NCBI GenBank assembly: GCA_963754875.1
Contig: CAVWHO010000001.1
Coordinates: 1-64,000, forward strand
Length of the DNA stretch: 64,000 bases
Source: Nitrospirota bacterium
GTDB taxonomy: Bacteria; Nitrospirota; UBA9217
Direction: 5' to 3'
The notes under the pieces were generated by a model, which worked only from the letters and a program-made list of their open reading frames with translations, searched no databases and was not told the DNA's origin. How positions within the stretch are numbered: the first letter of the stretch is position 1; each line of letters starts with the position of its first letter. Of the stretch, positions 1 to 64,000 are shown one piece after another. The position numbers and the translations under genes are program-made.

Positions 1-107
1 TGCCGGTGAAGGACATGCGCCATGTCCCGGCACCAAAACCTGCATATGCCTATGAAGATGAGTGTTTTGAAGTATCTCGATAACCTTTCAACGATCCGGA
101 GGATAGC

Positions 108-2282
108 ATGAACAAGATGGTTAACATGGAAATTGACGGCAAGGTTGTATCTGTTCCCGAGGGAATGACCCTGGTGGATGCTGCAGCAACCGTGGGTGTG
201 CACATCCCGAACCTGTGCCACATCAAGGAACTGCGCGGTGTGGGCGCCTGCCGGATGTGCATGGTGGAGATCGAGGGTATGAAGACCCCCGTGACGGGCT
301 GCACGACCCGGACCAAGGAAGGCATGAAGGTCCAGACCAGGACGCCCAAGGTTGAGGAGATCAGGAAGTTCGTGACCGATCTGGTGCTTTCCTTCCATCC
401 TCTGGACTGTATGACCTGTCCCAAGGCGGGCAGTTGCGATCTTCAGCGCTACGCCGCAGACCTCGGCATCCGTGAGTCGTCCTTCGGCCGCAAGAGCTTC
501 AATTATGAGCTGAACGACCGGAGCCCCTTCATTACGATCGATAACAACTATTGCGTCCTTTGCGGCCGGTGCGTCCGGGTCTGCAAGGAGCAGGGCACGA
601 ACGTACTCGATTTCATGGGACGCGGCATAACGACCAAGGTTTCGACGGCGCTGGGCAAACCGCTCCACGAGTCCGGCTGCACCTTCTGCGGGTCCTGCCT
701 GGACGCCTGTCCGGTGAATTCGATCATGGAACATGACCGGTGGCAGCATGGCCGGGAGTGGGACCTCGCGAAGCAGGACTCGGTCTGTACTGTCTGCGGT
801 TCCGCCTGCAGCGTGGTTACCGGCAGCAAAGAAGGCAAGATCGTGAAGGTGAACGCCAAGGAAGACAATGGCTACATCTGCGCCATCGGACGTTTCGGCT
901 TCGAGGCACTCCATGCAGCAAACCGCATCATCACGCCGATGAAGAAGCAGGGAGACAAACTCGTGCCCACGACCTGGGAAGAGGCCGTCACAATCGCGGC
1001 CGATGCACTGAAAAAGGCGGGCAGTGACGCAGGCTTTATCGCCGCGGGATCGCTTACGAACGAAGAAGCATTCGCCGTGCAGGAACTTGCCCGGGAAGTT
1101 ACAGGAAGCGCAAACATCGACACGCCGGCCTCTGCATATGCAGAGGGGTTGATCTCGGCGCTTCGTTCGACGTTCGGTGATGGCGGCGCGGGTATCGCTG
1201 CCCAGGCTGACCTCAAGTCTGCGGACCTGGTTGTCCTGATCGGCGCCGACCCGTCTCAGAAAAAGCAGGCCCTCCAGGAAGTGGATGTCATGATCCGCAG
1301 ACGGGCGCAGGCAGGGGCCAAGATCATCGTCGTGAACCCCGATCGGATCGAACTGGCTTCCCATCAGAACGCAATGCATCTTCAGCTCAAAGCAGGGACC
1401 GATTCCGCCCTCCTTGCCGGGCTCATGAGCGCCGTGCTTGCAGAGGGGGCGGTTTCTTCAGCCAAAGGGATGGATGCCCTGAAAAAATCACTCGTCACGG
1501 TTGATGCTGCCGCGTCGGAATCCGGTGTGTCAATAGAGTCGATTTCGAATGCCGCAAAAGCTTTTGCGACAGCTCAGCATGCAGTGGTGGTAATCGGGTC
1601 AGGTATCGCAGCAAATGGGGAGGCATCACAGCAGGCCCTGAACCTGGCGCTCTTGAAAAACGCAGGTATTTTGCCGCTGATGCTTGAAGCGAACGCCCTG
1701 GGAGTGCTCCGCATGGGATGCATGCCTGATCAAGGGCCGGGTGCAGCTAAAGTGAAAAAAACCGGCAAAAACTACCGGGACATGAAATCCGGTATGAAAG
1801 CACTCCATCTTGTCGGTAGTATGGCTCATACGGACTTCAAGTCCGACTTTTTAATCGTCCAGGCAAGCCATATGACACCTCTCGCGGAAAAAGCGGATAT
1901 AGTCCTTCCCATGGCTGCTTTCTACGAAAAGCATGGTACCATTGTGAATACCTATGGCACGATGAAGACCGTTGCCCGGGCTCAGCAGCCTGCAGAACAG
2001 GTGAAAGACGGGATTGCGATAACTTTGGAAATATCAGCTGCCATGAGCAAGACAAAAGTGCTTGAGGAGAAAGACATCATTACTGCCGTTAAAAAAGTGA
2101 AGGCCGGGAAAATAACTGCCGGCTCATTTAATCCGGTAAAAGCCGGGTCAACCATGCCCTACGGCATCTCGAGCACAGTGCTCCTTGCCACCATGCATCA
2201 AGGCCTGCTTTCGCGTTCAGCAGTAGCCCAAGTCATGGTCGTGAACGAAGGGGCATTTCAGAGGTCGGATACAAGAAAGTAA
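108..2282 (+). CDS. NuoG/SfrA/FdhA-like Fe-S oxidoreductase subunit (2Fe-2S + 4Fe-4S clusters, molybdopterin-oxidoreductase fold, apparently no Mo ligand)
   Basis: Motifs IPNLC..GACRMC..GC, HPLDCMTCPKAGSC, CVLCGRCVRVC, CTFCGSCLDACP, CTVCGSAC..ICAIG. The formate dehydrogenase NID.CARxC position reads NIDTPASAY (no Cys/Sec). RBS GGAGG upstream. Confidence 0.85.
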   Translation: MNKMVNMEIDGKVVSVPEGMTLVDAAATVGVHIPNLCHIKELRGVGACRMCMVEIEGMKTPVTGCTTRTKEGMKVQTRTPKVEEIRKFVTDLVLSFHPLDCMTCPKAGSCDLQRYAADLGIRESSFGRKSFNYELNDRSPFITIDNNYCVLCGRCVRVCKEQGTNVLDFMGRGITTKVSTALGKPLHESGCTFCGSCLDACPVNSIMEHDRWQHGREWDLAKQDSVCTVCGSACSVVTGSKEGKIVKVNAKEDNGYICAIGRFGFEALHAANRIITPMKKQGDKLVPTTWEEAVTIAADALKKAGSDAGFIAAGSLTNEEAFAVQELAREVTGSANIDTPASAYAEGLISALRSTFGDGGAGIAAQADLKSADLVVLIGADPSQKKQALQEVDVMIRRRAQAGAKIIVVNPDRIELASHQNAMHLQLKAGTDSALLAGLMSAVLAEGAVSSAKGMDALKKSLVTVDAAASESGVSIESISNAAKAFATAQHAVVVIGSGIAANGEASQQALNLALLKNAGILPLMLEANALGVLRMGCMPDQGPGAAKVKKTGKNYRDMKSGMKALHLVGSMAHTDFKSDFLIVQASHMTPLAEKADIVLPMAAFYEKHGTIVNTYGTMKTVARAQQPAEQVKDGIAITLEISAAMSKTKVLEEKDIITAVKKVKAGKITAGSFNPVKAGSTMPYGISSTVLLATMHQGLLSRSAVAQVMVVNEGAFQRSDTRK

Positions 2283-2444
2283 CTAAAATTACCGTATACA
2301 TACTTTCCCTATCCATAGATATGCAGGTGGGGATAAAAAACGTAACTTCTAGTAGCAATTTTTTTTAAATTTTTGTATAATGCCGTCTGGCTTAAAAATC
2401 CAGGGGGCCCCCGCCTCCTTTTTGAGAGGAGTTTTAAAGCGATT

Positions 2445-4434
2445 ATGGAGAAGAAAGAGAATCTAAAATCGGTTGACCCTGCTGCGCAAGTTTTGTTGAA
2501 GACGGCCGCAGACAAGGGCTACAAGACGGCGTTTGATCGTGCCGAAAAGATGAAGCAATGCCCCATCGGCCACTCGGGCGCCTGTTGCAAGATGTGCCAC
2601 ATGGGCCCCTGCCGCCTGACGGGAAAAGAAGAGGAGGCTGAAGGGGTATGCGGCGCAACGCTGCCGGTTGTTGCTGCGAGAAATTTTGCCCGGATGGTTG
2701 CAGGCGGTACGGCGGCGCATTCGGACCATGCAAGAGACCTCGCCAACACCCTCCTGGCAGTAGCACGCGGGGAAGCCAAGGATTTCCAGATCAAGGACGT
2801 ACGCAAACTGAACCGCGTAGCGGGGGACCTCGGTATCGATGTTGAAGGCAAATCAACGAATGAGGTCGCCGAAAAAGTTGCACTCAAGTATCTCGAACAG
2901 TTCGGACAGCAGCGGGGTGAACTCGCGTACTTGTCCCGGGCTCCCAAAAAAACGCCAGGAAATATGGAAAAAGCTCGGTATCGCCCCGCGCGCGATCGAC
3001 CGTGAAGTCGTTGAGATGATGCACCGGACAACGATGGGCGTTGACCAGGAACCGAACAATATCATGCTCGGCGCCATGCGTACAGCACTCGCCGACGGAT
3101 GGGGCGGTTCGATGATGGGCACCGACATTGCGGACATTCTCTTCGGCACGCCCAAGCCGGTCAAGGCCCGGGCAAGTCTCGATGTGTTCAAGAAGGATTA
3201 TGTGAACGTCGTGGTACATGGTCATGAACCATCCTTTGCCGAGATGCTCGTGGTTGCCACGGAAGACCCCGAGATGATCGCCTATGCAAAATCCAAGGGC
3301 GCCAAGGGGCTGAACCTCGTCGGGATGTGCTGCACCGCGAACGAGATCCTCGTGCGTCACGGCATCGCCACTGCCGGCGGCTTCCTTCAGCAGGAACTGG
3401 GCCTGATCACGGGCATGGTCGAGGCCATGGTAGTGGACGTGCAGTGTATCATGCCGGCCATCTCCCAACTCGCGAAACATTATCATACCAAGATCATCAC
3501 GACAACACCCAAGGGCAAAATGATGGACGCGGTCCATATTGAATATGATGAGCACCATGGACTGGATATCGCCAAGAAGGTCGTCCGTCTTGCGGCGGAT
3601 AATTACCCGAACCGCAAACAATCAGAAGTCGCTCCCGCGAACGTCCAGGTTCACGATGCGATCGCCGGGTTTTCCGACGAGTACATTGAGTACATGCAGG
3701 GCGGGCAGTACCGGGCTTCCTACCGGCCGCTGAATGACGCCATTATCGCCGGCCGTATCCGCGGCGTCGTGGGCCTCGCCGGCTGCAACAACCCCAGGAT
3801 CACCCAGGACAGTCTGCATAATTTCTTGACCCGCGAGCTTATCAAAAGAGACGTGCTCGTGGTCCAGACCGGCTGCTCGGCGCACGCTTCCGCCAAAGCA
3901 GGGTATATGACTGCGGAGAACGCGATTGAAAACGCAGGCCCCGGCCTTCGCGAAGTCTGCGAGGCCATCGGCATCCCGCCCGTGCTTCACCTGGGCTCCT
4001 GCGTAGACAACTCGCGTATTCTGACGATTGCGTCTAAAATCGCCAACGAAGGCGGTCTCGGCGACGATATCGGCGGTCTCCCGGCAGTGGGTATCGCGCC
4101 GGAATGGATGAGCGAAAAAGCCATCGCCATCGGCTTATATTTTGCTGCTTCCGGAGTACCGATCATCTTCGGCGCCAGTTCACCGGTCAGCGCCAGCAAG
4201 GTCATGAAGGACATGATGGAGAACAAGTGGTGGGAAATGCTGGGCGCGGGGTTCTACTTCGAAGAAGATGGGGCAAAGATCCTGGAACTGGCCCTCAAGC
4301 TCATCGATACCGCGCGGGATAAACTGAAAATTCGCAAGTACGAGCAGGGAGCATTTGGCGGCGAGCGCGTGCTTATGGATATGGCGGCCCGCCGTGCCTC
4401 GTCTTTCGCCACGCCTCACGGCGAACAAGTCTAG
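2445..4434 (+). CDS. cooS: Anaerobic Ni-carbon monoxide dehydrogenase catalytic subunit (CooS/AcsA), with one +1 frameshift in an A7 run at 2946-2952
   Basis: CPIGHSGACCKMCHMGPC, GVCGA and HSDHARD in ORF 2373..3005; HGHEP, GMCCT, VDVQC, AGCNN, TGCSA, GSCVD and SEKA in ORF 2839..4434. Removing one A joins the two frames (APKKRQEIWKK). Confidence 0.92.
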
Positions 4435-4457
4435 GGACATTTCTGTAGGGAAACTCA

Positions 4458-4490
4458 AGGGAGAGGCTTTCGAGCCTCTCCTTTTTTTTT
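4458..4490 (+). terminator. Rho-independent terminator after CODH
   Basis: GGAGAGGCT-TTCG-AGCCTCTCC followed by a T9 tract. Confidence 0.85.
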
Positions 4491-4564
4491 GCCCTGCGCC
4501 CGATAATGCCGCAATTAAACTTCATGTTGCATTATCGTCCCGCCTGATTTATAATCTGCCCCGA

Positions 4565-4640
4565 AAGACAGAAGACAGATACAACACCGCCTGGTGTTGC
4601 CTCCGTCTGGTCTCTGATAGCCTGTCACCTGTCATCTGAA
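4565..4640. repeat. Degenerate heptamer-periodic inverted repeat element
   Basis: AAGACAG AAGACAG ... CCTGTCA CCTGTCA TCTG around an internal CAACACC/GGTGTTG hairpin. Confidence 0.5.
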
Positions 4641-4656
4641 GAGTTGGAGGTCAATT

Positions 4657-6552
4657 TTGGCAGCGACATATACTGCAAAAGATATCACTGTACTCGAAGG
4701 GCTTGAGCCGGTCCGCAAACGGCCGGCCATGTACATCGGTTCAACGGATGCGCGCGGGCTGCATCACCTCGTCTGGGAGGTGCTCGACAACGCGGTCGAT
4801 GAAGCTCTGAATGGATACTGCACGGCCATTACGGTCAGGATCGAGAAGGACGGCGGAGTGACGGTGACGGACAACGGACGCGGCATTCCGGTGGACATCC
4901 ACCCCAAGACCAAACGACCAGCTATCGAGACAATTCTCTGCACGCTCCACGCAGGCGGTAAATTCGACCACACGGCATATAAATCTTCCGGAGGTCTCCA
5001 CGGAGTCGGCGCGTCAGTCGTGAACGCCCTTGCCGAGGTCTTCGTTGCCACGGTCTGGCGGGACGGCTACGAATGGACGCAGGAGTTTTCACGGGGCAAA
5101 CCCAAGGGCAATCTCAAGAAGGGGAAACCGACCAAGGCGCACGGGACCCAGATTTATTTTTTGCCTGATACCGACATCTTCTCCAAAACTCACTTCAACT
5201 ACAAAAACATCGTCGATGTGAGCGAAAGCAAGGCGTTCCTGAACAAGGGGCTCAAAATCACGATCGAGAACGAACGCGACAAGGAGAAGCCGGTCACGTT
5301 CAAGTACGACAACGGCATCCAGGACTACATCAAGCGGATTGTCTCGGGGACCACGGTCGTGAACCCCGAGCCGTTCTACTTTGAGAAAGAGGACGATTTC
5401 AAGATCGAGTGCGCCATGCACTGGACCCTTGCCACGGACATGGAAATCCACTCCTACGCCAACTCGATCAACACTTCGGACGGCGGGACGCACGAACTGG
5501 CGGTCAGGGCAGGGCTCACCAAGGCAGTGCGCGCCTATGCAGAGCGCAAGAACCTGGTTCCGAAAAACATCAAGACGATTGCACCCGAGGATGTGTACGA
5601 GGGCCTCTACGGCATCGTGAGTATCTTGGTCAAGAACCCCCAGTTCCAGGGCCAGACGAAGGAAAAACTCAATAACCCTGAGATCTCCTCACCCATCGAG
5701 GCTTCGGTCAAGAACGCCTGCGAGGCCTACTTGCTCGCGAACCCGACCATGTCCGATGCCGTCGTGAAACGCGTGCTTTTGGCTGCCGAGGCGCGTATGG
5801 CATCGCGCGCCGCCAAGGACAACGTCACCCGGAAGCTGTCATCGCTCAAGCTCAACCTGCCGGGGAAGCTCGCCGACTGCTCGTCCAACAAAGTGGAAGA
5901 GACGGAAGTCTTTGTTGTGGAAGGAGACTCGGCAGGTGGGTCCGCCAAGATGGCCCGGGACAGAAAGACACAGGCCGTTCTATCGCTCCGGGGTAAAATC
6001 CTGAACGTGGAACAGGTCTCGTCCCTCGAAAAGATCCAGACTAATAATGAGATCAAAAACCTGCTCGCCACGCTCGGCTGCGGCGTGGGGGCCCACTTCG
6101 ACCTCGGCAAATTGCGGTACGACCGCGTGATTCTCATGACCGATGCGGACGTGGATGGCGCGCACATCAGCGTGCTGCTCCTTACCTTCATCTACCGATA
6201 TATGCCGGAACTCATCAACCACGGGCACGTGTACCTCGCCATGCCGCCGCTCTTTAAGATCGAGGCGGGCAAAGAGGTTTTTTATGCAATGGATGAGATG
6301 GAGAAGGAGAAGATTCTCGCCAAACTGAACGGGAAAAAGTATGAGGTGGGACGTTTCAAGGGTCTCGGAGAAATGAATCCCGAAACACTTAAAGAGACGA
6401 CTATGAACCCCAAGACCCGCACGCTGATGAAGGTACAGGTCGTAGACCATAAGGCCACCGGCGATGTTTTCGAGCGGCTCATGGGAAAAGATCCGAAAGC
6501 GCGCTTCGTCTTCATCAAGGAACGGGCGGAGTTCGCGGAATTGGACATCTGA
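4657..6552 (+). CDS. Type IIA DNA topoisomerase subunit B (ParE-like or short GyrB)
   Basis: LEGLEPVRKRPAMYIG, EVLDNAVDE, DNGRGIP, GGLHGVGASVVNAL, EGDSAGG, LRGKILN, DADVDGAHI, RFKGLGEM; TTG start after GGAGG. Confidence 0.93.
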   Translation: MAATYTAKDITVLEGLEPVRKRPAMYIGSTDARGLHHLVWEVLDNAVDEALNGYCTAITVRIEKDGGVTVTDNGRGIPVDIHPKTKRPAIETILCTLHAGGKFDHTAYKSSGGLHGVGASVVNALAEVFVATVWRDGYEWTQEFSRGKPKGNLKKGKPTKAHGTQIYFLPDTDIFSKTHFNYKNIVDVSESKAFLNKGLKITIENERDKEKPVTFKYDNGIQDYIKRIVSGTTVVNPEPFYFEKEDDFKIECAMHWTLATDMEIHSYANSINTSDGGTHELAVRAGLTKAVRAYAERKNLVPKNIKTIAPEDVYEGLYGIVSILVKNPQFQGQTKEKLNNPEISSPIEASVKNACEAYLLANPTMSDAVVKRVLLAAEARMASRAAKDNVTRKLSSLKLNLPGKLADCSSNKVEETEVFVVEGDSAGGSAKMARDRKTQAVLSLRGKILNVEQVSSLEKIQTNNEIKNLLATLGCGVGAHFDLGKLRYDRVILMTDADVDGAHISVLLLTFIYRYMPELINHGHVYLAMPPLFKIEAGKEVFYAMDEMEKEKILAKLNGKKYEVGRFKGLGEMNPETLKETTMNPKTRTLMKVQVVDHKATGDVFERLMGKDPKARFVFIKERAEFAELDI

Positions 6553-6810
6553 ACAATGAGTAGAGAGGGAACGCCGATGCACTGTGCGTTGGTCGCAAGC
6601 AGCAGATCGCGCAGCGCTTGGCTTCAGCCTGAGAGATGGGTCGCTGGTGCAGGACGTCTGCTTCAAGAGAAACAGGTAGAAGTCACGGGCACAGAACCAG
6701 CTTCCTCGTTTCAGTGGCATTCAACTGAGGGAGGTATGCCCGCTCTATTTTCTCCGATATCATCCGATAAGTAGTATCGGACAATGAATCGCGGATTGCC
6801 GCGAAAGGAT

Positions 6811-8604
6811 ATGGCCCCTGTGCCCAAAAGAATAGTCCTTAAACTCCGCTCTTCCATGAGCGTCAAGATTGCCCTCATCGTCAGCCTGCCAGTCGTTATC
6901 GTCAACTCATTTTTTGCTTTTCATAATTATGTTCATGAACGCGATACGTTCTTCCAAAACTCGCAAATACAGCTTTTGCGTATCGGCGAGGATATGAAAA
7001 AGCCCGCAGAGTCGGCTCTTCAGAAAAATGATTCAGCAGCACTCCAGCGGATGATCGTTGAGAGGGCCGCCGAGCCGGATATCGAGAGCATCGTGCTGTT
7101 TAAAAAAAACGGTCAGGTGGCGGCTAGCAATAAAAAGACGTGGATCGGCAAAGAACCTTCCGCATGGGATAACGGAGACATGAGCAAGGACGACATCGCT
7201 GCGATCGAGAAGGCCTTAGGGGGAGGCTATTCCGTGTATTATGATCCGCTCGATGAGCTCTATTGCCTCGTGCTGCCCATAAATACGGACAGAGGAACCG
7301 CAGGCGCCCTCTTCATCAGCCTGAACATCAGTTCGGTCAATTCCGAGATCAGAAAGCGGGGTCTGGCAAATTTGGGTATCGCCGGCATCGTTTCCGTCCT
7401 GATCGGCTTTTCCATTTATATTCTTTTTCATTCCCTTTTTACGAGGCGCATCAAGTCCGTTTCCACTGCCGCGGTCAGGCTTGCCACCGGCGACTTGGCG
7501 GTAAGGGCCGAGGAGAAAGGAACCGACGAGATAGGCTATCTCGCCACTTCGTTCAATGTGCTGGCTGACGAAATAACGAACTGGCGGAGCAACCTTGAAA
7601 AACTCGCAGCAAACAGGGTTAAAGAACTCACGGTCCTGTTCGATGTGGTCGATACCATCAGCAAGTCCCTCGATCTGGACAAGGTGCTGCCGAACGTACT
7701 CGAGCGGGTGCTTGACAGCATGGGCGTGGGAAAGGGAACAATCGTCCTGCTCGGTCATGACAGCAAAACGCTCTTGCTGAGAGGCCATCGGGGCTTGTCC
7801 GATGAATCGCTCTGCCAGGTCGTTGATAAGGGGCAGGGGTGCGTAGGGGACGTGATCCTGAAGAACAGCCCCATCAGGGTTTCGGGTGGAGACGATGAGG
7901 AATCTGCGCCGGTGCCGGGGCTGGACCGGGAAAACGTATGGTCAGCCCTGGTCGTACCGATACGGGCCAGGGGCGGAGTGCTCGGCGCCCTTGCCGTGTA
8001 CGGCGAGAAAAAAGATCAGTTCACCGACGAGGATGAAGCCCTGCTGGAGACGATCGGCAGTCAAGTTGGCGTGGCCGTTGAAAACGCCAGGTTATACGAA
8101 AAGACTCTGGAGCTCGCCCAGGTGGACGGTCTGACCGGACTGGCCAACCGGCGCCACTTAATGGAACGTCTGAAGCAGGAAAGAGACCGGGCAGAGCGGT
8201 ATCATACATCGCTTTCCGTTATTATTCTCGATCTTGACAAGTTCAAGTCCTTCAATGACACGTACGGACATTTACAAGGGGACGAACTGCTGAAAGCGTT
8301 TTCCTCGATGCTCAACAACCAGATCCGATCAGCGGATATTGCGGGCCGGTATGGCGGAGAAGAATTCTGTGTCGTGCTGCCGAACACTTCAATCAAAGGT
8401 GCGCTTGTCATTGCCGAGCGTATCCGAAAAGTCACGGCTGATATCAAAATACCCGTCGGCGACGGACGACCTCCCGCCGGTGGGACCGTAAGCATAGGAG
8501 TTGCCGAGTTTATGGGTGACGAGTCGGTGGAGAAAATACTGAATGCGGCCGACTCTGCACTGTACCGCGCCAAGGAAGACGGTAGAAACAAAGTAGCGTG
8601 GTAG
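6811..8604 (+). CDS. Membrane diguanylate cyclase (sensor domain-HAMP-GAF-GGDEF)
   Basis: Two TM segments, HAMP (DEIGYLATSFN), GAF, DLDKFKSFNDTYGH, RSAD I-site and RYGGEEF active site; start could be 6784. Confidence 0.92.
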   Translation: MAPVPKRIVLKLRSSMSVKIALIVSLPVVIVNSFFAFHNYVHERDTFFQNSQIQLLRIGEDMKKPAESALQKNDSAALQRMIVERAAEPDIESIVLFKKNGQVAASNKKTWIGKEPSAWDNGDMSKDDIAAIEKALGGGYSVYYDPLDELYCLVLPINTDRGTAGALFISLNISSVNSEIRKRGLANLGIAGIVSVLIGFSIYILFHSLFTRRIKSVSTAAVRLATGDLAVRAEEKGTDEIGYLATSFNVLADEITNWRSNLEKLAANRVKELTVLFDVVDTISKSLDLDKVLPNVLERVLDSMGVGKGTIVLLGHDSKTLLLRGHRGLSDESLCQVVDKGQGCVGDVILKNSPIRVSGGDDEESAPVPGLDRENVWSALVVPIRARGGVLGALAVYGEKKDQFTDEDEALLETIGSQVGVAVENARLYEKTLELAQVDGLTGLANRRHLMERLKQERDRAERYHTSLSVIILDLDKFKSFNDTYGHLQGDELLKAFSSMLNNQIRSADIAGRYGGEEFCVVLPNTSIKGALVIAERIRKVTADIKIPVGDGRPPAGGTVSIGVAEFMGDESVEKILNAADSALYRAKEDGRNKVAW

Positions 8605-8744
8605 CAGGCGAATAGGAAGTAGGCTGTCGGAAGTACGCAGGGGACTCTCTGTAGGAAGAACAAGGACGGCAGCTCACGTACGCGGCGAAGTGTCGGGAAG
8701 TGCCTCCCCATAAGGTTTTGCCCCGCCCTCGATAGACATTCTGA

Positions 8745-8774
8745 TTGACACTCCTTGAAACTATCTGGTATAGT
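8745..8774 (+). promoter_or_regulatory. Putative sigma70 promoter of the trp operon
   Basis: TTGACA-N18-TATAGT with an extended -10 TG, 30 bp before trpE. Confidence 0.6.
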
Positions 8775-8804
8775 ACATAATCTTCTTATTTTGCAAGGAG
8801 TTTT

Positions 8805-10292
8805 ATGTTTCAGCCCCCCCTCGAAGAGTTCAAGCAAAAGGCGAAAAAAGGCAATCTCATCCCGGTGTACCGCGAGATCCTGGCGGACAGGGAAACACCG
8901 GTATCCGCTTTCCTGAAAATCGATGACAAACGCCATTCTTTTCTGCTCGAAAGCATGGAGGGCGGAGAAAAGTGGGCGCGCTATTCGTTTCTCGGCAGCC
9001 GCCCGTCGGTCATCGTTAAAAGTTACGGCAGGTCCGTCGAGATCACGAGGGACGGGAAGACGGCAAAGCATTCATTCGAATACGATCCGTTAGAGGTAAT
9101 AAAGAAAATTCTCTCGGCGTACAAACCGGTACCCGATCCGTCGTTGCCGCGGTTCTTTGGCGGCGCTGTCGGTTTTATGGGATACGATGTCGTTCGGTTC
9201 TTCGAGGAACTCCCGGCCCGTGAGAAAGAAGGTCTGAACCTCCCCGACGTTTTTTTCATGATCACCGACACGCTCGTCATCTTCGACAATGTGACCCATA
9301 TGATCAAGGTCGTATCGAACGCCCACGTCAAGGGTCGGTCGGCAGAGGCCGCGTACAGGGAAGCGACGAAGAAGGTCAATGCGCTCGTGAAAAAGCTGAA
9401 GAGCGGGGTCAAGGGGACAAGGGCAAAGCTCAAGGGGAAACCGAAAACAAAAGAGCATGAGCTTACTTCGAATTTTACCCAGCCTCAGTATGAGCAGGCC
9501 GTACTTAAGGCCAAGGAATTCATCAAGGCCGGCGACATCTTCCAGGTCGTGCCGTCGCAGCGGTTCGAGACGAAGATTACCATCGAACCTTTCGAGATTT
9601 ACCGTGCACTGCGGCTTATCAACCCTTCTCCTTATATGTATTTCCTGCGCTGCGGTGATGCGACCGTTGTAGGTGCTTCCCCGGAAGTCATGGTCCGGCT
9701 CGAAGGAGACCGGATCGACCTCAGGCCGATCGCCGGCACGAGAAGGCGCGGGACTTCCGAAGAAGAGGACAACACTCTTGCCGAAGAACTGCTTGCCGAT
9801 CCCAAGGAGCGGGCAGAACATATCATGCTCGTGGACCTCGGCAGGAACGATGTGGGACGGGTGAGCGAGCCGGGCAGCGTTCATGTATCCGAACTCATGG
9901 TAATCGAGCGTTATTCCCACGTGATGCACATCGTATCGAATGTGCGTGGAAGACTGTCGGGCAAACGGGACGCTTACGACGTAATCCGGGCATGTTTCCC
10001 GGCGGGTACGGTCTCGGGCGCGCCCAAGATCAGGGCCATGGAGATCATCGACGAGCTTGAGCCCACGCGGCGGGGTCCTTACGCAGGCGCGGTCGGGTAC
10101 TTCGGCTTTTCGGGCAACATGGACACCTGCATCACGATCCGTACGCTCGTCATCAAAAACCGCACAGCCTATATCCAGGCAGGCGGCGGCGTGGTTGCGG
10201 ACAGTGACCCCGCGGCCGAGTACCAGGAGACGATGAACAAGGCCAAGGCCATGTTGCGCGCCGTGGAAATGGCGGAAAAGGGATTAGATTAA
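8805..10292 (+). CDS. trpE: Anthranilate synthase component I
   Basis: FLLES, GDIFQVV, NPSPYM, PIAGTR, EHIMLVDLGRND, FPAGTVSGAPK. Confidence 0.97.
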   Translation: MFQPPLEEFKQKAKKGNLIPVYREILADRETPVSAFLKIDDKRHSFLLESMEGGEKWARYSFLGSRPSVIVKSYGRSVEITRDGKTAKHSFEYDPLEVIKKILSAYKPVPDPSLPRFFGGAVGFMGYDVVRFFEELPAREKEGLNLPDVFFMITDTLVIFDNVTHMIKVVSNAHVKGRSAEAAYREATKKVNALVKKLKSGVKGTRAKLKGKPKTKEHELTSNFTQPQYEQAVLKAKEFIKAGDIFQVVPSQRFETKITIEPFEIYRALRLINPSPYMYFLRCGDATVVGASPEVMVRLEGDRIDLRPIAGTRRRGTSEEEDNTLAEELLADPKERAEHIMLVDLGRNDVGRVSEPGSVHVSELMVIERYSHVMHIVSNVRGRLSGKRDAYDVIRACFPAGTVSGAPKIRAMEIIDELEPTRRGPYAGAVGYFGFSGNMDTCITIRTLVIKNRTAYIQAGGGVVADSDPAAEYQETMNKAKAMLRAVEMAEKGLD

Positions 10293-10298
10293 GAAATA

Positions 10299-10400
10299 GT
10301 TCAGAGTTCACAGTTCTGAGTTCAGAGTGAAAATCAAAAATGAGGTTTGCGGGGCTGTTGTGATTTTACTATGAACCTTGAACACTGAACTTTGAACTGC
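10299..10400. repeat. Heptamer-periodic inverted repeat element (trpE-trpG spacer)
   Basis: GTTCAGA GTTCACA GTTCTGA GTTCAGA ... TGAACCT TGAACAC TGAACTT TGAACTG. Confidence 0.85.
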
Positions 10401-10415
10401 ATTTGAGGTTTTTTT

Positions 10416-10979
10416 ATGTTACTAATGATCGACAATTACGATTCTTTCACCTACAACCTGGTCCAGTATCTGGGCGAACTGGGGCAGGACCTGAAGGTGT
10501 ACCGGAACAACAAGATTACGATCCCCGAGATAGAGAAGATGAATCCCGACCGCATCGTCATCTCACCCGGTCCCTGCACGCCCAAGGAGGCCGGTGTCTC
10601 GATCGACGTGATCAAACACTTCGCGGGGAAGGTCCCGATCCTCGGGGTCTGCCTGGGGCACCAGTCCATCGGCGATGCTTTCGGCGGGGACGTGATCCGC
10701 GCGCCTTACCTCATGCACGGCAAAACCTCGATGATCCACCACGACGGCAAAACCATCTTTGCCGGTCTGCCGAACCCCTTCGAAGCGACGCGTTACCATT
10801 CGCTCATCATCAAGCGCGAGACGCTTCCGTCGGTACTCGAAATTTCCGCCTGGACCGAAGACGGTCTTATCATGGGCGTCCGGCATAAACAGTTCAAACT
10901 GGAAGGCGTACAGTTCCATCCCGAGTCGATCCTGACGAATGTGGGAAAGGACCTCCTGAGGAACTTTTTGAAGCTGTGA
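10416..10979 (+). CDS. trpG: Anthranilate synthase component II (glutamine amidotransferase)
   Basis: [31 protein letters not shown]. Confidence 0.97.
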
Positions 10980-11162
10980 TCTCTAACCACGGATGAACGC
11001 TGGCGCGGCTTTTGCCGCGTACGCAGAAAAGGTTTGCGGGTTTTAAAACCAAGGCTTTGCATTTATCAGTGATGCGAAGCCCGTGTGAGCGCCCGCCTCG
11101 GTTCAAAATCAGCATATGACGCGGGCCGGGGAAGCTCCTGTGGTTCAATGTTCGAGGTCCTT

Positions 11163-12176
11163 ATGATCAAAGAAGCCATTGCAAAAGTCGTCGCGAAAAC
11201 GAACCTTACCGAGGCAGAAGCCGAGGCCGTGATGCGCGAGATCATGCAGGGAGAGGCAACGGACGCGCAGATTGCCGCCTACATTACGGCGCTCCGGATG
11301 AAGGGCGAGACCGTTGAGGAGATAACGGGTTCGGCCCGGGTCATGCGTGAAAAGGCCGTGCCGATCAAACTCGACGCAAAATACCAGGTCGATACCTGCG
11401 GCACGGGCGGCGACATGGCGCACACGTTCAATATTTCCACAACCGTTGCGTTTGTTGTCGCCGGCGCAGGAGTTACCGTGGCGAAGCACGGCAACCGTTC
11501 GGTTTCGAGCAAGAGCGGCAGCGCAGACGTGCTCCAGGCTCTCGGCGTCAACATCGAGATCCCTTCCCATCGGGTTGAAGAATGCATGAAAGAAGCGGGC
11601 ATCGGCTTCCTGTTCGCGCCTATGATGCATTTGGCCATGAAATACGCAATCGGCCCCCGGCGGGAGGTCGGTATTCGCACGATCTTCAATGTGCTGGGGC
11701 CGCTGACCAATCCGGCGAAAGTGACGTCGCAGATCATGGGCGTGTATGCGGCAGAACTCACCTCCTCCCTTGCGCAGGCCCTCGGCAATCTCGGCGCACG
11801 GCATGCCTTCGTGGTGCACGGCATGGATGGTTTAGACGAAATCACGATTACGGACAAAACAAAAGTCTCGGAGTTCAAAGACGGGAAAGTAAAAGACTAC
11901 TACATTCATCCTTCTGATTTCGGCATGTCCTGCGGCAAGGCGGAAGACCTTAAAGGCGGGGATGCTAAGGACAATGCAGCGATTACGGTAGAGGTCCTGA
12001 AAGGCCAGAAAGGAACCCGCCGGAATATCGTGCTCCTGAATGCTGCTGCCGGTCTTGTAGCTTCGGGCCGGGCTAATGACTTCAGCGAGGGCATCACAAT
12101 AGCCGCGGAAGCAATTGACTCGGGTTCTGCAATCAGGAAGCTGGAACAACTCAAGACGTTTACGAATAAAGCATAG
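11163..12176 (+). CDS. trpD: Anthranilate phosphoribosyltransferase
   Basis: DTCGTGGD, FNIST, KHGNRSVSSKSGSAD, GLDE. Confidence 0.97.
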   Translation: MIKEAIAKVVAKTNLTEAEAEAVMREIMQGEATDAQIAAYITALRMKGETVEEITGSARVMREKAVPIKLDAKYQVDTCGTGGDMAHTFNISTTVAFVVAGAGVTVAKHGNRSVSSKSGSADVLQALGVNIEIPSHRVEECMKEAGIGFLFAPMMHLAMKYAIGPRREVGIRTIFNVLGPLTNPAKVTSQIMGVYAAELTSSLAQALGNLGARHAFVVHGMDGLDEITITDKTKVSEFKDGKVKDYYIHPSDFGMSCGKAEDLKGGDAKDNAAITVEVLKGQKGTRRNIVLLNAAAGLVASGRANDFSEGITIAAEAIDSGSAIRKLEQLKTFTNKA

Positions 12177-12257
12177 GGGCCAGGGCCAAGGGGGCAGGGA
12201 CAGATAAGCGATCTGAATCCTGGACCCTGGACCCTGGACCCTGGACCCGGACCCTGT
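12176..12257. repeat. Heptamer-periodic inverted repeat element (trpD-trpC spacer)
   Basis: GGGGCCA GGGCCAA GGGGGCA GGGACAG ... (CCTGGAC) tandem x4, CCGGAC CCTGT. Confidence 0.8.
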
Positions 12258-12262
12258 ATCCC

Positions 12263-13042
12263 ATGATTTTGGACGACATCATCGCGAATAAAAAAGAGGA
12301 ACTGTCAGAGACCAAGCGCCGGTACCCTCTCGCAGATATCAAGGCCAGGGCTACTGATGCCGATTCGGTGCGGGGCTTCGGAAAAGCGCTTTCCGCGGGG
12401 ACCGGAATCCGGCTCATCGCCGAAGTAAAGAAGGCATCTCCTTCGAAAGGCGTGATCCGCGAGGACTTCGACCCAATCGCGATCGCCAGGACCTACGAGA
12501 AGTCCGGGGCTTCGTGCATTTCTGTTTTGACGGAGCAGAAGTTTTTTCAAGGAAAGCTCGAATATCTGGGTGCGATCCGGAAAACCGTCGGGCTCCCGCT
12601 TTTGCGCAAGGACTTCATCGTTGACGAGTACCAGATCCACGAAGCGCGGGCAGCAGGGGCTGACGCGATCCTGCTGATTGCCGCAGCTCTCGACAAGAGT
12701 CAGATGCAGGATTATATCGGGACCGCGAAACGACTCGGTCTCGACGTGCTGGTCGAGTCCCATACCTACAAGGAGCTGGACAAATCCCTTCTCGCGGGTG
12801 CGATGCTTGTGGGGATCAATAACCGGGACTTGACGACCTTCACCGTCAGTTTACAGACTACGCTCGACCTGGCGAAGGACATCCCCAATGACCGGACGAT
12901 TGTGAGCGAGAGCGGGATCAAGACGCGGGAAGATGTGAGGAAACTGCAGCAGGCAGGGGTGGATGCCATCCTGGTGGGTGAGAGCCTGATGCAGGAGAAG
13001 GATGTCGAGAAAAAAGTGAAGGAACTCTTGGGAAAGGAATGA
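12263..13042 (+). CDS. trpC: Indole-3-glycerol phosphate synthase
   Basis: IAEVKKASPSKG, ISVLTE, LRKDF, GINNRDL, SESGI. Confidence 0.97.
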   Translation: MILDDIIANKKEELSETKRRYPLADIKARATDADSVRGFGKALSAGTGIRLIAEVKKASPSKGVIREDFDPIAIARTYEKSGASCISVLTEQKFFQGKLEYLGAIRKTVGLPLLRKDFIVDEYQIHEARAAGADAILLIAAALDKSQMQDYIGTAKRLGLDVLVESHTYKELDKSLLAGAMLVGINNRDLTTFTVSLQTTLDLAKDIPNDRTIVSESGIKTREDVRKLQQAGVDAILVGESLMQEKDVEKKVKELLGKE

Positions 13043-13046
13043 TTGC

Positions 13047-13111
13047 AACCACAGGGGTCACAGAGAGCACAGAAGGGGGTATTTCCTCCGTGTTCTCTGT
13101 GTGCTCTGTGG
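13047..13111. repeat. Nonamer-periodic inverted repeat element (trpC-trpF spacer)
   Basis: CCACAGGGGT CACAGAGAG CACAGAAG ... CTCCGTGTT CTCTGTGTG CTCTGTGG. Confidence 0.8.
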
Positions 13112-13126
13112 CAGATCGTACAAATT

Positions 13127-13747
13127 ATGATAAAAATTAAAATCTGCGGAATCACCAATCTGGATGACGCGCTTGCGGCAGCTGATGCCGGTGCCGACGC
13201 ACTGGGGTTTAATTTCTACAAAAAGAGCCCGCGTTATATTGACCCGGAAAAGGCGGCTGAGATCATTGCCCAGCTTCCGCCTTTTGTCATGCCCGTCGGC
13301 GTTTTCGTGAACGAACGGGAGGAAAAGATCCAGGAGATCCAGCAGCTCACCTGCATGCAGGCCATCCAGCTGCACGGAGATGAAAGCCCGGAGTTCTGCC
13401 AGCGGTTCGGCGGCCGCGTGATCAAGGCCTTCCAGGTAAAAGATAAGGAAAGCATCAAGCATATGGCGCACTATCACGTCGGCGCGTTCCTTCTCGACAG
13501 CTACCGTGACGGCGTCCACGGCGGGACCGGCGAAACGTTCGACTGGCACCTGGCCGTAGTAGCCAAAACATTCGGCAAAGTGATCCTGGCGGGGGGGCTC
13601 AACCCGGAGAACGTGGCAGAGGCAGTGAAGCTCGTTCAACCTTACGGCGTCGACGTGGCAGGCGGCGTGGAGAAGGAAAAAGGGATCAAAGACCATGCAA
13701 AGATCAAAAAGTTTATTTCTGAAGTCCGGAGGGCGTCGCGGCCATGA
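13127..13747 (+). CDS. trpF: Phosphoribosylanthranilate isomerase
   Basis: [45 protein letters not shown]. Confidence 0.96.
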
Positions 13748-14934
13748 GCATGCCGGATAAAAAAGGACATTACGGCATCTACGGCGGCAAGTTCGCACCG
13801 GAGACGCTCATGCCCGCGCTTGCAGAGCTCGAAGCCGCCTATCTTGCTGCGAAGAAGGACAAAGAGTTCCTGGCAGAGCTCGAGTTCTACAACCGCGAGT
13901 TCATCGGCAGGCCCACGCCGCTTTATTTCGCGAAGAGGCTCACCGAGCATTTAGGCGGCGCAAAGATCTACTTGAAGCGAGAGGACCTCTGCCACACCGG
14001 CGCGCACAAGATCAATAACTCCCTGGCCCAGGTCTTGCTCGCCAAACGCATGGGCAAGACCCGCGTCGTTGCCGAGACGGGCGCAGGCCAGCACGGGGTG
14101 GCCACGGCCACGGCTGCGGCCATGTTCGGCCTCGACTGCGAGGTCTACATGGGCACCGAAGATGTGGCGCGCCAGTCCCTGAACGTTTTTCGCATGAAGC
14201 TTCTGGGCACGACGGTGCGTCCCGTAGACCTCGGAAGCAAAACGCTGAAAGACGCGATCAACGAGGCCATGCGCGACTGGATCACGAATGTGGGGAATAC
14301 CCATTACGTGCTCGGCACGGTCTTCGGTCCCCATCCCTTTCCCATGATGGTCCGGGACTTTCAGTCCGTGATCGGCCGCGAGGCGAAAAAACAGATCATG
14401 AAGTTCGAGGGAAAGCTTCCTGATGCCATGATTGCCTGCGTTGGCGGCGGTTCGAACGCCATGGGCCTGTTCTATGAGTTTCTCGGCGATGCTTCGGTAA
14501 AGATGTACGGCATCGAAGCAGGGGGCCTCGGGATCGAGCGCGGAAAGCACGCTGCCCGGTTCGCCGGCGGTTCGCTCGGCGTACTCCAGGGGTCCAAGAC
14601 TTTCATCCTCCAGGATGAACAGGGGCAGATCGAACTTACCCATTCCGTGTCCGCGGGTCTGGATTACGCGGCCGTGGGGCCCGAGCATGCGTTCTATCAC
14701 GATTCCGGTCGCATCGAGTACACCTATGCCATAGACGAGGAGGCCATGGAGGCCTTCGACCTTCTCTCGCGTCTCGAAGGCATTATCCCGGCGCTGGAAA
14801 GCGCGCACGCAGTCGCGTATTGCCTGAAACTGGCGCCCACCCTCGGCAAGGACAAGGTAGTCATCGTGAACCTCTCGGGCCGCGGCGACAAGGACGTGAT
14901 GCAGGTGGCGAAGATCAAGGGAGTGGAGCTGTAA
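13744..14934 (+). CDS. trpB: Tryptophan synthase beta chain
   Basis: [50 protein letters not shown] overlap with trpF. Confidence 0.98.
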
Positions 14935-15031
14935 GTAGTGCCGAATGCACCCTGTACTCGCGCCTTGCACTCGTGAGCGCGGGTGTAAACGGATTTCGGA
15001 ACGGGAAACTGATCCGGTCATCAGAGGATAT

Positions 15032-15844
15032 ATGTCGAGAATAAAAAATACTTTCAATCGGCTGAAAAAAAAAGGCGAGACCGCCCTCATCCCCTACGTC
15101 ATGGCAGGAGATCCTGACCTTGCCACGACGAAAACGCTCATCCTCGAGATGGAAAAGGCAGGCTGTGATATCATCGAGCTCGGCGCGCCGTTTTCCGATC
15201 CTCTGGCTGACGGGCCGACGATCCAGAAAGCGGCGATACGGTCGCTTAAGCATCATACGAGCGTTGCCGACGTGCTCGGACTCGTTGCCGACGTTCGCAC
15301 GAGCAGCAAGATCCCGCTCATTCTGATGACCTACTACAACCTGATCTTTCATTACGGCGAAGAGCGTTTTGTCCGCGACGCTGTGGCCTCCGGACTGGAT
15401 GGCATCATTCTGCCGGACCTTCCCCCTGAAGAGGCCGGCCTCCTGATGCCGCTTGCAAAGAAAGCGGGGCTGGACACGATATTCCTGCTGGCGCCGACGA
15501 GCACCGGGGACCGGATCAAGCTCGTGTGCAAGGTCAGCCAGGGGTTTGTCTATTACGTGTCGCTCACCGGCGTGACCGGCGCACGGGCCGGGGTCCAGAG
15601 TTCGATCGAAGCATCGCTCAAAAAGATCAAGGCCGCCACGGACAAGCCCGTTGCCGTGGGCTTCGGCATCTCGACCCCCGACCAGGCGGCTCAGATCGCC
15701 CACTGGGGCGCGGACGGGATCATCGTTGGAAGCGCGCTCGTCAAAGTGATCGAAGAGCATTCAGGTACGCCCGAACTGGTGCCGCGCGCAGTGAATTTTG
15801 CGCGGGCACTGAAACAGGGAGTGCTTGCAGGACATGGCAACTAA
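15032..15844 (+). CDS. trpA: Tryptophan synthase alpha chain
   Basis: ELGAPFSDPLADGPTIQ, DLPPEE, YVSLTGVTG, VGFGIS, IVGSA. Confidence 0.97.
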   Translation: MSRIKNTFNRLKKKGETALIPYVMAGDPDLATTKTLILEMEKAGCDIIELGAPFSDPLADGPTIQKAAIRSLKHHTSVADVLGLVADVRTSSKIPLILMTYYNLIFHYGEERFVRDAVASGLDGIILPDLPPEEAGLLMPLAKKAGLDTIFLLAPTSTGDRIKLVCKVSQGFVYYVSLTGVTGARAGVQSSIEASLKKIKAATDKPVAVGFGISTPDQAAQIAHWGADGIIVGSALVKVIEEHSGTPELVPRAVNFARALKQGVLAGHGN

Positions 15845-16069
15845 AAAAGGGAAGACAAGCACCGCGGACTGAAGGGTGAAGATATTCCCATCGACCCTAT
15901 TGGTCCAGGCAACCGGTGAAGAAACGGCATCTTTTGTAAGGATGCAGAGGTCGCAACGTCGAATTTACACGGGGATCCCGGATCTGCTAAGGTTTTTTGC
16001 GTCTCTGCGAGAACGGCTCCTTGCATTTCGACAAGAACTGAATTTACAGTCACTGAAGAGGGGGCATGC

Positions 16070-16714
16070 ATGAGCGACATTCAGGCGCAGCTTTTTTCAC
16101 GATTCGGTAGAAAATTTCCTGCGAATACGGTACTTTTCCACGAAGGTGATGTCGGGGAAAACATGTATATCATCCAGTCCGGGCGAGTCAAGATCAGCAA
16201 ACGGATCCGCGGCGTGGAAAAGACCCTCGCCACCCTCGAAAAGGGGGAGTTCCTCGGCGAGATGGCCATCTTGAATGACAAGCCGCGCTCGGCCTCGGCA
16301 GAAACGCTCGATGAATGCGAAATGCTGGTCATCGACCGCAAAACATTCGACGCTCTGATCCGCGGAAATGTAGAGATCGCCGTAAGGTTCATTAAACGCC
16401 TGGCTGACCGGCTGCGTGAAACCAACGATCAGATGGAAGCCTTGATGATCAAGGACAATACCAGCCGTCTCGTGAGCATTCTTGCCAAACACGTGCGGGA
16501 ACAGAAAAAAGCCGGTGAGTTCAGCATGACCATTGAAGACCTGGCGGGCCTCGCCGGCATAGAAGCGGCACAGGCACGGTCGATCCTGGAGAAGCTTGCA
16601 AGCGTCCGGATCATCGAAGTCGTCGGTGAGAAGATACACATCAGGGACCAGGACCAGGTCGACCGGCTGCTGCGCTATCTGGAAATGCGGGAAATATTCG
16701 GCGAAATGGTGTGA
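16070..16714 (+). CDS. Crp/Fnr-family cyclic-nucleotide-binding regulator
   Basis: LFHEGD..MYIIQSG, FLGEMAIL..PRSASA cNMP pocket; C-terminal HTH-like segment. Confidence 0.88.
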   Translation: MSDIQAQLFSRFGRKFPANTVLFHEGDVGENMYIIQSGRVKISKRIRGVEKTLATLEKGEFLGEMAILNDKPRSASAETLDECEMLVIDRKTFDALIRGNVEIAVRFIKRLADRLRETNDQMEALMIKDNTSRLVSILAKHVREQKKAGEFSMTIEDLAGLAGIEAAQARSILEKLASVRIIEVVGEKIHIRDQDQVDRLLRYLEMREIFGEMV

Positions 16715-16772
16715 AAAACAGGGGAGAGCAGGCGGCATGCAGGCCGGACCTTTCTCCTGAATCGATGGAGTT

Positions 16773-18671
16773 ATGATGAGGCAAAAAGCCGGTAAAGGCG
16801 CGGGTATCATCATAGCACTGATTGTGGCCGCAGTATTGTCGATGTTCTACCTGAGCAATGCGCGGCTCTTTAACGTGCTGGAAGAGAAGGCCCTCGATAT
16901 GCGGTTCACGATGCGGGGGAAGATCGCCCCGGGCCCCGAGACCGTCATCGCGGCGATCGACGAGAAGAGTATCAACAAACTCGGGCGCTTTCCCTGGCCC
17001 CGGTCCGTGTGGGCCCGCGTGGTAGACCGTTTAACGGAAGACGGAGCCAAGGTCATCGTGTTCGACGTATTCTTTACGGAGGCCGAGAATGCGAAGTCCG
17101 ATGACCTGCTGCAGCAGGCCATCCGGAGAAGCGGTCGGGTAATCCTTCCCGTGGTATTTGATTTCACGAAAGCCGGCTTCAAGGAAACGGGTTTCACCGA
17201 CAAAAAACTGGACTTCATGACCTTCTCTTCCTACGCTGTTCTTAAACATGCCGATGAACCGTTTTCACCATTGAAAGCGGAAATCGTGCTGCCGCCGCTT
17301 TACCGGTTTTCTTCGGTCGCGGAATCACTCGCGCATATCAATATGGTCTCGGACGACGACGGTACGCTCCGTTGGGAGATGCTCGCCATCGCATACCAGG
17401 GGGACTACTATGCACCCATCGGTCTGCAGGCTGCTCGGCTCTACCGGGGGTTGAAAAGCGAGGACCTCGCACTCGATTACCAGGGAGGGGTCAGCTTCGG
17501 CGATACGTCCATCCCGACCGATGAGCATGGACGAATGCTTATCAATTACCGCGGCCCGACCGGGACGTTCCCCACATATTCAATTGCCGATATTTACGAC
17601 CGGGCAATGCCCGCAGGAACGTTCAAAGACAAGATCGTCCTGATCGGCGCAACAGCCATGGGTATCTTCGACCTTCGCGTCACGCCGTTCTCGAACAACA
17701 TGCCGGGGATCGAAAAGCACGCCAGCGTGGTAGATAATATCCTGCACCGGGACTTCCTCTACCATACAGAATTCAGCGTTCCCGTGCTTATCGTCCTGTT
17801 TGCGATGGTGCTTGGTTTTGCGATCCCCCGGCTCGGTGCAAAAGCGGGAGCGTCTCTTTTCCTTGTCCTGTTCGCCGGCTACCTGGGATTTGTCTATTAC
17901 CTGTTCGTAGCCAAGGGAATCTGGTTCAACCTGGTTTACCCGGCCTCGGCCCTGTTCTTCGGCTACACGAGCCAGACCGCGTACCGGTTCTTCATGGAAG
18001 AACGGCGGGCGCGGGACATCCGCAAAATGTTCTCGAGCTATGTGTCAAAGCGGATCGTGGACGAACTCATCAGGGACCCGAGCAAGACAAAGCTCGGTGG
18101 AGACCGTAAGGAGATCACGGTGCTCTTTTCCGATATCCGGGGGTTTACCTCCTTTTCCGAGAAGCACGAGCCCGAGGAAGTGGTTTCGCTCTTGAACGAA
18201 TACCTGGGCGCAATGACGGAGATCGTGTTCGAGTACGAAGGGACGCTGGATAAGTTCGTGGGAGACGCCATCATGGCCCTCTGGGGAGCGCCCATAGGCC
18301 AGCCGGACCATGCGGAACGCGCAGTCCGGTGCGCCGTGGCCATGATCGCCAAGCTTAAACAACTGCAGGCGAAGTGGGCCTCCGAAGGAAGGTATGTCAT
18401 CGATATCGGGGTCGGGATCAATACGGGCGACATGGTGGTCGGCAACATGGGGGCCGAGGGCAAAAAGATGGACTACACTGTGATCGGTGACAACGTGAAC
18501 CTCGGCGCACGCTTAGAAGGCTTGACAAGAAAGTACAATAATCATATCATCATATCGGAATATACCTATGAAAAGGTCAAGGACATCGTTGAGGCCAAGG
18601 AACTCGATTCCGTGACCGTTAAGGGAAAAGAAAATCCCGTGGTGGTGTATGACCTCATCGGGGTGAAGTAG
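16773..18671 (+). CDS. CHASE2-domain class III adenylate cyclase
   Basis: CHASE2 (AIDEKS..PWPR..FDVFF, DGTLR, KIVLIG, MPGIE), three TM segments, LFSDIRGFT, LDKFVGDAIMA, DYTVIGDNVNLGARLE (K/T residues typical of ATP specificity). Confidence 0.92.
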   Translation: MMRQKAGKGAGIIIALIVAAVLSMFYLSNARLFNVLEEKALDMRFTMRGKIAPGPETVIAAIDEKSINKLGRFPWPRSVWARVVDRLTEDGAKVIVFDVFFTEAENAKSDDLLQQAIRRSGRVILPVVFDFTKAGFKETGFTDKKLDFMTFSSYAVLKHADEPFSPLKAEIVLPPLYRFSSVAESLAHINMVSDDDGTLRWEMLAIAYQGDYYAPIGLQAARLYRGLKSEDLALDYQGGVSFGDTSIPTDEHGRMLINYRGPTGTFPTYSIADIYDRAMPAGTFKDKIVLIGATAMGIFDLRVTPFSNNMPGIEKHASVVDNILHRDFLYHTEFSVPVLIVLFAMVLGFAIPRLGAKAGASLFLVLFAGYLGFVYYLFVAKGIWFNLVYPASALFFGYTSQTAYRFFMEERRARDIRKMFSSYVSKRIVDELIRDPSKTKLGGDRKEITVLFSDIRGFTSFSEKHEPEEVVSLLNEYLGAMTEIVFEYEGTLDKFVGDAIMALWGAPIGQPDHAERAVRCAVAMIAKLKQLQAKWASEGRYVIDIGVGINTGDMVVGNMGAEGKKMDYTVIGDNVNLGARLEGLTRKYNNHIIISEYTYEKVKDIVEAKELDSVTVKGKENPVVVYDLIGVK

Positions 18672-18720
18672 CAATCAGGCGGAGAGGATCAACTACCGCA
18701 TAATTCGCAGAGGAGGGTGA

Positions 18721-19488
18721 ATGAAGGTAAAAATTCTGGGTTGCTCCGGTTCCGAGACGATCGGCCACATGCCCCCCGGTTTCCTGGTCAACGATGTAAT
18801 GATGCTGGACGCCGGCACGATAACTGCCGCGCTCAGCATCGAAGCGCAGAGCAGGATCACCGATATCCTCATCAGCCACACGCATCTCGACCACATCAAG
18901 TCAGTCATGTTCCTGGCGGACAATATTATCGGCCGCATCAGGAAACCGGTAAATATCCATGCCATCCCGAAGGTCCTCGACGCAATCCGGAAACACCTGA
19001 TGAACGATATCATCTGGCCCGATTTCACCAGGATCCCGACTGCGAAGAATCCCGTGCTTGCCTACGCGCCGATGCCGCTCGGCAAGACGGTGAGCATCGC
19101 CGGATTGAAAGTCAAGGCAATTCCCATGAACCACCCTGTCCCAGCGGTCGGGTTCCTCGTAAGTGACGGGAAGTCGTCATTTCTCTACAGCGCGGACACG
19201 GGGCCGAACGAAGGGCTCTGGAAGGAAGCGGTGAAGGCCAAAAACCTTTCGGCGATCATCGTTGATACGTCTTTCCCGAACAACCTTGACGGCATCGCCA
19301 CCCTGAGCGGTCACTTCACGCCTGCCCAACTTCATCAGGACCTTACCAGGGCAAAGATCGGCGTTGACGTACCGGTCTATATCTACCATGTAAAACCGGT
19401 CCATAAAAAGAAGGTCATCAGCGAATTGAAGGGATTAGGAAGAAAAAACGTGAAGATCCTGATGGAAGGGAAGACGTATAATTTCTGA
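18721..19488 (+). CDS. Metallo-beta-lactamase-fold (class II) 3',5'-cyclic-nucleotide phosphodiesterase
   Basis: LDAGT, SHTHLDHI, NDIIWPDF, HPVP, ADTG, SFPN, GHFTP, YHVK. Confidence 0.8.
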   Translation: MKVKILGCSGSETIGHMPPGFLVNDVMMLDAGTITAALSIEAQSRITDILISHTHLDHIKSVMFLADNIIGRIRKPVNIHAIPKVLDAIRKHLMNDIIWPDFTRIPTAKNPVLAYAPMPLGKTVSIAGLKVKAIPMNHPVPAVGFLVSDGKSSFLYSADTGPNEGLWKEAVKAKNLSAIIVDTSFPNNLDGIATLSGHFTPAQLHQDLTRAKIGVDVPVYIYHVKPVHKKKVISELKGLGRKNVKILMEGKTYNF

Positions 19489-19529
19489 CCAAGTTCAGTG
19501 TGCGGAAGAGTTACACTTGAAGGAGTATT

Positions 19530-20372
19530 ATGGTTTGGTTCAAAAAAGAACGACCCGAGAGCGCTGCACCGGAGCCCCCTGCAAAAAAAGTGAAGATCCC
19601 CGAGGGGCTCTGGGTAAAATGCGATAACTGCAAAGAGATCATTTACCGCAAAGAAGTCGAGAAGAACTTCAAGGTCTGTCCCAAATGCGACTATCATTTC
19701 CGCATCTCAGCGTCGGAGCGGCTGCCCTATCTTGTTGATGAAGGAAGCTTCCTCGAAGTGGAGGACGGCCTTTCCCCCCGGGATTTTCTGTCCTTTAAGG
19801 ACTACAGGGACAAACTCAAGAGCAGCCGCAAGAAGACGGGGCTCAAGGACGCAGTCATCTCCGGCGAAGCAAAGATCGGCGGCAAGCAAGTTTCGATCGT
19901 GATCATGGATTTCAACTTCATGGGCGGCAGCATGGGCTCCGTGGTTGGCGAGAAGATCGCCCGCGCCGTGGAACGGGCCATTGAAAATCACACACCCTTT
20001 GTTTCGGTCGCGTCATCGGGCGGCGCCCGCATGCAAGAGGGCATCCTCTCGCTCATGCAAATGGCAAAGACATCGGCCGCCGTGGCCCGTCTCGGCCAGG
20101 CCGGGCTTCCCTTCATCTCGGTATTAACGGACCCGACCTTCGGCGGCGTTACTGCGAGCTTCGCCATGCTCGGCGACATCATTGTTGCAGAGCCCAAGAG
20201 CCTTATCGGGTTTGCCGGGCCGCGCGTCATCGAGCAGACGATCAAACAGCAGCTGCCCGCGGGCTTCCAACGAGCAGAGTTCCAGCTCGAGCACGGCATG
20301 ATCGATATGATCATCCCGCGCAAGGAGATGCGCGCGACGCTCGGCAAGGTCCTTGAATTCTTTGCCGCCTAG
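19530..20372 (+). CDS. accD: Acetyl-CoA carboxylase carboxyltransferase beta subunit
   Basis: WVKCDNC..CPKC zinc finger, FMGGSMGSVVGEK, SGGARMQEG, GFAGPRVIEQT. Confidence 0.97.
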   Translation: MVWFKKERPESAAPEPPAKKVKIPEGLWVKCDNCKEIIYRKEVEKNFKVCPKCDYHFRISASERLPYLVDEGSFLEVEDGLSPRDFLSFKDYRDKLKSSRKKTGLKDAVISGEAKIGGKQVSIVIMDFNFMGGSMGSVVGEKIARAVERAIENHTPFVSVASSGGARMQEGILSLMQMAKTSAAVARLGQAGLPFISVLTDPTFGGVTASFAMLGDIIVAEPKSLIGFAGPRVIEQTIKQQLPAGFQRAEFQLEHGMIDMIIPRKEMRATLGKVLEFFAA

Positions 20373-20378
20373 CTTACC

Positions 20379-20597
20379 ATGAATCAAATGGCAAAAATGC
20401 TGATTCTCCTCGGCGCGGTTCTGATCGTCATAGGCCTTGTTTTGCTCCTGCTCCAGAAAACCCCGTTCCTGGGCAAGCTTCCCGGGGACATCCTGATCAG
20501 GCGGGAAAATGTTACGTTCTATTTTCCGCTGGCCACAAGCATCGTCATCAGTATTATCGTCAGCCTTATCCTCTACCTCATCGGGAAGTTCAGATAG
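20379..20597 (+). CDS. DUF2905-like small membrane protein
   Basis: LGKLPGDI...FYFPLATSIVIS between two TM segments. Confidence 0.85.
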   Translation: MNQMAKMLILLGAVLIVIGLVLLLLQKTPFLGKLPGDILIRRENVTFYFPLATSIVISIIVSLILYLIGKFR

Positions 20598-20643
20598 GAG
20601 TTGCGCCTGCCGGGAACTTGCTGCAAGCCGGGCGGCTCATTGT

Positions 20644-22015
20644 ATGAATGACGACGCAGTAAAACGCCCGGCCCTCCTTATTGCCGTTCTTGCCTCATTC
20701 CTTACGCCGTTCATGGTCTCATCGATCAACATCGCGTTGCCTGCAATCGGACGGGATTTTCACATGAGCGCGATCGCCATGAGCTGGGTCCCGACGTCCT
20801 ACCTCCTGTCAGCGGCCATGTTCTTGGTCCCCTTCGGCAGAATCGCCGACATATACGGCAGGAAAAGAATTTTTTCCTACGGCATCAGGATTTACACGCT
20901 GGCGGCACTGCTCCTGGCACTCTCTCCCTCGGCCACGTTCCTCCTTGTTTTTCGCATGACTCGAGGGCTTCGGCGGGGCCATGATCTTCGGCACGGGCAT
21001 CGCGATCGTGACGTCAGTGTTCCCGCCGGGCGAGCGCGGAAGGGTGCTCGGGATCAACGTTGCCGCCATCTATCTCGGGCTATCGCTCGGCCCTGTCCTC
21101 GGCGGGTTCCTTACCCAGCAGCTTGGATGGAGGAGCATCTTTTTGACGAATATTCCTGTGGGGCTGCTCGTGATTTTTCTGCTCGCGACCAAACTGAAGG
21201 GAGAGTGGGCCGGCTCGCAGGGTGAGAAGTTCGACCGGGCAGGCGCCGTAGTCTACGGCGGTGCGCTCGCGGCTTTCATGTATGGACTCTCTCGCCTGCC
21301 GGAACATTCCGGCATCGGGCTCGTTCTCGCCGGGATCATGGGCATGGCTTTTTTCGTTCGCCGGGAGATGAAAGTCGAAAGTCCTCTCCTGAACATGAGT
21401 CTTTTCGCCGGCAATGCGGCATTCGCCTTTTCCAACCTGGCTGCCTTGATCAACTACAGTGCAACCTTTGCCGTTACGTTCCTGATGAGCCTGTACCTGC
21501 AGTACGTCAAGGGCTTCACACCCCAGCACGCCGGTTTTATCCTCGTTTTCCAGCCGGTCATCATGGCCCTTTTTTCCCCTTTTGCCGGCCGTCTGTCTGA
21601 TAAAATAGAGCCGCGGGTCGTGGCTTCGGTCGGCATGGGCTTTACAGCAGCCGGCCTTTTCCTGTTCACGCTCATCGGGCGCGAGACCCACCTAGGGTTC
21701 ATCATAGTGGGATTGATGCTGCTCGGCTTCGGCTTTGCCCTCTTCTCTTCGCCGAACACGAACGCCGTTATGAGCTCCATTGACAAGCGGTTCTACGGCG
21801 TGGGGTCCGCAATCCTCGGCACCATGCGGCTCACCGGCCAGATGCTCTCCATGGGAATCGCCATGGTCATTTTTGCGCTCCATATAGGCAGCGCCCGCAT
21901 CACGCCCGAAAACTATGCAGTCTTTCTGACCAGCATGAAAACGGCATTTGTCATTTTTGCTTCCCTCTGTTGTGCCGGCATTTTTGCGTCCCTGGCGAGG
22001 GGAAAGGTGAGGTGA
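20644..22015 (+). CDS. MFS drug-efflux-type transporter (DHA2-like), frameshift near 20955-20965
   Basis: SINIALPAI and GRIADIYGRKR in ORF 20509..21225 continue as GFGGAMIF..FPPGERG..GPVLGG in ORF 20981..22015. Confidence 0.88.
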
Positions 22016-22018
22016 TCT

Positions 22019-22210
22019 GTGGACAGACGAAAATTCCTGAAGCTTGCGGCACTGACCGGCTCAGGACTGGGACTGCCCGACGGATGGGATAAGCTTGCCG
22101 GGGCAGCAGAGCCGCCAACACGTCCCGATCTGGTTGTTGCGCATGGACCATCACCGGAAAGGATCGTGCATGCCGCCCTCAAGGGGAAGGTCTTTCTTAA
22201 AAGAAGCTAA
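22019..22210 (+). pseudogene. Truncated Tat-exported protein, N-terminus resembling DUF362 proteins
   Basis: MDRRKFLK Tat motif, then PDLVVAHGPSPERIVHAAL; resemblance is lost at about 22180. Confidence 0.6.
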
Positions 22211-22504
22211 ACCTGCACAAGTTGAAATCCGAGGGGTCTCAGGGGCGAGGGTGTTGAGAAATCGCTTGCTGTATTATAATTCAAGATTTTCATTGCGCCT
22301 CTGCGATGAAAGATTTTGAAACTGCAACAGAGGAGTCGGGGGAAGAGGTGACGGGAGCAAAGTTGGGTATATCCCCCATACCCGCGTTGCCACTCGTAAA
22401 CATCGGGGCAGACGGGAGATCTCATTATTAGAGGGAGCCTCCGTCCCTTGCCGGAAGGGGCTCCACTGCCTGGCAGACCTGGCCGGATGCGTGATCATGA
22501 TCCT

Positions 22505-25150
22505 CTACCGGTCCAGCACCTCCCGTATTTTTTTCAGCAGATCGACCGGGGAAAAGGGTTTGAGGATGAGTTCCGCTTCGCGGTCCGGCACGCCGTCCTT
22601 CGTAAAGATATCCTCCGCGTAGCCGCTCATGAAAATGCACTTGACGTCAGCACTCATGGCCTTGATCTGCCGGGACGCTTCTCTCCCGTTCATCCTCGGC
22701 ATGATGCCGTCCAGGATCACAAGGTGAATATTTTCTCTGTTCTCCTTGAATTTGGCAACAGCATCCGCTCCGTCGACCGCCTCGATGACGGTGTAGCCAA
22801 AATGACTGAGCGCCACCACGCTCATCTGTCTCAGAGCCTCATCGTCCTCGGCCACCAGGATGGTCTCTGCTCCGCCCTCAGGCGCGATCGGCGTTTCTTT
22901 CTTTTTACGATCAGCATGCTTGGGTTCTCGCGTTAGGGGGAGGTAGATTTTGAAGGTCGCCCCCTTTTTCAATTCACTGCTTACGTTGATGAAGCCCTCA
23001 TGCTGTTTGACGATCCCATATACCATCGACAGACCGAGCCCGGTGCCTTTTCCCTGTTCTTTCGTGGTAAAGAACGGCTCAAATACCCGTGTTGCCGTCT
23101 TCTCATCCATGCCGGTGCCCGTATCGGACACTGCGACGAACGCGTATTCGCCTTCTTTGCCGTAACCGTGCGCTTCTATGAAGTCCCTCTTCAAATTGAC
23201 CTGTCTCGTGTCGATGACCAGCTTCCCGCCGTTTGGCATGGCGTCCCGGGCGTTGGTGACGAGGTTCATGATCATCTGCTCGATCTGTGCCTTGTCCGCC
23301 ATGACCCAAAGGGGACCTTCGCTACAATTGATTTTCAGCGTGATATCCTCGCGGATCAGCCGGTGGAGAAATTTCTCGAACCTCTTGATCACCTCATTCA
23401 GATTGATCACGGCAAGGTTGACCACCTGCTTTCTGCTGAAGGCAAGGAGGCTCTGCGTGAGGACCGCAGCCCTCTCGGAGGATTCCAGGATTTGTTCGAT
23501 ATTGTGCCGAAGCGGGTCGTCTTCGTCCATCTTCATCAACGTGATGTGGGAATAGCCGACGATCGCCGAAAGGATATTGTTGAAGTCGTGTGCAACGCCG
23601 CCGGCCAGCAGGCCGATCGCTTCCATCTTCTGTGCCTGGCGGAACTGCTCCTCGAGTTTCTTGCGCTCCGAGATATTGATGCCCACGCCGATGATATACC
23701 GCTTATCGCCGATCAGCATACGGTATCCCGTCAGATAGAACGGAACGGGCATGCCGCTTTTTGTTATCAGCGATATTTCCATAACAGTCTGTCCGGTCTC
23801 GATAACCTCCTGCATTTTGCCGGCCATCAGTTTGCGATCGGTCCAGAACAGCCGGTATACGTCCATCTGCGAGAGCTCTTGTTGGGAATAGCCGGTCACC
23901 TCTTTTTCATTGCTGTTCCAGCGGATGAGACGTCCCTCTTCGTCGCATATATAAAAAATGCCAGGGAGACTATCGATGATCGTTTCGGAGAAGCTTTTTT
24001 CCTGCGCCAGTTGTTCGTAGGCTCGTTTGAGAGCCGAGGACCGCTCCTCGACGCGCAATTCCAGCTCATCGCGCGCCTTGACGAGTTCCGCTTCAGCCTG
24101 TTTGATGTGCGTGATGTCCCGGACGATGAGCACGTGCGCGAGGGACTGGCGGTCCTCGCCCTTCATGATGGATACGGAAAGATCAAGAATGCGTTTGTCT
24201 CCGCCCGGCTGATGGCTGGTAAGCTCTTGGTGAAGAATTGGCCCGCTCGTTTCAGATTCGGCAATGTGACCGGCAAACGCCGTATCGTCGATGATCGCGG
24301 TAATGTGCCTCCCCAGGAAGTCCTTCTCGGCATATCCAAACAACTGCGTCGCCGCTTTGTTTACCAGGCGGATGACGCCGTCCGCGTCGAGCACGACCAG
24401 CGCGTCATTCATCGTGTCGAGGACCTTCTGCGCGGCAAATTGCGGGGTGATATCCACGAGGCGATACCGCCAGATGGTGAACGCCATGAGAGCGATCGAG
24501 GTAAGTACCGGGAAAAAGCCAAATGGATAGACGGGAATGTTCAAATCGGACAGATAATCGACGAATCCTCCGGAAGATATCCCGAAGGCAATCAACAGCA
24601 ATCGAGTTCTTTTTCGGCGGGTGCTACCCAGTTCCGCCGCCTGATAGTCCCGGTAGTATCGAAGTACGCTCATCCCGAGAAAGCCGAGGAAAAACGCCAG
24701 GTAGGCGATGCTGAGAAGGGTAAATCGGGGACGGTACCCCCACGCGAAATGACGGACGCCGTTGATCAATAGGTCGGTGCTTACGAACAAAACGACGAAA
24801 AGGGCGGACAGAAACCAGCCTGCCCAGACACATCGCTTGTGCCGGGGATAGGACTTTAAGAACTGTACGGTAAAGTGGTAAAGGGCAGCGGGCATGAGTG
24901 GAACGCCGACATAAATTGCCCGCGCCCACCACAGGGCGGCCTGCTCATCGACGGAGCATCGGAGAAAGAACGCAGAGGTGAACCATATGACGACCGTAGA
25001 CCCGAGGACGAACAGGGTTCTTCCCAGAGCGCGGTCTTCCCGCAGTGCGCCTGCAGAGGAAATAATGAAACAGGCGACTGCCGTGGCTAGCAGGGGAACG
25101 GCGCCGGGAGAAGGCTGGTAGCTTGATGTACTGACGATCTGCTCTATCAT
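22505..25150 (-). CDS. Hybrid sensor histidine kinase (7TM N-terminus, 2 PAS, HisKA, HATPase, receiver)
   Basis: AHDFNN, NLVTNARDAM, DTGTGM, FFTTK..GTGLGL; C-terminal REC (AEDD, LDGIMP, KPF). Confidence 0.95.
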   Translation of the reverse strand: MIEQIVSTSSYQPSPGAVPLLATAVACFIISSAGALREDRALGRTLFVLGSTVVIWFTSAFFLRCSVDEQAALWWARAIYVGVPLMPAALYHFTVQFLKSYPRHKRCVWAGWFLSALFVVLFVSTDLLINGVRHFAWGYRPRFTLLSIAYLAFFLGFLGMSVLRYYRDYQAAELGSTRRKRTRLLLIAFGISSGGFVDYLSDLNIPVYPFGFFPVLTSIALMAFTIWRYRLVDITPQFAAQKVLDTMNDALVVLDADGVIRLVNKAATQLFGYAEKDFLGRHITAIIDDTAFAGHIAESETSGPILHQELTSHQPGGDKRILDLSVSIMKGEDRQSLAHVLIVRDITHIKQAEAELVKARDELELRVEERSSALKRAYEQLAQEKSFSETIIDSLPGIFYICDEEGRLIRWNSNEKEVTGYSQQELSQMDVYRLFWTDRKLMAGKMQEVIETGQTVMEISLITKSGMPVPFYLTGYRMLIGDKRYIIGVGINISERKKLEEQFRQAQKMEAIGLLAGGVAHDFNNILSAIVGYSHITLMKMDEDDPLRHNIEQILESSERAAVLTQSLLAFSRKQVVNLAVINLNEVIKRFEKFLHRLIREDITLKINCSEGPLWVMADKAQIEQMIMNLVTNARDAMPNGGKLVIDTRQVNLKRDFIEAHGYGKEGEYAFVAVSDTGTGMDEKTATRVFEPFFTTKEQGKGTGLGLSMVYGIVKQHEGFINVSSELKKGATFKIYLPLTREPKHADRKKKETPIAPEGGAETILVAEDDEALRQMSVVALSHFGYTVIEAVDGADAVAKFKENRENIHLVILDGIMPRMNGREASRQIKAMSADVKCIFMSGYAEDIFTKDGVPDREAELILKPFSPVDLLKKIREVLDR

Positions 25151-25557
25151 CACTCAGTTGAGGTCAGCTGCCACCGGCAACCGCTGACGGGTCAAATCAC
25201 AGTGAACAATACTGGTATGTGGGCAAACGTTTGCTTCACACAATTGGTGGCATAACCATGTTATCAAGCGCACCCATAACACACTAAAATGAGTGAGTCC
25301 GACAGATAGAATCATTAGTGACATGTTTTGACCAAATTATATGTCTGATTCGTCAATATGTCAACGATACCGAATAGATATATCGTCGACAGATAATTTT
25401 TTAGGAATATATATCGCTAACGAATTCTAGCTGAAACTTAATGTGTTTCTAAGAAGGGAAACGCTAATAGGAAGAAGATCTCACCGCATCCAAGCGCCTG
25501 ACGAACAATTGATTCAATATCGCACGGAGAGACACTCAATACATAGCTTCGCTATGC

Positions 25558-25944
25558 TTATACATTAGTCCCAGGCCAAATGCTACGGGTTTGTGTACTA
25601 CTCTGCATTAAAAGAGCAAGGTTTTCAACTAACTGGTCTTTTGTAATGAAAATATCCGCACCCGCACTTAAAAAAGCCTTATCTTGATGATCACTACTGC
25701 AGCCAATGATAAAAACGTCAGGATGGTGATGGCGCAGTAATCTGCAAACTACGTCGCCCTTCATGCCCGGCATATGATAATCAGTAAGAATTACATCAAA
25801 ATTTTGTTTTTTTGAAAGCTCGATAGCATCAAAGCCATTATGGCAGCAGAATACAACATGATCATCTGCTTCAAGCAGACCTTGAATGGCCCCGGCGAGC
25901 AATTCATCATCGTCAACGATAAGAATTACTTTTTTTGCCTGCAT
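25558..25944 (-). CDS. Single-domain response regulator
   Basis: ILIVDDD, ILTDYHMPGMKG, AGADIFITK. Confidence 0.85.
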   Translation of the reverse strand: MQAKKVILIVDDDELLAGAIQGLLEADDHVVFCCHNGFDAIELSKKQNFDVILTDYHMPGMKGDVVCRLLRHHHPDVFIIGCSSDHQDKAFLSAGADIFITKDQLVENLALLMQSSTQTRSIWPGTNV

Positions 25945-26055
25945 GGATTCTCCGCTGTATTATGATCAAGACATTAAATAAAACATAAAGCCTCGAATAT
26001 TACTGTATTAGTATCACCAATGAGTGGTTAATGCCATACCCCGGTAGGGGTATTT

Positions 26056-26322
26056 TTAGGGTATATCGTGTGCCCGATTTGCGGCAGGGGGAAGTGGTTG
26101 AAGAAAAGTACGGCATATCTCACTTCTCAACTCCGCCAGGGTCTCCATGCCATCAATGCCCGGCATTTTCAGATCAAGGAGGATTACCTCCGGCGCCGCT
26201 TCCCGCACCAGTTCCAGCGCCTGCCTGCCGCCTGGATTGTTGAAAATCCCTTGGTCTGGAGGGATTTCCGACAAGACAGCTCTGATCTTCTGATCATCAT
26301 CAACGATAAGGATGCTATGCAT
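26056..26322 (-). pseudogene. Truncated receiver-domain remnant
   Basis: ILIVDDD and LLDLKMPGIDG present; C-terminal REC half missing. Confidence 0.7.
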
Positions 26323-26592
26323 AACGAACGTTTACTCTCTCAAGACGAAGGCTGGGGAAATTCCCTTATGTCCATTCGAAATTTGCCGCTCCACGCTGTA
26401 TCGCTCCGATACCTTACTCAGTTACAACCTTTTTTAAAACATAACACAGGGTAAATGAATGTGCGATGAAAAGGCTGAAAGGAGAGGGAAAAGGAGGGCC
26501 TGTGTTAACTATGACTGTATTAACTATGACTTGCCTTTTTCTTCCGTCTGTATTATCATTTCAACGCATAAAGCAGATGAATTGAATGAATC

Positions 26593-27075
26593 ATGCAAAA
26601 ACTTCGCAGACTGACCCAGGGACTTTTCCTCCTTTTCTTTTTCTTTTTGTTCATCCAGACCGAGTCCAGGGGAGCTGACTCGCTCGGCTATCCCGTGCGC
26701 CTGTTCCTCGATTTTGCCCCGCTCATCTTCATCACAACAATCCTGTTCGCCCATGCCGCAGCCAAAGCTTTTTATTTTTCCCTCATCACCATTGTCATCA
26801 CGCTCGCCTTCAGCAGGGTCTTCTGCGGATGGGCGGCCGTGCATTATGTGCGAGGAAGTCTGTCCTACGCCGAAGAAGGCCATCTGGACCGAACAAGTCC
26901 GGGTGAGCGACCGTCAGGGGAAGAGCGTGCTTCTCCAGCAGCCGCATGTGGACCTCGACTGTGCATCGACTGCGGCATCTGTGAGAACAAGTGCCCCGTT
27001 CTCGGCAGGCCGGCGATCTCCGTATCGAGCGTGGGGAAGAGCAGGTCGAAGGAGAACCAGTTGTTGCTGACGTGA
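26593..27075 (+). pseudogene. Internally deleted NapH/MauM-like membrane 4Fe-4S protein
   Basis: N-terminus ending RVFCGW is joined out of frame (about 26832) to PCIMCEEVCPTPKKAI; a second shift near 26960 precedes CIDCGICENKCP. Confidence 0.75.
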
Positions 27076-27156
27076 AATCTCTTTAGTTGCTGCCTGCGGT
27101 TTGTTGTTGTAGATTATTGGTTGATCATATAAACTACCGGTTCAAGAGAGGGAAGA

Positions 27157-28023
27157 TTGAAGCACGCATATATCATCGCCATTATGGTCCTCATTCTCTG
27201 CAGCCGCGTGATGCCGGCCGCAGCAGCGCCCCGGCAAAAGATCCCGGTCAAGGCGGCAATCGTCGTTGACTCCAGCGGAGAGGTCCTTTACTCAAAATAC
27301 CCAGACGCAAGACTCGCGCCCGCAAGCACGGTCAAGCTGGTTACGGCCATGGTGGTCATCGACAGCCTCGACCCGGCGATCAAGGTGAAGATCAGCAAGA
27401 ATGCCGGGAAGGTCCGGTCCATTCAGCCGAGACTGCATGCCGACGAAGAGATGACGGTGTCCGACCTTCTTCACCTCGCCCTCATGAAATCCATCAATTC
27501 CGCGGCAGTGGCCCTTGCCGAAGCGACAGCCGGGTCGGAGCAGGACTTTGTGGTGATGATGAACCGGAAAGCGAAGGAGATAGGGACCAACAACACGCTC
27601 TTCGCAAACGCGTCAGGCCTCCCGAAGGGGACCCAGTACACCACCGCAAGCGACCTCGCCCTTATTTTGAAGGCAGCGCTCTCCTATCCCCTCATACGAG
27701 AGATACTAGGTACGAAAGCATATCTCATCAGGACGACTGGGGGGAGGGACATCATTCTGGAGAATTCGAACGATCTCCTCTGGCAGACGAATATGATCGG
27801 CGGGAAAACGGGCTATACCGGGAATGCGCGGCACTGTTTTGTGTGCGCGATCAATACGGGGAAGGGTCCCTTGTATACCGCAGTTCTCGGGGCGCGTTCC
27901 CGGAGGAGTTTATGGAGAAGCACACTCATGTTGGAGGAAATCGGGATGCAGCAGGAGGTCTTGCGCGTACTGGAGAAATCGAGCGACCCTTCAGATGCAG
28001 CACATGCTGTGGCAAGTGAATAA
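27157..28023 (+). CDS. D-alanyl-D-alanine carboxypeptidase/endopeptidase (peptidase S11)
   Basis: Signal peptide, ASTVK (SxxK), SIN (SxN), FANASGL, GGKTG. Confidence 0.92.
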   Translation: MKHAYIIAIMVLILCSRVMPAAAAPRQKIPVKAAIVVDSSGEVLYSKYPDARLAPASTVKLVTAMVVIDSLDPAIKVKISKNAGKVRSIQPRLHADEEMTVSDLLHLALMKSINSAAVALAEATAGSEQDFVVMMNRKAKEIGTNNTLFANASGLPKGTQYTTASDLALILKAALSYPLIREILGTKAYLIRTTGGRDIILENSNDLLWQTNMIGGKTGYTGNARHCFVCAINTGKGPLYTAVLGARSRRSLWRSTLMLEEIGMQQEVLRVLEKSSDPSDAAHAVASE

Positions 28024-28080
28024 CGCGCACCCCTGATGACGAGTTCAGGGAGCCGGTCCGATCAGTTACGCAACAATTGC

Positions 28081-28106
28081 GGGAACCTTTTCCATTCTTC
28101 TGCGTA
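28081..28106 (+). promoter_or_regulatory. Putative ECF-sigma promoter upstream of the sigma gene
   Basis: GGGAACCTTT...CTGCGTA (GGAACC-N15-CGTA); the same architecture recurs at 28997. Confidence 0.65.
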
Positions 28107-28221
28107 CTTACTGATATAAGCGAAATACGTATTACCCTGCCGGGATTGCAATGACGAGTTTTTCCTGTAGTTGTCTTCCCGTGCGATCCTCCGATAGAAC
28201 GCAGTATAATGCGGGGCTTCC

Positions 28222-28785
28222 GTGGACGACATCGATATCATAAAACGAGTGCAAAACGGCGATAGCGAGTCCTTTTCCCTGCTGGTGGAAAAATATCACA
28301 GGTCCCTTCTCAACTTCATCTATCGGCTCGTCGGCGACGGAAAAATCGTGGAGGATATCGGCCAGGAAGTCTTTTTGAGTATATATAAGTCGATCAGGAA
28401 TTTCGATGTATTGCGCGGCACGCCCTTTTCTGCGTGGCTGTTTATCACGGCGAGAAACAGGTGCATCAGTGAGCTACGGAAGAACCGCAGTATGCCGCAT
28501 GTTGCCATCGAAGATTCAGGCGATCTCGTGGCAAAAGGGAAATCTCCCGAAGAAGATGCCATTGAACAGGAACGAATAGAGGCTTTACGCGCTTGTCTTG
28601 TGCAACTCGACGAACCGTTCAGAAACACCCTGCTGCAGAGCCTCCGTGGAGATTCCCTCGAGGAGATTGCCGCGAAGACCGGCGCCTCGGTCGGTACGGT
28701 AAAATCGAGAATACACCGTGCGAAGGACAGAATACTGGGGTTTATGAACGAACGCATCGGAGGTAAGGACTATGAAAGAGTTTAA
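28222..28785 (+). CDS. ECF RNA polymerase sigma-70 factor
   Basis: EDIGQEVF, FSAWLFITARN, SLEEIA..GTVKSRIHRA. Confidence 0.93.
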   Translation: MDDIDIIKRVQNGDSESFSLLVEKYHRSLLNFIYRLVGDGKIVEDIGQEVFLSIYKSIRNFDVLRGTPFSAWLFITARNRCISELRKNRSMPHVAIEDSGDLVAKGKSPEEDAIEQERIEALRACLVQLDEPFRNTLLQSLRGDSLEEIAAKTGASVGTVKSRIHRAKDRILGFMNERIGGKDYERV

Positions 28786-28987
28786 ATCGTCGAGCATGTT
28801 CGTATCCAACGTGATGGAGAATGTCCGCGCCCTCGAACGAGCCAGAGAACTGGGCTTTGCACGATCGCAACAATTCCTCGCGTCACGTCCGGCGCGGCTT
28901 GCCCTGTCAACCGGCGGCGTGGTGCTGGGGCTCGTGAACCTTGTCAGGATGTGCCTTACACTGTTTTCCCCGGTTTTGTGCAGATAG
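28772..28987 (+). CDS. Small single-TM protein, probable anti-sigma factor
   Basis: Overlaps the sigma stop; FVSNVMENV followed by a hydrophobic C-terminus. Confidence 0.55.
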   Translation: MKEFKSSSMFVSNVMENVRALERARELGFARSQQFLASRPARLALSTGGVVLGLVNLVRMCLTLFSPVLCR

Positions 28988-28996
28988 GCTGCCGAC

Positions 28997-29022
28997 GGGA
29001 ACCTTTCTCTCCTGCCTGCGTA
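28997..29022 (+). promoter_or_regulatory. Putative ECF-sigma promoter upstream of the signal peptidase
   Basis: GGGAACCTTT...CTGCGTA with spacing identical to the 28081 copy. Confidence 0.65.
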
Positions 29023-29055
29023 TTGCTCAACAACAAAGGAGAGGAGGGAAGGTAC

Positions 29056-29832
29056 ATGATGAAGGAACGCACGATGGAGAGAAAAAAGTGGCTTGCCGCG
29101 GTCTTGGGGCTTGCAATGCCCGGATTGGGCCAGATATATAATGGAGAACTGGTCAAGGGAATAAGCTGCTTCGTTATTACCCTGGTTTTGTACATCGCCG
29201 GTTTCCGCGCAACGGTGTTGCTTCCCGACACCCTGCTGCTCGGGGGAGCGATCGGGGCGATCGCCGTTACCCTCGGGGCCTATGCCATCGCCGTTGTGGA
29301 TGCGTACCGCTCGGCAGGGAACGTGCGGACTGCTCCAGCTCCAAAATCCTACAACCGCTGGTATTTCTACCTTGCTGTCTGGATGCTCGGCCAGACCCTG
29401 ATAGCCGGCGCTGTATCCGATTACATCAGGACCAATATTATCGAAGCGTATAAAATTGCCAGCCCGAGCATGGAGCCTGCTGTCCTCAAGGGCGACAGGG
29501 TTTTCGCGGACAAGACCGCGTACCGCAGAATGGCGCCGAAGAATGGCGATATTATCGTCTTTATGTATCCCGATGACCGGAGCAAGGTCTTTATCAAAAG
29601 GATTGAAGGACTACCAGGCGATACAGTCACGCTCATAGACGGCACGCAGGAACGTGTTCCGCACGGTTCGGTCTATGTGCTGGGAGACAAGCGAGAGCAG
29701 AGCCTTGACAGCAGGTCCTTCGGCTTCGTTCCGCTCAGGGATGTCATCGGCAAGGTACGACAAGTTTACTATTCATCAGGCGACGAGGGGATCCGGTGGA
29801 AAAGGATCGGCACGACCCCCGTGTATCAATAA
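29056..29832 (+). CDS. Signal peptidase I with an extra N-terminal multi-TM domain
   Basis: PGLGQIYNG N-terminal domain, SPSMEP (catalytic Ser), FIKRIEGLPGD (Lys), LGD..SLDSR. Confidence 0.9.
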   Translation: MMKERTMERKKWLAAVLGLAMPGLGQIYNGELVKGISCFVITLVLYIAGFRATVLLPDTLLLGGAIGAIAVTLGAYAIAVVDAYRSAGNVRTAPAPKSYNRWYFYLAVWMLGQTLIAGAVSDYIRTNIIEAYKIASPSMEPAVLKGDRVFADKTAYRRMAPKNGDIIVFMYPDDRSKVFIKRIEGLPGDTVTLIDGTQERVPHGSVYVLGDKREQSLDSRSFGFVPLRDVIGKVRQVYYSSGDEGIRWKRIGTTPVYQ

Positions 29833-29939
29833 ATGAGACGCCGGATCTCTTCTAATTGTGGTGAGGGAATGGATGTAAAAAACATCGTGAATACACGTCA
29901 TGGTGGTCCTATTTATTCTGTAGAAAGAAGGTAAAAGCC

Positions 29940-30560
29940 ATGCCTCTCTGGATTGTCGCCATTCAATGGCTCTCCCGCTCGGTCCTGGGACTGCTTTTGG
30001 TGTTGTCCGTATGGTCCGTTGCCACCATGCTGCGCTGTTCCCGGCTTCTCCAAAAGGCGGACGGCTTGCCGAAGGAGTCTCCCGGGGAAATGGAAAAAGT
30101 CAGCACGTGGGTCGAAACGCGTCAATGGGACCTTTTGCGCGAGTGGGCCTCAAAGGGAGAAACCCTTCACGCAGGCACAGCGCGTACGATTTTCAGCACC
30201 TCGTCCGACGATTCGTCCCGGGTTGATCGGGCCGTCAGAAGCTACCTGAGTCTCGAACGATCCCGCCTGGAGCAGGGGCTAACGGTACTGGCCACGCTGG
30301 GATCGAACGCCCCCTTTATCGGTCTGTTCGGGACCGTGCTCGGGATCATCCAGGCGTTTGCAGCCCTGGGAGCCCACCAAAACAATGCATCGGACATCAT
30401 GGTGGGAATATCGGAGGCACTCATTGCGACCGCAATCGGGCTCTTTGTGGCCATTCCTGCTGTTATCGCGTTCAACGTCTTTACGAGGAAACTCAAGGTC
30501 CTGCTCGTGCGGTCGGAAGCGCTCAAGGACCTCTATCTTTCCAAGATCGAGAGGAGCTGA
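29940..30560 (+). CDS. exbB: MotA/TolQ/ExbB proton channel protein
   Basis: [39 protein letters not shown]. Confidence 0.9.
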
Positions 30561-30566
30561 CCTGCC

Positions 30567-30983
30567 GTGGCATCCGATCCCTTTTCTTCAAGCGACGACG
30601 ACAGCGCACCGATTTCCGTCATCAACGTGACCCCCTTCGTGGATGTGGTCCTGGTGCTGCTCGTTATCTTCATGATCACCGCCCCGTTCCTGATGCAGGA
30701 CAGCTTCGGCATTCACCTTCCCAAAGCATCGAGCGCCGATAAGTCAATCGCCCCTAAGCTGGGAGTGGCGGTGACCCGGCAGGGACAGATCCTGCTCAAC
30801 GGGATGCTCGTATCTCCCGAGCAGGTCGCCTCGCAGGTCAGGCAGGCGCTGGCTGCGAATCCCGATACACAGGCCCTTATCAGCGCCGATGCCGATGCCA
30901 GGCACGGCGATGTCGTGAAAGCGATCGACCTGGTCAAAACCGCGGGGATGACTCACTTTGCAATCCAGATTGAAAAACAATAA
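30567..30983 (+). CDS. exbD: ExbD/TolR protein
   Basis: INVTPFVDVVLVLLVIFMITAP, ISADAD..HGDVV. Confidence 0.9.
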   Translation: MASDPFSSSDDDSAPISVINVTPFVDVVLVLLVIFMITAPFLMQDSFGIHLPKASSADKSIAPKLGVAVTRQGQILLNGMLVSPEQVASQVRQALAANPDTQALISADADARHGDVVKAIDLVKTAGMTHFAIQIEKQ

Positions 30984-31602
30984 TCTTGTCTACCTCGACC
31001 ATCCCTGGGTCGTCTCCTCCCTGCTTCACGGCGTCCTGATTGCTGCGGTATTCGTCGTGCTGTTTATTTCCCAGTACAAACGGGTCCGTGATGTGGATAT
31101 CGAGATTTACGAAGCCCCCGTGCAAGCGCCGCAGCCGGTCCGGCTCGCTGCGCCGAAGAAAGAAGAGAAACCGCGGGCACACGAGGTCTTCGGCATCACC
31201 CCCAAGTCCGTTGCTTCTGACCAGGGAGAAACAGTGAAGGCGGGCAACACGGTTGCCAAGGCCCCGGACCAGGAACAGCTGAGGCCCGGAGACCCGGATG
31301 CGCTGCCCATACCGAGCGAAGATTACCTCGTTACCAACATGCCTGCGCTCCTGTCGGAAGTTCGGATTCCCTATCCCCGTGAATCCAAAAAGAAGGGAAT
31401 CCAGGGCGCTGTTGTCATGGACCTTCTGATCGATGCTACCGGGAAAGTCCGCGAAGCTACTCTTGTCGAAGGCCCCAACCAGGAGCTCAGCGCTGCTGCG
31501 CTTGCCGCGGCAAAGGGGTTCCGGTTCACTGCGGCACTGATCCAGGACAAACCGGTGGCGGTCCGGATACGGTATCTCTACCGCTTTGTGCTGGAGCGGT
31601 GA
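30970..31602 (+). CDS. tonB: Energy transducer TonB
   Basis: TM anchor SLLH, Pro/Lys-rich linker, YPRES..GIQGAV..IDATGKV C-terminal domain. Confidence 0.88.
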   Translation: MKNNNLVYLDHPWVVSSLLHGVLIAAVFVVLFISQYKRVRDVDIEIYEAPVQAPQPVRLAAPKKEEKPRAHEVFGITPKSVASDQGETVKAGNTVAKAPDQEQLRPGDPDALPIPSEDYLVTNMPALLSEVRIPYPRESKKKGIQGAVVMDLLIDATGKVREATLVEGPNQELSAAALAAAKGFRFTAALIQDKPVAVRIRYLYRFVLER

Positions 31603-31779
31603 GTGAGGTCCACAATGAGTAATTAAAGAATTCGTAAAAAGCCGATAATCGCCGAAGACCGTCATTACCCGCTCCTTGTAAAAAAAATGATGCGGGACTC
31701 TGCCGGCTTGCCCCGCTTGCAGGGCTTGTCCGGAATCGTATCTTGTCCTCACGTACCCTATAAATCTCCTCCATCATTA

Positions 31780-31808
31780 TTGACATAGCTTTGAATCCGG
31801 CATATAGT
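31780..31808 (+). promoter_or_regulatory. Near-consensus sigma70 promoter, candidate Pc of the cassette array
   Basis: TTGACA-N17-TATAGT pointing into the array. Confidence 0.75.
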
Positions 31809-31829
31809 CGTGGAAATAAATCGAGAAAA

Positions 31830-31957
31830 GCATATATCTGTAGATGCTTTATGACGGTTACAAAATTGACTAAAGCATCTACCTGTATATACAAAGTCGG
31901 CATCTACAGGTAGATACATGCATATACCCGTAGATGCTTGCATCTATAAATAGATAC
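31830..31957. repeat. Five 18-bp imperfect palindromic boxes (consensus GCATCTAC-NN-GTAGATRC)
   Basis: Copies start at 31830, 31875, 31900, 31920 and 31940. Confidence 0.9.
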
Positions 31958-31964
31958 CTATTTT

Positions 31965-31989
31965 CGTTTCTATAATATCTTTGTTATCT
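31965..31989 (+). other. Putative attI-like recombination site
   Basis: AT-rich CTATAATATCTTT then GTTATCT at 31983; GTTATC is complementary to GATAAC of the first attC. Confidence 0.55.
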
Positions 31990-32021
31990 ACTACTTGCTG
32001 GCAGATCAGCGGAGTCTATAA

Positions 32022-32438
32022 ATGCTCGGAATAAAAAGACCACGATTCAAGTCAAAGAGAGATGCTTTTCGAACCTTCTCTTCACATTTTTCAGCACCGT
32101 GGTTTATCGTGATACTTGGCGTTGCCGGTGTCGGTAAGACGCGTAGTGCCGAACTCGTTTCATACGAACAGGCAAAGCAATCCATTTATTTTATAATTAT
32201 TGCGGCTCTGCTCTCACTTCCTTATTGGTGGTACAAAGCGTTTTGGGCGGTTTCCGCAATAATGAAAGACGACTATACCAATGAACCAGAAACAGTGATT
32301 TGCTTACACTGTCAGACACCGTTCCCATTTACTAAAGTTAAAAGCTTCCAGTGCCCAAAGTGCAAGGGCGTGCTAGAGAATCTGGACGGTTTCTATGAAA
32401 GACATTCTGAGCTAATGAAAGAGGAACCGAAGAAGTAA
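32022..32438 (+). CDS. Cassette 1: membrane protein with C-terminal zinc ribbon
   Basis: Two hydrophobic segments, CLHC...CPKC; lower GC; followed by an attC. Confidence 0.75.
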   Translation: MLGIKRPRFKSKRDAFRTFSSHFSAPWFIVILGVAGVGKTRSAELVSYEQAKQSIYFIIIAALLSLPYWWYKAFWAVSAIMKDDYTNEPETVICLHCQTPFPFTKVKSFQCPKCKGVLENLDGFYERHSELMKEEPKK

Positions 32439-32447
32439 ACGAAGAAA

Positions 32448-32501
32448 TGATAACGAGCGGGTCGAGTGAGTCGCGAAAAGCACGCTCCTCACCCGCGCGT
32501 T
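32448..32501 (+). other. attC site 1 (interrupted at its GTT by IS1182; continues at 34311)
   Basis: TGATAAC, GCGGGT(C)GAG pairing with CTCACCCGC with one extrahelical base, then GTT. Confidence 0.8.
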
Positions 32502-34310
32502 GAACCTGTAGAAAAAGTCATTTTATGCTATAATAGCGCCATCAAAACGCATTAACGAATCACCAAAACCCCTCACCCACGGGAGGCGTATGGCGAGATA
32601 CAAGGAATATGATTATTCCCAAAGCAAATTGATTCCCATCAGCTTCGACAAACAAATCCTCCCAAATACTTTCGAGCATACTCTTCATTATCTCATCGAC
32701 AACGAAATCGAGCTCTCGGTATTCGACGTTCGCTACAAAAACGATGAAACCGGTGCCCCAGCCTACGATCCCCGTGTTCTTTTAAAGATCGTCCTGTACG
32801 CCTATTCCAAGGGGATCACCTCCAGCCGAAAAATAGCCGACTGCTGCAACGATAACGTCATCTTCATGGCCCTCTCCGCCGACACCCGGCCTCACTTCAC
32901 GACCATCGCCGACTTCATATCATCCCAGGACCAGCAAACGATGAAACTCTTCCTCGAAGTGCTGCTCATCTGCGACGAGATGGGCTTGATCGGAAAAGAA
33001 ATGTTCGCTGTGGACGGCTGCAAGCTTCCCTCCAACGCCTCAAAGGAGTGGAGTGGCACCAAAGGAGAACTTACACATAAAAAAGAGAAGATGGAGAAGG
33101 CCATCCGGGAGATGATAGCGAAACACAAGGAAAGAGACAAAGCCGAAACCGACAAGGCGGTTGTAGAGAAGGAAGAGCAGTACATAAGCACCCTTAAAAC
33201 AAAGATCAAAAAGATCAAGACCTGGCTCGCGGAGAATGACGATAAGCCCGGCAGTAAGGGAAAACCGAGAAAGAGCAACATAACCGACAACGAAAGCGCG
33301 AACATGAAAACCTCGCACGGCGTCATCCAAGGCTACAACGGGGTAGCCATGGTAGACAGCAAGCATCAAATCGTGGTCCACGCAGAGGCGACCGGAGATT
33401 CCGAATCCGCAATACTGAAACCCATGGTCGAAGGAACCCGGGAGAATTTCCAGGAGATCGGAAAAGAAGAAGACATCTTCAAAAAGACCAAACTGACCAC
33501 CGACAGCGGCTTCCACTCCGAAAAGAACGTGGAGATGGTAATTCAGGATGGCATCGACGCATACATCGCCGACAACAAGTTCCGCCAGCGCGATCCCCGC
33601 TTTGCCGACGCCGACAAGTATAAGGAGAGGTTCAAGAAAGAACGGGCCAAACGATCAGGTGTACCCAGCATTTATCAATCTAAAGACTTTACGGTAAGTC
33701 CGGATAAAAACTACTGCATCTGTCCTGGCGGCAAGCGTATGTACCGGGACGGCGGCAATGTGCTCATCAACGGAATGCGATTCATCAAGTTCCGGGGAAG
33801 CAAGATGAACTGTGTTCCGTGCGGACTTCGAGCAAAATGCATGAAGAATCCCGAACGAACGGTTACCCGCCAGTTCGCCTACTATACTGGGCAGAACGAA
33901 CAGCAGACCAAGACCTTCACGCAGAAAATGCGGGAGAAGATAGACTCGGTAGCCGGTAAACTCATCTACGGTAGGAGAATGGCGACAGTCGAGCCTGTCT
34001 TTGCCAATGTTCGGAGCAGTCTTGGCTTGGATCGCTTCAGTCTCAGAGGGAAAAAGAAGGTGAGCGTCCAGTGGCGGCTCTACTGCACGGTTCACAATCT
34101 ATTAAAGGTGCATCGATACGGATTTGGTTTTGCAAGTACTTGAGGTAAGGCGAAGCCGAAAGGGAAATAGAATGAAGTAGCAAGCACTAATCAGGTCATC
34201 TGAACCGATAAATCAGCAGAATCAAAAAATCTTCCCCACGCCAGGAGCCACATAGGATCATATAACGGGGAGCAGACAAGCTTTTGCAAATGGGCTTTTT
34301 CTACAGACTC
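32502..34310 (+). mobile_element. IS1182-family insertion sequence
   Basis: Ends GAACCTGTAGAAAAAGTCATTT / AAATGGGCTTTTTCTACAGACTC; GTT on both sides. Confidence 0.9.
32590..34143 (+). CDS. IS1182-family transposase
   Basis: GAPAYDPR..YAY..SSRKI, PHFTTIADF, VDGCKL, TDNES..GYN, DSGF, RRMATVEPVF, HNLLK. Confidence 0.93.
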   Translation: MARYKEYDYSQSKLIPISFDKQILPNTFEHTLHYLIDNEIELSVFDVRYKNDETGAPAYDPRVLLKIVLYAYSKGITSSRKIADCCNDNVIFMALSADTRPHFTTIADFISSQDQQTMKLFLEVLLICDEMGLIGKEMFAVDGCKLPSNASKEWSGTKGELTHKKEKMEKAIREMIAKHKERDKAETDKAVVEKEEQYISTLKTKIKKIKTWLAENDDKPGSKGKPRKSNITDNESANMKTSHGVIQGYNGVAMVDSKHQIVVHAEATGDSESAILKPMVEGTRENFQEIGKEEDIFKKTKLTTDSGFHSEKNVEMVIQDGIDAYIADNKFRQRDPRFADADKYKERFKKERAKRSGVPSIYQSKDFTVSPDKNYCICPGGKRMYRDGGNVLINGMRFIKFRGSKMNCVPCGLRAKCMKNPERTVTRQFAYYTGQNEQQTKTFTQKMREKIDSVAGKLIYGRRMATVEPVFANVRSSLGLDRFSLRGKKKVSVQWRLYCTVHNLLKVHRYGFGFAST

Positions 34311-34340
34311 GTTGTATCTTCAAGTGCTGAGGCAAAATCT

Positions 34341-34991
34341 ATGGTTTTAGACATCCAAAATCGAACCGAAAACTGGGGAACGGTTAATAAGCTCTATGGC
34401 CCCATCGCGCCTGAAGTCCTAGGATCAGTAATGAAGGCATTGGGGCAGCCACCGGGCACACTAGCGGATATCGAGCTCTTTTGGCGAGGGTATCGTGACC
34501 ATTGCTACGATCAGGAAATTACGGCCCGTACGGTAAATTTCCCGTGCCTGCTCGACCGATTCCGGAGGTTATTTCCAAACCTTAGGGCTAAAGTGAAAAG
34601 TTTTGCTGACACTAACAACGGCTCCATTCGACTTAATGATCCTTGTAACTATAGGGCAGAAGAACAAGACGGAACTGCCCTATTCGAAAATGTTCGAAAC
34701 ACGGAGTTCGACATAGTCATAGAAACAGAGAATGAGCTATTCATAGGTGAAGTAAAGCAGACACAGACATTTGGAGCGAAGGGTACTTTGGTCTTGCCTC
34801 ACCAACTTTTAAGACAGTATGTGACCGCGTCCATTCTTTTAGATGAGCGTAGGGTATCAAAGCGAATAATACCGTTCGTTGTTGAAGAAAAAAATGGCGC
34901 GAATAAAAACGGACAAGTGCGACTCATGGAATATCTCGGCTATCTTCAACAAGGACATGTGTTCCAGTGGAAGCAACTAATTAAAACATGA
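34341..34991 (+). CDS. Cassette 2: hypothetical protein with a PD-(D/E)xK-like motif
   Basis: TEFDIVIE...IGEVK...HQLLRQ. Confidence 0.6.
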   Translation: MVLDIQNRTENWGTVNKLYGPIAPEVLGSVMKALGQPPGTLADIELFWRGYRDHCYDQEITARTVNFPCLLDRFRRLFPNLRAKVKSFADTNNGSIRLNDPCNYRAEEQDGTALFENVRNTEFDIVIETENELFIGEVKQTQTFGAKGTLVLPHQLLRQYVTASILLDERRVSKRIIPFVVEEKNGANKNGQVRLMEYLGYLQQGHVFQWKQLIKT

Positions 34992-34999
34992 TGTAAATT

Positions 35000-35053
35000 G
35001 TCTAACCAGCCCGTACCGCCGCGAGGAGCGCGCGGCTTACGCGTGAGTTGTAT
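35000..35053 (+). other. attC site 2 (degenerate)
   Basis: GTCTAAC...GCGCGGCTTACGCGTGA GTTGTAT with an imperfect stem, 9 bp after the stop codon. Confidence 0.65.
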
Positions 35054-35159
35054 TTAAAATGACGGCCCAATGGAAGAGAAACAAATTGAGGCAAAACAGA
35101 ATCAGATGGATCATTCCAGGCCTTACTGTCTCAGATGATATTTAACAATGGCAGACTGT

Positions 35160-36487
35160 CACTAGTGTCCCAACGTTACAGCAATAGATTCAATTGGTTA
35201 TCGCCGTCAATGGTATCGGTTTCGTAATTTGGTGAAGAAAGCACCTGCAAAATGGGCGTTTTCTCGAATGTGGTCACACTCAAAATTTGTAGAATTGTGT
35301 AAAGGCTCCGATCCAGTTTCAATCGCTTCTTGACAATGGCCACGAGAACGTATACGGAAATGGCGATCCATATTTGGGTCTTCAGCGCGTTCTCGCTGGT
35401 GCCATAAAACGCTTTGATCCGCAGGTGCTGTTTGATCCACTTGAAGAAAAGCTCTACCTGCCAGCGGCATTTGTACAGTTTCGCGATCACGATTGCTGGC
35501 AGCGTGAAGTTGTTGGTCAGAAAAACGAATCGCTTCTTTGTTTCGACATCGAAGTATCGGATTCGCCTGAATTTCTCGGGATAGTCCAGCAGCGTGTAGA
35601 ACCCGGTGACCATAATGATTTGGTCTGCACGTACTCCGGTTGACTTGTCTACTGGCCGGGAATAGAGGCGCTTGAAAACGAAATTGCTCTTTGCGCGCGT
35701 TACGAAGAACGCGAGCGATTGATGAATCCCATAAAGCCGGGCGAAATCGACATATGCCTTGTCGAAAATATAGATGGCTCCAGGCTCGAAGACAAGATCG
35801 TCGAGCGCGTTGACATCGTGCATTTTGCCGTTGGTAATACTGATCACAACGGGGATGTTGCCCCGGAGATCCAACAGCGTATGAAGTTTTACCGCGGCTT
35901 TGGTTTTGCGAAACTTGGCCCAGGGAAATACCGAGAGACAGAGATCGATGGTCGTTGAATCGAAGGCGTAAACGGCTTGCTTCAATTCCAAACCGAAGTC
36001 TTCGTTTGTGTATAGTTCTCTGGCGATCTTGATCAGCACTTGGGCGAAATCGGCGTAGATTCTCCAGTCTCGGTTCTCGTTGGCATGGGCTAGATTGTTT
36101 CGTGAGACGGTGCTCCGGATGCCCATGTGATACAACTTCGGCTTCGCCACGCGAAGGCAGGCTTCTATGTCCCTGAGGCTTTCTCGATACGTAAGCTGGG
36201 CGAAGGCCATGCAAAGGAACTGATCCAGACAGGTAAACGTTTTCACCTTGTAGTTGCCGTTGTAACGATCGACACACAGGTGAAAGTGAAACGATGGAGC
36301 AAAATCCATGATTTGAGCAAAAACGGTTCTGCCAATGTTCACGATGAGCCATCTCCTTCCGCGGGTTAGCGGAATTATGGCCTATCGGCAGAAATAATTT
36401 CAAATCGAAAAGTTGCGTTTGGGAAGAAACCGTCATGTTTTTCTATCTGTTAGGCGATGTTCTCAATTCAACGTTGGGACACTAGTG
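35160..36487 (-). mobile_element. IS4-family insertion sequence
   Basis: Perfect 18-bp IR CACTAGTGTCCCAACGTT; 9-bp target duplication GCAGACTGT (35151-35159, 36488-36496). Confidence 0.95.
35176..36342 (-). CDS. IS4-family DDE transposase
   Basis: FAQLTYRESLRDI, FDSTTI, VKLH, FDKAY, YKCRWQVELFFKWIKQ. Confidence 0.95.
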   Translation of the reverse strand: MNIGRTVFAQIMDFAPSFHFHLCVDRYNGNYKVKTFTCLDQFLCMAFAQLTYRESLRDIEACLRVAKPKLYHMGIRSTVSRNNLAHANENRDWRIYADFAQVLIKIARELYTNEDFGLELKQAVYAFDSTTIDLCLSVFPWAKFRKTKAAVKLHTLLDLRGNIPVVISITNGKMHDVNALDDLVFEPGAIYIFDKAYVDFARLYGIHQSLAFFVTRAKSNFVFKRLYSRPVDKSTGVRADQIIMVTGFYTLLDYPEKFRRIRYFDVETKKRFVFLTNNFTLPAIVIAKLYKCRWQVELFFKWIKQHLRIKAFYGTSENALKTQIWIAISVYVLVAIVKKRLKLDRSLYTILQILSVTTFEKTPILQVLSSPNYETDTIDGDNQLNLLL

Positions 36488-36496
36488 GCAGACTGT

Positions 36497-36874
36497 ATGA
36501 ATAAATTAAATTTTCATCGAATAGTGAAATGGTTTTTAGTCGTCAATGTGGCGTTTACCCTGATTTCAAAAGCACGAATGTTAGGTATTTATTTTTCTTG
36601 GCGTTCTGATGTGTACAGCTACGCTATGGTATCGTTATTTTTCTTAGGTTGCCTTGGCAGCATAGTTGGTTTGTCACTCAATAAGTTCTGGGGTTTTATT
36701 TGTTTTTATGTCTTAATTCCGTTTGCAATATATTATCTCGGCATCTCCATAACTCCACTTGATAGGTTTTTCCCGTACCCTTCAAAAATAACAGCAATCT
36801 ATTTATTAAACGCAGTTCTCATTGCCTTCGCCAGTTGGCTTCAGATCGCACAGTGGAGAATAAAGAAAGCGTAA
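36497..36874 (+). CDS. Cassette 3: small multi-TM membrane protein (original start probably ATG 35148, displaced by IS4)
   Basis: AT-rich hydrophobic ORF; removing IS4 restores MADCMNKLNF; followed by an attC. Confidence 0.7.
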   Translation: MNKLNFHRIVKWFLVVNVAFTLISKARMLGIYFSWRSDVYSYAMVSLFFLGCLGSIVGLSLNKFWGFICFYVLIPFAIYYLGISITPLDRFFPYPSKITAIYLLNAVLIAFASWLQIAQWRIKKA

Positions 36875-36875
36875 A

Positions 36876-36934
36876 TAACAACATGCGGCTCGACTGCGAC
36901 GCGCCAACGGCGGCGCGTCAGCCGCGCGTTGGGC
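36876..36934 (+). other. attC site 3
   Basis: TAACAAC, GCGGCT(C)GAC / GTCAGCCGC stem, GTTGGGC. Confidence 0.88.
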
Positions 36935-37004
36935 GGTAGCGAAATCTCGGCGTGGCCATCGTGTGCAGAACGCTCGCTCGACTGCAGGCAGAGGAAAATA
37001 ACGA

Positions 37005-37562
37005 ATGACGAATGACGATCGCACCAAGGTAATTCCGAGGAGAACGCCGGAATCAGCGGCCATGTTGGCAAGCGTCAAACGAGCTATGGCGATCACCGCT
37101 AATCTCAACCGTTTGACGTTCAACGATGCGGATGAAGTCCGAGCCTTGTTCAGCGATCTCATCGGCAAGAAGGTGGACGACAGCTTTTTATTAATCCCAC
37201 CATTCTACACAACCGGCGGGGTCGATATCAGTGTCGGGCGCAATGTTTTCGTCAATCAGAACTGCACTTTTTATGACCTTGGCGGGCTCGATATTGCCGA
37301 CGATGTGATGATCGGGCCGAACGTAAGCATCATCACGTCTGGCCATCCCATCGAACCTTCTCAGCGGCGTGCCTTGGTAGTCGCAAAGCCCATCGTGATT
37401 GAAAGAAACGTATGGATTGCAGCCGGCGTAACTATCATCGGTGGCGTAACAGTGGGCGAGAACTCGGTCGTTGCAGCCGGCTCAGTCGTCACCAAGGATG
37501 TCCCTCCAAATACGCTCGTCGGGGGAAATCCGGCGAAAGTCATTCGCTCGATTGGAGACTGA
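37005..37562 (+). CDS. Cassette 4: sugar O-acetyltransferase (Maa/LacA hexapeptide-repeat family)
   Basis: PPFYT, GRNVFVN, IGPNV, NVWIAAGV, GSVVTKDVP, GGNPAK. Confidence 0.92.
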   Translation: MTNDDRTKVIPRRTPESAAMLASVKRAMAITANLNRLTFNDADEVRALFSDLIGKKVDDSFLLIPPFYTTGGVDISVGRNVFVNQNCTFYDLGGLDIADDVMIGPNVSIITSGHPIEPSQRRALVVAKPIVIERNVWIAAGVTIIGGVTVGENSVVAAGSVVTKDVPPNTLVGGNPAKVIRSIGD

Positions 37563-37574
37563 GGAAATGGGGCC

Positions 37575-37647
37575 GCCCAACAATTCGCTGCAGCCGACCG
37601 CCTACTCGCTGGCGCTCGCAGCCGGCGGTTGAGCTTAAGCGTTATGC
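37575..37647 (+). other. attC site 4
   Basis: CCGCCCAAC is the exact reverse complement of the cassette start GTTGGGCGG (36928); internal stem; ends GTTATGC. Confidence 0.92.
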
Positions 37648-37678
37648 AAAAAATAATTAAAAAAAAAGGATAAGGAAA

Positions 37679-38483
37679 ATGACACAGATTAAAACTCCTT
37701 TGGACGTATACAAGTTACTCCCAAAATCTAATTGTAAGCAATGCTCACTTCCGTCATGTTTGGCTTTTTCTGCAGCCGTATTAAGCGGTGAAAAGCAACT
37801 TGCGGATTGCCCGCATATCGCCGGTAGTATCGTCGGTGAGACAAATAAAATAGATATACATAAATCTACACTTCAAAAAAGAGAGGAAGCCGCCGACTCA
37901 GCTCAGAAGTCAAATCCCTTCGATAGATTTACTTACATCTGCTCAGAAGCTCGGCGCTAAAATTATTGGTGAAAAATTAGCCATTAAATGTCTCGGCAAA
38001 GATTTCTTTATAGATTCAACGGGGAATATTACATCTGAATGCCACACTCACGCCTGGATAACGCTCTTATTACTTGATCATATTATAAGCAGTAAGGGTG
38101 ATAATCCGTCCGGCCAATGGATTCCATTCAGAGAATTAAAGAAAGGAGCGGAGCGGAATCCTCTTTTTGAGCAACTGTGCGAAAAACCTCTCAAAGAGAT
38201 GGCCGACACCCATACGGCTCTTTTTGAAGATCTCATTTATATTTTTAGCGGAGATAGATCGACAAATATGTTTTCATCAGATATATCACTAGTTTTGTAT
38301 CCATTACCCAAAGTACCTATCTTAATTTGCTACTGGAAAGCAGAAGGCGCAATGGAAGCATCCCTTCACATCTTCTTCGATTCAACAGTTGGGAATCATT
38401 TAAATCTTCAGGCAATCTTTGATCTCGGCGTTGGTTTGTCAATGATGTTCGAGAAGGTGGTTTTTAAGCACAAACGTAATTGA
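37679..38483 (+). CDS. Fe-S cluster domain + DUF3786-like protein, frameshift near 37890
   Basis: LPKSNCKQCSLPSCLAF..DCP; a second frame continues IDLLTSAQKLGA..CLGKDF..YPLPKVPILICYW. Confidence 0.75.
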
Positions 38484-38507
38484 AATGCGAAATAGAACAA
38501 AAAGTGC

Positions 38508-38538
38508 GTAGGTCGGGTAGAGCGCAGCGAAACCCGAC
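38508..38538 (+). repeat. REP 1 (GTAG family)
   Basis: GTAG-GTCGGGT-AGAGCGCAGCGAA-ACCCGAC. Confidence 0.92.
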
Positions 38539-38572
38539 ACAATGCCAATGATTGCTCAACACAAGAGGAATC

Positions 38573-39115
38573 ATGCAATACAAAAGATCAATAGCGAAGG
38601 GAGCAACATTCTTCTTTACGATTGTGACGCACGAACGACGTAAAATCCTGTGTCATGAATCAAATGTAGCTTTATTGGGAGAAGCTTTCCAAACTGTCAA
38701 GGTGCGTCACCCGTTTACCATTGATGCTTTTGTGTTGATGCCCGATCATCTGCACTGCATATGGACCTTGCCGGAAAATGACAGCAACTTCTCAATGCGC
38801 TGGCGCCAGATCAAGAGCCATTTCAGCAGGAAATGCCGGGATGAATTTAAGGGGCGTCAAACGGCAGCCCATCTCGGTAAAGGTGAACAAGCGATCTGGC
38901 AAAGGCGTTACTGGGAACATCAGATTCGAGATGATGGTGATTTTATCAATCACGTTGAATACATTCATTACAATCCTGTAAAACACGGGTTAACAAAATC
39001 ACCTAAACTTTGGCCGCATTCGTCCTTCTATCGCTTTGTGAAACAGGGGATTTACCATAACGATTGGGGTGCGGACGCCGAGATTGTATTCAAACGTCAT
39101 GTAGGGAATGAATAA
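38573..39115 (+). CDS. REP-associated tyrosine transposase (RAYT/TnpA-REP)
   Basis: FFTIVT, MPDHLHCIW (HUH), IWQRRYWEHQIRD, YIHYNPVKHG, WPHSSF; flanked by inverted REPs. Confidence 0.93.
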   Translation: MQYKRSIAKGATFFFTIVTHERRKILCHESNVALLGEAFQTVKVRHPFTIDAFVLMPDHLHCIWTLPENDSNFSMRWRQIKSHFSRKCRDEFKGRQTAAHLGKGEQAIWQRRYWEHQIRDDGDFINHVEYIHYNPVKHGLTKSPKLWPHSSFYRFVKQGIYHNDWGADAEIVFKRHVGNE

Positions 39116-39123
39116 ATGAAGAT

Positions 39124-39154
39124 GTCGGGTTTCGCTGCGCTCTACCCGACCTAC
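39124..39154 (-). repeat. REP 2 (inverted)
   Basis: Exact reverse complement of REP 1. Confidence 0.92.
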
Positions 39155-39182
39155 CGACTGAAAAGGAAGGCATAAATATCCT

Positions 39183-39602
39183 ATGAATCCATCGAAACGT
39201 ATTGACCAACTGATCACAGAACTCACAGACTGGCGTGGCAAAACGTTCGCCAGCATCCGCAAGAGCATCCTCGAGGCCGACCGGGAGATAATCGAGGAAT
39301 GGAAGTGGATGGGAAGCCCAGTGTGGTCTCACGACGGAATAATCGCGGTCGCCAACGCCCACAAAGAGAAGGTGAAGCTTACCTTTGCCCGCGGGGCGAG
39401 CCTCCCAGATCCTGACAAGCTCTTCAACGCGGGCCTCGAAGGCAACGCGAGACGAGCGATCGATTTTTACGAGGGCGATAAGATTAATGAGCGTGCTCTA
39501 AAAAATCTCGTCCGTGCCGCTGTTGATTACAATCGTGCCAAATTGAAGAAGAAAGCGCCTGCGGGTACTCGAGCGAAAGTTCACAAAAGTAAAAAGACAT
39601 GA
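39183..39602 (+). CDS. DUF1801 (YdhG-like) protein
   Basis: DWRG..IR..I, EEWKWMGSPVW, VKLTFARGASLPDP..FN..RRAID. Confidence 0.85.
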   Translation: MNPSKRIDQLITELTDWRGKTFASIRKSILEADREIIEEWKWMGSPVWSHDGIIAVANAHKEKVKLTFARGASLPDPDKLFNAGLEGNARRAIDFYEGDKINERALKNLVRAAVDYNRAKLKKKAPAGTRAKVHKSKKT

Positions 39603-39607
39603 AGTTA

Positions 39608-39717
39608 GTAGGTCGGGTAGAACGTTTTTTGTGAAACCCGACGCTTGCATGCTTGAATATTTACAACAGTAAGGAACAGAAACAATGTCGGGTTTCGCTC
39701 TGCTCTACCCGACCTAC
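39608..39717. repeat. REP doublet (REPIN): REP 3 at 39608-39642 and inverted REP 4 at 39687-39717
   Basis: GTAGGTCGGGTAGA...AAACCCGAC and GTCGGGTTTCG...CTACCCGACCTAC. Confidence 0.9.
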
Positions 39718-39759
39718 CGAATTTCTAAGCTCCCATCCTGTTTCGAAAAAAGGGCTCTC

Positions 39760-42147
39760 ATGAAACGAAGAAAACTAAGCAGCACTCCCTCGGCAAGAGG
39801 AAAAGCTTTTCAGATCGTTATCCTCTCGTTTCTTCTGTCATTTCTGACAAGCAGTTTTACTTTTGCGGAAGAGCCTCCCGCGTTGTTGTCCGCGCCGGTT
39901 CCTACTCCTGCTCAGATTCAAGCTCCTGTTGAACTGCCAACAGTAAAAATCGAAGGCACGCTTTGGGAGCGGGGGACGAAGAAGCCGCTGTCCCAGGTCA
40001 ATATCTACTGCTTTCCCGAATCAAGTCCGGAAAAGCCGATCAAGATCGTGACCAACAAAACCGGAAAATTTTCAGCCGAAATTCCTGAAGGTAAATTCCG
40101 TTGGGTCATCTCGGTCTCCGGGTACCAGCGGCTGGAACAGAATGATGAACAGCTCTTGGGAAGGGATAACAAGGCCCGGACATTCTACCTGGAAAAAGTA
40201 TCCTACCTCACCTACGAAACCACGGTGTACGGCCGGACCGAGAAGCGGGATGACAAAACCGAATCGCTCAGCCAGGCCCAGTTCCTCACGGTCCCGGGAG
40301 CGAACGGCGACCCGGTAAAGGCGGTCCAGAACCTGCCCGGAGTGAATCGCACGTCGGCGTTCAGTTCCCAGATCATCATCGAAGGGTCTTCCCCGAACGA
40401 TACGCGATACAATATCGACAACCAGCCTGTGCCGATCATTTTTCATTTCGGCGGGCTTTCGTCGGTGGTCATGCCCGAAGCAGTGGATCATGTTGACTAT
40501 CTTTCCGCGGGGTTCGGTCCCGAGTTCGGCCAGACCATTGCCGGCCTCGTGAATCTCACGGTAAAAGACCCGCAGACAGACCGGGACCACGGCTTCGTGT
40601 ATGCGGATTTCATGAATGCCGGCGGGATGATCGAGGGGCCCCTGAACGATCACTCTTCCTATCTCGTCGGCGTGCGGCAAAGCTACATCGGTGCGGTCTT
40701 GGGCGTCGTTGCCCGGAGCAGCAAAGACAATAAGAACTTCGAGCTCACCGCGGCCCCGGACTTCAAGGACACGGTCCTGGAATATAAAAACCAGGTGAGC
40801 TCGAAGGATACCTTCAAGGTCGTCGGAGTGGGCTCACAGGACACCTTTGCCTTTCTTTTGAAGCAGCCGGCGGATCAAGACCCAAGCATTCGCGGCAATT
40901 TCAATCTTCGCACGGATTTTTTCCGCATCATTCCCGAATGGACCCACCAGTACAGCCCCGACGTTACGGGCCGCATCAGCCTGGGCACGGGAAAGGACAC
41001 GACGGTCTTCGACCTGGGAGACTTCTATGCCCGCTCCGAGCAATTGGTCCTGACCGGGAGAGCCGAGCTCGAAGACCAGATCAACTCCACCTGGAAGAGC
41101 TACTGGGGCGCGGATATCCAGAAATACTGGCTGGACTATACGTACCAGCTTCCCGTCGTGTACAACCAGGGAGGGGTCTCCAATCCCATCGGCTCCGGCA
41201 CGCTCACCAACGTTGCCCGCCGCTATGCGCCTGAAGCCGACGGGCTTTACTGGAGAAACGTGATTCACCCACCCGATTCGCGCTGGACCTTTCTTCCCGG
41301 CGTCCGCTACAGCTATTTCAATATGACGAAAGAATCTATCGTCGAGCCGCGCATCGGTGCGCGGTATGCCCTGGACCACGGCTGGACGCTCCGCGCTGCC
41401 GGCGGTCTCTACAATGAAGCGCCTCCCACCGGGGACCTCGACGCGACCTATGGGAATCCCGGGTTGAAATCGCAGAGAGCGGTGCACGGCAGCGCAGGCT
41501 TTGAAAAGGACTTCCGGGACGGATCGGCCACGGGCTGGACGATCACGAACGATTTCTTTTATAAATATCTCTACGATCTCGTTGCCAGTTCCACGGCATT
41601 TTTGAGTCCGTCGCGGCCTGAGTATTACAACAATTCGGGATTCGGCCATATCTACGGCCTGGAGTTCCTGGGCAAGTTCCGGTCCCTGACCTGGGAAGGC
41701 TGGGTCTCCTATACCTATTCGCGCAGCACGAGAGGGGACAACCTGACGCCGGAGACGCTCGCTCAATACGATCAGACCCATCTGCTCACCCTGGTCGCGG
41801 ACAAGGAGCTCGGCAAGAACTGGAAGATATCCACCCGCATCCGCTACGCGACAGGCAATCTATATACGCCCGTTGTGGGCAGCGTCTTCGACGTGGACAA
41901 CGACGTTTACACCCCGATACGCGGCGATATCTACTCGCAGCGCATGGGCGACTTTTTCCAGGCGGACGTACGGTTCGACAAGAAATGGGTCTACGACAAA
42001 TGGATCCTCACGGGCTACCTCGACATCGAGAACGTAACGAACCGGCAGAACCCGCAGCAGATCAACTATTCGTACAACTACCAGCAGTCGGCGACGGTCA
42101 CGGGACTGCCGCTCTTCCCAACCCTGGGGGTGAAGGCGGAGTTTTGA
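39760..42147 (+). CDS. TonB-dependent outer-membrane receptor with an N-terminal extension domain
   Basis: Signal peptide, plug (GDPVKAVQNLPGV, FHFGG, YLSAGFGPEFG), beta-barrel, ENVTN, terminal Phe. Confidence 0.9.
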   Translation: MKRRKLSSTPSARGKAFQIVILSFLLSFLTSSFTFAEEPPALLSAPVPTPAQIQAPVELPTVKIEGTLWERGTKKPLSQVNIYCFPESSPEKPIKIVTNKTGKFSAEIPEGKFRWVISVSGYQRLEQNDEQLLGRDNKARTFYLEKVSYLTYETTVYGRTEKRDDKTESLSQAQFLTVPGANGDPVKAVQNLPGVNRTSAFSSQIIIEGSSPNDTRYNIDNQPVPIIFHFGGLSSVVMPEAVDHVDYLSAGFGPEFGQTIAGLVNLTVKDPQTDRDHGFVYADFMNAGGMIEGPLNDHSSYLVGVRQSYIGAVLGVVARSSKDNKNFELTAAPDFKDTVLEYKNQVSSKDTFKVVGVGSQDTFAFLLKQPADQDPSIRGNFNLRTDFFRIIPEWTHQYSPDVTGRISLGTGKDTTVFDLGDFYARSEQLVLTGRAELEDQINSTWKSYWGADIQKYWLDYTYQLPVVYNQGGVSNPIGSGTLTNVARRYAPEADGLYWRNVIHPPDSRWTFLPGVRYSYFNMTKESIVEPRIGARYALDHGWTLRAAGGLYNEAPPTGDLDATYGNPGLKSQRAVHGSAGFEKDFRDGSATGWTITNDFFYKYLYDLVASSTAFLSPSRPEYYNNSGFGHIYGLEFLGKFRSLTWEGWVSYTYSRSTRGDNLTPETLAQYDQTHLLTLVADKELGKNWKISTRIRYATGNLYTPVVGSVFDVDNDVYTPIRGDIYSQRMGDFFQADVRFDKKWVYDKWILTGYLDIENVTNRQNPQQINYSYNYQQSATVTGLPLFPTLGVKAEF

Positions 42148-42308
42148 TAAAGGGAAGTGCCGAAAAAGAAATCAAAGAAGCATCCAAGCAATCCACAGTG
42201 GACACAGAAGAAATGTGAGCAAGTACGCATAAGATATTTTAAGACGGTCCTCTGCGAACTCTGTGGTAGGATTTTGAATATTACGTTAATGCAGTCAGGA
42301 GAACCGAC

Positions 42309-43178
42309 ATGATCAAACCCAACTCAAGACGATTGGCCATCACCCTCTGCCTGGCAATTGCGCTTAGCAGCTGCGGAACGAATAATTTCCCGAAATACGA
42401 GGACCTTGGCGACCTCCGGATATTGACGATCATCGTCGACCAGCCCGAGGTGAACCCCGGTACGACCGTAACGTTTACGCCTGTGTTGAGCGACCTCAAC
42501 GGCCAGGGGCGCGCCATCAATTTTGCGGTCCAGGGCTGCATCGACCCGGGCGTGGGTATCGGGGCGGTACCGGTTTGCGTTGCTCCCGATCCTGCCAGTA
42601 TCCAGACCGGGACAGTAACCATAGCGCCCGGGGCCAGCCAGACCTACACGGGACCGGTTTCATCTTTTACGCTGACCATGCCCGATGCGGCCACGATATT
42701 TGCCGGAAGAAGCAGCACAGACCAGTATAACGGCGTGGCCTATCTGGTGTTCTATTCCATCAGCGTTCCCAACGGGCCGACGGTCAACTCCTTCCTGCGG
42801 GTCATTATTTCCTCAGCAAGTAAAACGCAGAAGAACCAGGACCCGGTGATGAGCTCCGTCGACATCAACGACAGCCCGATTACCGGCATCATCCCCATGC
42901 CTGCCTCGTCAGCAAACTTCAGGGTGACCTATCCGCCGAGTTCTGCTGAGACTTATCAAAGTATGCTGCAAGACGGAAGCGTTACGACGCAAACGGAAGA
43001 GCTGATCAGTACGTGGTTCATCTCAGACGGCGCCTTTGATTCGAGCAGAACGATCGGAAATACCGAGGATTCCTGGACCCCTCCGGATTCGAAACCGGTT
43101 GGCAGAGGAGGTGTCATTTTCGTGGTCACGCGGGACGGCCGGGGAGGAGCTGCGTTTCAGAAGGTAGAAATGAACTAA
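42309..43178 (+). CDS. Lipoprotein, probable partner of the TonB-dependent receptor
   Basis: Lipobox LSSC, LRILTIIVDQPE, C-terminal VTRDGRGG. Confidence 0.8.
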   Translation: MIKPNSRRLAITLCLAIALSSCGTNNFPKYEDLGDLRILTIIVDQPEVNPGTTVTFTPVLSDLNGQGRAINFAVQGCIDPGVGIGAVPVCVAPDPASIQTGTVTIAPGASQTYTGPVSSFTLTMPDAATIFAGRSSTDQYNGVAYLVFYSISVPNGPTVNSFLRVIISSASKTQKNQDPVMSSVDINDSPITGIIPMPASSANFRVTYPPSSAETYQSMLQDGSVTTQTEELISTWFISDGAFDSSRTIGNTEDSWTPPDSKPVGRGGVIFVVTRDGRGGAAFQKVEMN

Positions 43179-43339
43179 TCAGTTGCAATCAAATTCTTCT
43201 CAAAAATGGGGAGAAAATTTACCGCGAAGTCGCTAAGGAAATCTTTAAGTCATGGTATTTAACAGAAGAATCTTCAGCTCTCCTTCGCGACCATCGCGCC
43301 TTAGTGGTTCAGGGGGTTGGGCCGTTTATTTTTTTATTA

Positions 43340-43523
43340 GCCCTATCTCCCCAGCCAGCCCCGCGCCCCCCGAAGTCACCCTACCCGAGATATGCTGTAG
43401 TAGATTACCGTACCTCCACCCCCTCCGCCGCCGCAATAGGTAAGAAGGAAGGTTGTAGCAGCCATCACAAGAAATGACAAAAACAGAAATCTCTTTCGTT
43501 TTTAGTTTAATTAAACTCATCAT
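43340..43523 (-). pseudogene. Frameshifted, truncated lipoprotein N-terminus
   Basis: Across frames reads MMSLIKLK/RFLFLSFLVMAATTFLLTYCGGGGGGGTVIYYSIS/GRVTSGGAGLAG, then stops. Confidence 0.5.
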
Positions 43524-43625
43524 CTTAGGCTACCTCCGTGGAGAAACTTCGTACTCATTGGTATAATTATTGCGCTCGTTGGAAAACAAGTCGAGGAGGG
43601 GGGAATAACGAATTAGCCGCAGGCA

Positions 43626-44714
43626 TCAAACTGTGGTAAACCCCAGCGACTCAGCCAGGGCCTGGTTCACGATCTTGCCGTGATAGGTGTTCAGCGCACT
43701 TCTGATGATCGGGTCTTCCAGTACGGCTTTTTTGATACTTTTGTCTGCGATGATTTTAATATAGGGCAGCGTTGCGTTCGTGAGGGCCAGCGTTGACGTC
43801 CTCGGGTAGGCGCCCGGCATGTTCGCCACGCAATAGTGGATAATGCCGTCAATTGCAAACACGGGATCATCGTGCGTTGTAGGGTGCGAGGTCTCAATGC
43901 ATCCACCCTGGTCAATGGAGACGTCAACAATCACCGTACCTTTTTTCATGGTCCCGAGCATCCGCCTGGTGATCAATACTGGTGTTCTTCCGCCGGGCAC
44001 GAGCACCGCGCCAACAATGATGTCCGCATCCCTGATCTCTGCCGCAACAATTTGGGTTGTTACGGGCAGAGTTTCCACTCTCCCCATGAACATCTCGTCT
44101 ATTTTCTGAAGCCGCTCCGTTCCTTTGTTCATGATGACGGTTTCCATGCCGAGATTCGATGCTACCCGGGCCGCGTTCGTGCCGACCACTCCCGCGCCGA
44201 GGATCACGATTTTCGCCGGCTTGACGCCGCTGGCACCCGTTGCCAGGACGCCTGAACCGCCTTTGAACTTCTGGAGATAGAAACTCCCCATGAGGGGGGC
44301 CATACGACCGGCTATTTCACTCATCGGTGATAAAAGGGGCAGACTATTGTCCTTGGTCAGCGTCTCGTAGGCGATACCGGTAATACCTTTCCTCAAGAGA
44401 ACCTCGGTCAGCTCCCGGTTCGGCGCAAGATGGAGATACGTAAAGACCGCCTGCTCGCGCCGGAAAAAGTCATACTCAGCGGGGACCGGTTCCTTCACCT
44501 TGACGATCAGTTCAGCCCTGTCAAAGAGGCTGCGTTTATCGGTCATAGCAGCTCCGGCTTTTTTATACTCTTCGTCAGTGAACCCGCTGCCCTCTCCGGC
44601 ATTGGCCTCGACGAGAACCGTGTGGCCGTCCTGTTTCAGATCCTCTACGCCGAAAGGCGTGATGCCGACGCGAAATTCTTCAACTTTTATTTCTTTGGGG
44701 ACGCCGATGATCAT
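43626..44714 (-). CDS. ald: Alanine dehydrogenase
   Basis: IGVPKEIK..EFRV, VKVKEP, FTYLHLA, PMSEIAGR, DVSIDQGG, YCVANMPGA. Confidence 0.96.
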   Translation of the reverse strand: MIIGVPKEIKVEEFRVGITPFGVEDLKQDGHTVLVEANAGEGSGFTDEEYKKAGAAMTDKRSLFDRAELIVKVKEPVPAEYDFFRREQAVFTYLHLAPNRELTEVLLRKGITGIAYETLTKDNSLPLLSPMSEIAGRMAPLMGSFYLQKFKGGSGVLATGASGVKPAKIVILGAGVVGTNAARVASNLGMETVIMNKGTERLQKIDEMFMGRVETLPVTTQIVAAEIRDADIIVGAVLVPGGRTPVLITRRMLGTMKKGTVIVDVSIDQGGCIETSHPTTHDDPVFAIDGIIHYCVANMPGAYPRTSTLALTNATLPYIKIIADKSIKKAVLEDPIIRSALNTYHGKIVNQALAESLGFTTV

Positions 44715-44814
44715 GTCCACTCCTGGGTAACTTTTTCGCACGTATCTACTCAAATAGTAGCATATGCGCCAACGGGCTGCAGGGCGCTCCGGTCCGTGAA
44801 TGTTCATGAAAGTA

Positions 44815-44843
44815 TTGACTAAAAGAAAAATTTTCGGTAGTAT
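44815..44843 (+). promoter_or_regulatory. Putative sigma70 promoter
   Basis: TTGACT-N17-TAGTAT, 40 bp before the next ATG. Confidence 0.6.
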
Positions 44844-44882
44844 GTGCCTTCATAAAAAACATATCATCAGGAGGGTTTTGAA

Positions 44883-45407
44883 ATGGCGGAAGAAAAGAAA
44901 GAACCTTGGCTCAATTATCTCGCGCTCACGACGGTGATCTTCGCGGTTTGTGCAACGCTTTCAACGCTCAAAGGCGGCGGTTACGGATCGAAGGCGGTCA
45001 TGTCCCAGGCCCAGGCCTCGGACGAGTGGTCCTATTATCAGGCCAAGAGCATCAAAGGGTATCTTTATGAGCTTCAGCGGGACAAGCTGGACCTGGAACT
45101 GAAAGCAGGGGCGCGTGCTGCGGCGGAGTATCGAAAAAAAGTCCAATTCTACCAGGACGAGATAAACCGCTACAGGACGGAAAAGGAAGAGATCAAGAAA
45201 AAGGCCGACATACTCGAGGCGAGCCGGGACAATGCACAGAAACATTCCGGCGCTTTCGGCCTGGCGGCCATGTTCCTCCAGATCGCGATCCTGCTCTCAT
45301 CCATTGCTGCACTGATGAAGCAGAAATACTTCTGGTTTCTCGGCATGGCGTCGGGAGTTTTAGGGCTTTTCTATTTCTTTAACGGGTTTTTCCTGTTTAT
45401 GAAGTAA
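44883..45407 (+). CDS. DUF4337-like membrane protein
   Basis: ASDEWSYYQAKSIK, LQIAILLSSIAAL. Confidence 0.85.
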   Translation: MAEEKKEPWLNYLALTTVIFAVCATLSTLKGGGYGSKAVMSQAQASDEWSYYQAKSIKGYLYELQRDKLDLELKAGARAAAEYRKKVQFYQDEINRYRTEKEEIKKKADILEASRDNAQKHSGAFGLAAMFLQIAILLSSIAALMKQKYFWFLGMASGVLGLFYFFNGFFLFMK

Positions 45408-45429
45408 AGGACGCACGAGGGTAACCCGC

Positions 45430-45462
45430 AAAAAAAAGTCCGTCATTGACGGACTTTTTTTT
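45430..45462. terminator. Bidirectional terminator between convergent genes
   Basis: AAAAAAAAGTCCGTC-ATT-GACGGACTTTTTTT. Confidence 0.85.
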
Positions 45463-45490
45463 GCGGACAGGGCAGGCCGGTTCGCCCGCC

Positions 45491-46804
45491 CTATTTTTCA
45501 AAGTCAATTGCTTCGCCCCTGCCGATCTCTTCGCTGCTCTGGCTTACCACGGCGGTAGACGTCCGATCCTTCACCAGAAAGACCAGCACCTCACCGACCG
45601 CCTTTCTCGGAAAGCCCTTCTTTCCCGGCTCTTGGTATACGATAAACCGGTCGCCCGGCTCAACGCCGTCCAGACTTCCTTTATCCAGGTAAACGATGTC
45701 CGTCTGGGCGTTAATCGTATGATGGTCCGCCACTTCGAGAATATATCCTGAAATATCTTTTGACCCTTTTTGCGATGATCGATAGATAAGGGACGGTTCC
45801 TGATAGGGGGTCAAGAGGTTTTTCCTCTCGATGTCTCCGAACGAGAGGGTGATCCGCGCAGTGAGCACGTCACTCGAATCCTTGGCCGTAATCTGGAGGA
45901 TGCCCAGTCCCCGGATGAGCCGTCCATAGCGCTCGCCGGTTTTCGGGTGCCTTACCCTCTCCAGCGGCACGTAAATCAGGTATTTGTCTCCGACATTCAC
46001 GCTCTCTTTTGAACGTACGTGGATATAAACAATGTCGTCATAGGCATACATTGTTTTCCCTTTGTCTGCCGCGCCGACGATCATGTCGCTGCTCTCGATG
46101 TTGTTCACAAAGCCGGCGCTGAGCATGGAGTATTTGTCGATGATCGGGACGGGATGCTCCTCGGGCGCAATGAGCTTCCCTTCCGAGGGGGCCGCTTCTT
46201 CAGGGGCTTCTGCCGAAGGAGCAGGCTGCGCCGTTTTTGGCTGCACGGCAGGGCTTTCCGCAGGCTTTGGTTCCTGAACCGGTGCCGCTGCTTCTTCTTT
46301 CGGGGCGGGCTGCTGCTCGATTGCCTGTTCCGCGGGGGCCGTCTCGGCCGGGGCCTGGATGGCGCGTTCCAGGGGGGCGAGATTTGGAATGGAAAGTTTA
46401 TTGCCGGCAAAGATCAGATCCGGGTTGGTTATGCCCGGATTTGCTTTCCAGATGAATGGCCAGAGAAAAGGATCTTTCAGAAACGTGTTCGCAATGTCCC
46501 AGAGCGTATCGCCCTGTTTGATCGTGTATGCGGTTTCCTCTTCAGGAGCAGGGGCCGACTGCTCCGCGGCCGGTGACGGCGCTTGCAGCTGTTGTTCTTC
46601 CGGCGCCGACTCTGCTTGTTTTCCCGCGGGAGCGCTTACCGTGTCGCCCTGCTTCTGCCGGACCGCTTCCCCGGTTTTTTCGGGCTGCGGCGCTGCAGGG
46701 GTGTTCTGCTCCTGGGAAACGGCGATACCGGGAGCAAACAGGACAAGCAAAAAAAGAAGAGCAAGGCATGCTGCCTGTGAAATGGCGTCCAACCGTTTGG
46801 TCAT
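45491..46804 (-). CDS. Secreted LysM peptidoglycan-binding protein
   Basis: Signal peptide, Pro/Ala/Glu linkers, YTIKQGDTLWDIA..W..N..NPDLI, C-terminal VYLDKG..GV.PG. Confidence 0.9.
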   Translation of the reverse strand: MTKRLDAISQAACLALLFLLVLFAPGIAVSQEQNTPAAPQPEKTGEAVRQKQGDTVSAPAGKQAESAPEEQQLQAPSPAAEQSAPAPEEETAYTIKQGDTLWDIANTFLKDPFLWPFIWKANPGITNPDLIFAGNKLSIPNLAPLERAIQAPAETAPAEQAIEQQPAPKEEAAAPVQEPKPAESPAVQPKTAQPAPSAEAPEEAAPSEGKLIAPEEHPVPIIDKYSMLSAGFVNNIESSDMIVGAADKGKTMYAYDDIVYIHVRSKESVNVGDKYLIYVPLERVRHPKTGERYGRLIRGLGILQITAKDSSDVLTARITLSFGDIERKNLLTPYQEPSLIYRSSQKGSKDISGYILEVADHHTINAQTDIVYLDKGSLDGVEPGDRFIVYQEPGKKGFPRKAVGEVLVFLVKDRTSTAVVSQSSEEIGRGEAIDFEK

Positions 46805-47180
46805 TCCTGCCTCCTGACGTATTAGTTTCATTTATTTTTCCCCGTACCAGTGAGCCCTGGCATCGCGGTGATCCGTGTTCCGGCAATGCAAGCAGGCAGA
46901 CCGCACCGGCGAATCGGTAGGAAACCCGAGAGTCGGACCGATGGCGGAAATATTTGTGTCGGTGCACATTCCGAAGCGATCCTCCTCGTGCCGTTAGGCA
47001 AACGCGCTGGGTCCCTCTCTTCAATCCCGATGGCCGTCCGCTTGCCCTTGTAAAGGGGCTTGCTGGGGCCGATTTTTTCTAAAGATTAACGAGAAACCTC
47101 TGGTTTGTCAAGAGAATAATAGAAACCGGGCCAAACCATACCTTGCTTTTGACCGGTGTTTTTGGTATTCTGCCGTTACC

Positions 47181-49370
47181 ATGGTTATTGACAGCAAAGA
47201 AGGCCAAACCGGGCGGAAAGGAGTCCTGTATCTCTTCGGGTTTCTCGCACTGACCGCACTTGCCATAGTGCTGCAACTCGAGCACCGGGGGTTTGGAGGC
47301 CCGCTTTCCGACAACATTCTCATATTCCTGCTCGTGAGCGCGAACTTCCTGCTCTTTGCCGTTGTTATCGTCATGATCGCCAAGAGCCTCTGGAAGCTCT
47401 CGGTCGAGCGAAAACACGGAGTGCTGGGCGCCCGCTTCCGGAGAAAGCTCGTTTTTGCCTTTGTCAGCCTTTCCTTCATCCCGCCTGTTCTTCTGTACTT
47501 TATCGGGAGCGGCATGTTCACCAGCAGTATTGAACGGTTGTTCAGTCTGCGCATTGAAAATTCGCTGAAAGATTCCGTTGCTCTGACGCAGGAATATTAC
47601 GACCGGCTTCAAAAGGACGCCTTTTTTTTTGCGAAGCAGATCAGCAGGCAGATGAGCGAAACCCACCTCCTGACGCGATTTGAAAACCCCGTACTCAAGG
47701 ATTATCTGTTAAAAAAGGGGAATGAGTACGGCCTGGGATCGGTCGAGCTTTTCCTTGGACCGAATAAACGCGCCATAGGCGTCGTTACCGGCCAATATCC
47801 GGCCAGGACTTTTACCCGGACACCGTCTGATCTGGTGGCCGAGGCGCTCGCGGGCCAGGAAGCAGCTGATGTATCGAGTGCGGGAAGAAAGGGTGATATC
47901 CTGCGGGCGGTGGTTCCGCTTTACGAAACTCCGGAGGGGGGGGCGGTGGCTGCTGCAGTCGCGGTCAGTTATTATGTCCCGCAGCACCTGTCGAAGAAAG
48001 TGGACATGATCCGCGACGGGTACGTGCAGTACCGGCAGGCGTTCAAAGAAAAAGAACCGATCAAGGTCGCCTACCAGCTCGGTTTTCTTGCCGTTACCCT
48101 CACGCTCCTTCTTGCCGCGATCTGGGTGGCGCTCCGGGTCGCTGCAGGCATCACCGTTCCGATCAAGAAGCTGGCTGAAGGGACCGCGGCGGTAGCGGCA
48201 GGCAAATTCGATTACCGGATCGACGAGAAGTCCGGCGATGAAGTGGGTGTGCTGATCGATTCCTTCAACTCGATGACTCAGGAGCTCAAGGCCTCCCGGG
48301 AGCGGCTCGAGCAGGAAATGAACTATAAGAAGACGATCCTGTCGAACATCGACACGGGAGTCGTATCCATCGATCGGGCGGCCCGGATAACAACGGTCAA
48401 CCAGTCCGCCTCGGAGGTCCTCGGCATCCGGGAAGAGGACGTGCTCGGGAAACGGTACGATGAGGCCTTCGGGTTCATCGAGCTGGACCCGATCCGCGGC
48501 CTGTTCCGCAAGCTGGAAGAGGGCCAGGGATGGGCCGAGGAGGAACTGCAACTGAACGTTCGCGGCCGCATGCTTACCTTGCGGATGCGGGTCTCGACCC
48601 TCCGCGACGGCGGAGGCATGCTCATCGGCTCGGTCATTACCTTCGACGATCTTACCGAGCTCCTCCGGGCGAAAAAAGCAGAGACCTGGCAGGACGTTGC
48701 CAGGCGGATCGCGCATGAGTTCAAAAATCCGCTGACGCCCATCAAACTTTCCGCAGAACGTCTTCGGAAGAAACATGCCGAGGGGGCGCCGGACTTTGAC
48801 GCCGTGTTCGACGAGTGCAGCCGAACAATCGTCCAGGAAGCCGACGGCCTGCGGAACCTTGTCGACGAGTTTGCGAATTTTGCCCGAATGCCGAGTGCAA
48901 ACCCTGTCCCGCAGCCGCTGGCGCCGGTGCTCGAAAGCGTGGTCCAGCTTTACAGCGGTGCGCACAAGGACATCGCGGTTGTGAAAGACATTACGCCGGG
49001 CATGCCCTTTGTGCTTCTGGACAGTGAACAGATAAAGCGGGTATTCATCAACCTTTTCGAAAATGCCGTGGAGGCGATGGGCGGCAAAGGCAGGATCTGG
49101 ATCACGGCGGGAATGAAATCCGACAGTGCGGCGCAGATCATCGTGGCCGATGAGGGCGCGGGGATAGCGGATGAAGACGTTCCCAGGCTGTTTGAACCTG
49201 ATTTTTCGAGGAAGAAGAAAAAGAGCGGACTCGGCCTCGCCATCGTTCTCCGGATCATCAAGGACCACGGCGGATCCATACGCATGGAGCAGAACAGGCC
49301 CCGGGGTGCGCGGTTCGTCATCGAGCTGCCGGTTGCGATCAAGAACACAGAAGTGCATAGTTCATACTAG
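47181..49370 (+). CDS. NtrY-like sensor histidine kinase (HAMP, PAS)
   Basis: WQDVARRIAHEFKNPLTPI, VDEFANFARMP, NLFENA, DEGAG, GLGL. Confidence 0.92.
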   Translation: MVIDSKEGQTGRKGVLYLFGFLALTALAIVLQLEHRGFGGPLSDNILIFLLVSANFLLFAVVIVMIAKSLWKLSVERKHGVLGARFRRKLVFAFVSLSFIPPVLLYFIGSGMFTSSIERLFSLRIENSLKDSVALTQEYYDRLQKDAFFFAKQISRQMSETHLLTRFENPVLKDYLLKKGNEYGLGSVELFLGPNKRAIGVVTGQYPARTFTRTPSDLVAEALAGQEAADVSSAGRKGDILRAVVPLYETPEGGAVAAAVAVSYYVPQHLSKKVDMIRDGYVQYRQAFKEKEPIKVAYQLGFLAVTLTLLLAAIWVALRVAAGITVPIKKLAEGTAAVAAGKFDYRIDEKSGDEVGVLIDSFNSMTQELKASRERLEQEMNYKKTILSNIDTGVVSIDRAARITTVNQSASEVLGIREEDVLGKRYDEAFGFIELDPIRGLFRKLEEGQGWAEEELQLNVRGRMLTLRMRVSTLRDGGGMLIGSVITFDDLTELLRAKKAETWQDVARRIAHEFKNPLTPIKLSAERLRKKHAEGAPDFDAVFDECSRTIVQEADGLRNLVDEFANFARMPSANPVPQPLAPVLESVVQLYSGAHKDIAVVKDITPGMPFVLLDSEQIKRVFINLFENAVEAMGGKGRIWITAGMKSDSAAQIIVADEGAGIADEDVPRLFEPDFSRKKKKSGLGLAIVLRIIKDHGGSIRMEQNRPRGARFVIELPVAIKNTEVHSSY

Positions 49371-49457
49371 AAGAAGTGCGATCTCTCACTCAACTGCCGA
49401 AACTTTGAACGGTGAACACTCTGAACTTTGCATTTTCTAAAGGGGAGGACCTACATT

Positions 49458-49826
49458 TTGGATACAGCATCAACAATACTGATTACACTCGCCGCAATCT
49501 ACCTGATCATAAAACTGTTCGGCTACCTGAGCCGGCTGGGAATCAAGCAGCTTTCCCCGCGTGATCTTGACCAGAAAAAGGGGATCGTCCTCCTCGACGT
49601 CCGCACGGACAAAGAGTACGCACAGGGGCATATTCCCGGCGCCGTCCACGTTCCGCTTACGGATATCGGCGAAAAAGTCAAAAAACTCAAGAAGGACAAG
49701 GACGTTGTCGTTTTTTGCCAGAACGGGAACCGCAGCATCTGGGCGATCAAGCGGCTGATGGGCATGGGCTACAAGAACCTGTATAATCTAAAGGGCGGCT
49801 ATCGTGCCTGGAAAAGAACTCATTGA
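49458..49826 (+). CDS. Rhodanese-like domain protein
   Basis: LLDVRT..EY..GHIPGA, FCQNGNRS, LKGG..AW; TTG start after GGAGG. Confidence 0.9.
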   Translation: MDTASTILITLAAIYLIIKLFGYLSRLGIKQLSPRDLDQKKGIVLLDVRTDKEYAQGHIPGAVHVPLTDIGEKVKKLKKDKDVVVFCQNGNRSIWAIKRLMGMGYKNLYNLKGGYRAWKRTH

Positions 49827-50457
49827 TGAACTGAAACGCGACTACCGCTTGAAGAGGCCGCAGATCGTGAAGCGCCTTGCCGAGTTTAGGAAAAGGTATA
49901 CAAAAGGCGACCGCGCGATCTTCGAAGAGCTCTGTTACTGTATCGTGACTGCCGGCAGCAGTGCGAAGATGGGCATGAAGACGGTGGAAGCGCTTCAAGA
50001 TATTTTGCATTCGGGAAGCGAGCGGGAGCTTCGAAAGCGAGCACAGGCGCACCGTGTGAGGTTCTGGCGCGTCCGGACTTCCTACATCTATCACACCCGC
50101 GAATATTTGCGCGATGCCTGCGGCCTCAAGCTCCGCCGGCTGCTTGAGTCCTTCGACTGCCGGGACGCCCGCCGAGATTTTTTCGCACAGAACAAATCCG
50201 TCAAAGGCCTGGGGTATAAAGAAACGAGCCACTTCCTCCGGAACATCGGTTTTCCCGGATATGCTATCCTTGATAAACACATCATGAACAGCCTCCGCGA
50301 AATGGGTGTGATCAGTAAAAGCATGCGCCAGACGACGCGGACCGGATACCTGGAAATCGAGAAACGGCTTGAACAGTTTGCTCATGAGATCGGAATCGAT
50401 ATGGACCATCTCGACCTGCTCCTGTGGTCGCGAAAGACGGGAGAAATATTGAAATAA
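49804..50457 (+). CDS. 8-oxoguanine N-glycosylase/DNA lyase, OGG2 type
   Basis: FEELCYCI, HhH VKGLGYKETSHFLRNIG, AILDKH, C-terminal LDLLLW..TGEILK. Confidence 0.85.
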   Translation: MPGKELIDELKRDYRLKRPQIVKRLAEFRKRYTKGDRAIFEELCYCIVTAGSSAKMGMKTVEALQDILHSGSERELRKRAQAHRVRFWRVRTSYIYHTREYLRDACGLKLRRLLESFDCRDARRDFFAQNKSVKGLGYKETSHFLRNIGFPGYAILDKHIMNSLREMGVISKSMRQTTRTGYLEIEKRLEQFAHEIGIDMDHLDLLLWSRKTGEILK

Positions 50458-51355
50458 CAGCGGACGGCAGGCAAGCAGGGTGCTCCAGAAGTGGTGCGGG
50501 ATTGCATTATCCTTGCGAAAGCTCTTGGGTATTTGAAAGCATGTGTCGTGATTTTAAATGAGCGCATGGAAGTAGAATGGTGCAAGAACCAGCATTTATG
50601 TTTACGTGTATTGTAAACGCTTTTAATGACCGGCCGTAACATCAGTGAATATCCTCCTCTCCCTGGACAACGAATAGAAGCAATTATACATTTCCTGTAT
50701 CCTTTAAAGTTTCCATTTCTCTAAACTGATAAAGCTGCCATTATCGACACCATCTACCCCACAAAAAATTTAACATCTTTGACCTCACCGGGGATCGCGC
50801 GGCAACTCCAGCTGTAATCGATTTCATCGATAAGCCCCTAACAATATTGATTATTCCATGGCCGCGCCTCCTTTGCAACATGTGCAATCCCCCCAAAAAG
50901 TCACCCAAAAAAGCCATAAAAAAAGCAAATCTTAACTTGACGTACGCATCGAAAAATGATAAATAATCCCCACACTATTCAAGTCCCTTCCTTCTACTAG
51001 AGGTAATCATCTTCCTTGTTTGCGAAGGTCATCCAGATAGATGGACGCACCAGGGAACGACGTCATATGTTCCCGTCGACAGCGGCAGATCATCTCCGTG
51101 AAGTTGAACGCGCACATTGCTGAAAAATTTTTTGTCTTGACTTGAACAAATAAAGTCTTTTTTGCCGTACCTCCAACCTTGAAGAGTAGAGTCGCAACAT
51201 TCGCAAAGTAATCAATGGGAAGCACGAATCAAGCAGGGGAAGGTGTGGACGCCGTCTCTGTATTGATGGCTCCTGCCCTGCCGTTTCTTTGATACAACTT
51301 ACAAAATCAACCTAAATACGCCCGCCGGCAACAATGTGCGCAGAGGAGCAGCCCT

Positions 51356-52054
51356 ATGAGGAAACGGAGAGCCGTCGTTATCGATGACGAAGAGATTATT
51401 ATCCATCTGTTAAAGGATTTTTTTTCCACAAGGAATTATGAGGTGCTCTCTTATACGAGGCCTGTTGTTTGTCCGATTTCTGATGATAAAGGAAATCCCT
51501 GTAACACCGATTATCCTTGTGCTGACGTTGTCATCACGGACTTCAATATGCCCGACATGAACGGTCTTGAGCTGCTCCAGGAGCAATCGACGCACGGATG
51601 CAAGCTGATGAGGCAGAATAAGGCAGTGATGTCGGGGTATATTGATGAGGAGAGTCAGAAACAGATCAAACGACTGGGATACGCTTTCTTTCAAAAACCG
51701 ATAGAATTCGCTGATTTTTCAGCCTGGCTGGACGAGTGTGAAAAAAGGGTGGATCTTTCGAAGCCGTTAGGCTCTCGGAGAAAAGAAACACGGCGTGCAA
51801 CCCAGTACGAGGTGCGATGCCTGGTGGATCTTACGAACGAACTCGTGAACGGCTTGACCGTCAATATCAGCGACGGCGGTCTCTGCCTCAAGCTTGCAGC
51901 CCCTCTCGTGACAAAGCAGACAATACACCTCGATACGGTTCACCCTATTTTGGCATGCCGCACTGCATCGGTGCAGTGGGTGAGTAGGAATCAGGACGGC
52001 TCGTATCTGGCAGGTTTGTCTTGTCATCAGGATCACGCAGCGGCCCAACTTTAA
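51356..52054 (+). CDS. Receiver + PilZ domain protein
   Basis: IDDE, ITDFNMP, FQKP; PilZ RRKETR and NISDGG. Confidence 0.85.
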   Translation: MRKRRAVVIDDEEIIIHLLKDFFSTRNYEVLSYTRPVVCPISDDKGNPCNTDYPCADVVITDFNMPDMNGLELLQEQSTHGCKLMRQNKAVMSGYIDEESQKQIKRLGYAFFQKPIEFADFSAWLDECEKRVDLSKPLGSRRKETRRATQYEVRCLVDLTNELVNGLTVNISDGGLCLKLAAPLVTKQTIHLDTVHPILACRTASVQWVSRNQDGSYLAGLSCHQDHAAAQL

Positions 52055-52207
52055 ATGCTATGCGCAATTCTTTTAATTGCCCTCGTCACAATTGTGCTTG
52101 CAGCAACTGCCAAATGCAAATACTGTTCACTACAGTAATCAACTCAATATCATCACGCTATTTTTCGCATTTCGTTTTTTGCTTCCTACTGCCTACCGGG
52201 GGTGCTC

Positions 52208-52507
52208 ATGTCCGACAAGGGACTTAAAAAGGCGGTTCTCGTCGGCGCAGTGCTCGGCGCACTCATTACACTGGGCATCGCCCTGTCCATGGATCTGTTC
52301 TTTTCCGACTCCCTTCAGGGGACCTGGCGGGACGCTTCAGCGAAGGACGTGACCAAGATGTTCGGACCGGCATGCGGTCATAACGTTTTTGTCGTGTACC
52401 TGGTCCTCGTCATTGTGATGGGGTTCCTGGCGGGTTTCGGGGCGATGCTCGGCGCGGCCGCAGGCCTCATAATGAACCGGTTTTTTAAAATGGTGTTGAA
52501 ACTGTAG
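52208..52507 (+). CDS. Small hypothetical membrane protein
   Basis: Two hydrophobic helices; host-like codon usage. Confidence 0.65.
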   Translation: MSDKGLKKAVLVGAVLGALITLGIALSMDLFFSDSLQGTWRDASAKDVTKMFGPACGHNVFVVYLVLVIVMGFLAGFGAMLGAAAGLIMNRFFKMVLKL

Positions 52508-52523
52508 AACCTTAGAGGCGATT

Positions 52524-52600
52524 CACCTCCCCAACCCCTCCTTGGCAAGGAGGGGAGTAAGTAAGTTCCTCCCCTTATCAAGGGGAGGCCAGGTGGGGTG
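52524..52600. repeat. Double-hairpin palindromic element
   Basis: CCCCTCCTT-GGC-AAGGAGGGG and CCTCCCCTT-ATC-AAGGGGAGG inside outer CACC/GGTG arms. Confidence 0.75.
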
Positions 52601-52653
52601 CTTTCAGTTGGCGCGCTGAGCTATCAGGTTAGAAATTTGAAGGCAGGAAAATG

Positions 52654-52686
52654 AGAACGGATGAACTCTACAGGTTCATCCGTTCT
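52654..52686. terminator. Hairpin between convergent genes, probable terminator
   Basis: AGAACGGATGAAC-N7-GTTCATCCGTTCT (13-bp stem). Confidence 0.7.
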
Positions 52687-52702
52687 TTAATTATCGGAAG
52701 GT

Positions 52703-54457
52703 CTATTTATTCGGCAGCAGAGGGGAAAAGGGGTTGCGCGAGCGCAGGTCCTGCCGGACTTCCGAGAGCACCAGTTTCATGATGTTCGGCACTTTGAGCT
52801 TCCAACCCTTGACGGGCCAGTCGAGCTCATGCTTGCCGCACACGATATCGAGCGTATTCAGGCTGAAAATCTCTTTGCGCAGCTCGTCGTCAATATGTTC
52901 GGGATCGGTGATTTTTTCACTCAGGACGATCGCCCGCTCAAGATGATCCCGGAGCTTTAAGGCGGTCTGCTGGCTGACGGCCCCGTATTGTTCCTTGATC
53001 GCAAGAAGCTTTAAAGCCCCATCGTAGGTAGCCTTTACGATCTCATCCCTCGTCATCCACTTCGTTTCGTAGTTCAGCGAGAATTTCCAGCTCGGCTGGA
53101 GCATGGCTTGCCGGTGTTCTTTCAGGGTCTTCGCGAAAAAACGGTACCCGTATTTCTCCGGGTTCTCGAAAATAACGCTGCCGGGGTCGATGAAAGGCGC
53201 GAGCGGCGCGATCAGGGGAAGTACTTTTCCCCGGTTGCCGTTGCTGCCGAACTTCTCCAGGAGTTCTCCGCAGTAGGAGACGGTGTCCATGACCGACTGG
53301 TAGGTCTGGTTCGGCAGCCCCACCATGAAAAAGAGGTCGACCCGCTTGCACCCGACGTCGATGAGTGTCTCGATCATCCCCTCGAGGGCGTTGTTGTCGT
53401 AATCCTTTCCAAAGGTCTTGCGCACGTTGATATCGTGCGATTCCGGCGAAATTTCGACGTTGAACGTTTCGATGCAATCCGCCGCTTTTTTGAGGAACTC
53501 CGTCGTCGGCGGTCTGAAAAATTCGATACAGATCTCGTTCCTGATGCGGTGCTTCTTGACGGCCTCCAGGAACCGATCGCTGTACTCCCGCCCTGCCTGC
53601 AGCAGGTCCCCGAGGACGATCATCGGCGCCCCGGTGTAATCCGCTATCTTTCTGATGTCCTCGGCCATGAGTTCCGGTGAACGGAAACACGCATGGGACC
53701 GTTCGCATATTGTTTTAAACGCTGAAATCGACCCCCCGCAGGTGCCGCAGTTGTGGTTGCATCCGCGGACGGAAAAGATCGCGGTCACAGGGTAGCTGAG
53801 CCAGTACCTGAACGGTATGTATCCCGAGGGGTCCCGGTACTTGATCGCCATCTTGAGAAGATGGGCGTAATCGAAGTCCACGTAATCGAGGTTCTCCGGC
53901 TTGAACGAGCGTTCGTTTACCCTGACGCGGCCCTGTCCATCCCTCCATACGAGGTTCGGCACCTCTTCGAATCCGGAGCCGGCTCGTATCGCCTGCATCA
54001 GCAGCCTGAGCGGTTCTTCGGTGGATTCGCCGCAGACGATGAAATCCACAAAGGGATAGTCCCGCATGATCTCTTCGTGATAGTACGTCGCGCTGAGGCC
54101 GCCGAGGATGACCGGTTTTTCGGGATGATATTTTTTGACCATTTCCGCAAGGCTGAGGCTTCCATCTACGTGGGGCAGCCAGTGCAGGTCGATGCCGAAT
54201 GCCCCGGCGTCAAGGTTCTTGACGAAACGCTCAGCGTCGAAGGAGGGGGAGCGCAGCATCCTGAGGGCCATGTTGATGATCCGCACGGAGATGTTGTGCT
54301 TGGTCAGATAACTCGAAATGGTAAGAAACCCGATGGGATAGATTTCGAAGATCGACGAAGACGGCACGACGTCGCTCACCGGGCCGAAAAAGAGCGGCAA
54401 ATCGCGGAAACGGAAGACGCTCGGCGGGTGGAGCAGAAGCAGATCGGGCTTAGGCAT
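52703..54457 (-). CDS. B12-binding-domain radical SAM protein (TIGR04190-like)
   Basis: DLLLLHPPS, FEIYPIGF, GIDLHWLPH, LGGLSAT, RGCNHNCGTC (CxxxCxxC), ISPESHD, FFMVGLP. Confidence 0.85.
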   Translation of the reverse strand: MPKPDLLLLHPPSVFRFRDLPLFFGPVSDVVPSSSIFEIYPIGFLTISSYLTKHNISVRIINMALRMLRSPSFDAERFVKNLDAGAFGIDLHWLPHVDGSLSLAEMVKKYHPEKPVILGGLSATYYHEEIMRDYPFVDFIVCGESTEEPLRLLMQAIRAGSGFEEVPNLVWRDGQGRVRVNERSFKPENLDYVDFDYAHLLKMAIKYRDPSGYIPFRYWLSYPVTAIFSVRGCNHNCGTCGGSISAFKTICERSHACFRSPELMAEDIRKIADYTGAPMIVLGDLLQAGREYSDRFLEAVKKHRIRNEICIEFFRPPTTEFLKKAADCIETFNVEISPESHDINVRKTFGKDYDNNALEGMIETLIDVGCKRVDLFFMVGLPNQTYQSVMDTVSYCGELLEKFGSNGNRGKVLPLIAPLAPFIDPGSVIFENPEKYGYRFFAKTLKEHRQAMLQPSWKFSLNYETKWMTRDEIVKATYDGALKLLAIKEQYGAVSQQTALKLRDHLERAIVLSEKITDPEHIDDELRKEIFSLNTLDIVCGKHELDWPVKGWKLKVPNIMKLVLSEVRQDLRSRNPFSPLLPNK

Positions 54458-55097
54458 GGACGGTTTCATCTCCAAAAATTTTTCTGGTAAAGACGTCGGT
54501 CATGTCGTTCGTTATCTCCTCCATGGCCTGGTACATGACATCGGCGTAGGAGCCGATCGCTTTGTTCAAGGGGCCGAAGAGGCGTAGGGAATGGCTCAGT
54601 ATCCTTGTTTCCTCATTATAGAGGTGCAGGATGTCCACGAGGCGTTCTTTGAATTTCGTTCCCGTGTAGGCGTTTCTGGCGGCATCAACAAAAGACGCTT
54701 CCTCCGGCCAGTTCGACAGGAGAGCGTAGACGGTTTTGGAAATGAGCCAGATGCGCTGGATCCGGATGTCGGCGAAATCGCTGTAGCGCAGGTGGAAGGA
54801 TAGGGAAGGAATGATAAGATTATTCAGAAAGACCTTGTCCACTTGTTTCGTTTTCTCGAACATATCTTCCAGGTCCAGATCGCAAATGGGCCTCCCTGCT
54901 CTATATTCTCCTGCAGCCACCTCGATGATGAGCCGGTCTTTGTCGACCTCTTTTTTGACATTCGCATCCAGGTAGGCTGCGAAGAAGGGGAGGCCGGCGA
55001 GCAGCAGCGAGTGCCGGCCGGCGCGGCTGAGGCTCTGCCGGGAAAAACTTTCCATCATGTCCTTGTCTTTTTCGCACAGGATTGCAACCCTATCCAC
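54450..55097 (-). CDS. Hypothetical soluble protein, translationally coupled on both sides
   Basis: 215-aa ORF overlapping the methyltransferase stop and the radical SAM start by 8 bp each. Confidence 0.75.
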   Translation of the reverse strand: MDRVAILCEKDKDMMESFSRQSLSRAGRHSLLLAGLPFFAAYLDANVKKEVDKDRLIIEVAAGEYRAGRPICDLDLEDMFEKTKQVDKVFLNNLIIPSLSFHLRYSDFADIRIQRIWLISKTVYALLSNWPEEASFVDAARNAYTGTKFKERLVDILHLYNEETRILSHSLRLFGPLNKAIGSYADVMYQAMEEITNDMTDVFTRKIFGDETVHA

Positions 55098-55797
55098 GTT
55101 TCACCGCCGTATACAACGTTGCAATGCCGAACGTCATTGAATCAGCCCCTATGTTCTCGAAACCGCTTTTGTGAATCATGTCCTTGAATTCGTCGGGCGG
55201 ATAAAAGGAGTTAATGGAACGGGGCAAATAGAGGTAGGGCGCAGCGGTCTTAACGACCAATTTCCCGATCAACGGCATGATCTTAAAAACGTACCACTCG
55301 TAAAGGAAGCGGAACCAGCGGTACTGGGGCCGCGTCAGTTCGAGGCAAACGAATTTGCCACCCGGCCTAAGGACGCGATCTATTTCCCGCAGCGCCAGGG
55401 CCGTATCGGGGATGTTGCGCATGCCGAAGGAGACCGTAACCGCATCGAAGGTGTTGTCGCGGAAAGGAAGCCTCTTGGTATCGGACAGGATGAAAGAGAG
55501 GTTCGCATGATCCCCCCCCTTTTTGAGCCGCGCGCGATCGAGCATCTCTTCGCAGAAGTCGGACCCGGTGACCGAACCTCGCGGACCGACGCGGCGGGAG
55601 AGCAAAAAGGCAAGTTCGCCGGTCCCGCTGCAGACGTCGAGTACGCGCTCACCCTCGAGGATGCCTGAGCGCAGAACAGCCTCTCTGCGCCAGAAGCGGT
55701 CAAACCCGAAGCTGAAACTGCTGCTGAGGAAGTCGACGTAGGGGGCCACTGTCGTGAAGATATGTTTGATAAAGAGGTCACGCTGTTCTAATGACAT
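55090..55797 (-). CDS. UbiE/MenG-family quinone C-methyltransferase
   Basis: SFGFDRFWR, VLDVCSGTGE, LPFRDNTFDAVTVSFGMRN, RVLRPGG, YLPRSI, MTFGIA. Confidence 0.88.
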   Translation of the reverse strand: MSLEQRDLFIKHIFTTVAPYVDFLSSSFSFGFDRFWRREAVLRSGILEGERVLDVCSGTGELAFLLSRRVGPRGSVTGSDFCEEMLDRARLKKGGDHANLSFILSDTKRLPFRDNTFDAVTVSFGMRNIPDTALALREIDRVLRPGGKFVCLELTRPQYRWFRFLYEWYVFKIMPLIGKLVVKTAAPYLYLPRSINSFYPPDEFKDMIHKSGFENIGADSMTFGIATLYTAVKRG

Positions 55798-55800
55798 ATA

Positions 55801-56616
55801 TTAGTAGAGGAACTGTCCCACCACGATCAGAATGAGCAGGCCGAAGCCGACCAGGACCACGGCAAAGCCGAACAGGATGCCCGCATCGGTGATCCAAGTC
55901 TTTTGCGGCGCGACGAGGTATGCATCAAGCCGGTTCTCAGCCACAAGGCGCTGGTATTCGAGAGGGCGATCATGCTGCAGTTCATGGAGCGTAAGCCTCC
56001 CGGTGAAGATGACCGGATCCATGGGGAATTTTTCCGGCCGAAGGTGAGTATTGAAGTAATGGATCGTGAAGATGAAGCCGGCCGCGAGGAGCGCTTCATC
56101 GCTGTGAATGACCGTGGCAATGTTGAACGCCCATCCGGGCAGGAAGCGGCCGAAGAATTCAGGGAACCAGAGGAACAGGCCTGATACGCCGATCATGCCC
56201 ACGCCCCAGAACACCGCCCAGTAGTCGAACTTTTCCCAGTACGCGAAGCGGTCGAACTGCGGCCGGGGCCCCATGCCGAGGAACCAGCGGAAGCTCCCGA
56301 TGATGTCCTGAAGGTCCTTGAGCCAGGGCACCATGGATTCCGGCCCCACGATGTTGAACTTGAACTTCCGTACGATCGCGATATCGTAAATGACATACCC
56401 GATGTGGGCGGCGAAGTACCCAAAAGTGATGACGGCGCAAATCCGGTGAATGAGCCCGGCTGCATAATACCCGCCGAGGAGCCTCATGAGCCACGCGGCC
56501 CAGGGAGCGTTTGCATACTTGAGCGGCATGCCTGAGGCCACAAGACCGACGAAGCTCACGGCCATGGCGACATGGAGTACCCGGTGATAGGCGTTGAAGC
56601 GTTTTATCTCAGCCAC
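55801..56616 (-). CDS. Cytochrome b subunit (FdnI/HydC-like)
   Basis: HRVLH, IHRICA, WEKFDYWAVFWG, HSDEALLA..FTIHYFNTHLRP. Confidence 0.88.
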   Translation of the reverse strand: MAEIKRFNAYHRVLHVAMAVSFVGLVASGMPLKYANAPWAAWLMRLLGGYYAAGLIHRICAVITFGYFAAHIGYVIYDIAIVRKFKFNIVGPESMVPWLKDLQDIIGSFRWFLGMGPRPQFDRFAYWEKFDYWAVFWGVGMIGVSGLFLWFPEFFGRFLPGWAFNIATVIHSDEALLAAGFIFTIHYFNTHLRPEKFPMDPVIFTGRLTLHELQHDRPLEYQRLVAENRLDAYLVAPQKTWITDAGILFGFAVVLVGFGLLILIVVGQFLY

Positions 56617-56617
56617 G

Positions 56618-57601
56618 TTACTCGCCCCCTTTTTTGCTCATGCGCTCTTTCAGCGAGCGGTAGGCCCACAGGAACGTGTGGGTGAAAAAGAATGCGAAGG
56701 TGCCGAGCAGCAGCACGGTCATGCCGAGGAAGGTGTAGTACAGCACCGGGTATTTCGTACGGTCCTTTTCCTCGGCATGAGCATAGAATTTGGTGAAGCC
56801 CGACGTGGCCGCAGGATGGCATTTCTGGCAGGTCGTGAGGATATTTTTCTGCGAGAGCGTCGAATCCGGGTTGTCGATCCTTTGAATGCCGTGGGACCCG
56901 TGGCAATCCGAGCACTTTGCCACGGTGGCATAGCCGAGTTCCGTCACTTTGCCGTGGTACGTTTTGCGGTAGGTCTTTATTTCTTCGGAATGACAGTTCC
57001 CGCACTGTTTAATCAAAGACAGCTGCCACTGGTTGCTCGCCGTGGGAGGTGTCAGGTGCTCCAAATGGCACTGGAAGCAGGTAGGCGCTGCCGGGTTGTT
57101 GTCTTCCAGAAGCTGTCTACCGTGAATGCTGGTTTTATAGACCTCGAACTCCTGAGGATGACATTGGGAGCAGAGGGCCGGAATCTTCTGTCTGTTCGTG
57201 GCGGACCGGGTGTCAGCGGAGGGGTAGATATAGTGAGAGCCGTGACAGGTCTGGCACGTCGGCGCGCCGGCATTTCCCATTGCTTTGGCCTGGTTGTGCA
57301 CGCTCATCTTGAACTGCTGGGCCTGCTCTTTCGGGGCGCCTTCCGTGCCGATGAAATGGCAGGCCCCGCAGTTGACTTTCGAGACATTTGCGTGCGGATA
57401 TCCTGATATGTCGTAATGACATTTGGTACAAGCCAGATGGCCATGTGCGGATTGCTCGAACGCCGATCTGTCTATGTACCCCTTCATGCCCTTCTGGCCG
57501 TGACAATCATAACACATGTCTTTGGCAACAGCAGGCGAAGGGAACAGGAAGTATGAAACAACAAGGAGAAGTGTGAGGTGTTTCATGAGTGAGGGATTCA
57601 T
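56618..57601 (-). CDS. Membrane-anchored nine-heme cytochrome c
   Basis: Signal peptide, nine CxxCH motifs (CYDCH, CTKCH, CGACH, CQTCH, CSQCH, CFQCH, CGNCH, CSDCH, CQKCH), C-terminal TM. Confidence 0.93.
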   Translation of the reverse strand: MNPSLMKHLTLLLVVSYFLFPSPAVAKDMCYDCHGQKGMKGYIDRSAFEQSAHGHLACTKCHYDISGYPHANVSKVNCGACHFIGTEGAPKEQAQQFKMSVHNQAKAMGNAGAPTCQTCHGSHYIYPSADTRSATNRQKIPALCSQCHPQEFEVYKTSIHGRQLLEDNNPAAPTCFQCHLEHLTPPTASNQWQLSLIKQCGNCHSEEIKTYRKTYHGKVTELGYATVAKCSDCHGSHGIQRIDNPDSTLSQKNILTTCQKCHPAATSGFTKFYAHAEEKDRTKYPVLYYTFLGMTVLLLGTFAFFFTHTFLWAYRSLKERMSKKGGE

Positions 57602-58051
57602 GACTACATTCTAGCAAAGAATCACAGGCTGTCAAGGCGACCCCGGATTTTCGGAGAAATAAATTTCATTGCGATCGAAACGCGGCGCTTCTTCATGGCA
57701 GAATGACAGAAGAAGATTGATTGCAAAGGCATTTTTAAATAGTAAACGCTCCTGGCGTGAAAAGAGGAGGGATCAGGTTTCGGTTAAGCCCTTGTGGCCG
57801 AGCATAATGTTTCATTCTTCTTCATGAGGAACAGTTAAGGAGTTTATAATGTGCAGTCATGGAGATGTTTTTAGTCAGTTATAAATCAAAAAACTCCAAG
57901 CAGAATGTATAGAAAAAAATCGATTCTTTTTGACAGGATCACAGGGTTGACAGAAGTTTCAGGATGAAATGCTTTCATCGGCTTTTATCCTGCCCGTGGC
58001 CTGTGGGCTTGAACCTTTTAGTAAACATGCTGCTCTACGGTTAAACGATTC

Positions 58052-58087
58052 TTGACACTCCCACCGCTAAAGCATGTGGGTTTTCTC
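58052..58087 (-). mobile_element. Remnant resembling an IS200/IS605 right end
   Basis: Minus strand GAAAACCCACATGCTTTAGCGGTGGGAGTGTCAA: subterminal hairpin ending TCAA; no tnpA/tnpB nearby. Confidence 0.55.
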
Positions 58088-58242
58088 GCGCTGGTTTCCA
58101 TAAACTGAGAACGCATCGTAAGGCCTGGTTCAATCTGAAAGATTGAACCAGCGACAGAGTGAACGGCGGATTTTTCAACAGCCTGTTAGACGGAAAGTAT
58201 GCATGGTCATATCGATTTACGGTAAAATGCAAGGAGGAGGAA

Positions 58243-58578
58243 ATGATGCGAGATAAACCGAAAGAACCTTTTACCCCACGGGAAACACATGATACGATCA
58301 GGCAGGAGATCATTGCCGAGCTTCTCCAGGGCACGTGCTCTGCCAGAGATCTTTCCGCTGCGGCGAAGATCCCGGAACGCGAGGTATATACTCATCTCGA
58401 GCACATCCACAAGTCCCTTGCTTCGTCTGACCGGCATTTCATCATCACGCCTGCTGAGTGCAAAAAGTGCGGTTTTGTTTTTGCAAAACGGGAAAAGCTG
58501 AAGAGACCGGGAAAGTGCCCGGTGTGCAAAGGAGAATCAATCCGGGGACCTCTCTTTGCGATCGAGGACTCGCGTTAG
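58243..58578 (+). CDS. HTH + zinc-ribbon putative transcriptional regulator
   Basis: TIRQEII..L, SARDLS..EREVYTHLEHI, CKKCGF...CPVC; RBS AGGAGG. Confidence 0.85.
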   Translation: MMRDKPKEPFTPRETHDTIRQEIIAELLQGTCSARDLSAAAKIPEREVYTHLEHIHKSLASSDRHFIITPAECKKCGFVFAKREKLKRPGKCPVCKGESIRGPLFAIEDSR

Positions 58579-58583
58579 CGTGG

Positions 58584-59762
58584 TCACGATAGTGCGCGGC
58601 TGGCGGTCGTTTTCGTGCTGTCGTTGCCGGGGAGAAGAAGGAAGGGAAGGTGTGCAAGAAGCCACAATTGGAAATGCACGTAATCGGTCTTTCCCGCCGG
58701 AATGTCGAGAAACCGCAATAAGGCTTCGGGATGTTCGAAGAAAATGCGGAGAAAGAGACGGGGATGCCGATCGAGCAAATGCGCCAGACGTAGCGCAACA
58801 CGCAGCTGTTTTGTGATCCGGTCATCGGTTTCCCGGCAATACCGCGCGATTACGGCTGCCGGACGCGTCTGATTTTTGATTGCGTCAGCGACAGCGCGGG
58901 CGGCGAGCTTGCCGGAGAGGATGGCATGAGATATCCCTTCGCCGTGGAAAGGATCTGCAAATCCTGCAGCGTCCCCTGCTAATAATACCCTGCCCCTGGC
59001 GACTGATCTTTTGATCCCTCCAAAGGGAATGAAGTGGCCTTGCACGTCTGAAAGTTCGATGTTTAACGTCTCGGCGAGTTTCGTCAGCGCTTCCCGGGGT
59101 TTGGAAAAGCGCGCTGCAAGCCCCGCAATCCCGGTGGAGAGGTAGCCGCGGTGCGGGAAGAGCCAGCCATATCCGACCGGCGCGGTCCCGAAATAGAGGT
59201 CGAGGGTCTTGTCCAGCCGGTTCCTGATATCCTGTCCCTCCGCAGGAATCTGAGAAACGAGCGCAAGCGCCATGCTGCCCTTGTCCAGCGGAGGCCTCAG
59301 GGTACGTGCCGCCTGGCTGTGAATCCCGTCAGCGCCGACGACAAAGAGGGACCGATAGGTCCTATTTTTTGTTGCAACTTCTGTGAAGTCTCTGCCATCC
59401 CGAACAGCGATGACCTGCTCGTTCGTACGAAAATCAGCTCCGCTTTCGACGGCCTTCTCCACGAGGAATGCGTCGAAATATTTTCTCGTTACAAGAACCG
59501 CGAACGGGGTATTGCGCGTTGCATTCACTACATGACCTTCCCGGTGGACCCGGACGCTCATGCATTCTTCCTCGATGATGGCATCCGGGAGACTGAAGTC
59601 GAGATACGAGAGTGCCTGCAGGGAAACGGCGCCTGCACAGGGTTTTGATCTCGGGAACGTATCGCGGTCCAGCAGGAGTGTTTTGAGCCCTTGTTGTGCG
59701 CATGTTCGCGCAGAGGTGGAGCCTGCCGGCCCGGCTCCTATGACAATGACGTCGTACATCAT
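58584..59762 (-). CDS. Geranylgeranyl reductase-family flavoprotein
   Basis: DVIVIGAGPAG, FPRSKPCAG, R..FD..L, GADG, GYGWLFP, LAGDAAGFADPFHGEGI. Confidence 0.9.
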   Translation of the reverse strand: MMYDVIVIGAGPAGSTSARTCAQQGLKTLLLDRDTFPRSKPCAGAVSLQALSYLDFSLPDAIIEEECMSVRVHREGHVVNATRNTPFAVLVTRKYFDAFLVEKAVESGADFRTNEQVIAVRDGRDFTEVATKNRTYRSLFVVGADGIHSQAARTLRPPLDKGSMALALVSQIPAEGQDIRNRLDKTLDLYFGTAPVGYGWLFPHRGYLSTGIAGLAARFSKPREALTKLAETLNIELSDVQGHFIPFGGIKRSVARGRVLLAGDAAGFADPFHGEGISHAILSGKLAARAVADAIKNQTRPAAVIARYCRETDDRITKQLRVALRLAHLLDRHPRLFLRIFFEHPEALLRFLDIPAGKTDYVHFQLWLLAHLPFLLLPGNDSTKTTASRALS

Positions 59763-60153
59763 CAACTCTTTACTCTCCCTGAAAACAGAATAGAATTGCG
59801 GACGGCTACGGATGAACGCAAAGGAAATTTTCGATGGTTTTACTGCCTTGCCCCTCACCTTGGTCTTTCCTTGATGCAACAACATTTACTTCATTTGCAT
59901 TAGTATAGCCTATGCAACTCGTTTGATAAGTTTACCAAACTGAACATCGAATTGCAAAATATTTGCTGTATTTGACCATTTTCCGGTTTCTGCATTACGG
60001 TCTTTTCGTCTGACCCTCACAATCAGGCACAGTGGAATGGGCGAACGACCCTTCGTACGGTTACGGCCGGAATATTCTCAATCTCATATAAACAGAATTT
60101 TGCAAAGCAAAATCAGTGTCACTAAAGTTCTCATTCTTTGCTAAAATGAAGAC

Positions 60154-60471
60154 ATGGAGAATAATATTCTGCGCGAACATCATCGATGTGGAAAAAGAGA
60201 TCCAGCAGTCTCTTGATCGGGAAAAGCTGAAAGACGCGTGAGTGGCTTGATGCTCGTAAAAAGGAGATCGAAAGCGACTTTCCGCGATGCAGGAGCAGAA
60301 TATTCTCCAGTCCTATCAACAGGCCCACGAGAATGCCGAACAGGAAGCGGGAAAACCGCCTCAGAGCTTTTTGAGCAGTCGAAACGCCAAACAGACAAGC
60401 TTGCCCATCTGGAAAACGACATCTTGGTAAAAATCGTAACAGACAACATCAACAAGATCCTTCCGGGATGA
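60154..60471 (+). CDS. Probable V/A-type ATPase peripheral-stalk subunit G/H (several frameshifts)
   Basis: Coiled-coil segments MENNILR / IIDVEKEIQQSL / EWLDARKKEIE / ...INKILPG spread over frames; first gene of the operon. Confidence 0.55.
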
Positions 60472-60474
60472 CCT

Positions 60475-62362
60475 ATGATCGTCAGGATGGCCAAAGTTGA
60501 AATCGTGGGCGCAAAAGGGCTGCTTCAGGACGTTCTCGTGTGCCTTCGCGAACTCGGTGTGTTCCAGATAGAACCGGCAACGATCGGTTTTCTCGAAGCG
60601 GGACATGAAGATGATATCCGCGCTTTCATGCCCGACGAAAAAACAATGTTCGAGCGGGTCTTTCTCGAAGGGCTGCGGACCAAGGTCACCGAGCTCCTGT
60701 CGGCGCTGCCGACGCTGCCGAGTGCGAAACAGCTATCTCGATCCACGTCCGGTCATTGATACGGTCGGGGCGATCGTTGAACGGCATGCAGCGATGATCA
60801 AGGTGCGGAATGAGCGGAAAGAGGAACTCAAAAAAGAGCTCACTGAGCTTGAACGGTATGCTCTTTTTCTCGGAACGCTGGCCCCTCTCGTCGAGAGCGT
60901 CAAGGAAACGCCGGACATTGATTTTATCGGACTGACTATACGGGAGCCCGATATGGTGGTCCGTCTCAAAGAAGCGCTCTCACGCATCACAAACTGGAAG
61001 TACGAGCTGGTGACGGAACCCGCGGAGGACGGCTCCCTGGTGGGGCTGATCACCGTGGAGCGTGACCTTGCCGACCGCGTAAAAAAGACCCTGAGCGACG
61101 AGCAGGTGCCGGAGCTGACGTTTCCCGCCGTCCTACAGCAACCTCACCTTTTCGGAAAAGGTCGTCTACGTGAAGAAGAGGATCGCGGAAGTTTCGGCGG
61201 AAGTGCAGGGAATCGATGCTGAACTTTCACGGTTTACCCAGCGCTGGGCCCCGATCTACCGGAGCGTGCGGGAGTGGATCGACGACCGGCTGGCGGTGCT
61301 GTCCACGACCGCGGCGGCATTTGAAACGCGGATGTGCTTCTTCATCAACGGGTGGATGATGGCGAAGGAGGTCGGGAGGCTCCGGACGACGATTGCAGCA
61401 GGACTTTCAAGGACGGCGTGGTCCTGGATGAGAAAGAGCTGCGCGAACATGATCTCGACCGCGTTCCGATCATTCTGAAGAACCCTCCCTACTTCAAACC
61501 ATTCGAAATCTTTACGAGCATGCTGCCGCTGCCCGCTTATACGTCCTACGACCCGACGCCGTTCATCGGCATTTTCTTCCCCGTCTTTTTCGGCATGATC
61601 CTCGGCGACGCGGGCTACGGTCTTTTCCTCGGAAGTCTCGCCTTTTTCCTGATGAGGAAGTACAGGCAGAAGAAGATGATCAGGGACGGGGCAAAGATCC
61701 TGCTGGTTGCGTCGGCCTATACCATTTTCTTCGGCATCCTGTTCGGCGAGTTCTTCGGAGACCTGCCCGAGCGGCTCTTTCACCTGCAGCCCCTCTGCAT
61801 TGAACGCAGGACCGCGATCGTCCCGATGATCTTCTTTACTCTTGCCGTGGGCGTGGCGCACGTACTCCTTGGGCTGCTCTTCGGCGTTATCGCGGAGTTC
61901 AGGAAGAAAGAAACGAAAGAAGCCGTGTATAAACTCCTGAGCATCGTCGTGGTGCTGGCCATGATCGTGGTGCTCGCTTCCTTCTTCAACGTATTGCCCA
62001 CAGTGCTGGCCAGGCCCGTCATCATCGGCATTTTGTTCCTGACCCCGATTCTGTTCTTTACCGGCGGTCTTCTGGCGCCCCTGGAACTTTTGAAGAACAT
62101 CGGTAATATCATCTCCTATGTCCGTATCATGGCGATCGGCCTCACGTCGGTGCTGCTCGCCTTTGTGGCGAACAATCTCGGCGGCCTGACCGGCGACGTC
62201 GTGACCGGCGTGGCAGTGGCCGGGCTGCTCCATCTCCTCAATATCATACTCGGCGTGTTCTCGCCGACCATCCATTCGCTCAGGCTCCACTATGTGGAGT
62301 TCTTCAGCAAGTTCATGCAGCAGGGCGGGAGGAAGTTCGAGCCGCTGAGCAAGACACAGTGA
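60475..62362 (+). CDS. V/A-type ATP synthase subunit I (a), broken by at least three frameshifts
   Basis: MAKVEIVG, FFINGW, DPTPF..FFGMILGDAGYG, NIISYVRIMAIGL, HSLRLHYVEFFSKF. Confidence 0.88.
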
Positions 62363-62490
62363 TTCGAACAAGGCGTAAAAGACTTTTTACCGCAGAGGAC
62401 GGAGATAATCTGAACAAAAATCAGCTTGTTATTGTTTCTCCGCGGCTCTGGGAGATCTTGACTTACGAAACCAACCTCAAGGAGGGATGT

Positions 62491-62715
62491 ATGAATCTGG
62501 AAAAAGTACTCATCGCGTTGAGCGCCGCCCTGGCAATCGGACTCCCGGCATTTGCAACGGCCTGGGCACAGTCAAAGATCGGGGCAGCGGGGGCAGGGGC
62601 CCTTGCCGAAAAGCCGGAACTGACCGGCACGGTCGTGATCCTCGTCGCCATCCCCGAGACGATGGTGATTCTCGGTTTCGTCGTGGCAACGATGATCCTT
62701 TTCACGGTGAAGTAG
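62491..62715 (+). CDS. V/A-type ATP synthase proteolipid subunit K (c)
   Basis: ATAWAQSKIGAAGAGALAEKPE...IPETMVILGF. Confidence 0.92.
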   Translation: MNLEKVLIALSAALAIGLPAFATAWAQSKIGAAGAGALAEKPELTGTVVILVAIPETMVILGFVVATMILFTVK

Positions 62716-62716
62716 C

Positions 62717-63309
62717 ATGAGCTCCCGGGAGTTGATCGAGTCGCTCCGGCAGGCGGGCGAAGAGAATATCCGTGTTGTGAAGCGGGAAGCGGAACAGGAG
62801 ATGGCTGCCCTGCAAGCCGCTGCCGCCCAAAAAATCGCTGATCTGCAGAAGCACTATGCGGAGCAGCTTGGCCGTTGTCAGCGGCGATGAATTACGACGG
62901 GCCCGCGCGGAGGCGTCCAGCCGCGCCCGTGCGCTCAGGCTGGACGCGGAAGAAACACTCGCAGACAGCCTGTATTCGATCGCCCGCTTTTCCCTACACC
63001 AGCTGCGGGACGACCGCTATCCTGCGGTTTTCGAGAAGCTGGTCCGGGAACTTCCCGCATTGCAGTGGAAGAGCGTGCGGGTGAATACGGCGGACGTCGA
63101 CCTTGCGCGAAAGTATTTCCCCGATGCGGAGATTTCGCCGGTCGGGCATATCTCGGGAGGCGTTGAAGTGACGATGGCTGACGGGGCGATCAGGGTGATC
63201 AACACGTTCGAGAAAGAGATTGGAACGTTTATGGGCCGACCTGCTTCCGCAGATGGTCAGTGACGTATACAGCGAGGTGGGCGATGGATCTTCTCCACAA
63301 TCCCGGTGA
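62717..63309 (+). CDS. V/A-type ATP synthase subunit E (frameshifted)
   Basis: MSSRELIESL coiled coil; VRVN..D, ISGGV..DG..VINTFE. Confidence 0.75.
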
Positions 63310-64000
63310 CGCGGGTTACCCGACCGAGTACCTGTTGTCGCGGATCAAAGGAAGACGGTCTTCGTTGATCAAAAACTGGAAATCCCTGGTCTATGATCAG
63401 GACCTTTTTCTCTCCGACTTCGCCGCTGAAACAGGGCGTACTTCGCACGTCAATTGCTCCCGACCGGATCTGGGCGGAACTCATGCGGGAATACCGGTGG
63501 GTGTACGGGCAGATGAACCAACAGCTTCGGGCCATCTTTTATCCCTATTTTCTGTACGCCGAATTGCGGAACGTCTGTATCTGTCTTCGGCACCTTCGTG
63601 ACAAGAAGGAAGGGCCAATCGACGAAGTCCTCGGCAAAAGCCTGCTCTCCGATGAGGTGAAGGGGGTGTTCGTACGCAGCAGTGATCTGGCGGAAGCCGT
63701 TGCCGGCGTCGAGCGGTTGTTTTCCACGCTCTCAAAAAAATTTGCAGGTCTTTCCCTTGTCGCGCAAGAAGAGGGCCTGCGCGGCGTTGAGCAGCATCTG
63801 ATTGAGACGTATCTTGCAGTTATGGTCGGCTCCAAGTTACATCCACTTTTGCAAAAGTTCTTTTCGCGACTGGTCGATGCGCGGAACATAATGAGCCTCT
63901 ATAAATATCTGCGCCTGGAGCACACAGAGCCTCCCCCGGTCCTGCCGGGTGGCAGTATCGCGGCAGAGAAGCTGCGCGAGCTTGCAGCAAAAGACGACAT
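63284..64000 (+). CDS. V/A-type ATP synthase subunit C-like (frameshift near 63460, runs off the window)
   Basis: YPTEYLLSRIKGRRS..L; operon position after subunit E. Confidence 0.65.

Follow-up and report, generated by a model that had tools for sequence, protein, structure and literature searches.

A cassette array headed by an attI-type site, with no integrase gene beside it, interrupts a tonB-receptor operon in a Nitrospirota bacterium and is likely loaded in trans

The window analysed here, a 64,000-nucleotide stretch of DNA from a Nitrospirota bacterium, carries a cassette array and its leader inside a tonB-receptor operon that is uninterrupted in two relatives (G031 and G008); tonB and the receptor gene are 16 nt apart in G031 and close together in G008. 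On the left, the host genes exbB, exbD and tonB occupy positions 29940–31602 on the forward strand (Pfam MotA_ExbB, ExbD and TonB_C), followed (31630–31744) by a MITE/REP-like palindromic repeat of dispersed type that is truncated to its left part, with matches of 77–89% at three other places in the genome. On the right, a forward-strand block of REP repeats, a REP-associated tyrosine transposase gene (38552–39115) and a DUF1801 gene (39183–39602) spans 38503–39724, ahead of the host TonB-dependent receptor gene (39739–42147, forward strand). Contig C1 (81 kb), which carries the array, has no match to the intI profile TIGR02249. The profile's only match above cut-off in the genome lies on another contig, C13, where a genome-wide search, recommended in the original prediction, locates a single complete integron with an intact-looking intI. 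The array is therefore not a complete integron, having no adjacent intI. The original prediction had placed tonB in the position of intI; it was right that intI is locally absent, but tonB is part of the interrupted host operon, flanking the array, and does not stand in for intI.

Four attC sites had been proposed from the sequence, and all four score on a covariance model trained on 12 attC sites of the same genome, all outside the window. A looser regional attC scan served solely to choose these training sites, and two hand-made genome-wide scans were dropped because they missed the window's own attC sites. Searching the 64 kb with filters off returned seven rows, comprising the four expected-strand loci, two opposite-strand echoes and one row of 11.7 bits. 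The forward-strand sites are attC1 (32448–32505, 66.4 bits), whose last four right-core bases now come from the end of an IS1182 element; attC2 (35000–35053, 21.3 bits, E = 0.0015), which is degenerate; attC3 (36876–36934, 49.2 bits); and attC4 (37575–37647, 31.2 bits). Bottom-strand folding gives z-scores of −3.97, −1.46, −2.74 and −0.92 in that order, so fold energy by itself backs just attC1 and attC3. The predicted complementarity of cassette ends holds for cassette 1 (GTTATC/GATAAC), for cassette 4 (nine of nine positions) and in part for cassette 3; the predicted mismatch of cassette 2 persists even when the insertion sequence is set aside. The single Rfam match (mir-10, E = 0.29) falls under the gathering score and was taken as chance. 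With four attC sites in one orientation and no neighbouring intI, the region is a CALIN, as originally proposed.

Cassette 1 encodes a 138-residue protein (32022–32438, forward strand) without Pfam or NCBIfam match but with five homologues at 67–96%. An IS1182-family element follows (32502–34310, forward strand; transposase 32590–34143), assigned by its transposase (NF033551, 280.4 bits against a cut-off of 270), terminal inverted repeats and short target duplication; it matches two plasmid records at 43%. The IS1111-attC group and group IIC-attC introns are mobile elements that home to attC. In contrast to IS1111-attC, the window element is a DDE transposon according to Pfam and NCBIfam, which detect no IS110/IS1111-type DEDD transposase in it; it sits at the GTT of attC1, which it duplicates, and is flanked on either side by a GTT core. 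Insertion at the GTT of attC is a habit of its lineage. The cassette 2 product (216 aa; 34341–34991, forward strand) belongs to an unnamed family (Atlas clusters, unnamed 0.94; nuclease families 0.83–0.84), and we offer only as a lead that it may be nuclease-like, of the PD-(D/E)xK type. An IS4-family element on the reverse strand (35160–36487; transposase 35176–36342; NF033592, 258.9 bits against a cut-off of 115) lies in the 5′ end of the cassette 3 reading frame with a 9-bp target duplication. The part of that frame 3′ of the element (36497–36874, forward strand) encodes 125 hydrophobic residues of no family found by Pfam and NCBIfam searches. Cassette 4 (37005–37562, forward strand) encodes a hexapeptide-repeat O-acetyltransferase of maltose/galactoside type, scoring under the family cut-offs; we found no link to drug resistance, the protein being far under the Vat and CatB cut-offs. 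A fifth unit begins at the GTT at 37641 and holds an FeS plus DUF3786 gene (37679–38483, forward strand) split over two frames, behind which the covariance search found no attC. Since 7 of 60 conserved loci surveyed lie in two frames, an assembly error is possible. The original prediction had mentioned neither insertion sequence, nor the fifth unit, the REP/transposase block and the five palindromic boxes of the leader.

The leader opens, as predicted, with a sigma70-type promoter, a candidate Pc (TTGACA-17-TATAGT, 31780–31808, forward strand), which matches the consensus at 11 of 12 positions. It is the best among 14 consensus matches, where shuffled sequence averages 10.1, and the motif is dispersed in the lineage (22 genome matches against 2 for the reversed pattern); G130, G231 and G242 show promoter, boxes and attI in the same order. 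The last nine codons and stop of a 115-aa gene follow (31825–31854, forward strand), recognized by alignment with full modules; no intact copy was found anywhere in this genome (G000, 90% complete). Five 18-bp palindromic boxes (31830–31957) start at 31830, 31875, 31900, 31920 and 31940. They are near consensus, with matrix scores of 22–25 bits, and their 45/25/20/20 spacing is the commonest type, found exactly in 18 of 79 distinct modules with at least three boxes. A genome-wide regulon marked by the boxes is not supported: their 23 matrix matches comprise two clusters, the remainder being single.

Behind the boxes lies an attI-type site (31958–31989, forward strand) with its crossover GTT at 31983–31985. 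It scores 17.4 bits when a one-base gap is allowed, a value reached by 14 of 119,330 GTT sites in the genome, and −5.4 ungapped; its AAT-to-GTT spacer as assembled is 6 nt where 5 is usual. The distance from the last box to GTT is 24 nt in 51 of the 79 modules and 25 nt in only one, which is adjacent to intI. A model of the whole platform aligns to the 172 nt upstream of the window's GTT at 103.8 bits. Homology to intI-adjacent attI sites thus indicates that the leader GTT is not random but an attI-type site behind five palindromes and a gene remnant, upholding the earlier reading of an attI-like GTT, with a core spacer one base longer, and of a retained insertion platform resembling the attI of complete integrons.

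In relatives, a conserved 115-aa gene stands between intI and attI. Across 141 loci of this gene, all 55 attC matches (39 loci) are found on its downstream side and oriented as cassettes, despite more DNA being available upstream. An intI sequence lies upstream and divergent at 31 of the 141 loci, and at several a truncated intI adjoins the module. Measured against this unnamed platform of intI, small gene and five boxes, the window retains the box spacing and lacks an intact 115-aa gene. The truncation points of the gene cluster just left of box 1, which is suggestive only, repeat ambiguity and shared descent being possible causes. The complete integron on C13 has neither boxes nor 115-aa gene, and the window's attI is of the same type as those of C13 and other integrons of the family: the module-derived matrix gives at least 17 bits in 13 of 21 complete integrons without a module (17.2 for C13), two of these 21 rows having less than 150 nt of upstream sequence. 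On a tree of IntI, module presence takes four changes, in a direction that the tree does not fix.

For the 115-aa protein a homodimer is predicted (0.57 against 0.00 for the best control, pLDDT at least 82, runs agreeing in at least 97% of contacts); of 30 solved pairs used for calibration 20 reached the mark, as did 1 of 23 single chains. A Foldseek search with the whole-chain model (pLDDT 94, pTM 0.59) gave no match at E = 0.001, and the best Z was 3.7. DUF5710 (PF18974) matches residues 78–99 at 24.2 bits, under the Pfam cut-off of 26.5, and precomputed DUF5710 matches exist for part of the homologues. NCBIfam weakly matches 1 of 65 family members, and no plasmid match was found for one distant homologue.

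This bacterial family has many orphan attI docks. The box-plus-attI pattern occurs at 53 sites, in genomes that are related MAGs; two of the 53 look like chance matches and one pair is a duplicate. Where at least 3 kb of upstream sequence is available, intI is present at 2 of 43 sites and absent from 41; where at least 1.5 kb is available downstream, attC follows at 35 of 43. At E = 1e-40, intI is missing from 13 of the 30 genomes that carry the pattern, among them several that are 97–100% complete. Carriers of the pattern have intI in 17 of 30 cases and genomes without it in 15 of 34, no clear excess. At orthologous orphan sites the first cassettes differ, in some cases diverging at the GTT. 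Two genomes share one box and attI directly after the stop codon of the RNase J gene; they diverge 4 nt past the crossover G and rejoin 1.3–1.8 kb on. Orphan sites at radA carry unrelated first cassettes in four genomes of three genera, including the window's own (on C16). Gene content at the tonB locus also varies among relatives; with the attC sites scoring as well, neither outcome that the original prediction had named as refuting it is seen. In G003 this locus has different content, two attC sites and a 38-nt box remnant, and its attI arm repeats exactly, over 84 nt, the attI of the complete integron that G003 carries on another contig; the identity stops at the GTT.

Variable cassettes at orthologous sites, together with the attI copy in G003, make loading in trans likely. 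We accordingly put at roughly two in three the probability that this integrase-less array, with its attI-homologous head in a tonB-receptor operon, owes the arrival and reshuffling of its cassettes to an integrase whose gene lies elsewhere in the genome. Under this reading, attI arms would be copied or moved from complete integrons to places between genes, the small gene coming along or not; a distant IntI would recombine attC with these orphan sites; the promoter at 31780 would transcribe cassette 1; and the boxes would bind a dimeric protein. The 115-aa product, where present, is the most likely candidate for this putative binder, at a little under even odds; IntI itself, by analogy with its binding at DR1/DR2, is a less probable one, and a host factor is doubtful. 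Whether the window copy can still recombine stands at about even odds, its present activity being in doubt because of the longer core spacer; attC2 is degenerate, and two insertion sequences and a frameshifted gene suggest decay. A search of sequencing runs for the region listed no RNA run that contains it, and the best DNA run reached 0.23; among contigs from the runs, none listed spanned the attI spacer or showed an indel there.

An unlikely alternative is that the array is a dead relic: a complete module-type integron, loaded locally, from which intI and the bulk of the small gene have disappeared and which has received nothing since. Integrase loss is described as the usual account of CALINs (bioRxiv 10.1101/2022.09.11.507474); truncated intI genes next to modules, the pattern-site genomes without intI (13/30), and the gene stub, extra spacer base, insertion sequences, degenerate attC2 and frameshift here all fit such decay. 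Against it, no trace of intI persists here or at 41 of 43 sites, shared intI-less junctions carry different cassettes at the crossover, G003 has an exact, recent attI copy at the orthologous site, and the window's boxes remain near consensus. Two points speak against loading in trans: differential excision can also yield differing first cassettes, and recombination between non-cognate IntI and attI is reported to be generally inefficient (PMC8946536).

It is improbable that promoter, boxes, attI and cassettes arrived as a ready-made block, moved by an insertion sequence, MITE or recombination and serving for expression only, with the boxes as operators for cassette transcription. The order of promoter, boxes and attI does recur beside differing host genes in four genomes of three genera, repeats and insertion sequences flank it here and in G003, and the boxes stand downstream of the promoter and ahead of the first cassette; but the last box keeps a fixed distance to the crossover, which ties the set to the geometry of recombination and not to the promoter, and cassette differences begin at the GTT. 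Founding by attC × attG recombination at an ordinary genomic GTT, with promoter and attI resemblance coincidental, draws on experiments showing insertion at attG, a proposed source of small CALINs (bioRxiv 10.1101/2022.09.11.507474), and on the negative ungapped attI score, but is very improbable and largely refuted by homology, since the 103.8-bit platform match and the conserved spacing of five boxes make the first insertion site not unrelated to attI.

Like the CALINs described by Cury et al. 2016 (PMC4889954), the array contains two or more attC sites and lacks a neighbouring intI, but a site homologous to attI and a candidate promoter stand at its head. With complete sedentary integrons (intI, Pc, attI and array) it shares attI core, a candidate promoter and cassette polarity; it differs in that intI is not in cis and several docks per genome adjoin unrelated host genes. 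As at attI1, where DR1/DR2 are described (PMC8946536), repeats lie upstream of the core at a fixed distance and plausibly shape the synapse, but here five palindromes take the place of the two direct repeats, and the first of them overlaps the end of a small dedicated gene. As in the attG insertions reported to form SALINs and small CALINs (bioRxiv 10.1101/2022.09.11.507474), an integrase would act away from its own locus, but on a target homologous to attI. Our searches of the open-access literature turned up no description of the gene–box module, of orphan attI docks or of attC-targeting IS1182.

CALINs occur widely, and where they come from and whether they are active are posed as open questions (PMC4889954; bioRxiv 10.1101/2022.09.11.507474). 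Many CALINs of this family, at several loci per genome, begin with an attI motif that can be defined and that detects attI where current tools cannot: as described, IntegronFinder matches attI by exact pattern for classes 1–3 only (PMC4889954), so heads of this type would go unreported. Alongside, the locus yields a candidate accessory protein and an insertion sequence lineage that rides on cassettes. Heads marked by this motif, together with traces at the crossover of exchanged cassettes and traces of attI arms recently copied, make loading in trans a testable idea, for which both the sites and the integrase can be named. Tentatively, one integrase in these Nitrospirota may serve several attI docks, each with its promoter, that lie dispersed over the chromosome and multiply as attI arms are copied, with the dimeric 115-aa protein on five phased palindromes as an integron-encoded accessory factor for capture; if so, many CALINs would be active insertion sites rather than relics.

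A covariance model built from an alignment of 12 attC sites elsewhere in the window's own genome (G000), and run over the window with filters off, recovers all four attC sites of the original prediction on the expected strand, at 32448 (attC1, 66.4 bits), 35000 (attC2, degenerate, 21.3 bits), 36876 (attC3, 49.2 bits) and 37575 (attC4, 31.2 bits), and these sites are real. Folding clearly exceeds that of shuffled sequences for attC1 and attC3 only. The consensus match of the predicted promoter, the GTT at 31983 and the cassette core complementarities also hold. Two insertion sequences that the prediction overlooked, an IS1182 element (32502-34310) and an IS4 element (35160-36487), make up almost half of the array stretch. 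In keeping with the predicted lack of a local integrase, the sole genomic match above the integron-integrase cut-off lies on contig C13, beside six attC sites. By definition the window array is a CALIN (a cluster of attC sites without a neighbouring integron integrase) and not a complete integron, although it would work like the platform of one.

The block, about 8.1 kb long, separates tonB from a gene for a TonB-dependent receptor. These genes are 16 nt apart in the relative G031 and close together in G008, and in G003 flanks 83-88% identical to the window's enclose about 12.6 kb of different DNA with two attC sites. The island's right end (38503-39724) carries a RAYT transposase flanked by REP, and a DUF1801 gene; REP copies at this flank are common to the window and G003. 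At 26593-27075, a 4Fe-4S membrane gene has a large internal deletion relative to its 525-aa orthologue in G003.

Five 18-bp palindromes (boxes) lie within 31830-31957. In relatives the boxes come after a small gene encoding a 115-aa protein, the last codons of which overlap box 1; the window retains nine codons of this gene. The protein belongs to a large family, with 1943 representatives at 50% identity. Across 141 loci surveyed (61 genomic and 80 metagenomic, the best 80 of 577), all 55 attC matches, spread over 39 loci, fall downstream of the gene, and divergent intI sequence lies upstream in 31 loci (24 of the 74 with at least 2.5 kb of upstream sequence). It follows that the gene belongs to the platform, together with intI, boxes and attI, and is not a cassette. 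There are several box types, which covary with the small protein's C-terminal residues (L081, L085, L096, L151-L185) because box 1 overlaps those codons, and boxes within one module are usually all of one type. A palindromic MITE-like repeat sits inside a box in G003 (L014:8700-8820) and in two docks of G019 (L251, L252; L210), and a related repeat survives in truncated form just upstream in the window. The window's candidate promoter (31780-31808) belongs to a dispersed family (TTGAC, 17 nt, a conserved GCATATA(G/T)T end, often a TACCC motif upstream) present at 21 other places in G000, ahead of unrelated genes; its 3′ end resembles half a box.

Among 79 distinct modules with at least three boxes, the distance from the last box to the GTT is 24 nt in 51, 23 nt in eight, 26 nt in seven, 22 nt in three and 25 nt in one, and no GTT was found after the last box in nine. 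In the window it is 25 nt, because the core spacer is one base longer. If a gap of one base is allowed, the window's attI site scores 17.4 bits, a level reached by 14 of 119,330 GTT sites in G000; ungapped, it scores -5.4 bits. The extra base may disable the window copy, or may be an assembly error. On the same matrix, scores of at least 17 bits occur beside 13 of 21 family integrases, C13 included, and since most of these lack boxes, the attI core is common to module-bearing and module-less integrons. The complete C13 integron (G000:C13:77983-83916, L001/L100; intI plus attC sites) has neither boxes nor the 115-aa gene. Its IntI is 491 aa long, with an N-terminal extension containing two SAM_4 stretches; the intI-attI gap holds two direct repeats, and the first cassettes have ORFs in reverse orientation. 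Genome-wide, at least 26 attC sites occur at about 11 places (150 of 1913 candidates scored; 12 of the 26 are the model's training sites). A reverse-transcriptase ORF on contig C10 (about 237000-238380; L103:7400-8380) ends inside an attC half, as a group IIC-attC intron might; a similar junction precedes an IS1182 end in L198.

Attachment sites of this kind that head cassettes without an adjacent intI, here termed orphan docks, are widespread in the family. Of 64 genomes, 30 contain matches to a box-plus-attI pattern, with 53 sites in total and all 53 retrieved, versus three sites for the reversed pattern; the pattern misses both sites of G000, and two of its sites look like chance matches. 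Upstream sequence of 3 kb or more is available for 43 sites; two of these have intI, and the small gene is full in 15, partial in six and absent in 22. Of 69 attC rows, six were set aside (four belonging to loci of G000 itself and two being echoes on the opposite strand); 62 of the remaining attC hits lie downstream and one upstream. Where downstream sequence reaches 1.5 kb or more, 35 of 43 sites have a downstream attC. Orphan docks are the rule in the family. The second one in G000 follows radA (G000:C16:290589-290701, minus strand; L241) and combines three boxes of a sequence type unlike the window's, regular spacing, a regular attI that tops the genome's matrix scores at 25.4 bits, cassettes and a downstream attC; the locus is also a dock in G214, G220 and G120. 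Two further heads (G000:C16:449600-449711, minus strand; G000:C10:234792-234910, plus strand) carry the window's promoter motif, then an inverted repeat and a G-run, and resemble a second attI type found beside intI in L312 and L313; these heads have irregular cores, and attC sites lie a few kb downstream of them. G130, G231 and G242 repeat the window's order of promoter, boxes and attI next to other host genes.

Orthologous sites differ in their cassettes. At RNase J, ten bases past the stop codon, G066 and G214 have one box and attI in common. The two are 90% identical up to 4 nt beyond the crossover G, diverge there, and come together again after 1.8 and 1.3 kb, respectively. Orphan sites at radA have unrelated first cassettes in four genomes. 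At tonB, 38 nt of the window's box region are preserved in G003. The attI arm that comes next is an exact match, over 84 nt, to the one in G003's own complete integron, which lies on a different contig; the match stops at the GTT. These patterns are comparative footprints of activity where no integrase is encoded nearby. Differing first cassettes could also be the outcome of differential excision, although this likewise requires an integrase in trans.

In the mechanism that we propose for activity in trans, attI arms would be copied or transferred from complete integrons to intergenic sites; in one candidate route, drawn from attG chemistry, an attC and a secondary site to the left of attI would recombine to excise the arm, which would reinsert elsewhere. 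A distant IntI would recombine incoming attC with the dispersed attI sites, and the promoter would express the first cassette. Because the boxes keep a fixed distance to the crossover, they may well contribute to the recombination complex, as do DR1/DR2 of attI1, which are reported to favour attI1 x attC (PMC8946536). The 115-aa protein is predicted to fold (pLDDT 94) and to form a dimer through residues 37-54 (0.57 versus 0.00 for the best control; pLDDT at least 82), a mark that 20 of 30 solved pairs attain, against 1 of 23 single chains, with contact agreement of at least 97%. Such a dimer would fit a palindrome binder. The boxes remain where the gene is gone, window included, so IntI or a host factor is still in play as a candidate binder. 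In 13 of the 30 genomes with pattern sites intI was not found, and it is not clearly more frequent with such sites (17 of 30) than in genomes without them (15 of 34), so many docks are probably stranded at present. Non-cognate IntI/attI pairs are reported to be generally inefficient (PMC8946536).

The window IS1182 lies directly after the attC1 GTT, which is duplicated; with a GTT core on either side, the element would be expected to travel with cassette 2. Comparison of 22 loci in 13 other genomes shows a GTT before each of the 12 distinct left ends listed and after 14 of 16 distinct right ends. At eight of these left ends the model detects an attC that ends there, and the remaining four follow stems that look attC-like by eye. 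One array (G006:C38:137829-149903; L189, L200, L204) holds three copies, two in tandem at one GTT, and short elements with IS1182's ends occur in L196 and L208 (joint 32516-34288 in run X6).

Loading of CALINs in trans is not a new idea, since two papers raise IntI action in trans on them as a possibility (PMC9668308; bioRxiv 10.1101/2025.06.18.660453). A literature search at the level of listings found no description of multi-copy CALINs headed by attI, of the module of gene and boxes, or of an IS1182 that targets attC. The present analysis adds a count of orphan docks across the family, the comparison of orthologous sites and the exact attI copy in G003.

Follow-up and report, generated by a model that had tools for sequence, protein, structure and literature searches.

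A B12-binding radical SAM family, TIGR04190, as a candidate for menaquinone ring methylation in a cytochrome-MenG gene cluster of Nitrospirota

Introduction

MenG methylates the menaquinone ring at position C2. Methylated menaquinones provide anaerobes with a lower redox potential, and the makers reported in the accessible parts of two sources are class C enzymes only (10.1101/2025.09.17.676790, PMC10114718). These enzymes, MenK, MqnK and MenK2, are HemN-like radical SAM methyltransferases for C8 and C7 of menaquinone, and MenK is described as carrying the motifs YFxxxRxE and QxTxYPLx (PMC10320005, accessible part). A low-potential use of menaquinol is described for CbcL of Geobacter sulfurreducens, an oxidase with a diheme cytochrome b and a nine-heme cytochrome c (10.1101/2022.08.31.506072, accessible part). 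A further related system is the methyl-plastoquinone cluster of Leptospirillum, which contains mpqA, mpqC, the gene of the cobalamin-binding radical SAM protein LFE_2124, and mpqE (10.1101/2024.07.27.605408, accessible part).

Here, a five-gene cluster that is conserved in anaerobic Nitrospirota was analyzed in one such bacterium, where it lies in a stretch of 64,000 nucleotides (the window). It encodes a cytochrome c, a cytochrome b, MenG/UbiE, an orphan protein of 215 aa and a B12-binding radical SAM enzyme of the family TIGR04190. The proposed products of TIGR04190, methylmenaquinones, are of the same class as those of the MenK-type enzymes (PMC10114718, accessible part). As far as the available description of the Leptospirillum cluster goes, the two loci are alike in that a cobalamin-binding radical SAM gene is next to the gene of a UbiE-type methylase, in both cases in Nitrospirota. 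In contrast, the Leptospirillum cluster belongs to a benzoquinone pathway of aerobes, while the genome of the window has mqnC.

Results

All five genes are on the minus strand. The open reading frame coordinates bore out the spacing given in the initial annotation, i.e., gaps of 1 and 3 bp followed by two overlaps of 8 bp. The complete gene order was found in 26 of the 30 related genomes inspected. One set of 20 loci contributed 19 of these (the contig ends within the 20th), and ten additional genomes of the same family contributed seven, the other three being partial. Because the order is retained across related genomes, the grouping goes beyond chance. A strong, sigma-70-like promoter site is predicted at 57608..57635 (minus strand), with a -35 box TTGACA, a spacer of 16 nt and an extended -10 box TG-TAGAAT (11 of 12 positions as in the consensus, by consensus match only). 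It is situated 6 nt ahead of the first ATG, and thus a transcript starting from it would be leaderless. At the other end, a terminator-like 13-bp hairpin (52654..52686, minus strand) follows 16 nt past the last stop codon. Both assignments rest on position and quality, because the counts of the whole scan were not clearly above those of shuffled sequences (promoters 1 versus 3.6 +/- 1.8, terminators 11 versus 6.5 +/- 2.6). No Rfam match was found within 50000-60000, the plasmid records gave no match at E 1e-30, and a sequence search of the PDB gave only weak matches (best E 3e-7).

The first gene (56618..57601) encodes a c-type cytochrome of 327 aa with exactly nine CxxCH motifs and matches to PF14522, PF14537 and PF09699. 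It has a signal-like hydrophobic stretch at the N-terminus (residues 8-26) and a second one near the C-terminus that would serve as membrane anchor (286-304). The second gene (55801..56616) encodes a cytochrome b of 271 aa, probably of the FdnI or hydrogenase cytochrome b type, for which neither TIGR01583 (E 1.5e-10) nor PF01292 (E 4e-5) reached its cut-off. It has four hydrophobic stretches and six histidines that all 29 orthologue rows share, and it is predicted to be a diheme protein with a quinol site. The likeness to CbcL that had been noted before stood for the nine hemes, but not for the presence of c and b in one protein. Like CbcL, the pair combines nine c-hemes with a cytochrome b, here a putative FdnI type with sub-cut-off matches, and has no Fe-S, Mo or NiFe subunit; the likeness is one of architecture. 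Unlike CbcL, which is one two-domain protein, it is encoded by two reading frames that are also separate in relatives, and it is coupled to putative quinone-tailoring genes. Of 37 genomes from the same family, 21 have the cytochrome b orthologue, and the radical SAM gene occurs in exactly these 21. The cytochrome pair is a Nitrospirota-specific partner of TIGR04190; other lineages have different partners or none.

The third gene (55090..55797, 235 aa) is indeed a UbiE/MenG demethylmenaquinone methyltransferase, with scores above the cut-offs of TIGR01934 (231.8 versus 158.35) and NF001244 (223.3 versus 216). An assignment as MpqE was rejected (NF052510, 211.5, cut-off 335). The initial annotation had placed this gene in a candidate quinone-tailoring operon, but a reading as a dedicated tailoring copy had to be given up. 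A MenG match was found in 39 of 61 genomes, always as one copy per genome, the window genome included, which excludes a dedicated second copy. In relatives that lack the other four genes MenG stands alone at the same locus, and it is a housekeeping enzyme at its usual locus.

The fourth gene (54450..55097) encodes an all-helical, soluble protein of 215 aa with no Pfam or NCBIfam match and no membrane stretch. It has 162 homologues, and in the data examined it occurred in Nitrospirota loci only. The predicted structure (pLDDT 87.7) matched no PDB fold at Z >= 8 (best Z 6.2), the best Atlas score was 0.75, and neither comparison of this model shows a new fold. The modelled complex with the radical SAM enzyme scored 0.02. 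The protein may have an accessory role.

The last gene (52703..54457) encodes a protein of 584 aa when read from the ATG. The longest frame begins at TTG 54475, but the alignments with most orthologues start at residue 1 of the shorter, ATG-initiated protein. The protein scored 640.1 with TIGR04190 (cut-off 500 bits; next family 53.8), and PF02310 (50.7, cut-off 32.1) is followed by PF04055 (37.6, cut-off 29.5). The cysteines of the CxxxCxxC motif, C233, C237 and C240, are conserved in at least 90% of 60 rows. The structural model (pLDDT 94.2) has TsrM, MgmA, TokK and CysS as nearest folds (Foldseek E 8e-17 to 1e-14, TMq 0.48-0.57). Domains, motif and modelled fold place the enzyme in class B, the cobalamin-dependent radical SAM enzymes. 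It shares the whole-chain fold and CxxxCxxC with these four proteins, but it differs from them by an identity of only 11-14% and by the motif G[IL]DLHW, which is particular to TIGR04190. With near-tied matches at this identity, the modelled fold alone cannot separate methylases from other B12-radical SAM reactions. The family is large, with 4643 members at E <= 1e-60 among 8000 proteins scored, and members above the cut-off occur in Nitrospirota, Coriobacteriia and other bacteria as well as in archaea. It was named after Ta0216, which we take to be a Thermoplasma acidophilum locus. The literature searched, which included few subscription papers, contained no mention of TIGR04190 and nothing that assigns the family a function; for Ta0216, the matches listed were unrelated papers only.

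Next, TIGR04190 was compared with the MenK family. In contrast to MenK-type enzymes, it has a B12-binding N-terminal domain, no HemN domain and no MenK-type motifs. In the window genome PRK08629 gave no match over the cut-off (best E 3e-14, fragments on another contig), and no radical SAM reading frame contained YFxxxRxE or QxTxYPLx; as a positive control, these motifs were recovered in 22 and 20 of 23 PRK08629 proteins, respectively. MenK-family genes over the cut-off were also absent from all 15 other Nitrospirota carriers and from all three high-scoring Thermoplasmata genomes tested. The situation is different in Coriobacteriia, where TIGR04190 coexists with canonical MenK: all 85 carriers hold MenK-family genes, and none of the 53 genomes without MenK-family genes carries TIGR04190. 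An outright replacement of MenK by TIGR04190 was thus ruled out.

The two distributions are nested and in part exclusive. A second clade of MenK-family paralogs (FastTree support 1.0) has QxTFSPLY in place of QxTxYPLx and probably represents MenK2. It was found in 13 of 13 two-copy genomes without TIGR04190 and in 1 of 41 carriers examined (G365, the single genome with both), counts in which kin are not independent and for which six other carriers had one copy examined each. In one clade, which comprises 17 genomes, the paralog was present in the 12 genomes without TIGR04190 and missing in the five carriers, and the two groups were interleaved on the tree. As a check for bias, lower-scoring MenK-family copies were inspected in five further carriers, and all were canonical (8 of 8 new loci).

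The neighbourhood analysis corroborated a link of TIGR04190 to quinone genes in separate lineages. In Coriobacteriia, single-chain fusions of the radical SAM enzyme with MenG scored above both cut-offs (P0244, 826 aa, two records; P0279, 893 aa; locus L192). Ten of the 20 Coriobacteriia loci had MenG downstream, as had five Coriobacteriia/Actinomycetota-type loci of another set. In 3 of 20 Thermoplasmata loci (L196, L198, L199) TIGR04190 lies between a pair of mqnA/D-family and mqnE-like genes and mqnC (mqnC scores 452.2 in L196 and 440.7 in L199, cut-off 428.1). A menA-like gene was nearby in 8 of 80 loci, directly upstream in L126 and L148. In the family tree, the MenG, mqn and menA contexts belong to different branches, all well supported, and, therefore, do not represent one inherited arrangement. 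Many neighbourhoods were free of any quinone gene, and the commonest neighbours outside Nitrospirota were not quinone genes, namely selA (16 loci) and a MoxR ATPase gene (12 loci). In methanogenic Thermoplasmata, TIGR04190 was found beside the Fpo operon, and a menA-menG pair was also present.

At the genome level, at least one of a menA-like gene, mqnC and menG was present in 49 of the 50 distant carriers, a count of carriers only, with no control set; 17 of 36 menA-like matches were above the cut-off. menB was found in none of the 50 and mqnC in eight. menG was missing at E 1e-25 in 17 of 44 distant carriers, all 17 of which have a menA-like gene, and also in all three Nitrospirota carriers of a further family (f3). 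Carriers that lack these genes would need naphthoquinone salvage. menG-like matches also occurred in 11 of 18 Thermoplasmata without TIGR04190.

Discussion

The reading that we favour, with a probability of about 0.6, is that TIGR04190 is a cobalamin-dependent menaquinone ring methylase, which in this cluster would supply the cytochrome pair with a quinone of lower potential. The futalosine route would provide the ring (mqnC is present) and MenG, assigned to its family by profile, would add the C2 methyl group. TIGR04190 would then move a methyl group from SAM via cobalamin to the benzenoid ring. Because of the mutual exclusion with the second MenK-family paralog, the most plausible site is the one served elsewhere by that paralog, probably MenK2/C7. 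The cytochrome pair, as a two-gene counterpart of CbcL, could link the modified quinol to periplasmic carriers, direction and preference being presumed. The 215-aa protein may be a lineage-specific helper, which is the weakest step. Of the cobalamin-dependent route to a modified quinone that had been proposed at the outset, the link of TIGR04190 to menaquinone was retained, in a genome with mqnC and no MenK-family enzyme; a simple replacement of MenK was not, and the cytochrome pair turned out to be lineage-specific. In favour of the ring methylase, T. acidophilum, the organism to which the family name probably refers, makes 97% thermoplasmaquinone under anaerobic conditions (PMC10821996, accessible part). 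The distant carriers that lack menB, mqnC or menG speak against it, as do the many neighbourhoods free of quinone genes and the menG-like matches in Thermoplasmata without TIGR04190. The methyl group of thermoplasmaquinone is at C8 (or 5/8), and a C7 role for TIGR04190 would not fit this position.

The same gene context would also fit another late step of quinone synthesis, e.g., a MenG-independent C2 methylation, a methylthio transfer of the methionaquinone type, a missing late futalosine step or a change of the prenyl chain. This is unlikely in our view. In its favour, every menG-less carrier in the distant set has a menA-like gene, menA can be the immediate upstream neighbour, the gene is inserted in an mqn cluster, and genes for polyprenyl synthase, UppS and geranylgeranyl reductase recur nearby. 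T. acidophilum also makes methionaquinone (PMC10821996, accessible part), the enzymes for which are described as unknown (10.1101/2025.09.17.676790, accessible part). However, a C2 substitute is not needed where MenG forms a fusion with TIGR04190 or is coupled to it, and the radical SAM enzyme looks dispensable, because relatives with menG alone do not have it. In addition, 42 of the 50 distant carriers are without mqnC, and the exclusion with the MenK-family paralog points to ring methylation.

The isoprenoid genes, together with an adjoining ArsA-type ATPase gene, could also mean that TIGR04190 modifies a non-quinone membrane lipid, as the archaeal GDGT-modifying enzymes Cgm, Pgm and Ted and the hopanoid methylases do, and that the nearness of menG reflects a shared isoprenoid supply. 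A known ring pathway is missing from many carriers, and the B12-radical SAM lipid enzymes described from Thermoplasmata and Bathyarchaeota include methylases and a desaturase (10.1101/2025.10.20.683597, accessible part). Nevertheless, we regard this as improbable, as TIGR04190 occurs in both bacteria and archaea, two domains with different membrane lipids, while the same source, in its accessible part, describes Cgm as restricted to archaea. The MenG fusions and the position in mqn clusters would be hard to account for, and the HpnR, HpnJ and ladderane models scored below 40 bits (cut-offs 360-650). A role in the maturation of redox proteins, such as selenocysteine formate dehydrogenase, hydrogenase, multiheme cytochromes or a Tat substrate, would explain why the gene follows respiratory operons and has, besides selA, neighbours such as selB, FDH/FdhE, hydrogenase, ccm, hyp, mobB and tatC. 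Fusions with TatC exist (810 aa in L121, 814 aa in P0242), and the protein methylase MgmA is among the top folds. This role is very improbable, as it leaves the MenG fusions, the mqn insertion and the exclusion with the MenK paralog unexplained; moreover, the partner enzymes vary by lineage, and most of them appear to share a link to the quinone pool.

Returning to the ring methylase, a wider and rather doubtful extension is that TIGR04190 is a widespread cobalamin-dependent quinone tuner, which together with menA and menG as a salvage pair would enable anaerobes devoid of any ring pathway to produce a low-potential methylmenaquinone from scavenged naphthoquinones. Transfer from Fpo to HdrD in methanogenic Thermoplasmata is now assumed to occur by direct protein contact; the location of TIGR04190 beside the Fpo-like operon led us to propose, as part of this extension, that this quinone is the membrane carrier between the two. 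If TIGR04190 were assigned as ring methylase, a second, B12-dependent and hitherto unrecognised route to methylated menaquinones would likely exist in many anaerobic bacteria and archaea. The family would then provide a candidate thermoplasmaquinone gene for archaea in which MenK is not found, and the quinones predicted for groups such as Nitrospirota, Coriobacteriia and Thermoplasmata would have to be revised. In methanogenic Thermoplasmata, the identity of the membrane carrier would become directly testable.

Structure of the gene cluster

Five open reading frames on the minus strand (57601-52703), with successive gaps of 1, 3, -8 and -8 bp, encode in this order a cytochrome c (327 aa, nine CxxCH motifs), a cytochrome b (271 aa), a MenG/UbiE methylase (235 aa), an orphan protein (215 aa) and a B12-radical SAM enzyme of family TIGR04190 (584 aa). 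The ORF coordinates and family scores confirmed the initial annotation, which had described five genes with 1- and 3-bp gaps and 8-bp overlaps. The methylase scored over the TIGR01934 cut-off (231.8 versus 158.35) and below that of MpqE (211.5 versus 335), and the last gene scored over the TIGR04190 cut-off (640.1 versus 500). A promoter-like site with an extended -10 (11/12 matches) ends 6 nt upstream of the first ATG; 16 nt beyond the last stop codon there is a 13-bp hairpin. The totals of both scans were not clearly higher than those of shuffled sequences. The genome contains mqnC over cut-off, which agrees with the futalosine route reported for anaerobic Nitrospirota (10.1101/2024.07.27.605408).

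The cytochromes had been likened to CbcL of Geobacter, whose published description combines nine c-hemes with a cytochrome b of the FdnI type (10.1101/2022.08.31.506072). The likeness held for heme count and probably extends to the type of cytochrome b; in contrast to CbcL, the pair consists of two separate genes and is therefore not classed as CbcL, but by its architecture it may work in a CbcL-like manner. The cytochrome b has four hydrophobic stretches, and six His were invariant in 29 of 29 rows. A paralogous c/b pair (27% and 39% identity) is found at G000:C21:22825-24328. The orphan is soluble and all-helical and was found only in Nitrospirota loci; the TIGR04190 enzyme cannot depend on it in general.

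The operon is flanked by a PF0610-family gene (58216-58578, plus strand) and a geranylgeranyl reductase family gene (58584-59885, minus strand; TIGR02032 over cut-off), and both occur near menG in many relatives. Quinone-chain saturation is a guess for the latter, which reached only 74 bits with the MenJ model. A V-type ATPase subunit I gene (60475-62362, plus strand) is split over several reading frames by frameshifts or assembly errors; it is one ORF of about 625 aa in two relatives (L077, L078). The region 50640-52054 has a lower GC content and carries a response regulator-PilZ gene that is missing from this place in the relatives' loci.

Conservation among Nitrospirota

TIGR04190 was detected in 35 of 301 genomes of the phylum, confined to two families, and named homologues of the orphan and of the enzyme were mainly from Nitrospirota. 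The five-gene order was whole in 26 of the 30 same-family genomes inspected; one locus was cut by a contig end, and three were partial (one without both cytochromes, one without menG, one with a cytochrome c fragment and the last two genes). Of 37 same-family genomes, the 21 with a strong TIGR04190 match were also those with a cytochrome b orthologue (at least 70% identity), and one additional, fragmented genome had pieces of cytochrome b only. MenG was matched in 39 of 61 genomes, always as a single copy. In seven same-family genomes that had menG without TIGR04190, menG stood apart from any of the other four genes, adjoining the same PF0610-family gene in five cases. Therefore, the four genes on both sides of the housekeeping menG are gained or lost jointly. 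In the second family, the cytochrome pair is convergent on the TIGR04190 gene at one locus (L071) and not at five others, and menG was matched in none of three genomes tested. An ArsA/GET3-type ATPase gene lies beside or near TIGR04190 in several lineages (L067, L068, L073, L121, L155, L197), including second TIGR04190 copies in Nitrospirota.

Association with quinone genes in other lineages

The proposed neighbourhood check of the radical SAM family revealed menG, mqn and menA-like genes as well as cytochromes beside TIGR04190 at some loci. Two representatives of 50%-identity clusters (P0244, P0279) are TIGR04190-MenG fusions over both cut-offs; the P0244 cluster has two members, one of them an Actinomycetota record, and genome locus L192 encodes an 826-aa fusion of this type. 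In Coriobacteriia, menG was downstream of TIGR04190 in 10 of 20 loci, and multiheme cytochromes frequently lay upstream in these 20 loci. At three of 20 Thermoplasmata loci (L196, L198, L199), which were among the top-scoring on the TIGR04190 model, the gene is inserted between a pair of mqnA/D-family and mqnE-like genes and mqnC (mqnC scored for L196 and L199). A menA-like gene was near TIGR04190 in 8 of the best 80 of 596 genome-scan loci, in several cases together with another radical SAM gene and a polyprenyl synthase. In a FastTree phylogeny of TIGR04190 (30 rows) the quinone-gene contexts occupied different supported branches; resolution of the backbone was poor.

A recurring cluster (L113, L114, L119, L123, L128) combines menA and/or polyprenyl synthase, TIGR04190 and a second radical SAM gene that is weakly PTO1314-like (124 bits versus a cut-off of 306); neither menB nor mqnC was found in these genomes. 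TIGR04190-TatC fusions of 810 aa (L121:8001-10433, Elusimicrobia record) and 814 aa (P0242) were also observed, and tatC is near TIGR04190 in L128 (L128:10213-11043), L215 and many Coriobacteriia loci.

Relation to the MenK family

The class C, HemN-like menaquinone methyltransferases were searched with PRK08629, which we take to be the MenK/MqnK family, and the motif content of the matches was then checked. The published motifs YFxxxRxE and QxTxYPLx (PMC10320005) were present in 22 and 20 of 23 matches, respectively. No MenK-family enzyme was found in the window genome by model and motifs, or in 15 other Nitrospirota carriers tested with the model, and one was found in one of five non-carriers tested. 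The window genome has a HemN/HemW-like gene in three pieces (G000:C21:154148-155171).

Among 161 Coriobacteriia genomes, 85 had both TIGR04190 and a MenK-family enzyme, none TIGR04190 only, 23 a MenK-family enzyme only and 53 neither. An outright replacement of MenK is ruled out by the co-occurrence in 85/85 carriers, and therefore the distribution of TIGR04190 follows methylmenaquinone capacity without replacing MenK. A separate clade of MenK-family paralogs (support 1.0) is characterized by QxTFSPLY. It was present in all 13 TIGR04190-negative genomes examined, out of 19 negatives with two or more MenK-family copies, and in one (G365) of 41 positives examined out of 85; it was absent from all 34 positives of which every copy was seen. 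Within one clade of 17 genomes, in which both groups are interleaved, it occurred in 12 negatives and was absent from 5 positives. MenK2 is reported to be a C7 methylase (PMC10114718), and we infer that the QxTFSPLY clade is MenK2. Second MenK-type copies of environmental Coriobacteriia (L238, L240) adjoin hydrogenase cytochrome b- and maturation-like genes, as identified from N-terminal sequence only.

Alternative functions

Evidence against a quinone role came from 50 distant carriers, mostly incomplete MAGs, in which menB was never found. mqnC was present in 8 of 50 and menG in 27 of 44 tested; a menA-like match was present in 36 of 50 (17 over cut-off), carriers alone having been surveyed for menA. 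Most of these organisms could obtain menaquinone only by salvage. At least one of menA-like, mqnC and menG occurred in 49 of 50. Among 18 Thermoplasmata non-carriers, 11 also had menG-like matches. Lipid-modifying B12-radical SAM enzymes, namely methylases and a desaturase, are reported from some of the archaeal groups with TIGR04190, and the word "quinone" is absent from the main text of that report (10.1101/2025.10.20.683597). Action on a non-quinone lipid, which such enzymes would exemplify, is regarded as improbable beside the MenG fusions and the mqn insertion.

The most frequent TIGR04190 neighbours outside Nitrospirota were selA (16 loci) and a MoxR ATPase (12 loci). The selA link would fit a role in redox-protein maturation; set against the ties to quinone genes, this role is very improbable. 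The selA-linked TIGR04190 genes, mostly directly upstream of selA (L102, L104-L107, L109-L111, L118, L120, L122, L124, L125, L134, L142, L147), frequently come after genes for formate dehydrogenase and for a UshA-like selenoprotein. The structure model of TIGR04190 (pLDDT 94.2) gave near-equal matches to TsrM, MgmA, TokK and CysS, and thus the modelled fold settles the enzyme class, not the reaction. A different quinone step would share the fusions and neighbours with ring methylation, and is rather unlikely next to the near-exclusion between TIGR04190 and the QxTFSPLY paralog.

Predicted role of TIGR04190

MenG converts demethylmenaquinone to menaquinone, and ring methylation lowers the quinone potential from roughly -70 mV to -120 to -170 mV. 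Starting from the observed gene content, coupling, family membership, fusions and distributions, a probability of about 0.6 is given to TIGR04190 being a ring methylase. The predicted reaction is a methylcobalamin-dependent methylation of the benzenoid ring, with the MenK2 site as the probable position; the cytochrome pair would use the resulting quinone. The initial reading as a quinone-tailoring operon was partly supported and sharpened: the tie of TIGR04190 to quinone genes stood (fusions, mqn insertion, menA), while menG turned out to be a housekeeping gene.

Thermoplasmaquinone is a methylmenaquinone. The TIGR04190 family was presumably named after a Thermoplasma acidophilum locus, and the family was detected in 83 of 201 Thermoplasmata genomes. 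Anaerobic T. acidophilum is reported to contain mostly thermoplasmaquinone, plus methionaquinone (PMC10821996). In G592, G547 and G623, three high scorers among the Thermoplasmata genomes, no MenK-family gene was found. In methanogenic Thermoplasmata, uppS-TIGR04190 lies beside an Fpo/Nuo-type operon (L205, L206, L209-L214), and separate menA-menG loci were seen (L222-L226). All five tested carriers with TIGR04190 beside such an operon had mcrA over cut-off and an adjacent menA-like and menG-like pair elsewhere in the genome; among the pair proteins scanned, 2 of 3 for menA and 2 of 2 for menG exceeded the cut-off, and menB and MenK were both absent from the two genomes tested. Lipid surveys of the type species of these methanogens reportedly detected no quinones, a result that would depend on the medium. 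A review describes direct contact of the Fpo-like complex with HdrD in these methanogens as an assumption (PMC7374477). A salvaged, further methylated menaquinone instead of direct contact is a testable alternative, and an overlooked quinone carrier is possible in these methanogens. No paper naming TIGR04190 was found in the literature searched; the family would make methylmenaquinone by a class B route.
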